Origin: Psychrobacter cryohalolentis K5
GTDB taxonomy: Bacteria > Pseudomonadota > Gammaproteobacteria > Pseudomonadales > Moraxellaceae
Reading direction: 5' to 3'
DNA length: 32,000 nucleotides
NCBI RefSeq assembly: GCF_000013905.1
Contig: NC_007969.1
Location: 2,610,001 to 2,642,000 of the forward strand
Positions within the stretch are counted from its first letter, which is position 1. Each line of letters opens with the position of its first letter. This document shows, one piece after another, positions 1-32,000 of the stretch. The notes beneath the pieces were generated by a model that was not told the origin of the DNA, searched no databases, and saw nothing but the letters and a program-made list of their open reading frames with translations. The position numbers and the translations under genes were made by a program.

Positions 1-84
1 GCGCCCGATTTAACAAAGCCTACTTAACAGCAGTCATTAGTAGTGCTATAGTTAAAATCATCTGCCACAAGGAAGGAGCCGCTC

Positions 85-546
85 ATGAGTTACCAACATA
101 TTTTATTGGTCACCGATTTACTATCCGATGCTGACTTGGTTGCTCAAAAAGCCAAGCGTATCGTTGATAATCGTCCTGACTCCAAATTATCGGTATTACA
201 TATCGTAAAAGATACCATGGTTGGCTTTGGCTACGAGCTGGTGCCTGCCTCAAGCTTATATGATGAGATTGATGATGAGCGTTGCCAAGAAGCGCGTGCG
301 AAACTGGCGCAGTTTTTGGATCGTAATGACTTACATGTGGTCAACTCTGAAGTGACAACTGCCATCTCAAATAGTGAAGGTATTGTCAACTATTGCCATA
401 AGAATGACGTTGATTTATTGGTTATTGGTCGTCATGAACGTCATGGGATAGCAGCTTGGCTTAGTGGCGCAACGGCAGATAATATCTTGCCAAATGTACC
501 TTGTGACAGCTTAGTTGTGAGACTTGATAAGCCCGTTAATAAATAA
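85..546 (+). CDS. universal stress protein (UspA family)
   Basis: 153-aa ORF with GGAG-type RBS just upstream of the ATG. It has an N-terminal ILLVTDL strand and a C-terminal LLVIGRHERHGIAAWLSGATADNIL segment typical of Usp-family alpha/beta proteins. Confidence 0.85.
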   Translation: MSYQHILLVTDLLSDADLVAQKAKRIVDNRPDSKLSVLHIVKDTMVGFGYELVPASSLYDEIDDERCQEARAKLAQFLDRNDLHVVNSEVTTAISNSEGIVNYCHKNDVDLLVIGRHERHGIAAWLSGATADNILPNVPCDSLVVRLDKPVNK

Positions 547-607
547 GTGTAAGCATAGAATTAATACAGTCGATACTAAATAAGGTGAATGCACTTTATT
601 ATAGGGC

Positions 608-679
608 GAAACTGGTACAAATTTTTCTTGCTTGCTGTGGCTGCGCCGACAGAGGCTACAAAAAATTTATTCCAGTTTC
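608..679 (-). repeat. REP/MITE-like palindromic intergenic repeat, copy 1 of 4 (inverted orientation relative to copies 2 and 3)
   Basis: Terminal inverted repeats gaaactggtacaaattttt / aaaaatttattccagtttc flank the core cttgcttgctgtg...agaggct. The reverse complement aligns with the repeats at 13265, 21752 and 25131. It lies between the convergent usp and LysR 3' ends. Confidence 0.7.
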
Positions 680-716
680 GCTATATTTTTTAATACGGAA
701 TTGACTATAGCTACCT

Positions 717-1658
717 TTAAACACGATCCTCTTGAATAATATCAATAAAGCTTTGCCAAATCGGGCTTTGATGGCGCGCTTTATGCCATACCAGCCACCA
801 TGTACGTGACAAATCAATTCCTGCAACCTGTACTTGTACCAGCTTCCCTGTTGCAAGCTCTGCTTCAATGACGTGCTGTGACAGGCACCCAAGTCCAATA
901 TCAGCGCTGACCATATGCTTAATCGCCTCCGACTGCTGTATTGCCATAATCACCTCAGCATTGGGCAAATGCTGCAATAATTGCTCATCGATGATCTGCC
1001 GCGTACCAGACCCCGCTTCTCGTACCAATAGTGGCAGCATTGATAGTTGCTCAATACTCAGCTCATAGCAATTATTTGCATCGTTATAATAACCTACATC
1101 GGTCAACCATTTGCTGTTGTGTTTAGCAAAAATCATCAAAGTATCAGTGCGCCACACGTGCTGCTCAATCACCTTCATATCTACTGGGCGCGGCATACCT
1201 TCGACTAAAGCAATATCAATATTTAGTTGTTCAACCTCTGCTACTACCTCTTGAGTATTGGCAATATACATATCAACATCTGCATCTGGCAGTGCCTCAT
1301 AGAGCTTGGCAAGCAGCGGCGGCAGTACGTAATTGCCAATGGTGGTACTAGCACCAATATGGATCTGCCCTGCTTGGTGCTTATGATAATGTTCTAGTGT
1401 CAACGACTGCCCTAAGATAGCTTGAGCTTGTATATAAATAGGATGGGCATTGGGATGCTGATTGAGCCTACGCCCAACGCGCTCAAACAATGGCATTTGC
1501 AGCCTTGCTTCTAATTCTGTCAACGCACTACTGACCGCCGACTGCGATAAATGCAGCACTTCACTGGCACGACTGGTACTACCTGTTTGATAAATACTGA
1601 CAAACACTGATAATTGTTTGAGAGTAATCTTTGGTAATCCCTGCATGGCTTTTTTCAT
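717..1658 (-). CDS. LysR-family transcriptional regulator (YeiE-like, divergent from yeiH)
   Basis: 313-aa ORF. The N-terminal HTH (LKQLSVFVSIYQTGSTSRASEVLHLSQSAVSSALTELEARL) is canonical LysR. It is divergently paired with a YeiH-family gene, as in the E. coli yeiE-yeiH arrangement. Confidence 0.9.
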   Translation of the reverse strand: MKKAMQGLPKITLKQLSVFVSIYQTGSTSRASEVLHLSQSAVSSALTELEARLQMPLFERVGRRLNQHPNAHPIYIQAQAILGQSLTLEHYHKHQAGQIHIGASTTIGNYVLPPLLAKLYEALPDADVDMYIANTQEVVAEVEQLNIDIALVEGMPRPVDMKVIEQHVWRTDTLMIFAKHNSKWLTDVGYYNDANNCYELSIEQLSMLPLLVREAGSGTRQIIDEQLLQHLPNAEVIMAIQQSEAIKHMVSADIGLGCLSQHVIEAELATGKLVQVQVAGIDLSRTWWLVWHKARHQSPIWQSFIDIIQEDRV

Positions 1659-1885
1659 AATTTCTCTGACATCCTATCTTATTGATGCAATCTAAAAACC
1701 ATCTGTTATTTTAAAAATCCTCTATTATCTAAAAAACTATCTTTTTAACCCTAAGATTTTCTATTAACCTATAAAATCGATAATTTGTATCTAATTAATC
1801 TGTTTTTATTATAGATTGGTCTATCTTATAATGTCTATTCATAAGCTTATGCTTATTTCGATTATAAACAATAGGACAGTCAGTC
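1659..1885. promoter_or_regulatory. divergent AT-rich control region for the LysR gene and yeiH
   Basis: 227-bp AT-rich spacer between divergent starts. It contains a near-direct repeat, ATCTAAAAACCATCT (1690..1704) and ATCTAAAAAACTATCT (1727..1742). Assigning these as LysR boxes is inference only. Confidence 0.4.
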
Positions 1886-2971
1886 ATGTACGTCTTGACC
1901 CAATCAGTGAACAACTATTTTCCACGCAGCCGCCATCTAGCAGGGCTCATCGTCGTGCTGATTGGCAGTTTATTTTGTTTATGGCTCAATACTAGTGTAA
2001 ACACATGGACAAATGGGCGCATCGTAGGACTGTCATCACTGACGCTGGCGATTTTAATCGGGATGATACTTGGCAATACGGTCTATACCAATTTTGCTGA
2101 GCGTTTAAATGAAGGAGTTTGTTTTGCTAAAGGGCAGATTTTAAGACTCGCCATTATGTTTTATGGTTTTAAACTAACAGTGACCCAAGTTGCTAGCGTG
2201 GGTATGCCAGCAGTTATGACGGATGCACTGGTACTAACATCGACTTTTTTATTGACCTATTGGATAGGTAGCAAATTATTAAAAGTCGATAAACAAACCG
2301 TGCTATTGATAGGCTCAGGTGCCAGTATTTGCGGTGCTGCCGCCGTCATCGCCGCCGACCCAATCGTTAAAGCAGAAGCGCATAAAGTCACTATCGCCGT
2401 GGCGACAGTGGTGGTCTTTGGTACGGTTGCGATGCTACTCTATCCGTTTTTATACCATCTTGGTTGGTTGCAACCTTGGTTAAGTGCTCAGCAGTACGGA
2501 GTTTATACGGGTTCAACCATTCATGAAGTGGCTCAAGTCGTCGTCGCTGGTAACGCAGTCAGTCCTGAAGTGGGTGATACAGCTGTTGTCACCAAGATGA
2601 TTCGGGTCATGATGCTCGCCCCTTTCTTACTGGTATTGTCTTTTGCTCTGACCAAAGGCTGTAGTGAAAATGGTGAAAATGCTTCATTTATGAGTCGTAT
2701 TAAAGAAGTCAAAGTCCCTTGGTTTGCCTTTATATTTATTGCCATCGTCTTACTGCACACTTGGGTGCCGATGACCGCAAGCTTTGAGCGTAGTATGGTC
2801 ATGCTAGACGATGTGCTGCTCACCATGGCGATGTTTGCGCTGGGCTTAACTACGCATCTGAGCGCTATTAAACAAGCGGGCGTCAAACCTTTAATACTTG
2901 GGACGATTATGTTTGCTTGGCTGATCATTGGAGGTGGATTTATTAATATTGGTATTAGCTTGATTGGCTAA
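1886..2971 (+). CDS. yeiH: YeiH/UPF0324 family inner-membrane protein (putative sulfate exporter family transporter)
   Basis: 361-aa polytopic ORF. Long blocks match my recollection of E. coli YeiH: LTLAILIGMILGNT, SICGAAAVIAADPIVKAEAHKVTIAVATVVVFGTVAMLLYP, GSTIHEVAQVV, MIRVMMLAPFLL, LGLTTHLSAIKQAGVKPL. Confidence 0.85.
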   Translation: MYVLTQSVNNYFPRSRHLAGLIVVLIGSLFCLWLNTSVNTWTNGRIVGLSSLTLAILIGMILGNTVYTNFAERLNEGVCFAKGQILRLAIMFYGFKLTVTQVASVGMPAVMTDALVLTSTFLLTYWIGSKLLKVDKQTVLLIGSGASICGAAAVIAADPIVKAEAHKVTIAVATVVVFGTVAMLLYPFLYHLGWLQPWLSAQQYGVYTGSTIHEVAQVVVAGNAVSPEVGDTAVVTKMIRVMMLAPFLLVLSFALTKGCSENGENASFMSRIKEVKVPWFAFIFIAIVLLHTWVPMTASFERSMVMLDDVLLTMAMFALGLTTHLSAIKQAGVKPLILGTIMFAWLIIGGGFINIGISLIG

Positions 2972-3032
2972 AGTAAACTACCAAATATCCTTGCCGCTCG
3001 TTATCATTATTGCTGTGAGTTATATAGATCAA

Positions 3033-3069
3033 AAATGCCGACGACCAGCGTAGTCATCGGCATTTTTGG
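3033..3069 (+). terminator. rho-independent terminator after yeiH
   Basis: Stem atgccgacgac / gtcatcggcat (one mismatch) followed by a TTTTT run, about 60 nt after the yeiH stop. Confidence 0.65.
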
Positions 3070-3161
3070 TTCATTGTCTGATTTAAAAGCCACTCAACAT
3101 AAAGCGCACGTTATAAATATTAAGCTTTTAGTTGCAAATAGCTTATCTTAAATCGTAGACG

Positions 3162-3195
3162 AAAAAAAACGAACCCGAAGGTTCGCTTTTTTTTC
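3162..3195. terminator. bidirectional rho-independent terminator (serves the cold-shock gene on the minus strand)
   Basis: Stem cgaacc, loop cgaa, stem ggttcg, flanked by A8 on one side and T8 on the other. It lies 30 nt downstream of the csp stop. Confidence 0.8.
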
Positions 3196-3224
3196 ATCTT
3201 GCTCTAAGCGTCTATAAAGACAGA

Positions 3225-3434
3225 TTAGATAGCAACGATGTTATGGGCTTGTGGGCCTTTTTGACCTTGAGTTACAGTGAACTCAACTTCTTGGCCTTCA
3301 GCTAAAGTTTTGAAGCCTGAACCAGTGATTTCGCTGTAATGAGCAAAAACGTCTGCGCCAGTTTCTGGAGCGATAAAACCAAAGCCTTTAGCTTCGTTGA
3401 ACCACTTAACTGTACCTTTTTGAGTATCTGACAT
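3225..3434 (-). CDS. cold-shock protein, CspA family
   Basis: 69-aa ORF with RNP1/RNP2-type motifs KGFGFI and VFAHYS. Typical CSD length. AGGA RBS upstream. Confidence 0.95.
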
Positions 3435-3679
3435 ATTGATAATCCTACTTTTAAATTTATTAATGGTCTAGTGACCGGTAACGCTTGCAAATAGCTACTG
3501 AACGATAAATATTAAAACGAAGGATTATAACTAATACTACGAGGTAATGATTTGGTGCAGAACTGCTCTTAAGCTTGGAAGTATTATAAGGGCAAGATCC
3601 CATTTTCGCAAGTATTATCTTAGATTTCATGTAACCAAAGCCGCTTTTTGGCTGTTTTTCGCCCTAAAATCAACGCATT

Positions 3680-4102
3680 TTAGGCATTTGGCAAACGGAA
3701 CAAATAGACCGCTACCCCAGTACAGACCGTGGCTACCAGCCAAGCTACCCACATCATATCTGCAGGAATGTTAAAAAATAACATTGTTGTTGAAATTGCC
3801 ATCATTATCGTCGCTAGCCACTTGCCATATAAAGGTACAGCATGGCGATCTTCCCAATCTCGGACGAATTTACCAAAATATTTATGATTAATCAGCCAAA
3901 AATGAAAGCGTCGTGAGCTACGCGCCCAGCACCCTGCCGCTAGTAAGATAAAAGGTGCGGTCGGCATGACAGGTAATAATACGCCAATGATACCCAAGGC
4001 AAAAAACAACCAACCAAATATCAAAAACATCCAACGCACCGTTGGATTGTTATGTTGATTGGTCTTGGGTCGGTAATAAAAAGATTTTTTTAATTGAGTC
4101 AT
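3680..4102 (-). CDS. YbaN/DUF454 family inner-membrane protein
   Basis: 140-aa ORF with PTAPFILLAAGCWARSS..F..WL..H..FG motif characteristic of DUF454 (YbaN). Confidence 0.8.
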   Translation of the reverse strand: MTQLKKSFYYRPKTNQHNNPTVRWMFLIFGWLFFALGIIGVLLPVMPTAPFILLAAGCWARSSRRFHFWLINHKYFGKFVRDWEDRHAVPLYGKWLATIMMAISTTMLFFNIPADMMWVAWLVATVCTGVAVYLFRLPNA

Positions 4103-4268
4103 GATAGTTTTATCAGTCAGTGTGAGACATTAGGTCATCAGGTATGGACTACCTATATAAGTTATCAAAGATAAAGAAATTGAAACCTAGGTTCAAGACT
4201 GATTTTGCACGGTTTTGCTACCGATACGTAGCTTGTTTAGCAGTTAGGTAAATATCGGTCGTTATTCA

Positions 4269-4679
4269 CTATGGTTTGGCAGGATAGCTTTCCCAGTAAT
4301 CAGCGATTGCTTTTGGAAAACAGTATTCTTTTGGCATCACAGTAATGGCGATGGGTACTAATATGGATTTGGTCACACCGCCGATACTGTCACAAGTGGC
4401 ATCGGTAGGTACGTCATAATAAATCACGCGCAAGGTATTCTGCGGACAGAGGTCTGAGCACTGAAAGGATTTGACCACTGCAATACCGTTATGCACGCCA
4501 ATGACCTTCTGCTGCGCACCTTCGGTTGGTGCTAATTCTTTTGGCTGGGCAGCTCGAATAAGATCAGCATCTGTTAAGATGTTTTCATTGGTAGGTAAAG
4601 AGACGCAAGCGCTTAGACTTAAAAACAAAGCACTTAAAGTGAGGGCTTTTGTAGTTGATGTTGTTTTCACAGTGAACAT
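4269..4679 (-). CDS. hypothetical lipoprotein (Cys-rich)
   Basis: 136-aa ORF with signal peptide and lipobox LSAC. A strong GAGGAG RBS overlaps the end of the upstream vWA gene (16-nt spacer), implying co-transcription. Confidence 0.7.
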   Translation of the reverse strand: MFTVKTTSTTKALTLSALFLSLSACVSLPTNENILTDADLIRAAQPKELAPTEGAQQKVIGVHNGIAVVKSFQCSDLCPQNTLRVIYYDVPTDATCDSIGGVTKSILVPIAITVMPKEYCFPKAIADYWESYPAKP

Positions 4680-4695
4680 GGCGGTTACTCCTCAG

Positions 4696-5991
4696 TTATG
4701 ATGTTATCAATCCAATCTTACGAGCTTCTTTTAGCCAGCTTGGGAACTCTTCTAGCATACTCTCATAAAGAGACTCTTCACTAATGTCATCCAAATCATC
4801 TAATTCAAAAAAATCGCAATTATCAATCACGCGCCCTTCCATGTCATCTAGTTTTTTTAGGATGCCATAACCACGACCACCCAAGCCCACAAACTGCCAA
4901 AATATCGGTAGTTTCGCGGCGTCCGTCATGACTCTGGTGATACCGCGATTGTCATTCACCCCGCCATCACTGATAAATAGCACGTATACGGGCACATCCA
5001 AGCCGTCTTTTTGATAAAAATCCGTCACGGCTTTCATGACTTCTGCTTCATTGTTAATGCGCGGGCCAAGTGCCCATTTGCGCCAGCCACCATGAGCGTT
5101 ATTGATGAAACCGTCATAGTTGCTAAGCCCAATCTCGCCCAAATACTGCGGATCTCGGGCAAACGCCCAGCAGTCTAGCGCTTGGTCGTCATCGAAGCTC
5201 ACTGCCAATGGCAATATGCGGTTGACCACTTCTTGCACGCGGCCTTTTTTGTACTGTCTGTTCATTGAGCCTGAGGCATCTAACACCAATGCTACCTTTG
5301 CGGTCAATTTCTGCAATTGGCGTTTCTCAAGCGATATCGTGGCTTTTTTGGCCAGATTGACGAGTTTTGGCGCTTTGTCTAGCATGACCTTCTCTAATGA
5401 CGGTTTTGCTTTAACTGGCGTGACGGTCGCCTCTACTGCTTGTGGGCTGCCCTCTTCTACATCGCCACCGAAATGCTGCACGATGGCGGCAAGTCCACCA
5501 TTAAAGCCTTGCGCGACGTTGGACACTCGCCAAACGCCACTCTTACGATAAAGCTGCATCAACATACTGGCTTGCTGCTGGGCAAAATCTACTGCTTGAT
5601 ATTCTGCCTGTACCTTTTGCGATTGCTGCCAAATACCAATCTCTAACGATTGAATTTGATTGAGCGGGGTGTCGGCTGATAACACAAAAAACAAGCTGTC
5701 TATATTGGTAGCCAGTTTGGATAAATTCACTTCAAACTCAGCTTGGATACCTTTATTCGCCGTTGGCTGCGATTCGTAATGGGTGAGCTTGATTTGCCCA
5801 CATGGAGAGGTCGGCTGATTATAAAACACCATGTAATCATCATTGATCAGTTTGCCCGCTGCATCTAAGGCAAAGCAACTGATGTCCATCTCTATTGGGC
5901 TTTGGCGAGTGAATTTGAGCGTGATTGGTGCGGTATCGTCAATAGCAAGATTGCTTAAAGGCGAGCGTTGTCCGACGGTGAGATGGTTCAT
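4696..5991 (-). CDS. TerD-domain / vWA (TerF-like) fusion protein
   Basis: The N-terminal region resembles TerD (DISCFALDAAGKLINDDYMVFYNQPTSPCGQIKL). The C-terminal vWA has a MIDAS DASGS motif (VALVLDASGSM). The ORF opens at 6009, but AAGGAA sits 5 nt before the ATG at 5991, so 5991 is my preferred start. Confidence 0.8.
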   Translation of the reverse strand: MNHLTVGQRSPLSNLAIDDTAPITLKFTRQSPIEMDISCFALDAAGKLINDDYMVFYNQPTSPCGQIKLTHYESQPTANKGIQAEFEVNLSKLATNIDSLFFVLSADTPLNQIQSLEIGIWQQSQKVQAEYQAVDFAQQQASMLMQLYRKSGVWRVSNVAQGFNGGLAAIVQHFGGDVEEGSPQAVEATVTPVKAKPSLEKVMLDKAPKLVNLAKKATISLEKRQLQKLTAKVALVLDASGSMNRQYKKGRVQEVVNRILPLAVSFDDDQALDCWAFARDPQYLGEIGLSNYDGFINNAHGGWRKWALGPRINNEAEVMKAVTDFYQKDGLDVPVYVLFISDGGVNDNRGITRVMTDAAKLPIFWQFVGLGGRGYGILKKLDDMEGRVIDNCDFFELDDLDDISEESLYESMLEEFPSWLKEARKIGLITS

Positions 5992-6030
5992 GGTGTTCCT
6001 TACATTCATAAAGATAATTATAAAAATAAT

Positions 6031-6046
6031 AGCGCACTAAAGCGCT
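6031..6046 (-). terminator. weak hairpin downstream of the STAND gene
   Basis: 5-bp GC stem agcgc/gcgct with a 6-nt loop, followed on the minus strand by an AT/T-rich run. It is short and may not terminate efficiently. Confidence 0.3.
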
Positions 6047-6050
6047 TCTA

Positions 6051-8471
6051 CTAGTTTTTAAACTTCATGTCGTTCAATCTCTTTAAAGATAAATTATGAT
6101 ATCGTACTGCATCATCTCTAATCTTAGCCTCATAGCCCGTAATAGCTTCACTCTTGGTGTTATATCCAATCTTGTTAAAAAATTTAATAGCTTCATTATA
6201 TAGGCTAACAGCATATTTATTATCACTTGAATTTTTTGCAATCTGATACCTTGCAATACCTTTTCTAAGAAAAACAAATGATTCAGACCTACCTTTCTTA
6301 ACACAAAGCTCTATAAACTCATCACCTTTTTTAATATTTTTTAGCTTGTAATAAGATAAAGCTACATTAACCATAGCATCAATATTATTTTGATCTAACT
6401 CAAATGCTTTTTCGGATAATAATAATGCTTTTTCAAAATTATTTGTTTTATTAATTAAAAGCCAAGCATAACGGTCATATAAATATGAGTTTATAGGATC
6501 ATCAACCAGAGCTAGTTCGTACATCTCAATAGCTTTGTCAATTTCTCCACGATCTGTGTGACTTTTAGCAAATCTAGCATATTCAGACCTAAATGCTTCT
6601 GAAACCCTATCAGTTTTGTAGCTTTTTTCCATTTCTTGTAGCTTTTTTCCATACAATTCAGCCTTTTGTGCCTTACTCTTAATATCGTCTTGTACATATT
6701 TAGTATAACTTGAGAATTGCTTTTTAAAGAACATCTGTGCCAAACTTACTATTTCGAAAATAAACTCTGAACCAAAATCAGTTATATTAGCGAAATAGGT
6801 TTCCTCATAAGCTTGAGTAAACTCTTCCTTATTAATTTCAACGAGTTGATAAATCTTATCCAGAACTCGATTATTAATTTCATGGTCAACATGAATAATT
6901 ACTAAGAAAACCTTTCTTTGAAGTTCATTCATCCTTAGCCAAGCATCTTCGTATAAGAATTCTAACAACTCTTCGTTTGAAAATTTGTAAAACTTATTCA
7001 AACCTTCATCTATGCCAGATTGAGAGTGTTTCATATATTTAACATATGCTTCAATAAGTAAGGGTTTATACATTAGTTTTTTGACAATTTTTCTTAATCT
7101 ATTTTCTCCAGCCTTATTAAGAGATTCTGCATTATAACGCGCAGATAGATTTTTCATAAGCTCTACGCTTTCAGACTCATTTAAACCTTCTATGAGTATT
7201 GGTTCGGCTTGTATTATTTCTCTTCTTCTAGAAGTTATAATAACTCTTGCGATATTTTTTGATATATATTTAACCCTCTCAGACAACTCCTTAACCTCAG
7301 TTGGAGAATTAGCTAAAGTTTCAGAATTATCAATAATTAGGAGAATATCATCTCTATTTATTTTATTTTTCTGTAGAATATTTTTTGCTTTGTCTACTAA
7401 TGCTCTACCATCAATACCGTACCATTCCTTAGATAAATCCGTCTGAGTCTTTACAATTTCTCGGATACAGTCATCAACCATTGGCTGTGCAGATTGAAAA
7501 TAAACTAAACCATCTTCAGTCCATTTAGTTTTCTTTGCAGAGTAATAACAAATGTATAATGGATTATTATTTTCTATTTCAAAATCACCATCTAAAAATT
7601 GGTTTAAAGACTCTAATATAAAAGTAGTTTTACCATATCCCCCATCACCATAAATAAGACAGACTCTTGAGTCTACATCGCTGTACCATTCTGTTAGTGT
7701 ATTAAGCTCTTTATTTCTACCATGAAATGAATCAGTTTGTCGGACTGGTATATTATGAAATAGAATATCGTTGCTTTCGTTATTTATTTCTACTAAGTCA
7801 TAACCTCGATTAGTATTTATACGTTCTATATTAAAAATTCGTGAATTATTTAAACCAAAGCTAAATTCTTCTGAATCAGTTATATTCAGTGTTTGACCCT
7901 TTAATCTCCATAAACCTTTTCTTTGTTTAATGGAGATAATCACAAATGGCTCTTCTTGATATAGTAACGGAATCGATATCTTGTGTTCATCAATTACCTT
8001 TAATTTGTTGTCAACTGATGGAATCAACCTCTCGCAAACCTCAAGTATCCTAGATGAAAGACTTATTAGCTTAGGTGCCCATTCTTCCGACTTTTTTAAA
8101 TCCAATACCCCATGTCCAGAAGAGGAGTTTCTAAACTCAATAAAATTGCGTAATTCATCCGCTAAGCTTATATTATCTTTTTTTTCAAACCATCCATCCA
8201 TAAACCTCTCATCAATATCAGTTCTAAATTTAGGAACTAAGTAATCCAAAATTTCATAAGGCAGTCCATCGGATGGTTTTTGAATCCTATCTATAAAGTC
8301 GGTAAGTCTTTCATCTTCCTCTAATCTTAATATAGATGTGGATATATCCAGACTTGTGAGAGCTATAACTTGTGTTAATGAGCGTATCAACGAGAATAGT
8401 GCATTACATTTTTCAATAACTGAGCTAATAGATGCTATTTCATCCAATTTAATATTGTATAAGCTTTTCAT
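6051..8471 (-). CDS. STAND (NB-ARC-like) P-loop NTPase with N-terminal HEPN-like helical domain and C-terminal TPR repeats; candidate NLR/Avs-like defence protein
   Basis: 806-aa ORF. The motifs run in order: FHGRNKELNTLTEW (aa 249-262), Walker A GDGGYGKTT (aa 275-283, nt 7623..7649), Walker B ILLIIDNSE (aa 376-384), RVIITSRRRE (aa 409-418), YKPLLIEA (aa 468-475). TPR-like repeats span about aa 640-790 (nt ~6102..6554). An RNSSSGH motif sits at aa 114-120 (nt 8112..8132). Hand counts of sampled 60-nt lines give about 23-27% G+C, against about 45-57% in the neighbouring genes. Confidence 0.85.
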   Translation of the reverse strand: MKSLYNIKLDEIASISSVIEKCNALFSLIRSLTQVIALTSLDISTSILRLEEDERLTDFIDRIQKPSDGLPYEILDYLVPKFRTDIDERFMDGWFEKKDNISLADELRNFIEFRNSSSGHGVLDLKKSEEWAPKLISLSSRILEVCERLIPSVDNKLKVIDEHKISIPLLYQEEPFVIISIKQRKGLWRLKGQTLNITDSEEFSFGLNNSRIFNIERINTNRGYDLVEINNESNDILFHNIPVRQTDSFHGRNKELNTLTEWYSDVDSRVCLIYGDGGYGKTTFILESLNQFLDGDFEIENNNPLYICYYSAKKTKWTEDGLVYFQSAQPMVDDCIREIVKTQTDLSKEWYGIDGRALVDKAKNILQKNKINRDDILLIIDNSETLANSPTEVKELSERVKYISKNIARVIITSRRREIIQAEPILIEGLNESESVELMKNLSARYNAESLNKAGENRLRKIVKKLMYKPLLIEAYVKYMKHSQSGIDEGLNKFYKFSNEELLEFLYEDAWLRMNELQRKVFLVIIHVDHEINNRVLDKIYQLVEINKEEFTQAYEETYFANITDFGSEFIFEIVSLAQMFFKKQFSSYTKYVQDDIKSKAQKAELYGKKLQEMEKSYKTDRVSEAFRSEYARFAKSHTDRGEIDKAIEMYELALVDDPINSYLYDRYAWLLINKTNNFEKALLLSEKAFELDQNNIDAMVNVALSYYKLKNIKKGDEFIELCVKKGRSESFVFLRKGIARYQIAKNSSDNKYAVSLYNEAIKFFNKIGYNTKSEAITGYEAKIRDDAVRYHNLSLKRLNDMKFKN
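6613..6652 (-). repeat. 20-bp tandem direct repeat (2 units, 18/20 identical) inside the STAND gene
   Basis: gttttgtagcttttttccat / ttcttgtagcttttttccat. On the coding strand, atggaaaaaagctacaa occurs twice at a 20-nt period, so it is read in two different frames (YGKKLQ and MEKSYK). Confidence 0.8.
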
Positions 8472-8531
8472 AAATTATCTCGAGTCTGAAGCTAAAAAGT
8501 AGGTAGTATTGTAATAAATTCTTAGGTGACT

Positions 8532-8623
8532 ATTGAGAGCTTTCATCTACGGCGTTAACTGCCATTCTAGCTCTGCCAGTTTCGCTTTTTCGGCATCGAC
8601 CACTTCGGCAGGTGCTTTACTGA
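8532..8623 (-). pseudogene. decayed duplicate of the valS 3' end (last ~30 codons), non-functional fragment
   Basis: 8560..8623 aligns by hand with valS 8853..8916 at about 57/64 identities. Read in the valS frame it gives [24 protein letters not shown] then a stop (cta at 8547..8549). Relative to the real end there are two 9-nt gaps. Confidence 0.75.
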
Positions 8624-8747
8624 TGATAATTTTTGCAGCTTATAAAGATATATTCGAGCTAATCTCAATAGGATATAGATAATAGCACACAAATATTCAG
8701 TATTTGGCAGTACTAATAGTTCTTTAGAGAACCAACTAGTAGACAAT

Positions 8748-8781
8748 AAAAAACGCCATCATAAATATGACAGCGTTTTTT
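8748..8781 (-). terminator. rho-independent terminator of valS (bidirectional shape)
   Basis: On the minus strand the stem is aacgctgtcat / atgatggcgtt, with two G-U pairs and a 4-nt loop, followed by a T6 run. It lies 26 nt after the valS stop. Confidence 0.65.
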
Positions 8782-8806
8782 ATTACTATAGATATTTACG
8801 CTTTAT

Positions 8807-11761
8807 TTACAACGCTTTCAACTGCTCCATCTGCGCCGTCATTGCCGTCAACTGTCCTTCTAGCTCAGCCAGTTTCGCCTTCTCAGCATCGACCACTTCC
8901 GCAGGTGCTTTACTGACAAAGCCTTCATTGCCTAGCTTACGGGCGATGCCTTCCGCTTGACCTTTCAACTTATCATATGACTTACCCAAACGTGCCAGCT
9001 CAGCCGTTGGATCAATCAGACCTTTCATCGGTACGAGTACACGTAGCTGACCGACCATACTTGATGACGATAGCGGCACTTCATCGCCTTCTTTGACGAT
9101 CTCTAAGCTCTCGACTTTGGCAAGCGCTTTGAACTGGTTTTTGATGCGTGATAGACGCGCATCTTCATCAGCAGAGATATTTTGTAGTAGTACTGGCAGA
9201 CGTACCGCGTTGCCCAGTTTCATCTCACCACGGATATTACGGACACTAGCGATTAGCTCCTGTAGCCACGCCATATCTGCCTCAACTTGCTCACTGATTT
9301 GTGCATCATCCGTTTTTGGATAGTCAGCGACTACGATGCTGTCAGTGTTTTTGCGACCCAATAGCGGTGCGACCGTCTGCCAGATTTGCTCAGTCAGATA
9401 CGGCATGATTGGATGACTAAAGCGTAGCGCTGTCTCTAGCACGTGCAGCAGTACATAGCGGATTTGCGCTTTACGTTCCTCTGATACCGAGTCATCATTT
9501 AGACTGGCTTTGGCAAGCTCAACGTACCAATCACAGTACTCGTTCCAGATAAACTCATAGATATCTTGGCTGACCATATCGAGACGATACTGAGCGAAAT
9601 GCTGATGGATATCGGCAACGGTAGAGTTCAGACGACTCATGATCCATTTTTCTGGTAATTCCCATACATCAGGATTCGCCGCTTGGTCGATAGGCTTGGC
9701 ATTGCCTTCGCTATCAACACAGTTCATGAGTACAAAACGGCTGGCGTTCCAGATTTTATTACAGAAGTTGCGATAGCCCTCGACACGCTTTAGATCAAAG
9801 TTAATATCGCGACCCGTACTGGCCAATGAGGTAAAGGTGAAGCGCAGTGCATCGGTACCAAAGGCTGGGATGCCTTCAGGGAACTCTTTACGCGTTTGCT
9901 TCTCAATCTTGGCCGCGTCTTTTGGATTCATCATGTTGCTGGTACGTTTTTCTACCAGCGCTTCCAGATCAATACCATCGATGAGGTCAATCGGATCTAA
10001 GACGTTACCTTTAGATTTTGACATTTTTTGACCATTGCCATCACGTACCAGACCATGCACATAGACAGTCTTAAACGGTACTTGCGGCGTGCCGTCTTCG
10101 TTTTTCACGAAGTGCATGGTCATCATGATCATGCGGGCAACCCAAAAGAAGATAATGTCAAAACCCGTCACCAACACGCTGGTCGGGTGGAAGGTGTCCA
10201 TCACGCGTGGATCAGCGTTGACGTCTGCCCAGTCAAGCGTACTGAACGTCCATAGACCAGAACTGAACCACGTATCGAGCACGTCATTATCTTGGCGCAA
10301 TACGATATCATCGCTTAGACTGTACTTGCTACGCACTTCCGCTTCGTCACGGGCGACATAGATTTCACCCGTCGCATCGTCATACCATGCAGGGATACGA
10401 TGACCCCACCACAACTGACGGCTGATGCACCAATCTTGCAGATCGGTCATCCACGACATATACATGTTTTTGTACTGCGCAGGGACGAACTCGATGCTGC
10501 CGTCTTCTACTGCGTCAATCGCAGGCTTGGCCAACTCTTTAACCGCGACATACCACTGATCGGTCAACCACGGCTCAACGATCGTACCGCCACGCTCAGC
10601 ACGTGGGGCTTTGAGTGCATAGTCTTCGATATCTTCTAGCCAGCCCTGCTCGCCTGCTTGCTCAACAAGGAATTTACGCGCCGCAAAACGCTCAAGTCCA
10701 GCGTATTCACTTGGCGTGGTTTCTAATGTTGGCTCACGTGTTTGTAGATCAGGATAAACTTCCATCGCTGGCAAAATGTTAGCGCGCTCATCAAGGATAT
10801 TAATCAATGGCAAGTTATGACGACGACCAAGTTCATAGTCATTAAAGTCATGGGCTGGGGTGATTTTTACGCAACCGGTACCAAATTCGATATCAACATA
10901 ATCATCGGCAACGATAGGCACAATGCGACCAGTGATTGGCAAGGTAATGGTTTTGCCAATCAAATGCGCGTAACGCTCGTCCTTTGGATTGACGGCAACG
11001 GCGGTGTCACCCAGTAAGGTTTCAGGGCGCGTGGTGGCGACGACCAGATAGTTTTTGCCCTCTTGGGTTTGCAACTCTTTATCAGTGAAATGATAGCGGA
11101 AATGCCATAAGCTGCCTTTTTCATCGACGTTTTCTACTTCCAAATCCGATAGCGCCGTTTGGAACTTAGGATCCCAGTTGACCAGACGCTTACCACGATA
11201 GATAAGTCCATCGTCGAACAGGCGTACGAACACTTCTTTTACCGCATTAGACAAACCGTCATCCATGGTAAAGCGCTCACGTGACCAATCAACCGAGCTG
11301 CCCAAACGGCGAATTTGGCTGGTGATATTACCGCCCGACTCTTCTTTCCATTCCCATACTTTATCGATGAAATCTTCACGCGTCATATCACGGCGCTTGA
11401 TACCTTGCGCCTCCAAACGACGCTCAACGACCATTTGGGTCGCGATACCTGCATGATCCGTACCTGGCTGCCAAAGCGTGTTGTCGCCATCCATGCGGTG
11501 GTAACGTGTGAGCGCATCCATGATTGCATTGTTAAAACCATGACCCATATGCAGCGAGCCAGTGACGTTCGGTGGCGGCAAGGCAATAGAAAATGACTCG
11601 TCTTTGTCAAAAGTCGGCTGGAAATAGCCGCTTTCTTCCCAACCTTGATACATGCCCGCTTCGACTTCCGCAGGATTATAGGCGTTTTCAAGTTGGCTAA
11701 GTGCCGCTTGGATAAATTGGGTCAGGTTAGTTTTGCTGCTTTGAATATCAGGAGTGCTCAT
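8807..11761 (-). CDS. valS: valine--tRNA ligase
   Basis: 984-aa ORF with class I HIGH motif ([11 protein letters not shown]), KMSKS motif ([10 protein letters not shown]) and the C-terminal coiled coil typical of ValRS. Confidence 0.98.
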
Positions 11762-12090
11762 AATAAAAAGGTCTTTTGTGAATAATGAATGTGGTCAAAT
11801 AAATACGTTAAAAATTAGGAAAATAATGAATAGAGTGATTTTAACGCAGATAGGCAGATTTTGTTAGATGCTAAGGTAATTTATCAGCCTTACAGCGCGT
11901 CATTACGCCCCTAACACCAGCAAATAGCAGAAAATACCAATAAACAACTCCAATCGGCTGAACTTCCCACAAAATAAATCCTAGTCGTGTTATAAAATAC
12001 AGGTGATGCGAGAACTTATATAGTTATCGTATAGCATAATAAATGGCGTTTTTATCCTAAAATGATAGCCCGATAAATAGCGAGCCAACT

Positions 12091-13176
12091 GTGTCCCAAG
12101 ATACTGAGCACACTTATAACAATAGCAGCCACTCTAAAGCTGACAAGATAGATGATAAGCGCTTGATTGATGAGAGCGCTTATCATCCATCTAGTAATAA
12201 TAATAAAGATATTAGCGATGCGGATACGCCAGACGACACTAATGCAAAAGAAAAATTGGAATACGAAGACTTCTCTGAGGATATTAGCAAAGAAGACCAA
12301 GAAACCATCAAAAAAGTCGCTAATGATGACAATTTAAGTCAAGCAAAAAGCTATGCCAGTATCTTAGTTGAGCAAGTGATGGATGCCAGAGAAACTTTTG
12401 AGCGCTCACTTGGCTCACTATTTACCAGTGCTTTTACCGCTGGCCTTGAGATTGGCATCAGCTTTTTTATGATTTTAGCGGCTTTTGCGCTTTTGAGTGG
12501 CGTGCTACCGAGCCATTATGCTGTTGTACTCGCCTCCCTACTTTACCCGATTGGTTTTATCATCGTCGTCATCGGTCAGTCACTATTATTTACCGAACAA
12601 ACCTCACTCTTAAGCCTACCTGTGCTCAATAAAATCGAACCGCTCAATAAGCTGCTACGCCTGTGGGCAATCGTCATCGCTGGCAACGTCGTTGGTGGCT
12701 GTTTATTTGCTGCATTAATGATAGGTTTAGGTTTAAATATGCAGCTATTTAGCGTCAGCGACATTGATATTTACGCCGAGCATATCTTAGGGTTTAGATG
12801 GTGGGTGATATTTGGCAGTGCCATCTTGGCAGGCTGGATGATGGGCGTCACCGCGTGGCTTGTGACCTCAGCGCGCGATACCCTTAGCCGCATCGTCTTG
12901 GTGACGCTTATTACTGGCAGTATCGGCTTTTTGGGTTTGCATCATAGTATCGTGGGTAATATCGAAGTATTCTCAGCCTTGCTCTATGGCAATACCGTCA
13001 GCTTAGGGCGTTATTTGCTGTTTTTAGCCGTGGTGTTGGTCGGCAATACCGTCGGCGGCGTGGTATTTGTCGCGATACTTAAAAACCGTACCTTCCTATT
13101 CGAATTAGCCAAAGTAAAGGAAGAAACAGCTAAGGATAAACTAGAGGCACAAAACAATATCCGTGGACCTTACTAG
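12091..13176 (+). CDS. formate/nitrite transporter (FNT) family channel with long acidic N-terminal extension
   Basis: 361-aa ORF with a GTG start as given by the track, so the start is uncertain. FNT-like blocks are present: AGLEIGISFFM, PIGFIIVVIGQSLLFTEQ, IAGNVVGGCLFA, LHHSIVGN, VGNTVGGVVFVA. Confidence 0.75.
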   Translation: MSQDTEHTYNNSSHSKADKIDDKRLIDESAYHPSSNNNKDISDADTPDDTNAKEKLEYEDFSEDISKEDQETIKKVANDDNLSQAKSYASILVEQVMDARETFERSLGSLFTSAFTAGLEIGISFFMILAAFALLSGVLPSHYAVVLASLLYPIGFIIVVIGQSLLFTEQTSLLSLPVLNKIEPLNKLLRLWAIVIAGNVVGGCLFAALMIGLGLNMQLFSVSDIDIYAEHILGFRWWVIFGSAILAGWMMGVTAWLVTSARDTLSRIVLVTLITGSIGFLGLHHSIVGNIEVFSALLYGNTVSLGRYLLFLAVVLVGNTVGGVVFVAILKNRTFLFELAKVKEETAKDKLEAQNNIRGPY

Positions 13177-13264
13177 AGATAATTAGTACGGTATTTTTAA
13201 ATCTAACGCTAAAACTCCATAACCGACGTTAACTATAATCAATTCCATTTAAGAATAGTATAGG

Positions 13265-13338
13265 GCTGCTGGGATAAGTTTTACGCAGCCTCGAGAGTGC
13301 AAAGCACACAGCAAGCAAGGAAAATTTACCACAGTAGC
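13265..13338 (+). repeat. REP/MITE-like palindromic intergenic repeat, copy 2 of 4
   Basis: gctgctgggataagtttt...agcctc...gcaaagcacacagcaagcaagg...aaaatttaccacagtagc. It lies between the convergent FNT and BASS 3' ends. The right arm is degenerate. Confidence 0.7.
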
Positions 13339-13465
13339 CTTTTATAACATTTGTACTTATTTTATTTAGCACTGACTATATCGAAAGTGGTTATGCAGCT
13401 TTATAACTAAAAAATTATAATCGAGCAATTATGCCTGAGTAATTATACAAATAACTCATCCCTAT

Positions 13466-14389
13466 TTACAGCATACGCGCTGCCAACACACTACTTTCTA
13501 TCTCAGACTTTCTTAACTTATTGTGCCGAGCGCTAAATATACGCACCAAAATGCCTGCCGTTAGGAACATTACCAAGGTATAAATAGCTGGCATCATCGA
13601 CATATCGTAGTTAGATAATAGCGTTAATGCCATAAATATCGACAAGGTACTGTTTTGTAGACCGACTTCTAGCGTCACCGAAGTTCTTTGCGCTAAGTTA
13701 AGACCGAACCATTTGCTACTATAATAACCGAGCGCCATGGTCGAGAGGTTCAACAATACCGATACAGGGCCAGTAGCGATAAAGGCATCGACAATGATAT
13801 CGCGTTGCACATAACACAAAAACAGCACTAAAAACGTTAAAAATATCACCCCAAATCGAGATACATAGACTTGTGAGCGATCGGCGACTTTTGGTGCGTA
13901 GCGTTTAATCAGCATCCCAATGCTAATAGGTACAATCGTCAGTACCACTAAGGTAAGCACGGTTTTTACTACCGGCAATTCAAACTCACTACCGCTGCCC
14001 ATAAAATAAATCAATGAAAAACTCAGTACAATGGGAATGGTAAATACCGTAATAACGCTGGCAATCGCTGTCATCGTCACCGACAGCGCCACATCGCCTT
14101 TAGCCAAATAGGTAAATAAGTTTGAGGTAGTGCCGCCCGGACACAGAACGAGGAGCATAACTCCGACGGCGTATTCTGGGCGTAATGGCATGATATTAGC
14201 TAGGGCAAAGCCAATAATTGGCAACAGTATCAGCTGATTGGTCAAGCCAATACCAACGGCTTTTGGGTATTTTAATACCCGTTTAAAATCATTGGTAATA
14301 AGGGTCAAACCCATACCCATCATGATTAAAAACAAGCAAATAGGAATAACAACGCTATTTACTAAGGTGACTAGAGCCAGACTTTCCAT
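13466..14389 (-). CDS. bile acid:sodium symporter (BASS/SBF) family transporter
   Basis: 307-aa polytopic ORF with MGMGLTL..DF, LILLPIIGFALA and CPGGTTSNLFTYLAKGDVALSVTMT blocks characteristic of the SBF family. Confidence 0.85.
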   Translation of the reverse strand: MESLALVTLVNSVVIPICLFLIMMGMGLTLITNDFKRVLKYPKAVGIGLTNQLILLPIIGFALANIMPLRPEYAVGVMLLVLCPGGTTSNLFTYLAKGDVALSVTMTAIASVITVFTIPIVLSFSLIYFMGSGSEFELPVVKTVLTLVVLTIVPISIGMLIKRYAPKVADRSQVYVSRFGVIFLTFLVLFLCYVQRDIIVDAFIATGPVSVLLNLSTMALGYYSSKWFGLNLAQRTSVTLEVGLQNSTLSIFMALTLLSNYDMSMMPAIYTLVMFLTAGILVRIFSARHNKLRKSEIESSVLAARML

Positions 14390-14801
14390 AACTACATCCC
14401 TGTAGATAAGACCTATTGCTAGGTCAATTTATAATGATTCAATGATGCCTGATTAGCAATCCTTGCTAATACGCTTGTCACTACCTGCTAATGCTTATAG
14501 ATAACGGACATCACCCGTTTTAAACAATTCTTTTATAGTTTTATAGCATATCTCATAGCATGCTATTGCTAACTATCAACAATAATTAAGAATTTATAAG
14601 GGGAGTATATAGGTCAAAAGTTAGGTTTAGCTGTTTTATTCAACAACTCGCCAGTCAAATGCAGAATACAGAGATTGAGTAGGAGTAAAAGGGACTGTAA
14701 CGAGATTAAATGAGAGTGTTTAATGTGAGCTTTTGGATAATTTGGATTTTGATAATTGGCGTTAAATACTTTTAGTTAAATAGCTATGACGGTATAAACG
14801 C

Positions 14802-15338
14802 TTATTTTTTGGAAATATTGATTGAGGTTTTGGCAGGAGTATTGCTGAAAGCATTATTGGGCGCTTTAGTAGAATTTTCAGTACTAAGCACTGCCGTACC
14901 GTAAGCGATCGCTTCGACCATACTACCCAATTGATTGATATTACTGACTTCAAGACGCAAACCATAAATATGATTGTAGCCTTTTGCCTGTGCTTGGGTG
15001 CGCATACGTACTAGAGCTTCACGGCGGGCACGATCAAGCAAGGTCTCATAGGTGGTGAGATTTTTACCAAAGAAACTCAGCACTTTGGCAATTACCATTT
15101 TAAAATAATCTTGCGCAATAACGACGCTACCAAGCACCAACTCACCCTCAGACTGCGAGACCAGTTTTGATACATAAAAACGCTCACTTGAGACAATAAT
15201 ATGGCTCAACTCAGCTTCGGCAATCGTCAATCTTGCCAAATGCTGACGCTCATGACGCGCACCAAAAAACCAGCCAACTATAAATAAGACCAGCAGCGGC
15301 GCATAGTTCATCAACATTTGGCTGAACGATTGATTCAT
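14802..15338 (-). CDS. YbjQ/UPF0145-like protein with N-terminal transmembrane anchor
   Basis: 178-aa ORF with an N-terminal TM (LLVLFIVGWFFGA). The core aligns with the upstream paralogue (FGKNLTTYETLLDRARREALVRMRTQAQAKGYNHIYGLRLEVS...AYGTAV). Confidence 0.7.
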   Translation of the reverse strand: MNQSFSQMLMNYAPLLVLFIVGWFFGARHERQHLARLTIAEAELSHIIVSSERFYVSKLVSQSEGELVLGSVVIAQDYFKMVIAKVLSFFGKNLTTYETLLDRARREALVRMRTQAQAKGYNHIYGLRLEVSNINQLGSMVEAIAYGTAVLSTENSTKAPNNAFSNTPAKTSINISKK

Positions 15339-15389
15339 GGAACGTCTCTTATCATCAAAAAGGCTACCAGTCAGTACTTGAGCGTAGTC

Positions 15390-15866
15390 TTATTCACCAA
15401 AAGGATTAAAGCGTGGTAAATCATCAGGTGACTTTACTGTTGAAGGCTGAGCAACTGACGCCACAGGCTCTTCATATTGAGAATGATGATTTGATGACTG
15501 ATTCGGCGGTTGATTCGTTGATTGATAGACAGGCTGTTGTGGCATCCGTACGGCTTTGACCGCTGTACCATAAACAAATAGCTCAGAGGCACCTTGTGCA
15601 ATACTAGAGGTCGAGAAACGCAGTCCAACCACTGCATCAGCGCCCAACGCCTCAGCTTTGACGATCATACGATCAATCGCCTCTTGACGCGATTCTTCTA
15701 ACAGCTCCGTATAGGCGGTGAGTTCACCGCCTACGATGTTTTTTAGACCCGCAAATAAATCTTTACCAACATGCTTTGAGCGCACGGTACTGCCGTATAC
15801 CACATCCAAGCGCTCAGTAATCTGATAGTTGGGCAAGTGCTCAAGATTGGAGAGTTGGACAGTCAT
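15390..15866 (-). CDS. YbjQ family protein (UPF0145 / DUF74) with Q/P/N-rich C-terminal tail
   Basis: 158-aa ORF. VYGSTVRSKHVGKDLFAGLKNIVGGELTAYTELLEESRQEAIDRMIVKAEALGADAVVGLRF...VYGTAV matches the YbjQ family as I remember it. Confidence 0.85.
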   Translation of the reverse strand: MTVQLSNLEHLPNYQITERLDVVYGSTVRSKHVGKDLFAGLKNIVGGELTAYTELLEESRQEAIDRMIVKAEALGADAVVGLRFSTSSIAQGASELFVYGTAVKAVRMPQQPVYQSTNQPPNQSSNHHSQYEEPVASVAQPSTVKSPDDLPRFNPFGE

Positions 15867-16006
15867 AGTACAGCCTTATTGGTAATCTACAGAATTAATG
15901 ACTTACAGAATCATAAAAAACATATCGCCCGTTCAAGATAAAAGCACGATATTTTAAAACGCATTAAAAAGCACATTGCTCAAATAATTTATATTGAGCA
16001 AACTCT

Positions 16007-16564
16007 TTAGTCGTTAGTATGGAACAACAAAAACAGCTCAGTTAAGTTGCCTTCGATGCTGTTTACCATTTGTACCATTTTATCTTGGTCTTTACGCATC
16101 TCAGCAAGCTCAGGGTCTTCATCATCGATACCACTCAGCACAATCATCGGCAAGGTCAAAACAGCCACATCTTCTGCAGTCTCTTCGTTTTCCATCCAAT
16201 CACTGGCTTCATCACCATACATTGCATCCACAAAGCCAATCGACCAAGCAACGATATCTGAATCATCAGAAAAATCGACCGCCACTTCTTCATTGCCCGC
16301 ATCTTCACCAAACGGTAGCTCAATAGGAGTCTCGTTTTTTAGCTCAGCGATGATAGAGTCGCGCCAGCGCTGAATACCATCAATCACGTTTGCTGGAATC
16401 TCGCTCACATTATCTTCGAACAGTGCTTCTAACCAATTAGGCAGTGGACGCCCAATAACCGTCGCAGTCAAAAAACCATGAGTAGCAACACTATCAAGTA
16501 CAAATGCGCTTTCTTCGTTGTCTAAATAATCGAGTAGTTCATCGAAACTAAGTTGGTTGGTCAT
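16007..16564 (-). CDS. UPF0149 (YgfB/YecA N-terminal-like) family protein
   Basis: 185-aa acidic ORF. The block L..VATHGFLTATVIGRPLP..W and the overall size resemble UPF0149/YgfB. AAGGA RBS upstream. Confidence 0.65.
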   Translation of the reverse strand: MTNQLSFDELLDYLDNEESAFVLDSVATHGFLTATVIGRPLPNWLEALFEDNVSEIPANVIDGIQRWRDSIIAELKNETPIELPFGEDAGNEEVAVDFSDDSDIVAWSIGFVDAMYGDEASDWMENEETAEDVAVLTLPMIVLSGIDDEDPELAEMRKDQDKMVQMVNSIEGNLTELFLLFHTND

Positions 16565-16901
16565 GGTGTCGTTGTCCTTGAAAGATGGATTGCGTCATGC
16601 GCAATAAATAAGGGTTATATAAAATAACGAGAGGTATAAAGATGACGATTATCTTGAATAAGTCAATCTACCCAAAGATTTTTTAAATCAATCATTGCTA
16701 AAGCACAGCTGTGAGAAATAGCTGGTTAAATAGGTGCTGTTCACTATTGATACTATTAAAATCAGAACCCAACCAGCTTAGCACAGCACACTTAGGATAA
16801 TTAGTTAACGATGGTTAGCTAATAGCCATAATAGTGCAAATCAATACTTAAAAATTATTCGCAAAATATTTGCGTGATAACCTCATTATAGCGATGACGA
16901 A

Positions 16902-17138
16902 TTAAAGTTCGTCATCATCCCAATCATCGCCATCTTCATCAAAATTATCGATATCGTCTAGATCATCTTTTAGCTCTTTCGCCAAACGTTTTTCTTCTAG
17001 TAGATTATCAATTAGACGACGCTTCTCAAGGCTACTTAAGCGTGTACGTACACTCGTCTCTGCTTCTTCAACCATCTTTGCATCATCATCATCAACGAAA
17101 TCATCATCAAAATCGTCATCAATATCAGCATCACTCAT
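16902..17138 (-). CDS. small hyper-acidic protein (possibly PA3496-like family)
   Basis: The track ORF starts at a TTG (17144). TAGGAG lies 6 nt before the ATG at 17138, which I prefer (78 aa). D/E-rich termini flank a basic helix, LEKRRLIDNLLEEKRLAKEL. Confidence 0.6.
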   Translation of the reverse strand: MSDADIDDDFDDDFVDDDDAKMVEEAETSVRTRLSSLEKRRLIDNLLEEKRLAKELKDDLDDIDNFDEDGDDWDDDEL

Positions 17139-17331
17139 GACCAACTCCTATCTTTTTTGGCAAAATTACTGAAAAGTTATCAATATATATATGCCTTATA
17201 AAGTCTCTATTAAGCCTTGTCAATGCTTTTTATTACTATGACGCATTTACAAGTCAACAACAAGACACTATTGGTCATTATCGCGCAGGCAATTGTAGAC
17301 AATTTCTGCAAGTTAAATAGAGTATCTAATC

Positions 17332-18834
17332 CTACTCTTCTGAGTCATCGATCATCAATACCGCATTACGCACATCGGCTAAACGCTGAATCATCGCATC
17401 ATTGCCACCATCGAATATTGCACACTCACGCTCATAAACCGTCGTTGGACGCATGACGCTTTGTACTTGTACGTGATGACTGATTTGTTTAAGACCACCA
17501 TTCGGCAATAAAATCAGCATCTGCTCTTTTTTGCCGACGCTATCTAGCAGATGCGTCATGGCATCGACTTGGGCATTGTCACTCACACCAGCTTTGGCTG
17601 GCAGCGCAAATCGTGACAGCTCAATATGCTTATCATGAATAATTTTATTCAGCATCAAGTATAGCTTGGCTAGCATCACGCCTGCCAATGCAACTTTTGC
17701 ATGGCTATTCTCTGCTTTAAGCATCACATAAGCACCACTTTCATCAAATTGTGGTTCATTGAGTGCGCTCACGCCCAACAACAATGGCTGTTTCAGTAAT
17801 TCAGTCACCGCTTGGTTTAGTAGCTGCGTACAGAGTGCCAAATACGGCAGACGTTGAGACGGTGCCAAGCGCTCAAGCATATTAAACTCATCATGAAAGA
17901 CAATCTGGACACTGACACTATCAAATGCTCTGGTAGCAGACAATCGAGAGACATGATTGTTAGCATGCTGGCTACTGTCTTCAGCTTTATAAGCCGTATG
18001 ATCATTGACATCACTGTCTATCATATTACTGGCAGTATCCGCAGTTGTACCGTTAGTATTATCATCGAGCGTCGAATCTTGATTCTGCTGGGTTCTGACA
18101 TACTGATTGACAGCACTATGAATATCTAATTTACGCGTATTAGGTTGCTGGTTATACGCTGTACTGGCAGCTGCTTGAGCAGCATTGACTAAACGATCAC
18201 TTTGGCTAGTACCTGTCTCACCATTATCACCATCAGCAGCAGACACTGATTGACGACGTTCTCGCTCACGAGCATAACCACGCTGGTCGAGCTGCGTATA
18301 TTGCTCGCGATGCAAGTCTTGAACATCGCGGCTGATGGCATTGATTTGCTCTCTGGTTGGACGAGCGATATAGCTGTAAATCAGCCACAGCAATAAATGC
18401 AGCACCATCGAACCAATCACAAATGGCCATTGCATGGCGATGATTTCACCCTTGCTAATATCCTTTAGAGTCAATGCCACACTACCGATGACTGCATCGC
18501 CTTTGGTTGCAATTTGGCTAATGGTATCACCCTGCTGCATCGGCGCATTGCCGACAGGCACCAAGATATCGCCATTATTGTCTTTAATCAGGATGCGAGT
18601 CACGTCTTGTTCGCTGGTATAGCGATTGGCAATAACGCTTAAGCTGACGCGGTCTTTATTTTCTAAAGACAGGCGCGCTTCATCAATGAGCTGAGCAACC
18701 ATTTGCTCGCCTTTTTGCGCACGACTGTTGCTCAGCTGTTGATCGGTACTGATGACCAATAATAGGGTTTGCAAACAAAAACTAACCAGAAGAATGATGG
18801 CAAACAACCCTTGCCGCGGCGCTAAATAGGTCAT
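17332..18834 (-). CDS. membrane-anchored protein, N-terminal region AhpA/YtjB(Smp)-like, long disordered linker and unknown C-terminal domain
   Basis: 500-aa ORF with an N-terminal TM and a second TM near aa 135-155. It is divergent from serB, as smp/ytjB is in E. coli. The family call rests on synteny and topology only. Confidence 0.5.
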   Translation of the reverse strand: MTYLAPRQGLFAIILLVSFCLQTLLLVISTDQQLSNSRAQKGEQMVAQLIDEARLSLENKDRVSLSVIANRYTSEQDVTRILIKDNNGDILVPVGNAPMQQGDTISQIATKGDAVIGSVALTLKDISKGEIIAMQWPFVIGSMVLHLLLWLIYSYIARPTREQINAISRDVQDLHREQYTQLDQRGYARERERRQSVSAADGDNGETGTSQSDRLVNAAQAAASTAYNQQPNTRKLDIHSAVNQYVRTQQNQDSTLDDNTNGTTADTASNMIDSDVNDHTAYKAEDSSQHANNHVSRLSATRAFDSVSVQIVFHDEFNMLERLAPSQRLPYLALCTQLLNQAVTELLKQPLLLGVSALNEPQFDESGAYVMLKAENSHAKVALAGVMLAKLYLMLNKIIHDKHIELSRFALPAKAGVSDNAQVDAMTHLLDSVGKKEQMLILLPNGGLKQISHHVQVQSVMRPTTVYERECAIFDGGNDAMIQRLADVRNAVLMIDDSEE

Positions 18835-19285
18835 GATATGGGAAACTTTTTTGGATAAATGGAGTTAAAAAACGAGGCTATTGCTCATTCGCTCATTTTT
18901 GCAAGAGTATGCAGCTATATTTGTTCAATTCAATACCGCATTGTCTAAATAATCTTTTTTTATAAGACTGATTATTTAACGCTGCTATCGTACAGTAGTT
19001 ATGTTGTGCAATTATGTGTGGCGCAAGCATTTAAGCAGTATTTACGGCTCACTTACCCACTCATTGACATCTACTATATCACCATAGTAAGGGTTATGGC
19101 GTTAGCGAGTATCATAATTTTTTTGTAATGAGTCATTTCAATTTTACTGAGATTTTTTTGCAACAGTCGCCGTTTTATTTGCTGGTTTATTTGCTACTGA
19201 TACTTTGCGTCTCATCTATAGTCGCTGCTTACTAAAGCTGTTATTATTCCTAATCTTATATCAGCATACAAGGGACAATTGAGCG

Positions 19286-20488
19286 ATGCCAAACAATACC
19301 TCTTACTCGTTACCAAAAGACAGCAAAGCATGGCAACAGGCGGTTGATTCCGTGGCCTCGTTACTACCAGAGGGTACCAATTTACAGGATTTTGATGCAC
19401 TACAATCCTTGCCTATTTTTGCTTTGATTGTGGTATTGCCGACGCATGTATCTTCACTTGATATCCACCAGTATGTACAATCATGGGTTGATGAGCAGCC
19501 AAATTGGCATCTGGTCACGGTTGCAGAAGATGCTGATGCCAATTTTGTAGATGTTGAAATTGCTGATGTAGACACGGCGCAACCTTTTGCCAAACGTTCA
19601 TTTATCGATGTGCAAGTATTCCGTTATTTATTGGTGCCAGTGACTGATACCCTGATGCATCCTGCCAAAAAAACTGCCGCCGCACATATCATTGATGACC
19701 AATTGACCACGCGTTTGCGTCGCGACTTGACTGAAGCTTATAACAACGCTCAAAACGCCGTCGCAAGCGATCACTTAGATGTTGTAGATTGTCATATCTT
19801 ATCGGTCGGTCATATGCTGCGCACTCATAAGCTTGCCTGCTTTGATATGGACTCTACGTTAATTGAACAGGAAGTCATCGTTGAGCTGGCAAAAACGGCA
19901 GGTATTGGCGAGCAAGTAGAAGCCATCACTGAAGCCGCCATGCGGGGCGAGATGGATTTTGATGAATCTTTTGCGCAGCGCGTGGCGTTATTGCAAGGTA
20001 TTCCAACCAGCGTGCTTGATGAAATTTGCAGTCGCTTAACATTATCGACAGGTGCCTTGGCTACCATTAGCGCTCTAAAAGCTTTGGGCTATCATACGGT
20101 CCTTGTATCCGGTGGCTTTACGTACTTCGCTCGCTATATCGCCGAGCAATTGGGTATTGATGAAGTACACGCCAACTCATTGGATATCGAAGAAGGTGAA
20201 GTCACTGGTCATATACAGTTGCCTATCGTTAATGGTGCTAAAAAAGCGGCTATCGTCGCCCATACGGCTGAGCGCCTAGGTATTACGATGTCTCAAGTGG
20301 TTTGTGTCGGTGACGGCGCCAATGATTTACCGATGATGGCACTGGCCGATTTGGGCGTGGCTTTTAATGCCAAACCTATCGTACAAGCTCGCGCCGATGC
20401 CGCTGTGAATGTCACAGGGCTTGAAGGGGTGCTCTATGCGCTAGGCTATCCTGCATTTGTACGCAGCAGTGAACGCAGCAAAGTTTAG
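19286..20488 (+). CDS. serB: phosphoserine phosphatase
   Basis: 400-aa ORF with HAD motifs: DMDST (motif I), SGGF (motif II region) and GDGANDLPM (motif IV). It carries an N-terminal regulatory extension of about 185 aa, as in long SerB forms. Confidence 0.92.
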   Translation: MPNNTSYSLPKDSKAWQQAVDSVASLLPEGTNLQDFDALQSLPIFALIVVLPTHVSSLDIHQYVQSWVDEQPNWHLVTVAEDADANFVDVEIADVDTAQPFAKRSFIDVQVFRYLLVPVTDTLMHPAKKTAAAHIIDDQLTTRLRRDLTEAYNNAQNAVASDHLDVVDCHILSVGHMLRTHKLACFDMDSTLIEQEVIVELAKTAGIGEQVEAITEAAMRGEMDFDESFAQRVALLQGIPTSVLDEICSRLTLSTGALATISALKALGYHTVLVSGGFTYFARYIAEQLGIDEVHANSLDIEEGEVTGHIQLPIVNGAKKAAIVAHTAERLGITMSQVVCVGDGANDLPMMALADLGVAFNAKPIVQARADAAVNVTGLEGVLYALGYPAFVRSSERSKV

Positions 20489-20692
20489 CTAATTATAAAA
20501 GATATCGAACCAAAAGCTGGGCTGATACATTTCAATTGGTCCAGCTTTTATGGTTTATTCTCTGCTTTACAGTGTTTTTTGGCGCTACTATACTGCCATG
20601 CGCGATTGTCATTTCATATTGCCATGTTTATCTTTTTCAATAACTTTTATCTTATCCAGTAACTTTATCTTGTCCAATAAAAAGGATTGTCC

Positions 20693-21703
20693 ATGACGGC
20701 ATCACAATCACCACGGCCAGATGCCCAGTCATCTTCCACCCAGTTAGATAACCAACCTGCTGCTGACGAAAGCAGCCCGATTTATAAAAATAGCCCCAAG
20801 GAATTACTGGGTGTCTATGTGCGAGGGTTGGCAATGGGCGCGGCTGACATTGTACCGGGCGTCTCTGGTGGTACGATTGCACTGATTGCAGGTATTTATG
20901 AGCGCTTAATTAACGCTTTGAGCAGTGTGGGTCCCAATCTTTGGCAGGTCTTTCGCCAAGAGGGTGGTATCAAAGGTTTAATCGCAGTATGGCGACAAGT
21001 CGATGCCACTTTTTTATTGTTCCTGTTGATGGGTATTGCCACCAGCCTTGCAACGCTTGCCGGTGTTATTAAGCATTTATTAGACAATCAGCCTTTAATG
21101 ATTTGGTCTTTCTTTTTTGGTTTGGTCATTGCAACTGTTTTTCTGTTATTAAGTGAGATTAAGCGCTGGAATATCGGACGGGCGCTCTTGTTCCTGCTTG
21201 GAGTAGCCAGCGCCGTTATCATTAGCAGCTTGCCTCTGATGAATACGACGCCAAGTTTGCCGTATTTGTTTGTTGCCGGTGCTATCGCTATTTGCGCGAT
21301 GATATTACCAGGCATCTCAGGATCTTTTATTTTATTGTTGATGGGTGCTTATGACACGGTACTCGAAGCGGTTCATACTTTAAACTTTGCTATTATCTTT
21401 ACATTGGTGGCTGGTATGGCAACGGGATTATTGCTCTTTACCCGTATGCTTAAATGGTTATTGTCCCGTTATTATCAAGCTACTTTAGCGCTACTTATCG
21501 GCTTTATCGCAGGCTCGTTAGTCAAAGTCTGGCCTTGGAAAACAGATGCCCTAGGGACATTAAATAGTGAAGCCATCCATAACGTCATGCCATGGCATTA
21601 CCCTACCGGCGCAGAGTGGTTAACGACCTTGAGCTTGATGCTATTAGGTGCCATTCTAGTGACTGCCTTATCGCTTTGGGGTCGCCGTAGCCCTCGCCCT
21701 TAA
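20693..21703 (+). CDS. DUF368 family membrane protein
   Basis: Motifs GAADIVPGVSGGTIALI and a repeated ILPGISGSFILLLMG are the duplicated DUF368 signature. The track starts at TTG 20687, but the ATG at 20693 has AAAGGA upstream. Confidence 0.85.
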   Translation: MTASQSPRPDAQSSSTQLDNQPAADESSPIYKNSPKELLGVYVRGLAMGAADIVPGVSGGTIALIAGIYERLINALSSVGPNLWQVFRQEGGIKGLIAVWRQVDATFLLFLLMGIATSLATLAGVIKHLLDNQPLMIWSFFFGLVIATVFLLLSEIKRWNIGRALLFLLGVASAVIISSLPLMNTTPSLPYLFVAGAIAICAMILPGISGSFILLLMGAYDTVLEAVHTLNFAIIFTLVAGMATGLLLFTRMLKWLLSRYYQATLALLIGFIAGSLVKVWPWKTDALGTLNSEAIHNVMPWHYPTGAEWLTTLSLMLLGAILVTALSLWGRRSPRP

Positions 21704-21751
21704 TACCTGTCTACTCTTACTATAGTCGATTCAATTTAAAAAGAATACAGT

Positions 21752-21825
21752 ACTGCTGGGATAAATTTTGCGAAGCCTCTGGAGTGCAAAGCGCACAGCA
21801 AGCGAGAGAAATTTATCCCAGCATA
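21752..21825 (+). repeat. REP/MITE-like palindromic intergenic repeat, copy 3 of 4 (best preserved)
   Basis: Perfect 15-bp terminal inverted repeat tgctgggataaattt (21754..21768) / aaatttatcccagca (21809..21823) around the core gcgaagcctctggagtgcaaagcgcacagcaagcgagag. The outer flanks aagaatacagta / aatgctattctt are also partly inverted. Confidence 0.8.
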
Positions 21826-21883
21826 ATGCTATTCTTAACATAACTATTCTATATTGAAATCACTATATTAAATCTTACCATCA

Positions 21884-21913
21884 AAAAAAAGCGCCCATAT
21901 TAAGGCGTTTTTT
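21884..21913. terminator. weak bidirectional terminator-like hairpin
   Basis: A8 - gcgcc - catattaa - ggcg - T7. The GC stem is short and the flanks are symmetric A/T runs. Confidence 0.4.
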
Positions 21914-22075
21914 TGTTCTCTAAAACTGTAAGATTTACCATTTATTTTGCTAAATACTTTTAAAAAATCAAACGTCAGCTGTTGTCGCAAAGTCGCCTTC
22001 AGAGGCTTTAGCTTTCTGCTACAAACTTCCATAATAGCCTTGTTGGAATTCACCTTATGAAGAGCGAGATGAACA

Positions 22076-22465
22076 ATGTTATTAACAATATTTTCTACAT
22101 TTGGTAGCGAGGCGTTGAGTACAAGTGCCATATTGGGCTATGGTTTATTTTTAATCGCAGTTGTTGCTATTGCTGTGTCATCACAGCGCTGGTTGCTTTG
22201 GTATTTGTTTGGCGGCATGGGATACTGGTTAGCCGTAGAAATGATTCATAGTTTAGTGACACATTGGTTCTTATGGTCAGAATGGCACAATTATGTAATT
22301 GCTATGGGTATCAGTTGGCTGCCTTTAGGCGCATGGGTCTTATATCGAGCGTTACGTTATGAGGATGTCAGTCGCGGTATGATACAAGAGCGTGAGCTAC
22401 AAGCAGCGCGTTATATTGAGCATACACCCGTCTATGACGACGACTATCAGCCACGCTTTCATTAA
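22076..22465 (+). CDS. hypothetical small membrane protein
   Basis: 129-aa ORF with 3-4 hydrophobic segments and Trp-rich helices. The RBS is weak and I recognise no family. Confidence 0.5.
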   Translation: MLLTIFSTFGSEALSTSAILGYGLFLIAVVAIAVSSQRWLLWYLFGGMGYWLAVEMIHSLVTHWFLWSEWHNYVIAMGISWLPLGAWVLYRALRYEDVSRGMIQERELQAARYIEHTPVYDDDYQPRFH

Positions 22466-22635
22466 ACTCTGCGTTATCATATTGCTGTCATCGAATGTTA
22501 CAAGATACTTAAGGCTCTCTACGTAACTCCTAAAGAATTGACACCTAGCAATCGTTTATAATCTACTTATATATTTGTCACAAAAATTGTTATAAAGTAC
22601 GCATTATTTGCGTCTCATTTTTTAGGAGTTTGTCT

Positions 22636-23142
22636 ATGTTTACTGTACCGGTTTTAGATATTAAGTCTGATCCATTAGATGTTTTATTAGCTGTGATTGG
22701 TTATCGTTTGTCTATGCTAGCTGATAGCGATAATGAAGATGTTAAAAAAATACTTGCAGATCGCAAGGTTATCATTGAGCTTGCTAGCACTGAAGCAGAT
22801 GTGGCACGTTATTATAGCTTTGATAATGGTGAATTTAGCCAACATAGTGGTCATGCTAAAGAAGCTGACCTGACTATCAATTTTAAAGACTCTATGACAG
22901 GCGTTAAGCTTTTAACTAAAGGCAGCCTTCCTGCCTTTATGACTGCCGTACAAGAAGGCAATTTAAGCATCGAAGGCGATTACAGCCTAATGATGTGGTT
23001 CAATAAACTTGCTAAGCATATTGTGCCAGCCATTCCCGAAGAATGTAAACCTTATATCCAAAAAGCCAAGCCATATGCTTATAAAGCTCAAAAACTTGCC
23101 AACCATTGGGTCGGTGTTGCTAAGCACAAGTTGGGTAAATAA
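22636..23142 (+). CDS. SCP2 sterol-binding domain protein (YhbT/UbiT-like size)
   Basis: AGGAG RBS 7 nt before the ATG at 22636 (the track TTG at 22630 is less likely). The block DLTINFKDSMTGVKLLTKGSLPAFMTAVQEGNLSIEGDYSLMMWFNKL resembles SCP2. Confidence 0.65.
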   Translation: MFTVPVLDIKSDPLDVLLAVIGYRLSMLADSDNEDVKKILADRKVIIELASTEADVARYYSFDNGEFSQHSGHAKEADLTINFKDSMTGVKLLTKGSLPAFMTAVQEGNLSIEGDYSLMMWFNKLAKHIVPAIPEECKPYIQKAKPYAYKAQKLANHWVGVAKHKLGK

Positions 23143-23216
23143 TCGAATAATCAGAAGCGATAGATAGCTAGCTGTTACTGATAGCTGAATGACTGCTTCG
23201 CTCGTTTCTGATTTTC

Positions 23217-23254
23217 TAAAAAGGTTGCGCTATACTATAGCGCAACCTTTTTTA
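23217..23254 (+). terminator. rho-independent terminator after the SCP2 gene
   Basis: 14-bp perfect stem aaggttgcgctata / tatagcgcaacctt followed by T6. Confidence 0.85.
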
Positions 23255-23351
23255 TTGTAGATAGTACTACTAAAAAATTAAAACAGATGAGCGACATCCG
23301 ATGTTTATCTTCTATGACCATGCTTAATATCTTTATAAAAGGATTTATATT

Positions 23352-24482
23352 ATGTCAGCACTGCTTAATATCACAGAGCCAAATAACAACACTAATAGCA
23401 ATGACAACGATTTTTTAGCATCATTAACAACCGATGCCCCACAAGCCATTGCCAGCAAATACAGTCGCGAGCAAATTGCCCAATTGTTCGATTTGCCATT
23501 GATGGATTTATTATTACAAGCGCAAACCATACATCGTCAGAACTTCAATGCCAATGAAGTACAAATCAGCACCTTGTTGTCTATCAAGACTGGCAACTGC
23601 CCTGAAGATTGCGGCTACTGCTCACAATCCGGTCATCACCGCGATAAAACCAAGCTGGTCGCTGAGAAGCGCATAGAGGTGGACAAGGTGATTGCCGCTG
23701 CCAAGCGCGCAAAAGCTACTGGTTCATCACGATTTTGTATGGGCGCAGCATGGAAGCACCCTAGTGCCAAAGACATGCCTTATGTGGTCGAGCTGGTCAA
23801 AGAAGTCAAAGCCTTAGGGCTTGAGACCTGTATGACTCTAGGTATGCTAGATACTGATCAGGCCGCACAACTGGCAGACGCAGGACTAGATTACTACAAT
23901 CATAATTTGGATACGTCTAGAAGCTACTATGAGCAAGTAGTTAGTACGCGCAGCTACGATGAGCGTCTAGATACCATCACCAACGTACGCAACTCAGGTA
24001 TCAACGTCTGTAGCGGCAATATCGTCGGTATGGGTGAGAGCCGTGATGACCGCATTGACTGGGTGCACGAGCTACTAAAAATGCCTAAAGCACCAGAGTC
24101 TATTCCAGTCAACTTATTGGTACCGATTCAGGGCACGCCAATCGGTGATAAGGTCTTGGCAGAAGGTCAATTGTCAGTGCTTGAGTGGATTCGTACCATT
24201 GCTGTGACACGTATTTGCTGTCCAAGTAGCTATGTACGTTTATCTGCTGGTCGCGAAAGCTTATCTGACGCTGAGCAAGCATTAGCATTTATGGCAGGTG
24301 CCAACTCATTCTTTTATGGTGACAAACTGCTGACCACGGGTAACGCCAGTCAATCAGGCGATGATAGACTCATGCGTGAGCTTGGCTTAACCAAGCAATT
24401 TGCCGCTCCTCGCGCACCAAAGCAAGTGCCTGTCATAGACGCCATGAGCGGTCATCAATCACAAGTTGTTTTGGCTAGCTGA
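23352..24482 (+). CDS. bioB: biotin synthase
   Basis: 376-aa ORF with the radical-SAM [11 protein letters not shown] motif and BioB blocks ([26 protein letters not shown]). Confidence 0.97.
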
Positions 24483-24579
24483 GGCTGAGTAGTTTTGGCT
24501 TAACGCTACCATTATTAGATAATCTGCGCTAAGCTTGCCCGCGTTTATCATTGCTTAAAATAACCAAAGAGACTTCAGC

Positions 24580-25014
24580 ATGGCAGATTATTTTAATTGG
24601 ATTAAAGCGGCACACATTATATCCGTGGTGTGCTGGTTTGCAGCGATTTTCTACTTGCCGCGCCTATTTGTCTATCATGCAATGAGCGATGACAAGATCA
24701 GTCAAGAGCGCTTTACTATCATGGAGCGCAAGCTCTATCGCGGCATCATGACGCCAGCTATGATAGCGACGTGGGCTTTTGGGTTATGGATGGTGTTTTT
24801 GGGTTGGGACGTCTATAAAACCCAAGGCTGGCTACACGTAAAGATCTTTCTAGTTATTCTATTGTCCGCTTATCATGGTGCCTGTGGTTTTTATCGTAAA
24901 AAGCTGGTCGATAATCCACAATATAAGTCGCATGTATTTTGGCGTTGGTTTAATGAAGTACCCGTATTTGCTTTAGTCATTATTGTGATTCTAGTGGTGG
25001 TTAAACCGTTCTAA
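24580..25014 (+). CDS. hemJ: protoporphyrinogen IX oxidase HemJ (UPF0093 family)
   Basis: 144-aa four-TM ORF. WIKAAHIISVVCWFAAIFYLPRLFVYHA and the conserved His/Arg layout match the HemJ family. Confidence 0.85.
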   Translation: MADYFNWIKAAHIISVVCWFAAIFYLPRLFVYHAMSDDKISQERFTIMERKLYRGIMTPAMIATWAFGLWMVFLGWDVYKTQGWLHVKIFLVILLSAYHGACGFYRKKLVDNPQYKSHVFWRWFNEVPVFALVIIVILVVVKPF

Positions 25015-25043
25015 AATTGGCTCTAGTATAGGCAATACTGAAT

Positions 25044-25086
25044 AAAAAAGCGTCCCTCACTTGATGAAGTGAGGGACGCTTTTTTA
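25044..25086. terminator. strong bidirectional rho-independent terminator
   Basis: 12-bp perfect stem agcgtccctcac / gtgagggacgct, flanked by A6 and T6. Confidence 0.88.
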
Positions 25087-25130
25087 TGTTTGAATAACTA
25101 TAGTCAGAGAAAAGTAATATCGATACATCA

Positions 25131-25208
25131 AGTACTGCTGATATTAATTTTTCTTGCTTGCTGTGCCTATGCAGACAGAGGCTGCAAAAAATTTATACCA
25201 GCAGCACT
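25131..25208 (-). repeat. REP/MITE-like palindromic intergenic repeat, copy 4 of 4 (inverted orientation)
   Basis: Arms agtactgctgatattaattttt / aaaaatttataccagcagcact around the core cttgcttgctgtg...cagacagaggctgc. The core is near-identical to copy 1. Confidence 0.75.
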
Positions 25209-25253
25209 GTAGCGTTTTTGAGATATTCTAACTATATATTAAGAAGGTCTATA

Positions 25254-26078
25254 TTAAACGTTCGGGCGCATAATTTGATAGACATTGCTCAAATCATAAA
25301 CACGATAGCGCGCAGGCTCGCGGCGGCTCTCGCCAGCATAGCTTAATATCAGCGCTTGCTTTGCTTGCTCATCAACCCAGCCGACAAACAATCCGCTGTG
25401 CTCGACACCGTTATAACCATGATTGATATAGTAGAGCCAGTCACCAACTTCGATTTCACCACTATTGGCATAAGGACCTTGACCATAGGTACCTTTATGG
25501 ATGGTATCGCGCGTCACCCCGGCTCGTTTGAACACCGCATTCAGATAATCCCAGCAGCCGCCTTGAATAATCGTACGCTCGTTCAGCGCCATTTTACGGG
25601 CAGTGCTAATTACTTCACGGGCAGCCAGACTACTTTGCGTTTCGGCATTGCTGAGTAACGGTAGATACTCGCTATCGACATTATCATAGTTGCCTGATAA
25701 AAATGCCGGCAAAACTGATGATACTTGGCGTTGTACTTCAGGATAACGATAATTAGGTTGGTTGTTGCTAACATAAGCATTTTGGTTAGAGTAGGTTTTA
25801 TTAGCATAGCTACTATTAGAATAACTTGGTTGTGTATTGTCTGTATTCGAACGATAACTATTAGAAGTACCAGCACGTTGGATAGTGGATCGCGTACTGA
25901 TTTTAGCAGCAGGGACAGCGGGGTACGATGGTGTATAGCGGGCGCTATAATCAGTTAGAGAAGATTTTTGAGCAATTAAGCTGCTCATACTATCGGCGTG
26001 AACTTGACCGACTGCACCGAGAGTAAGTAATAATGCACTGCACGACGTTGTGATTGACCAAATGGACAAACGCGACAT
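25254..26078 (-). CDS. secreted protein with N/S/Y-rich low-complexity region and C-terminal papain-fold (transglutaminase/NlpC-P60-like) domain, tentative
   Basis: 274-aa ORF with AAGGAG RBS and a Sec signal peptide ending VHA-D. The candidate catalytic Cys lies in GGCWDYLNAVFKRAGV and the candidate His in GVEHSGLFVGW. Confidence 0.6.
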   Translation of the reverse strand: MSRLSIWSITTSCSALLLTLGAVGQVHADSMSSLIAQKSSLTDYSARYTPSYPAVPAAKISTRSTIQRAGTSNSYRSNTDNTQPSYSNSSYANKTYSNQNAYVSNNQPNYRYPEVQRQVSSVLPAFLSGNYDNVDSEYLPLLSNAETQSSLAAREVISTARKMALNERTIIQGGCWDYLNAVFKRAGVTRDTIHKGTYGQGPYANSGEIEVGDWLYYINHGYNGVEHSGLFVGWVDEQAKQALILSYAGESRREPARYRVYDLSNVYQIMRPNV

Positions 26079-26315
26079 GACTAGCTCCTTGTCAATATAG
26101 TATCAATAACCATAGTAGCGATAACCGTATTCATTATAAGTATGATGAGATTTTTTCAATCTTACTTATAAACCATTTGGACAGGATTCTGCAAGCCTTA
26201 TCACGCTTAAATAAACGATAAAAGGTATAAATATAAGGATAAGCGGTGCACAAACGAGGCAAGATGAGCGGGTTAAAAAACTTTAACATTAAAAAAACCT
26301 TTAATAATAAAGGTC

Positions 26316-26807
26316 TTAATCGCTGCTCATTTTGATATTAACATGACGTTTGGTCAGTGTTTGACCTTGTAGAATGGCTTTGGTAGCAGTGGCTTCTTGG
26401 ATATTATCAAAGCCACTAATACAATATTTACGTCTAGAGTCGCCATCAGTAATCTCTAATTGCTCGCCTACTAGACTTATCATATCGCTGTCAGTTAGCT
26501 GAATAGGCATACGCTTGCCTTGGTTGTCATGTACCAGCTCACCAGCACGCACCCATAAGATGCCGCTACTAATATTACCTGCTGTCGCTTTTTTATGCTG
26601 TTGGCGCTGCCGATTAAAAAAGAAGCTACCGATAATTAGCAGTGCAAGCGCACCAATTGACCATCGTACCGGCAACAGACTCATTGCCAGCGCGACGCAT
26701 ACTGCACCTACCAATAACGCCGCACCAAACCAAAACAGCCCATTGTCTAATGCTTGGGGCTGTCCTTGTAAGGTAATTTTGGCGCCGTCATCAGTCAGCT
26801 TAAGCAT
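26316..26807 (-). CDS. hypothetical membrane protein (two TM helices plus soluble C-terminal domain)
   Basis: 163-aa ORF with an AGGTAA RBS and two adjacent hydrophobic helices (aa ~25-75). It lies 75 nt downstream of rph with no clear terminator between, so it is likely co-transcribed. Confidence 0.6.
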   Translation of the reverse strand: MLKLTDDGAKITLQGQPQALDNGLFWFGAALLVGAVCVALAMSLLPVRWSIGALALLIIGSFFFNRQRQQHKKATAGNISSGILWVRAGELVHDNQGKRMPIQLTDSDMISLVGEQLEITDGDSRRKYCISGFDNIQEATATKAILQGQTLTKRHVNIKMSSD

Positions 26808-26882
26808 GCACGTTTACCTATAGAAAAGCAGTGAAAGTATTATAAAAATATCAATAGTAAGCCGTATTGCGGTCTTATATGA

Positions 26883-27599
26883 CTACCAACCTAAGGCGGT
26901 TTTTTGCATAGCAATCAGCTCAGCGATACCTTTTTCGGCTAGAATAAGCATATCGTCAGCTTGAGCACGAGTAAATGGCTTTTCTTCCGCCGTCCCTTGT
27001 AGCTCAATGAACTCGCCTTTTTGGGTCATCACCACGTTCAAATCCGTATCACAGCTGGCATCTTCTTCGTAGTTTAAATCCAAGTACGCTTTACCATCTT
27101 TCATACCAACAGAAACGGCAGCAACCAAACCAATCAATGGATCCGCTTTTAGTTTCTTAGTTTTTTGGATGCTCTCTAAGGCATCGATAAGGGCAATCGC
27201 GGCACCGGTCACACTAGCAGTACGAGTACCACCATCCGCTTGCAAGACATCACAATCTAAGTAAATGGTATTTTCGCCAAGCTTACTCAAATCAATCATG
27301 GCACGTAAACTACGACCGATTAAACGCTGAATTTCTTGAGTACGACCTGATTGCTTACCGCGAGCCGCTTCACGTTGATTACGAGTATTGGTCGCGCGTG
27401 GCAACATGCCATATTCAGCCGTGATCCAGCCTTTGCCTTTACCTTTGAGCCAACGCGGTACGCCAGACTCTACACTTGCGGTGCACAGTACTTTGGTGTC
27501 GCCAAAGCTGACCAATACTGACCCTTCAGCATGCTTAGTGTAATGGCGCTCAAAGCTGATTGAGCGAAGTTGATTAAGCTCACGGTTGTCAATACGCAT
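26883..27599 (-). CDS. rph: ribonuclease PH
   Basis: 238-aa ORF. R.DGR-like N-terminus ([11 protein letters not shown]), [26 protein letters not shown] and [19 protein letters not shown] are canonical RNase PH blocks. Confidence 0.97.
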
Positions 27600-27765
27600 A
27601 AAATTCCCTAGTACGAAGTTGTAAAAGCAGTGTTATAAAATAAGAGGTTTAGATTTAAATTTATGGTTATGTGGTTAGCCAATCAGTATTTCCAGCAAAT
27701 TTATATATTAAAATAAATGACAGCTGAATGCTCTAGCAGGGCTAAATGTTAGGTTATCCTAACGT

Positions 27766-27812
27766 GACAACGGTGCAATAGCAAGATTCACACAAGCTAT
27801 CGCACCGCTGTC
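27766..27812 (-). terminator. long stem-loop downstream of fadD (terminator or transcript-stabilising hairpin)
   Basis: 17-bp stem. The two imperfect positions become G-U pairs only in the minus-strand RNA. It starts 24 nt after the fadD stop, and there is no strong U tract. Confidence 0.45.
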
Positions 27813-27835
27813 TTGATTAAAAATAGCTGTAAAAG

Positions 27836-29620
27836 TTATTCTAAACCTTCCATCTTACGCAATTCTTTACGCAGGATTTTGCCCACGTTTGATTTTGGTA
27901 ATTCGTCAACGAATTGAATATGACGTGGACGCTTATAGCCGGTCAGTTGTTTTTTGCCAAAATCAAGCAGCTCTTGCTCGGTCACATTGCCTTTTTTGAC
28001 CACATATAGCTTTGGGTCTTCGCCGCGATCATCATTTGGAATCCCGATCGCACCGCACTCTACTATCCCTGGATGCTCGCTCATGGCTTCTTCGATTTCA
28101 TTTGGATAGACATTAAAACCAGAAACCAAAATCATGTCTTTTTTGCGGTCAACAATTTTGATAAAGCCTTTTTCGTCCATAATGCCGATATCGCCTGTTT
28201 TAAGATGGCCACTGGCAGTAAAGCTTTCAGCCGTTTCTTCAGGACGGTTTTGATAGCCAATCATGACTTGTGGACCTTTGACACAGATTTCACCACGCTC
28301 ACCGATAGCTACCATTTTTTCATCGTCGTCAATCAAAATGACATCAGTACTAGGGGCAGGGATACCAATCTTCCCGGTAAATTCAGCAATGGTCATTGGG
28401 TTAAAGGCAACTACTGGTGAGGTTTCAGACAAGCCATAGCCTTCAACGATAGGCAGACCAGTGATTTTCTGCCACTCTTTTGCCACACTTGGTAGTACCG
28501 ACATACCGCCACCGATAGAGGCTTTTAAACTGGAGAAATCCAAATCTGCAAAACTTTCTTTATGTACCAAGCCGTTAAACAAAGTATTTACTGCAGGGAT
28601 AAAGGCCGGTTTGTATTTGCCCATCTCTTTAATCAAACCATCAAGATCACGCGGATTTGGAATCAGCAAACCAGCACAACCTTGGTACATGCTATACATC
28701 CCGCAAACCATAAACGAGAACACATGGTATAGCGGTAGCGCGGTCAAAAGCACATCAGTAGCGTCTATATCCTCTTCAAAAGCGCTGTCCATGAGCGCGC
28801 TAATCTGTAACATATTGGCGATTAAGTTACCATGAGACAGCATCGCACCCTTAGCTACCCCAGTCGTACCACCAGTATATTGCAATAATGCCACATCGCT
28901 TAAGTTCAAATCAGGACGCTGATATTTGCTAGCTGATACGGCACTTAATGCCTGCTTAAAGCTCGTGCTCTCTGGCAAACGATACGCGGGAATCATTTTT
29001 TTGACATGGCGCGCGACCAGATTGACCACGGGTCCTTTGATCGTGCCTAACATATCGCCAATTTTACAGACGATGACATGCTTCACTTGACCCTTATCTT
29101 GCGCATCTTGATAAGTTTTTGCAAAGTTTTCGACGATGAACAATGCTTTGGTGCCACTGTCATGCAGCTGATGCGATAACTCGCGGCTGGTATACAAAGG
29201 ATTGACATTGACCAGTACCATACCTGCGCGAATGATACCCAAAGCCACTACAGGATACTGCAAGATATTGGGCATCATGACACCGACTTTATCACCCTTT
29301 ACGAGCCCTAATGACTGTAAATAACTGGCAATTTGACGACTGTATAAATCCAATTGCTTAAAGGTAATAGAAGCACCCATGCAGATATAGGCAGTTTTCT
29401 GTCCATAACGGCTGAAATTACGCTCGAACACATCAAGTAAAGAGGTACTGTCATCTGGCATCTCAATGGTAGCATTAATGCCATAGCGCTCATAAGCACT
29501 TAACCATGGACTGTCACTCGCTATCGTCGGCATAGTAGGAAACGCGTTCGTTCCAGCCTTTGATTGAGTATTGTTCGCAGCTTTACGGTCTGTCATCTCT
29601 TTATTGATATTATCAGTCAT
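27836..29620 (-). CDS. fadD: long-chain-fatty-acid--CoA ligase (FadD paralogue, downstream copy)
   Basis: 594-aa ORF with AMP-binding motif YTGGTTGVAKGAMLSH, GYGLSETSP, TGDIG and the C-terminal PKSNVGKILRKELR. Confidence 0.92.
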   Translation of the reverse strand: MTDNINKEMTDRKAANNTQSKAGTNAFPTMPTIASDSPWLSAYERYGINATIEMPDDSTSLLDVFERNFSRYGQKTAYICMGASITFKQLDLYSRQIASYLQSLGLVKGDKVGVMMPNILQYPVVALGIIRAGMVLVNVNPLYTSRELSHQLHDSGTKALFIVENFAKTYQDAQDKGQVKHVIVCKIGDMLGTIKGPVVNLVARHVKKMIPAYRLPESTSFKQALSAVSASKYQRPDLNLSDVALLQYTGGTTGVAKGAMLSHGNLIANMLQISALMDSAFEEDIDATDVLLTALPLYHVFSFMVCGMYSMYQGCAGLLIPNPRDLDGLIKEMGKYKPAFIPAVNTLFNGLVHKESFADLDFSSLKASIGGGMSVLPSVAKEWQKITGLPIVEGYGLSETSPVVAFNPMTIAEFTGKIGIPAPSTDVILIDDDEKMVAIGERGEICVKGPQVMIGYQNRPEETAESFTASGHLKTGDIGIMDEKGFIKIVDRKKDMILVSGFNVYPNEIEEAMSEHPGIVECGAIGIPNDDRGEDPKLYVVKKGNVTEQELLDFGKKQLTGYKRPRHIQFVDELPKSNVGKILRKELRKMEGLE

Positions 29621-29980
29621 AATTTTCCTTAAATGTGGCCGTTAAAATATAGAATATGTCTAATTAAATCACCGTGGTCGTTAGTCACTCATTTGCAAAA
29701 TCAAAAACTTGTGAATAAGAAGTCTTTTCGCTCATAAGCAAACAGATCTTATCATTCACAAATCTTTTAAATCAAAATTATCACCTTCACACTCCACTCT
29801 ATTATTTACTATAAAACCGTTAAAGCTAACACGGCTACAGTGCTTTATAGTGATCATGCTGTGAAAGCTCTGGGCTAAAAAATCTACACTTTTATCGTTA
29901 AGTGCAAAAAATATCGATACGGACTATATCAGCTTTATGGAGAATTCTCTATGAATACCACCAAATCATAATAGGAAAAC

Positions 29981-30018
29981 AAAAAAATGATAAGGCCCTA
30001 TATAAGCGACCTTATCAT
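29981..30018 (-). terminator. rho-independent terminator downstream of the upstream fadD paralogue
   Basis: The minus strand reads tgataagg-tcgcttatatagg-gccttatca followed by T7. It lies about 150 nt after the stop at 30165. Confidence 0.6.
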
Positions 30019-30164
30019 CATTGATAACCATCTTTTACAACAATATATCATAGCTATTTTTACTAACTGCCACATCAACTATTAAGCGGTTTTCATCCCT
30101 GCTTCTTACTAATAGATAAAGATGAAAGCAGATAAAAAGCGCTTTGAACTTGATGGTAAATATT

Positions 30165-31892
30165 CTAACCGTGGTTCTTTTCTTCAAGTACACGCAGATC
30201 TTTATGCAAAATCTTACCGACGTTCGATTTTGGCAACTCATCGATGAACTCAACATAACGCGGACGCTTATAACCAGTTAGGTTTTCTTTGCTATAGGCA
30301 AGCACTTCTTCTTTCGTCAAGCTGTCATCACTACGCACCACATAAATCTTCGGTACTTCGCCACTCTTTTCATCTTCGACACCGATGACACCACATTCCA
30401 GAATCTTTGGATGGGCTGACATCACATCTTCTACTTCGTTTGGATACACGTTAAAGCCTGAGACCAAAATCATGTTTTTCTTACGATCAACAATTTTAAA
30501 GTAGCCTTCTTCATCCATTACACCGATATCACCCGTACGGAAATAACCGTCAGACGTCATGACTTCAGCCGTGGCATCATCACGTTTCCAGTAGCCTTTC
30601 ATCACTTGCGGACCACGAACACAAATCTCACCGCGCTCACCAAGATCTACTTCATTGCCTTCTTCATCCAAGATAGCCATGTCAGTCGCTGGCATCGGCA
30701 GACCGATATTGCCTGAGAATTCGCCATTACCTTGTGGGTTTGCAGACGCAACCGGAGAAGTCTCTGACAGACCATAACCTTGTACAATCACGTTACCAGT
30801 AATTTTTTGCCATTTCTCAGCAGTATCTTTTAGAACCGCCATGCCGCCGCCCATAGACATCTCAAGCTTGCTATGATCTAAGGCTTTAAATACCTCACTG
30901 TTCGCCAATGCATTAAACAGGGTATTAACTGCTGGGAAAAATGCAGGTGGGTAATCTTTATAAGCCTTGATTAAGCTTGCACCATCACGTGGATTCGGCA
31001 CCAGTAGACCGATACAGCCGCGATATAAGCCGAACATGCCACAAACGGTAAATGAGAAGATATGATACAGCGGCAATGCCGTCATGATAACGGGTTGCTC
31101 AGCCATACCGTCAAATTTATCGAAAGCATCACCAAGATAGGTATCACACTGAATCAGATTGGCAACTAAGTTGCCATGGGTAAGCATCGCGCCTTTGGCA
31201 ACACCCGTGGTACCACCGGTATATTGCAGAACAGCAATATCATCAAGGCAGATATTATCTGGACGTTTATAATTTTTCGCCGGAAAACGATTCAGTGCCG
31301 TTTTAAAGTTGGTGCTGCTTTTAAGGTTATAATCAGGTACCAGTTTTTTCACATGGCGCACGACCATATTGACAATAAAGCCTTTCAACGGGCTCATCAA
31401 GTCGCCCATCGAGGTTACGACGACATGGTCAACCAAGTCTTTACCAATCTCTTCATAGGTTTTGGCAAAGTTCTCTAAAATAAATAAGGCTTTGGTATCA
31501 GAGTCTGTTAGCTGATGCTCAAGCTCTTTTGAGGTATAAAGCGGATTGACGTTGACCAAGGTCATACCCGCACGCAGCACACCCAATACTGCAACCGGTA
31601 GCTGCAAAATATTTGGCATCATAACGCCGACTTTATCGCCTTTTTTCAGCCCAAGTGACTGCAAGTAGGCAGCAATTTGTTTACTATAGCGATCTAAATC
31701 TTCGTAGGAAAGCTTGACGTCCATACACACAAACGCTGTTTTACCAGCATGTTTAACAAAATTCCGTTCAAATATATCGATTAAAGAAGTATTAGCGGCT
31801 GGCATATCAATATCATATTGAATACCAAGCTTTTCGTAAGTTTTTACCCATACTTTATCGTTACGACGGATCTGGTTACCTTGATTTTCCAT
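30165..31892 (-). CDS. fadD: long-chain-fatty-acid--CoA ligase (FadD paralogue, upstream copy)
   Basis: 575-aa ORF, colinear and highly similar to the 594-aa neighbour (YTGGTTGVAKGAMLTH, GYGLSETSP, PKSNVGKILHKDLR). AGGAGA RBS upstream. Confidence 0.92.
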   Translation of the reverse strand: MENQGNQIRRNDKVWVKTYEKLGIQYDIDMPAANTSLIDIFERNFVKHAGKTAFVCMDVKLSYEDLDRYSKQIAAYLQSLGLKKGDKVGVMMPNILQLPVAVLGVLRAGMTLVNVNPLYTSKELEHQLTDSDTKALFILENFAKTYEEIGKDLVDHVVVTSMGDLMSPLKGFIVNMVVRHVKKLVPDYNLKSSTNFKTALNRFPAKNYKRPDNICLDDIAVLQYTGGTTGVAKGAMLTHGNLVANLIQCDTYLGDAFDKFDGMAEQPVIMTALPLYHIFSFTVCGMFGLYRGCIGLLVPNPRDGASLIKAYKDYPPAFFPAVNTLFNALANSEVFKALDHSKLEMSMGGGMAVLKDTAEKWQKITGNVIVQGYGLSETSPVASANPQGNGEFSGNIGLPMPATDMAILDEEGNEVDLGERGEICVRGPQVMKGYWKRDDATAEVMTSDGYFRTGDIGVMDEEGYFKIVDRKKNMILVSGFNVYPNEVEDVMSAHPKILECGVIGVEDEKSGEVPKIYVVRSDDSLTKEEVLAYSKENLTGYKRPRYVEFIDELPKSNVGKILHKDLRVLEEKNHG

Positions 31893-32000
31893 AATCTTAC
31901 TTCTCCTAATAAATAATGCGCTACTGTAAACCCATAATTATCACAATGTGATAAACGTACAAAAACTCGGTGTGCAAGCTCACCACAGTGATGGCAAGCA

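Follow-up and report, generated by a model that had tools for sequence, protein, structure and literature searches.

Genomic context of a STAND/NLR-like gene in Psychrobacter cryohalolentis K5

In the window, i.e. the whole stretch of 32,000 nt that was analysed, a low-GC islet carrying a STAND/NLR-like gene was located between valS and a gene encoding a TerD-vWA protein. The features of this locus are as follows.

4696..5991, minus strand: TerD and vWA-TerF-like gene (431 aa), a core gene of native GC (0.47) forming the right flank of the hotspot
6007..8806, no strand: low-GC variable islet (GC 0.311), from the valS stop codon to the conserved region upstream of the vWA gene
6031..6046, minus strand: terminator-like hairpin directly 3' of the STAND stop codon
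6051..8471, minus strand: STAND/NLR-like gene
8553..8623, minus strand: decayed 71-nt copy of the valS 3' coding end, just upstream of the STAND gene and 89% identical to 8846-8916
8745..8784, minus strand: valS terminator hairpin, an inverted repeat with 19-nt arms and 89% complementarity followed by a T-run
8807..11761, minus strand: valS, a core gene forming the left flank of the hotspot

The STAND gene was shown to be an intact, ATG-initiated reading frame of 806 aa with its stop codon at 6051-6053, as a preliminary description of this DNA, made from its letters alone, had reported; the chance of 806 stop-free codons at the gene's own base composition is ~10^-32.6. Its GC content (0.307) and GC3 (0.233) were compared with those of the neighbouring genes (0.42-0.49 and 0.42-0.51, respectively), and the gene lies ~6 sd below all other windows of 2421 nt (mean GC 0.426, sd 0.019, minimum 0.394). 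The composition of the gene is foreign, in agreement with the preliminary description, the hand counts of which nevertheless require correction: the 23-27% G+C given for the gene was too low, the true mean being 31% (27-33% in 500-nt windows inside the gene), and the 45-57% given for the flanks was slightly high (47% for the vWA gene and 49% for valS), while the gene is indeed more AT-rich than its flanks. Neither a recombinase nor a partner gene sharing its composition was found near the STAND gene, as had also been described.

The valS terminator and the hairpin at 6031..6046 delimit the STAND gene on either side, which is therefore a separate transcription unit; a promoter scan for this gene did not rise above chance. 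Homology to ~60 other Psychrobacter loci stops near 8800-8808 and near 6002-6006, and in 15 of 75 related loci a valS 3'-end copy similar to that at 8553..8623 was observed ahead of the cargo cassettes. Such flank-derived repeats may show how hotspots of this kind swap cassettes. A cargo cluster that directly follows valS in seven species was considered as an integrase explaining the valS repeats and was rejected, as it represents a Na+/H+ antiporter.

The TerD-vWA gene was identified in 72/72 of the Psychrobacter-type loci recovered, with 74-96% aa identity. It was rejected as a functional partner because it belongs to the Psychrobacter core, its GC is native, and homologs of the STAND gene elsewhere lack it as a neighbour.

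Domain architecture of the STAND protein

Profile searches, conservation and an AlphaFold (AF2) model (pLDDT 85.6) were used to divide the protein into the following parts, all encoded on the minus strand.

8031..8471, minus strand: N-terminal all-alpha domain, aa 1-147, a candidate HEPN-like effector on the basis of its helices and invariant residues
8112..8132, minus strand: R114-N115-x4-H120 motif (Rx4-6H type), invariant in 66 sequences
7743..8030, minus strand: beta-rich domain, aa 148-243, with strands at 176-184, 187-194, 202-207, 224-230 and 236-242
7182..7742, minus strand: nucleotide-binding domain (NBD), aa 244-430 (Pfam NB-ARC at aa 255-482, ATPase_2 at aa 249-412), which also contains the TSR sensor motif
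7623..7649, minus strand: Walker A, GDGGYGKTT, aa 275-283, with K281 as the Walker A lysine
7320-7346, minus strand: Walker B, ILLIID381N, within the nucleotide-binding domain
6702..7181, minus strand: helical and winged-helix domains, aa 431-590, from AF2 secondary structure and Foldseek alignments
6054..6701, minus strand: linker helix and short TPR-like sensor, aa 591-806, with TPR helices at 624-805 and Foldseek matches to MamA and consensus TPR proteins

In an HMM search of the kind proposed in the preliminary description, ATPase_2 (35.1 bits, cutoff 33.2) and NB-ARC (25.3 bits, cutoff 23.5) exceeded their cutoffs by small margins, and NACHT and TPR models scored below theirs. The best Foldseek matches were Apaf-1 (E 2.8e-8), SAMD9, Roq1, CED-4 and AVAST5, with E values ranging from 3e-8 to 4e-5; the alignments to Apaf-1, CED-4 and Roq1 cover the NBD, helical and winged-helix domains, and the model displays the NBD-HD-WHD fold of Apaf-1. 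Both a P-loop Walker A (GxxxxGK[ST]) and a Walker B (hhhhD), by which STAND proteins are recognized, are present and invariant in 66 sequences: across these family members, G275-T283, D381, N382, E384 and T413-R416 do not vary. The motif chain quoted in the preliminary description was recovered in full and in colinear order, including Walker A at the position and with the lysine given there, RVIITSRRRE at aa 409-418 and KPLL at aa 469-472.

The C-terminal region was modelled as ~9-10 TPR-like helices at aa 624-805, which span ~180 aa (~215 aa with the linker helix) within the ~376 aa that follow the NBD. The TPR-like repeats proposed earlier are thus borne out by the model and by Foldseek matches to TPR proteins in this region, although every Pfam TPR model scored below its cutoff. 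Conservation is uneven along these helices: it is as strong in aa 624-725, the first TPR half, as in the NBD, and the final 80 aa are variable. A first half conserved like the ATPase is unlike fast-evolving sensors, an observation that counts against the reading of the protein as a phage sensor. A Pfam scan detected no DNA-binding or HTH domain in the protein, and the likeness of the beta domain (aa 148-243) to SH3-like barrels (EF-P, eIF5A) in Foldseek was at chance level only.

According to the model, the protein has a tripartite build to which one domain is added: a helical domain at the N-terminus is followed by a small beta domain, then by an NBD-HD-WHD core of the Apaf-1/NB-ARC type and by 4-5 TPR hairpins. 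The order of effector, NB-ARC-like STAND module and TPR repeats in the preliminary description was confirmed by Pfam, the AF2 model and Foldseek taken together, and the protein is a compact NLR-like (STAND ATPase and TPR) protein.

The N-terminal domain as a candidate HEPN-type effector

The N-terminal domain was modelled with helices at residues 2-13, 18-46, 54-63, 70-85, 103-116 and 125-145. Among 66 sequences, R30, P80, R114, N115 and H120 are invariant, as are the further polar residues S31, Q34, R62, D68, R83 and E96. A conserved Rx4-6H motif, in which the arginine is followed by N, D or H as a polar residue, characterizes HEPN domains and is located at a helix end and the adjoining loop (PMC3710099). 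[quoted passage not shown] The spacer between N and H comprises four or five residues depending on the family member, and some members have a spacer of three residues, i.e. Rx4H.

No Pfam HEPN model reached its cutoff on the N-terminal region. The weak matches that were observed belong to DUF3644 (21.2 bits, cutoff 27.6, E 2.5e-4) and HEPN_MAE_28990 (17.5 bits, cutoff 26.8; E 0.005 and 0.046); in two homologs, they map to residues 83-172, which correspond to the motif segment. Matches to any HEPN family were obtained for just 3-4 of 32 N-termini. An hhalign comparison of the N-terminal alignment with a bona fide HEPN protein and an alignment of the MAE_28990-type family was negative (probability 0.2%), a result that does not exclude a HEPN domain, since the similarity between individual HEPN families is minimal. 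When the confident N-terminal model was submitted to Foldseek, a comparison that the preliminary description had proposed, no significant match was returned from PDB or BFVD, so that structural likeness to solved HEPN domains was not observed, and a profile of the domain retrieved nothing from PDB sequences at E up to 10. The domain is limited to ~100 clusters among 1.84 billion representatives and almost never occurs outside the STAND architecture.

On this sequence evidence, the N-terminal domain can plausibly, and with slight preference, be regarded as a divergent HEPN-type, metal-independent RNase. The preliminary description, which could name no family for the ~250 N-terminal aa, is corrected in that the region probably comprises a divergent HEPN-like domain and, after it, a small beta domain.

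It is also conceivable, at a rather low probability, that the protein acts as a solo STAND defence sensor in which the N-terminal 245 aa constitute an effector or adaptor of new fold, with another enzymatic activity, a membrane-disrupting activity or a function in recruiting a host factor. SeAvs7 reportedly incorporates EF-Tu, which would provide a model for such recruitment. A new fold would account for a confident model that has no structural neighbour, for the lack of above-cutoff Pfam matches together with the negative hhalign result, for the restricted distribution of the domain and for the many invariant polar residues outside the motif (R30, S31, Q34, R62, D68, R83 and E96). Yet the invariant R-N-x4/5-H has both the polar residue and the structural position typical of HEPN domains, the sole recurrent weak Pfam matches are HEPN families and fall on the motif segment, and HEPN bundles are notorious for easily escaping both sequence searches and Foldseek.

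The valS-vWA interval is a hypervariable defence hotspot

To place the islet in its genus, the interval between valS and the vWA gene was compared across ~60 Psychrobacter species, in which it measures 0.95-7.4 kb, has a GC content of 0.25-0.39 and contains 61 different cargo protein clusters, several of them without a known family. Defence-related cargo includes matches to ThsB (3e-99), PARIS AriA, Septu PtuA, Gabija GajA, NsnB, HEC-06 and PDC-S49, as well as a DRT RT_UG5-nitrilase (1e-205), PD-T4-6-like kinases, a ThsA-like SIR2 protein and a Ppl-like protein; Pfam families among the cargo comprise GmrSD, HEPN_RiboL-PSP, TIR and KAP. The slot is a hypervariable defence hotspot in which the anti-phage gene changes with almost every related species. 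The STAND gene itself was found at this site in just 1 of ~60 other Psychrobacter species (locus L024), and mobile-element genes are absent from the hotspot around the K5 copy.

The variable islet foreseen in the preliminary description was strongly borne out by this comparison of presence and absence, which revealed a polymorphic site occupied by known defence genes elsewhere. The comparison also contradicts the presence of the gene with native composition across Psychrobacter and in this respect agrees with the horizontal acquisition proposed earlier. Since different anti-phage genes occupy the same slot, the STAND gene is very probably a single-gene phage sensor, and a role in defence, as judged from sequence, appears likely.

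The only other copy at this site, the ortholog of P. maritimus Pi2-20, is broken by an IS630-family insertion and a frameshift. This disruption, the promoter scan and the very atypical codon usage (expressed in the GC3 of the gene) are what would be expected if the STAND gene had arrived recently as a passenger and were non-functional or in decay in its host. Such a history is nevertheless very improbable for the K5 gene, which is intact and full-length relative to its family, keeps every family-invariant residue and has its own terminator; moreover, several samples carry a protein identical to that of K5.

Homologs are carried by diverse mobile elements

In total, 166 homologs of the STAND protein were identified, most of them full-length, with full-length homologs elsewhere sharing 38-49% identity. 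The family is rare, yet ranges widely within Gammaproteobacteria and extends to at least one Burkholderia. Taken case by case, homologs were located beside known defence systems or on mobile elements: those of E. coli and Yersinia lie in P4-like satellites between psu and int, that of Klebsiella between gpU and the tail-fibre genes of a P2-like prophage, that of A. baumannii in a Tn7-like transposon adjoining a type II CBASS, and that of P. aeruginosa in an ICE adjoining SIR2+HerA and ParDE; one Burkholderia homolog has no obvious mobile or defence genes around it. The psu-int interval of P4 is an accessory cargo slot in which defence genes reside (PMC9122126). No neighbour is conserved across six different homolog contexts, in accordance with the earlier proposal that the gene works alone. 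Although the Klebsiella gene lies in a P2-like prophage, a tblastn search with its product found no counterpart among 50,697 phage records, and a tblastn search of the STAND protein against plasmids gave two distant, partial STAND matches only. A tested homolog of the family was not found in the literature searched.

Carriage by P4, P2, a Tn7-like transposon and an ICE would also suit a STAND protein with a function in signalling or regulation, or an addiction module, either of which would serve its carrier elements, for example by stabilizing them or excluding rivals, without being a dedicated anti-phage sensor. The conserved first TPR half, the lack of a PADLOC match (see below) and the existence of STAND-TPR regulators such as MalT and AfsR are compatible with such a role. 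It is, however, considered improbable: the protein has no detected DNA-binding or HTH domain, the carrier positions are accessory defence slots (the P4 psu-int interval and sites beside CBASS and SIR2-HerA), and the Psychrobacter copy resides in a chromosomal hotspot rather than among mobile-element genes.

Relationship to known NLR-like defence systems

A PADLOC comparison, as proposed in the preliminary description, matched no family to the STAND protein at E up to 1, Avs1-5 included, and an NCBIfam scan gave nothing usable. The closest catalogued relative is system #63, 'NLR-like protein', of Rousset 2022 (Table S1B), which belongs to the same family (41% identity over the published 398 aa, E 1e-102). 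Its members, e.g. E. coli WP_097339842.1 (808 aa), share the length, the RN..H motif, Walker A, Walker B and the solo gene with the K5 protein; they differ in being carried in the psu-int interval of P4-like satellites, as opposed to a chromosomal valS-vWA islet. System #63 was catalogued in that study, outside the set of systems assayed there. By sequence, the family is thus one already catalogued and separate from Avs1-5 and the other PADLOC families. 'HEPN-TPR', 'NOD-1' and 'NOD-2' of the same study were rejected as relatives, their sequences being unrelated.

The protein has the layout of Avs-type proteins, with an N-terminal effector, a central STAND module and a C-terminal repeat sensor in one polypeptide. 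Avs/AVAST systems (Gao 2020, 2022; Lee et al. 2026 for Avs7-24) share this effector-STAND-TPR logic as well as single genes, defence islands and horizontal movement, and AVAST5 is among the structural matches. Conversely, characterized Avs sensors are much longer than the ~180 aa of TPR helices observed here, and no PADLOC Avs model matches. Of the 'Avs-like' label in the preliminary description, the effector-STAND-repeat class was retained, and membership in Avs1-5 or any PADLOC family was not.

The TIR-NLR (Rst_TIR-NLR) of Rousset 2022 has a similar size, the same order of effector, NB-ARC-like STAND module and TPR repeats, and the same P4 hotspot as members of the family. Its effector region is a TIR domain, which depletes NAD+, in contrast to the helical RN..H domain and beta domain of the STAND protein. 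As HHpred matches of this validated TIR-NLR extend to ~residue 824, its length is similar to 806 aa, and a size of 806 aa is not unusual for this class, contrary to the preliminary description.

For the NBD-HD-WHD core, the structures that matched best were the NB-ARC (AP-ATPase) modules of Apaf-1, CED-4 and plant NLRs. Compared with these, the STAND protein has TSR at the hhhTTR position and KPLL at the GLPL position, shares 11-14% identity, carries TPRs where those proteins have a WD40 or LRR sensor, and has another effector region. The bNACHT proteins (Kibby et al.) likewise represent NLR-related, single-protein defence, the effector lying at the N-terminus and the sensor at the C-terminus. 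Their clade signature following Walker B, D[GAS]hDE (Kibby et al.), is absent from the STAND protein, which has D381-N-S-E-T instead; Pfam NACHT scored 12.4 bits against a cutoff of 26.7 (E 0.14), and no family motifs were found in the bNACHT supplements (Kibby et al.).

Fusions of HEPN, STAND and TPR domains in bacteria, e.g. Npun_F6454 and MED222_16016, have been described with a predicted role in conflict systems (Anantharaman et al. 2013; PMC3710099). The STAND protein resembles these in its layout of an N-terminal Rx4-6H motif, STAND module and TPR repeats, a likeness of architecture in which the HEPN assignment is sub-threshold here.

Proposed mode of action and implications

Taken as a whole, the gene is probably a horizontally acquired, single-gene anti-phage NLR-like sensor carried as hotspot cargo, with a plausible HEPN-type effector. 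If Avs, bNACHT and TIR-NLR proteins are taken as a guide, a phage-derived or phage-altered ligand would be bound by the TPR end, probably within the variable final 80 aa. Binding would release autoinhibition, the P-loop module (K281, D381) would bind ATP and drive oligomerization, and the N-terminal domains would be brought together. A composite R114/N115/H120 site might then become active on dimerization and cleave cellular and/or phage RNA, leading to abortive infection.

Tentatively, the protein could represent a minimal bacterial NLR, in which a divergent HEPN-like RNase (or a new fold) and a small beta-barrel are coupled to a 4-5-hairpin TPR sensor for a different class of cue. On this reading, the sensor would lack the length with which characterized Avs sensors wrap phage structural proteins and would therefore respond to other cues; candidates are small phage proteins, modified host factors and short peptides or degrons. 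As the STAND census of Lee et al. 2026 analysed C-terminal regions of at least 400 aa only, a minimal NLR of this kind would fall outside its sensor analysis.

If confirmed, the STAND family, catalogued before, would add an NLR-like family to the anti-phage repertoire, with an effector domain that matches no current profile or solved structure. Its unusually small sensor would make it a convenient minimal model for the switching of STAND immune receptors. The valS-vWA slot, with its 61 cargo clusters, is a clean natural catalogue and a practical place to seek new defence genes.

STAND gene: reading frame, composition and surroundings

The gene for the STAND protein was confirmed as an unbroken 806-aa reading frame in the window, and a stop-free run of 806 codons has a probability of ~10^-32.6, as computed from the gene's own base composition. 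Its GC content is 0.307 (GC3 0.233), compared with 0.42-0.49 (GC3 0.42-0.51) for adjacent genes; the remaining 2421-nt windows showed a mean of 0.426 (sd 0.019) with none below 0.394, placing the gene ~6 sd off. The sharp AT contrast noted in the preliminary description therefore holds, whereas its hand-counted 23-27% G+C was too low. Every motif quoted there was recovered in place, including Walker A at aa 275-283 (nt 7623-7649). The gene and its surroundings comprise the following features:

8745-8784, valS terminator hairpin, upstream of the STAND gene
8553-8623, valS', a 71-nt copy (89% identical) of the valS 3' coding end (8846-8916), lying past the valS terminator and ahead of the STAND gene
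6051..8471, minus strand, STAND gene
6031-6046, small GC-rich hairpin and T-run, after the STAND stop codon and just before the RBS/ATG of the next gene
4696-5991, minus strand, fusion of TerD and a vWA-TerF-like region
17332-18834, minus strand, annotated gene (500-aa ORF) without a recorded Pfam family, adjoined by a DUF8197 mini-gene

With hairpins on both sides, the STAND gene is a stand-alone transcription unit; no Rfam family was matched across the whole window. The TerD-vWA fusion occupies the same position in 72/72 Psychrobacter-type loci recovered, and relatives of 34-35% identity are found in Bacillaceae (Guptibacillus, Bacillus sp.).

The valS-vWA gap as a defence-gene hotspot

The gap between valS and the vWA gene is a defence-gene hotspot, in which the STAND gene represents one alternative cargo. 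The window was traced to Psychrobacter (assembly GCA_904845985.1). Using the TerD-vWA neighbour gene as anchor, 72 Psychrobacter-type loci were recovered (one genome per species). In the ~60 loci with both genes on one contig, the gap spans 0.95-7.4 kb, with a GC content of 0.25-0.39 throughout, and gap ORFs of at least 140 aa form 61 clusters, 42 of which are singletons. Homology with the window ends at the valS stop codon or slightly 3' of it, and restarts ~11-15 nt before the vWA start. The STAND gene was observed in just one other Psychrobacter species, P. maritimus Pi2-20 (locus L024, 4622-7938), where the copy is 97-98% identical, split after aa 358 by a ~0.9-kb IS630-family (DDE_3) insertion and frameshifted near aa 609. 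The presence/absence comparison suggested in the preliminary description thus favours acquisition, as the gene is nearly absent from sister loci.

Cargo in other species includes Thoeris ThsB (PADLOC E 3e-99), a full-length DRT RT_UG5-nitrilase (1e-205), PARIS AriA, Septu PtuA, Gabija GajA, Menshen NsnB, HEC-06 and PDC-S49, as well as PD-T4-6-like kinases, a ThsA-resembling SIR2 protein, a Ppl-like ATPase, GmrSD with a RiboL-PSP/MAE_28990 HEPN nuclease, and TIR, KAP and PIN domains. The commonest cargo cluster, c0 (518-692 aa), was present in 16 loci, ORF fragments counted (L021:5873-7948; also L035, L066, L014, L072, L031, L044, L027, L053 and L059, among others). It showed no PADLOC match and, in Pfam, only a sub-threshold pentapeptide-repeat match, and is a candidate defence gene of no known family. 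PADLOC likewise returned no match for clusters c13 (587 aa), c42 (822 aa), c57 (569 aa) and c58 (697 aa).

Many draft assemblies end inside the hotspot, 0.2-3.7 kb upstream of vWA (L010, L011, L015, L016, L022, L029, L033, L034, L036, L045, L046, L054, L056, L083 and L084), which may reflect repeats such as IS elements and valS' copies, or else poor coverage of AT-rich cargo.

Repeated valS and vWA ends

Copies of valS' were identified in 15/75 related loci, one to three in each, ahead of successive cassettes. They are decayed direct repeats of the final 70-170 nt of valS, and most of them terminate at its stop codon, as exemplified by two loci:

L064: 3281-3404, 4313-4435 and 6190-6313
L062: 2535-2686 and 4368-4428

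The order in L064 is valS, 118-aa ORF, valS', 224-aa ORF, valS', NhaC, valS', 399-aa ORF and vWA. In 10 loci, the start of the vWA gene region (vWA', first ~200 nt) is likewise present in additional copies, and integrase or recombinase genes were seen in none of the hotspot islets. The valS' and vWA' copies suggest accretion of cassettes, which could proceed by single-crossover insertion of circular fragments, by homology-facilitated illegitimate recombination or through a trans-acting integrase. Cluster c1, an NhaC-type Na+/H+ antiporter, occupies the gap in seven species (e.g. L062:2874-4355), directly 3' of valS in 5/7; in all seven, a valS' copy comes next and defence-type cargo after it, indicating that the slot can also take up non-defence genes.

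Architecture of the STAND protein

Pfam searches matched ATPase_2 (35.1 bits, cutoff 33.2) and NB-ARC (25.3 bits, cutoff 23.5), with TPR matches sub-threshold. The PADLOC scan gave zero matches, the protein belonging to none of the PADLOC-modelled defence families, and the NCBIfam scan gave none that was meaningful. An AlphaFold2 model built from 66 homologs (mean pLDDT 85.6) displayed the following domains:

aa 1-147, six helices
aa 148-243, beta-rich domain
aa 244-430, P-loop NBD
aa 431-590, helical domain and winged-helix domain
aa 591-619, long linker helix
aa 624-805, nine or ten TPR-like helices

In a Foldseek search of the PDB, Apaf-1 was the best match (E 2.8e-8), followed by SAMD9, the plant NLR Roq1, CED-4 and the AVAST5 filament, with ORC/Cdc6 and consensus TPR proteins lower. 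The NACHT-defining D[GAS]hDE signature was not found, the corresponding residues being D381-N-S-E-T, and the protein is not a NACHT member. Taken together, these matches and the lack of a NACHT signature assign the core to the AP-ATPase/NB-ARC type, bearing out the NB-ARC-like STAND NTPase originally proposed. The size of 806 aa, initially considered unusually compact, is similar to that of the validated TIR-NLR, whose HHpred matches reach ~residue 824.

Compared with distant family members, mean identity is 0.53 for the NBD and 0.49 for TPR residues 624-725, and 0.31-0.37 for the variable parts (last 80 aa, linker helix, beta domain and N-domain). TPR residues 624-725 are thus conserved to the level of the NBD, a caveat to the proposed mode of action. 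This well-kept TPR half may provide autoinhibitory contacts, and the variable tail specificity.

The N-terminal domain

Across 66 sequences, R30, P80, R114, N115 and H120 are invariant in the N-terminal region, and S31, Q34, R62, D68, R83, E96 and W131 nearly so. The motif is mostly F-R-N-x4-H-G, and R-N-x3-H in family members P0048, P0067 and P0106; an indel is thus tolerated with R, N and H kept. In a separate N-terminal model (pLDDT 87.9, pTM 0.82), R114-N115 end helix 103-116 and H120 lies in the next loop, ahead of helix 125-145. Anantharaman et al. 2013 (PMC3710099) defined the HEPN active site in matching terms, as an Rx4-6H motif with N, D or H following R and placed at a helix end and the adjoining loop; they also reported frequent inserts between helices 2 and 3, and noted bacterial HEPN+STAND+TPR fusions. 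When 32 N-termini were searched singly against Pfam, the sole recurrent matches were to HEPN families, all sub-threshold (E values: DUF3644 2.5e-4; HEPN_MAE_28990 0.005 and 0.046; HEPN 0.18). Those that could be located cover residues 83-172, the stretch with the motif, and match the end of each profile that holds the HEPN motif.

Distribution and genomic contexts of the family

A word-indexed search yielded 166 homologs; among the matches listed, most are 800-835 aa, with 90-100% of the query aligned at 38-99% identity. As homologs align nearly end to end, the whole architecture is conserved, including the unannotated N-terminus. Hosts include Acinetobacter, Klebsiella, Providencia/Proteus, Yersinia, Pantoea, Enterobacter, Pectobacterium, Pseudomonas, Stutzerimonas, Shewanella, Vibrio, Aeromonas, Halomonas, Marinobacterium and Burkholderia, and source annotations read 'NB-ARC domain-containing', 'tetratricopeptide repeat protein', 'ATP-binding protein' or 'hypothetical'. 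In an exhaustive HMMER search of 1.84 billion representatives, the N-terminal 250-aa profile recovered just 100 clusters, nearly all being the STAND family or its fragments. The family is rare; using the Yersinia gene, a copy was detectable in 2/5,426 complete E. coli genomes. The exceptions in the profile search are two enlarged variants of the family: P0259 (1386 aa) carries a Ser/Thr protein kinase fused ahead of the N-domain-STAND-TPR unit, and P0278 (1334 aa) has a tandem pair of STAND modules.

No neighbouring gene is conserved beside the homologs, which are solo genes found mostly at accessory positions of mobile elements:

E. coli CH4799 and Yersinia enterocolitica: between psu and integrase of P4-like satellites
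Klebsiella: within a P2-like prophage, flanked by gpU and tail-fibre genes
A. baumannii: Tn7-like transposon cargo, adjoining a type II CBASS operon
P. aeruginosa: in an ICE, adjoining SIR2+HerA and ParDE
Burkholderia: context uninformative

The psu-integrase slot of P4 is the defence hotspot of Rousset et al. 2022 (PMC9122126), and the STAND family is already catalogued there: system #63, 'NLR-like protein', matches the window protein at 41% identity across the 398 published residues (E 1e-102). However, the systems assayed in that study were others (NOD-1, NOD-2, HEPN-TPR and TIR-NLR), with sequences that differ from the STAND family. The prokaryotic STAND census of Lee et al. 2026 (Nature) named Avs7-24 and admitted to its sensor analysis C-terminal regions no shorter than 400 aa; with ~376 aa after its NBD, the STAND family may have fallen outside that analysis.

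Proposed mode of action

The architecture, the conserved ATPase catalytic residues, the solo gene and its site among defence genes are established. An Avs/NLR-like sensor mode is proposed from comparison with Avs, bNACHT and TIR-NLR proteins: the TPR end would sense an infection cue, and ATP-dependent oligomerisation would then gather the N-terminal domains. HEPN RNases are dimers with a composite site, and in a HEPN-type N-domain such proximity would therefore activate RNA cleavage, leading to abortive infection. As a by-product, the hotspot may prove the more useful result.

Follow-up and report, generated by a model that had tools for sequence, protein, structure and literature searches.

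A Mosaic Relic of the valS 3′ End as a Probable Arm for Cassette Exchange Between valS and terF in Psychrobacter

Introduction

In Psychrobacter cryohalolentis K5, a short and decayed second copy of the 3′ end of valS, the gene for valyl-tRNA synthetase, lies just upstream of a gene for a STAND NTPase. How did a piece of an essential gene come to stand there, and is it connected with the arrival of its neighbor? An earlier note on this DNA, made from the sequence alone, had read the fragment as the scar of an island insertion or a cassette replacement and had put forward two scenarios: either the islet came with valS homology of its own, or an element targeting the valS 3′ end replaced it and displaced the old end. 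Here, the fragment and its surroundings are compared with related loci. The window, i.e., the whole stretch of 32,000 nucleotides that was analysed, carries all the features discussed below on its minus strand, except for an exchanged tract, which is given without a strand.

The Duplicated valS 3′ End

The valS gene (8807..11761) represents the left core flank of the locus and encodes a protein of 984 amino acids with Pfam matches to tRNA-synt_1 (1e-149), Anticodon_1 and Val_tRNA-synt_C; its gene call is identical in GCA_904845985.1. Part of its 3′ end, at 8846..8916, is repeated at 8553-8623 over 71 nt with 63 matches (89%), as determined by local alignment and a repeat search, the two copies lying 293 nt apart in direct orientation. 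The similarity is significant both by BLASTN (E = 5.5e-20) and by nhmmer, in which a profile made from ten valS 3′ ends of Psychrobacter matched the copy in the window at E = 2.7e-19 over profile positions 68-144. Between 8560 and 8623 there are exactly seven mismatches, in agreement with the 57 of 64 matches that had been counted by hand, and the valS frame yields in the copy the 24-residue reading described before, followed by the premature stop at 8549-8547.

Of the two 9-nt gaps that had been claimed for the fragment, the first, located after ACG, is clear, whereas the second belongs to only one of the possible alignments and is uncertain. The homology of the fragment tail, GATGAAAGCTCTCAATAG, is recognisable only through comparison with other versions of the fragment. 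From its end to the STAND start codon (ATG at 8471) there are 60 nt, the distance already noted, and about 121 nt separate it from the valS terminator. On the other side, valS homology upstream of 8623/8626 is not significant (score 18, shuffle mean 17), nor did extension into the spacer reveal significant valS homology either in the window or in locus L090; at the junction itself, 2-3 nt of further homology (GTC/ATC before AGTAAAG) are possible.

The differences between both copies are strongly biased. Among seven changed codons, six are synonymous (GCG/GCC, GCT/GCC, GAG/GAA, AAG/AAA, GCT/GCA and TTG/TTA), against an expected share of 0.24 (binomial P = 0.0011), and GGA/TGG (Gly to Trp) is the sole non-synonymous one. 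The synonymous pattern that had been pointed out by eye is, in fact, significant, and it speaks against a recent in-situ duplication.

The STAND Gene

The gene next to the fragment (6051..8471; GC about 0.30) encodes an uncharacterised STAND NTPase of 806 amino acids, which begins with an N-terminal domain of 245 residues, continues with a P-loop ATPase_2/NB-ARC module and carries TPR repeats at its C-terminus (Pfam ATPase_2 and NB-ARC at residues 249-482, TPR at 651-710). Residues R114 and H120 are invariant. Its GC content of 0.27-0.33 compares with 0.45-0.50 in the flanks, and a hairpin scan places a terminator-like hairpin (6031..6046) after its stop codon. The N-terminal domain is a separate unit in the structural model (pLDDT 85), for which a Foldseek search of the PDB gave no fold match (best E = 0.39); a PDB search with the protein sequence returned the TPR repeats only. 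In Tn7-like transposons, homologues of 49-54% identity form part of the cargo, one of them adjoining CBASS and the other DUF87/NurA. To judge from its domains, the protein shares the three-part layout of the antiviral STAND proteins (Avs), with a putative effector at the N-terminus, a STAND NTPase with a P-loop in the middle and TPR repeats at the C-terminus, and like Avs it has homologues in defence islands, as well as in Tn7-like cargo beside CBASS. Unlike Avs, its N-terminal domain lacks a PDB counterpart, and it falls outside the described Avs families, as no PADLOC model, those for Avs included, matched it at E <= 0.01. Exact-protein look-ups with STAND, TerF and ValS returned the same strain and short metagenome contigs, without any STAND-less site from within the species.

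A Slot for Changing Cargo Between valS and terF

A terF-like gene (4696..5991) with TerD and vWA domains in Pfam forms the right flank of the locus. In a sample of about 22 loci, several of which are short metagenome contigs, valS always lies to the left of the slot, and terF directly follows the cargo in L006, L011, L090, L111, L113-116 and L122; in both L005 and L089, terF is cut at the same point (window position 5872). The slot between them starts at about 8673, just past a conserved terminator-motif block, and ends at about 6010 with the ribosome-binding site of terF, before which cargo is tightly inserted; it holds 0.5-3 kb, usually a single gene.

What lies in the slot differs among lineages, and it consists of low-GC genes that are mostly of defence type. 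The cargo downstream of valS varies in L005-L014 and in the metagenomic loci L110-116, and at least 12 distinct cargos were seen in all, with a GC content of 0.26-0.40, versus 0.45-0.50 in the flanks. The cargo includes GmrSD/HEC-06, a PD-T4-6 kinase, NYN/HEC-09, PIN, a pentapeptide protein, and STAND variants of 60-99% identity. PADLOC recognised HEC-06 (GmrSD) at 7e-88, the PD-T4-6 kinase at 1e-31 and HEC-09 (NYN) at 7e-26, as well as a REase-like gene with PDC-M16B on the valS side in Moraxella porci, and PIN_8 scored 3e-62. No PADLOC match was obtained for the STAND of the window and several other cargos, and several cargos lack any known domain. The cargo is enriched in known anti-phage systems, as in a defence hotspot. 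Called a recombination hotspot in the earlier note, the valS 3′ flank does hold different low-GC cargo in about 20 related loci, and the relatives without this STAND carry at the same site other genes of that kind, such as those for GmrSD/HEC-06 or the PD-T4-6 kinase.

Pfam revealed no integrase or transposase domain anywhere in the window or among the cargo ORFs that were scanned; a few of these ORFs had no Pfam match, and the contigs of L008, L009 and L012 end inside the slot. Integrases were also sought at the same junction in relatives, as the earlier note had proposed, and none appeared. The locus combines shared core flanks, differing atypical cargo, the absence of a mobility gene and variable flank breakpoints, which are the marks of a replacement island. 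On the evidence of these sequences, the valS–terF interval appears to be a hotspot without mobile-element genes that is common to Psychrobacter. A literature search for earlier reports of valS as a hotspot of integration or defence was without relevant results, and a paper on Acinetobacter hotspots does not mention valS.

Elements that integrate by site-specific recombination can duplicate the 3′ end of their target gene, as e14 does at icd and islands do at tRNA and tmRNA genes; PMC10250203 lists a reference to Williams (2002). They too leave a displaced, non-functional gene end beside acquired DNA with mainly synonymous differences, since the incoming end had evolved elsewhere, as a functional allele. 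A small element with its attB in the valS 3′ end, bringing a replacement end and displacing the old one, would account for the direct duplication with its synonymous differences and for the recurrence of duplicated valS ends in several loci. It is nevertheless extremely unlikely, as neither the window nor any slot examined holds an integrase, recombinase or transposase. Moreover, the repeats bracket only the terminator and the spacer (about 220 nt), leaving STAND downstream of both, and the crossovers vary instead of sharing a fixed core, with three fragment boundaries and three left breakpoints (in the fragment, at the terminator and in the real valS). The same points tell against the second of the earlier scenarios.

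The Terminator, the Conserved Motif and the Spacer

The valS gene has its own intrinsic terminator, previously located at 8748..8781. An inverted repeat and RNA folding confirm it as a real hairpin at 8745..8784, with arms of 19 nt (8745-8763 and 8766-8784) that are 89% complementary, a folding energy of -22.5 kcal/mol (z = -6.7; none of 200 shuffles as stable) and an A-run and a T-run that make it bidirectional in form. This terminator and the conserved spacer next to it form the native valS-downstream block, here called the T1 block (8673..8806), which locus comparison shows to be kept in many Psychrobacter loci up to about 8673. By BLASTN, L005 and L011 remain similar to the window up to 8673/8677, just past a 22-nt motif, GAATATTTGTGTGCTATTATCT (8677..8698), where conservation between loci ends. 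The motif hardly varies among the window, L005, L011, L012, L089-96, L110-116 and L122; it occurs once in the 32-kb window (0 expected by chance) and only at this place in all 20-kb loci. It contains the extended -10-like sequence TGCTATTAT, with the hexamer at 8684-8679, and on this basis we infer that it would be the promoter of the cargo slot. A simple -35/-10 scan did not flag the motif and found 9 promoter-like sites, versus 14 in shuffles. Beyond the motif, the junction spacer (8624..8672) has homologues in L089-96, L012, L111 and L115, which share the sequence ...TATAAGCTGCAAAAA.TATC.T. directly before AGTAAAG.

The T1 block is present twice in L115 and again twice in L116, in tandem arrays of the form T1-cargo-T1-cargo. 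These arrays, together with the near invariance of the motif, the end of conservation exactly past it and the tight insertion of cargo before the terF ribosome-binding site, would suit a dedicated cassette system in which T1, perhaps with the fragment, is the site of an unlinked recombinase and cassettes are stacked as in an integron. Such a system seems quite unlikely given that the breakpoints are spread over valS, terminator and fragment and do not fall at the motif. In addition, the motif reads as an extended -10 promoter with no linked recombinase, and its restriction to this one locus likewise tells against a dedicated site. No IntI was found, and the T1 repeats of L115 and L116 consist of terminator and promoter-like sequence, features that set the slot apart from an integron.

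The Fragment in Other Loci

Second copies of the valS end are also found in other loci. Those of the window, L089/90, L012, L111 and L115 all start at profile positions 65-73, while that of L009 starts at position 51 and that of L097 at position 27, so that the fragment boundaries differ (-108/-111, -130 and at least -153 relative to valS). The copies of L009 and L097, with their other boundaries, are independent. The structure of L009, like the tandem arrays of L115 and L116, needs duplicative events, for which simple double crossovers are insufficient.

The junction of spacer and fragment at valS -108/-111 exists in at least five sequence versions upstream of four different cargos and is common to species whose valS genes are 86-95% identical. 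Because this junction occurs in at least five lineages with four cargos, the fragment in the present strain is older than the arrival of STAND and was not made by its entry. L111 has a complete, almost intact fragment, after which comes the alternative valS-downstream element of L006 and L010, whereas L005, L011, L113, L114 and L122 have slots without any fragment. Had the same fragment turned up without an inserted gene, it might have been regarded as a conserved structural element; no such case was found, and every fragment-bearing locus has cargo.

Could the fragment have been kept for a function, either as a leader or uORF regulating translation of the cargo or as a structured 5′ UTR? In all J-type loci the promoter-like motif precedes it and the start of the cargo follows. 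In L012 its stop codon overlaps the ATG of the cargo (TAATG), and the STAND leader (8472..8531) of the window holds, by direct reading, a uORF of 23 codons that runs from a relic Met codon of valS to 3 nt before the STAND ATG. Against this, the length and position of the uORF vary between loci, its length being different in L097, and each version of the fragment has premature stops and different deletions. In L097 the fragment has also evolved faster than the adjacent STAND (about 70% versus 89% identity), and the many slots that lack a fragment point the same way. Leader and fragment show no excess of RNA structure (z = +0.9), on account of which the idea of a structured RNA was dropped, and Rfam gave no match for this region or for the alternative valS-downstream element. 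A retained function is therefore very unlikely.

Crossovers and the Two-Part Fragment

Mismatch maps delimit a recently exchanged tract (5951..8582) that is about 98.7% identical to L089-L096, in contrast to flanks that are 8-26% divergent. In these loci STAND is 99% identical, while valS is only about 89% identical, and this disparity, along with its low GC content, upholds the earlier view of STAND as an acquired gene. The left crossover lies within 8560-8583, inside the fragment, where divergence falls from 26% to 1.3%: compared with L089/90/94, the window has 47 mismatch columns in 8760-8583 and then about 1.3% divergence down to 5951. The right crossover lies within 5951-6072, at the start of terF, the right breakpoints falling within the first 27-41 nt of that gene. 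Other pairs break elsewhere, L089 and L090 just past the terminator, and L094 and L090 inside the real valS, 84 nt before its stop. In addition, independent metagenome contigs break at 8672/8701 and 5973/5976, and Logan contigs with an identical STAND begin at 8701 and 8672.

The fragment of the window is a mosaic, whose 3′ part travels with the STAND cassette and whose 5′ part belongs to the recipient slot. The 3′ part (8532..8582) is old and decayed, with the Gly to Trp change, the premature TAG and one or more deletions. It differs from L089-96 at 3-4 positions, being 98-99% identical to them within the shared tract, and its tail is homologous to the longer fragment of L097, a locus whose STAND is 89% identical. 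The 5′ part (8583..8623; valS -108 to about -68) is "clean", with 4 differences in 45 nt from functional alleles, all of them synonymous, and together with the spacer it is 26% divergent from the L089/L090 version; its GAA and AAA states are also present in the L111 fragment.

The origin of the fragment was sought among valS alleles. The resident type, which differs at 4 of 45 nt, is one of the best matches, and none of 20 sampled alleles is closer; the earlier question of which lineage's valS fits the fragment best consequently yields no nameable donor. Since all four fragment-specific synonymous states are together in no sampled valS allele, the 5′ part could also stem from gene conversion by the resident valS, followed by replacement of that allele.

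The rank of the resident type among the best matches, like the short distance and direct orientation of both copies, would also fit a local tandem duplication of the valS end in this lineage that decayed neutrally and had nothing to do with the acquisition. This explanation is contradicted by the synonymous nature of six of the seven changed codons (P = 0.001), by the presence of the same junction, with different cargo, in species with valS genes of 86-95% identity, and by the 3′ half, which within the transferred tract is about 99% identical to the copies of other species; there is hardly any chance that it is correct.

A Model for Cassette Exchange

The explanation that accords best with these data, and which we consider probable, is that 8532-8623 represents the last ~108 nt of valS as a non-coding, mosaic pseudo-copy, located at the upstream edge of the slot and used as an arm for cassette exchange. 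The earlier reading of the fragment as a recombination scar is supported, and the scenario in which the islet came with valS homology is essentially right. The pseudo-copy would have arisen once by an illegitimate (duplicative) join, which may have put a valS 3′ end and its downstream cargo behind the valS-terminator-promoter block of another lineage; we infer this origin from the structure of the junction. Later, homology for RecA-type double crossovers with incoming DNA, most likely acquired by natural transformation, would have come from the fragment and the true end of valS, as well as from the T1 block and the 5′ end of terF. A Psychrobacter isolate is known to be naturally transformable (PMC3364145). 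Crossovers with the functional valS ends of donors would bring selected sequence back into the fragment, and such re-import would explain why its differences are synonymous. The fragment itself would be functionless and transcribed only within the cargo leader.

As to the origin of the join, a plausible analogy is homology-facilitated illegitimate recombination, which is found in the same family, the Moraxellaceae. A one-sided homologous anchor with an illegitimate join could have produced the spacer/valS(-108) junction and the structures of L009 and L097. Descriptions of this process usually involve a loss of recipient DNA and not its duplication, and the likeness covers only the origin of the junction and not the later swaps.

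A more far-reaching idea, to which we assign a small chance, is that T1 and the portable valS-end fragment could constitute an integrase-free "landing pad" that captures, expresses and stacks single defence genes in tandem. Each defence gene would arrive with a short piece of the pad and be expressed from the resident promoter, natural transformation and RecA being the only machinery needed. If true, the landing pad would be a functional analogue of an integron made of homology arms and kept by selection for defence-gene exchange.

Relation to Known Hotspots and Significance

The preferred reading, cassette exchange through homology arms, places the locus close to the replacement-island hotspots described in 2017 (PMC5635113), a statistical study in which the valS–terF locus is not described. 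Like those, it has core-gene flanks (here valS and terF), rapid gene turnover between close relatives, breakpoints in the flanks and a transformable host genus, and lacks integrases and transposases. Unlike those, the Psychrobacter slot usually holds one gene, with an internal conserved terminator/promoter block, and carries a displaced pseudo-copy of its flank as an extra homology arm. The core defence hotspots cDHS1/2 of Pseudomonas aeruginosa (Johnson et al. 2023, PMC10250203), which demonstrate that such hotspots exist without a mobilising mechanism, are similar in being always occupied, marked by core genes, low in GC and rich in known and candidate defence genes, with no single mobilising mechanism. 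They belong to another genus, have other flanking genes and, in contrast to the slot of 0.5-3 kb in which no mobility gene was seen, are large (median 26 kb) and in many cases harbour transposase or prophage genes (PMC10250203).

Hotspots flanked by core genes and recombination in transformable bacteria are established, and the present locus illustrates and extends this picture without changing it. It offers a base-pair-resolved example of a candidate defence gene moving between species without a mobile element: the crossovers are visible within a 90-nt relic of an essential gene at one edge and in the opening 40 nt of the neighbor gene at the other. It also indicates that a flank can leave behind a displaced pseudo-copy that lasts, is used again as a homology arm and gains synonymous differences that look selected, which calls for caution when such scars are dated. 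Finally, the valS–terF interval of Psychrobacter is a place in which to seek new single-gene defence systems.

The valS 3' end and its second copy

The valS gene of P. cryohalolentis (8807-11761, minus strand; Pfam tRNA-synt_1, Anticodon_1 and Val_tRNA-synt_C), whose closest relatives belong to Psychrobacter species, has its 3' end repeated directly, 8553-8623 being identical to 8846-8916 at 63 of 71 positions (BLASTN E = 5.5e-20). A profile built from ten Psychrobacter valS ends also matches this second, decayed copy (8532-8623; hereafter the fragment) at 2.7e-19. Read in the valS frame, the fragment gives 24 residues followed by a TAG at 8549-8547, and no valS homology is detectable in the spacer upstream of 8623-8626. 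A strong hairpin terminator lies 3' of the real valS end (8745-8784; -22.5 kcal/mol, z = -6.7), separated from the fragment by about 121 nt of AT-rich sequence. Seven codons differ between the fragment and the real end, six of them synonymously, against an expectation of 24% for random single-base changes in those codons (P = 0.0011). The repeat, the reading frame with its premature stop, the mostly synonymous changes, the terminator and the spacer are thus all as described in the earlier note.

The fragment lies upstream of a STAND NTPase gene (6051-8471, minus strand, 806 aa; ATPase_2/NB-ARC and TPR) with a GC content of 0.27-0.33 against 0.45-0.50 on either flank, and assembly GCA_904845985.1 holds an identical locus. 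The N-terminal domain of the protein (residues 1-245, 7737-8471) is modelled confidently (pLDDT 85) as six helices and then a small beta domain, for which neither a PDB fold match (best E = 0.39) nor a Pfam match was found. Among 30 homologues, R114, N115, H120 and G121 are invariant at a helix end (consensus FRNKRxGHG), and the R-x5-H spacing resembles that of the HEPN RNase motif, which serves as a lead only. Downstream of the STAND gene comes a TerF-like gene (terF, 4696-5991; TerD and vWA in Pfam). Directly downstream of terF, a conserved 136-aa ORF (4269-4679), without a Pfam or NCBIfam match, is syntenic with it in several Psychrobacter loci (L005 and L011 among the compared loci, numbered L, from other genomes and metagenome contigs).

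Cargo and anatomy of the valS-terF interval

In nine other Psychrobacter species and Moraxella porci, differing genes follow valS immediately and in its orientation, mostly with a low GC content (0.26-0.40), which bears out the view that the valS 3' flank is a hotspot. These genes encode a GmrSD enzyme in L005 (PADLOC HEC-06, 7e-88), a small ORF and a Ser/Thr kinase in L006 and L010 (PD-T4-6, 1e-31), an NYN protein in L009 (HEC-09, 7e-26), a 633-aa pentapeptide-type protein in L011 (Pfam), and a McrB-like ATPase, an unknown protein and a TOTE-type protein in M. porci (L014; PADLOC PDC-M16B). Scanning metagenome contigs with a conserved 22-nt spacer motif gave seven further loci, each with another cargo between motif and terF, including a PIN_8 protein, a second pentapeptide/zinc-ribbon protein, GmrSD again and several proteins without a recognisable domain. 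Relatives of the STAND gene are found in a slot without any fragment (L122, 60% identity), directly behind an intact valS (L105, 75%) and behind a longer, more decayed fragment (L097, 89%). Others, more distant (49-54% identity), stand first or last among the cargo genes of Tn7-like transposons (L106:1-10415; L117-L121:1-14415), one of which, with TnsA/B/C and TniQ, adjoins a CBASS operon in Acinetobacter baumannii, while the other has TnsC/D/E together with DUF87-NurA and a methyltransferase (methylase). The valS-terF interval has therefore long been a hotspot for genes of the defence type.

Downstream of the valS stop, a block common to many loci, T1, is made up of the terminator and a spacer with the 22-nt motif GAATATTTGTGTGCTATTATCT (8698-8677) at its end. 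This motif reads as an extended -10 promoter-like sequence (TGCTATTAT), although it is not flagged by a simple promoter scan, and is a candidate promoter of the slot, the cargo interval between T1 and terF. It occurs once in the window and, in related 20-kb stretches, only at this locus. Similarity between loci ends a few bases past the motif, at about 8673, and returns some 10-20 nt ahead of the terF start codon. In independent metagenome assemblies whose STAND gene is identical, breaks fall at 8701/8672 and 5976/5973, as would be expected at the edges of a strain-variable region.

The TerF-like gene is cut to its first ~120 nt, with the same end point (window 5872), in L005 and L089 (window-equivalent 5872-5991; L005:13255-13385; L089:7738-7857). 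These remnants stand beside different cargo, GmrSD in P. immobilis (L005) and STAND in L089, and therefore the slot has a persisting relic at its right edge too, in the form of the terF 5' end. In some Psychrobacter lineages, the valS stop is directly followed by an alternative conserved element of about 110 nt (AAAGCATGGCCTCAGCATCGGAGTCC...; L006:11054-11180, L010:11054-11180, L097:70-200, L111:4778-4933(-)), present once per locus. It has a long predicted hairpin (34 pairs) with several G-U changes and one compensatory change, gives no Rfam match, and may be an unannotated structured RNA.

Two metagenomic loci, L115 (as oriented, 3001-3935) and L116 (as oriented, 295-830), contain two terminator-plus-motif blocks around a small first cargo, a second cargo and terF coming behind the second block. 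This arrangement is tandem cassette stacking, for which simple double crossovers do not account. Such T1-cargo-T1-cargo arrays keep alive the idea that the T1 motif serves a dedicated cassette system; against it, breakpoints do not cluster at the motif.

Versions of the fragment

By the profile search, seven kinds of locus have a second copy of the valS end. In five of the seven, the copy starts at valS -108 to -111 behind a homologous spacer (...TATAAGCTGCAAAAA.TATC.T./AGTAAAG), and therefore one ancestral junction is common to all five. The junction is followed by STAND in the window and L089-L096, by a zinc-ribbon/pentapeptide-type gene whose ATG overlaps the fragment stop codon in P. faecalis (L012), by the alternative valS-downstream element and then two small genes in L111, and by a 144-aa gene, a second T1 block and another cargo in L115. 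The same junction across species, together with the bias toward synonymous changes, contradicts a recent local duplication of the valS end. L009 and L097 hold independent copies with boundaries unlike the shared junction. In L009 (Psychrobacter aquaticus CMS 56; L009:11053-12205), intact valS is followed by a NYN/HEC-09 cassette, which has a terminator of its own, and then by a copy that starts at -130, has a 9-nt deletion between ACGGCG repeats and retains the native terminator and motif, within which the contig ends; the L097 copy spans valS -153 to -2 at about 70% identity.

The versions also differ in the extent of their decay: the L111 fragment is almost intact and complete to the stop codon, those of L012 and L115 each have their own deletions and amino-acid changes, and the 5' half is heavily decayed in L089-L096. 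A function as leader, uORF or structured UTR is unlikely, given that the fragment changes faster than the gene beside it, that stops and deletions differ version by version, that there is neither excess structure (z = +0.9) nor an Rfam match, and that many occupied slots lack it. The relic valS Met codon opens an upstream ORF of 23 codons (8475-8546; MKALNSHLRIYYNTTYFLASDSR), which closes 3 nt short of the STAND ATG; since the length of this ORF is not conserved in L097, it is probably incidental. In L012, the cargo start is overlapped by the TAATG that ends a relic ORF of 7 codons.

Recombination breakpoints and origin of the fragment

Eight different assemblies with three different valS backgrounds (L089-L096) carry a STAND gene about 98.7% identical to that of the window, whereas their valS is only about 89% identical. 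From 8760 to 8583, 47 of ~178 alignment columns differ (26%); divergence falls to about 1.3% from 8582 to 5951 and rises to about 8% from 5950 on, inside terF. The left end of the recently shared tract therefore lies inside the fragment (8583-8560), and its right end in the first ~40 nt of terF. The left breakpoint lies just past the terminator when L089 is compared with L090, and within the real valS, 84 nt before the stop, when L094 is compared with L090. Crossover points that vary in this way within the available homology are the hallmark of general homologous recombination and speak against a site-specific enzyme. An integrase-type element aimed at the valS end, one of the scenarios of the earlier note, is contradicted by these variable breakpoints and fragment boundaries, and by the two repeats bracketing only the terminator and spacer, with the STAND gene outside. 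Nor was a recombinase found in the window or in the related slots: sizeable ORFs of the 32-kb window have no integrase or transposase domain, the window has no tRNA gene, and the search for integrases at related junctions revealed no mobility gene in any of the loci.

The fragment itself is a mosaic. Its 3' part (8532-8582), with a Gly to Trp change, the premature stop, a deletion and a tail in common with the L097 version, arrived with the STAND cassette. In the 5' part (8583-8623), the differences from functional alleles are all synonymous, two of them (GAA, AAA) being also present in the L111 fragment, and this part belongs, with the spacer, to the recipient slot. Given this mosaic make-up, the synonymous pattern is best explained by a foreign-allele origin and re-import: the fragment lineage would have begun from another valS allele, and crossovers with the functional valS ends of donors would periodically have brought selected sequence back into it (cf. 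L111). The earlier note had read the pattern as origin from another allele and not recent local duplication; that reading stands, refined by later re-import, as does its general interpretation of an insertion or replacement scar, to which the mosaic and the junction common to several species are added. As to which allele matches best, none of the 20 sampled is closer than the resident type, and no donor is named.

The junction most likely arose through an illegitimate, duplicative join that would have put a valS end and cargo behind the valS-T1 block of another lineage. Homology-facilitated illegitimate recombination, described in the relative Acinetobacter baylyi (as cited in PMC8116780), is a plausible route. 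The DNA would have entered by natural transformation; transformation in vitro has been achieved with a Psychrobacter isolate (PMC3364145), and hotspots free of mobile elements are more frequent in species capable of transformation (PMC5635113).

Relation to known hotspots

The valS-terF locus fits both the class of hotspot that lacks mobile elements and diversifies through recombination at the core genes on its flanks (PMC5635113) and the 'core defence hotspots' of Pseudomonas aeruginosa (PMC10250203). Unlike these, it is usually a one-gene slot, and it has an internal conserved block of terminator and putative promoter and a displaced flank copy reused as homology arm. No description of a valS-terF hotspot was found in the searchable literature. 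The class of hotspot is already known and no principle is changed; the locus illustrates the class cleanly at base resolution and is a useful place to find candidate defence genes.
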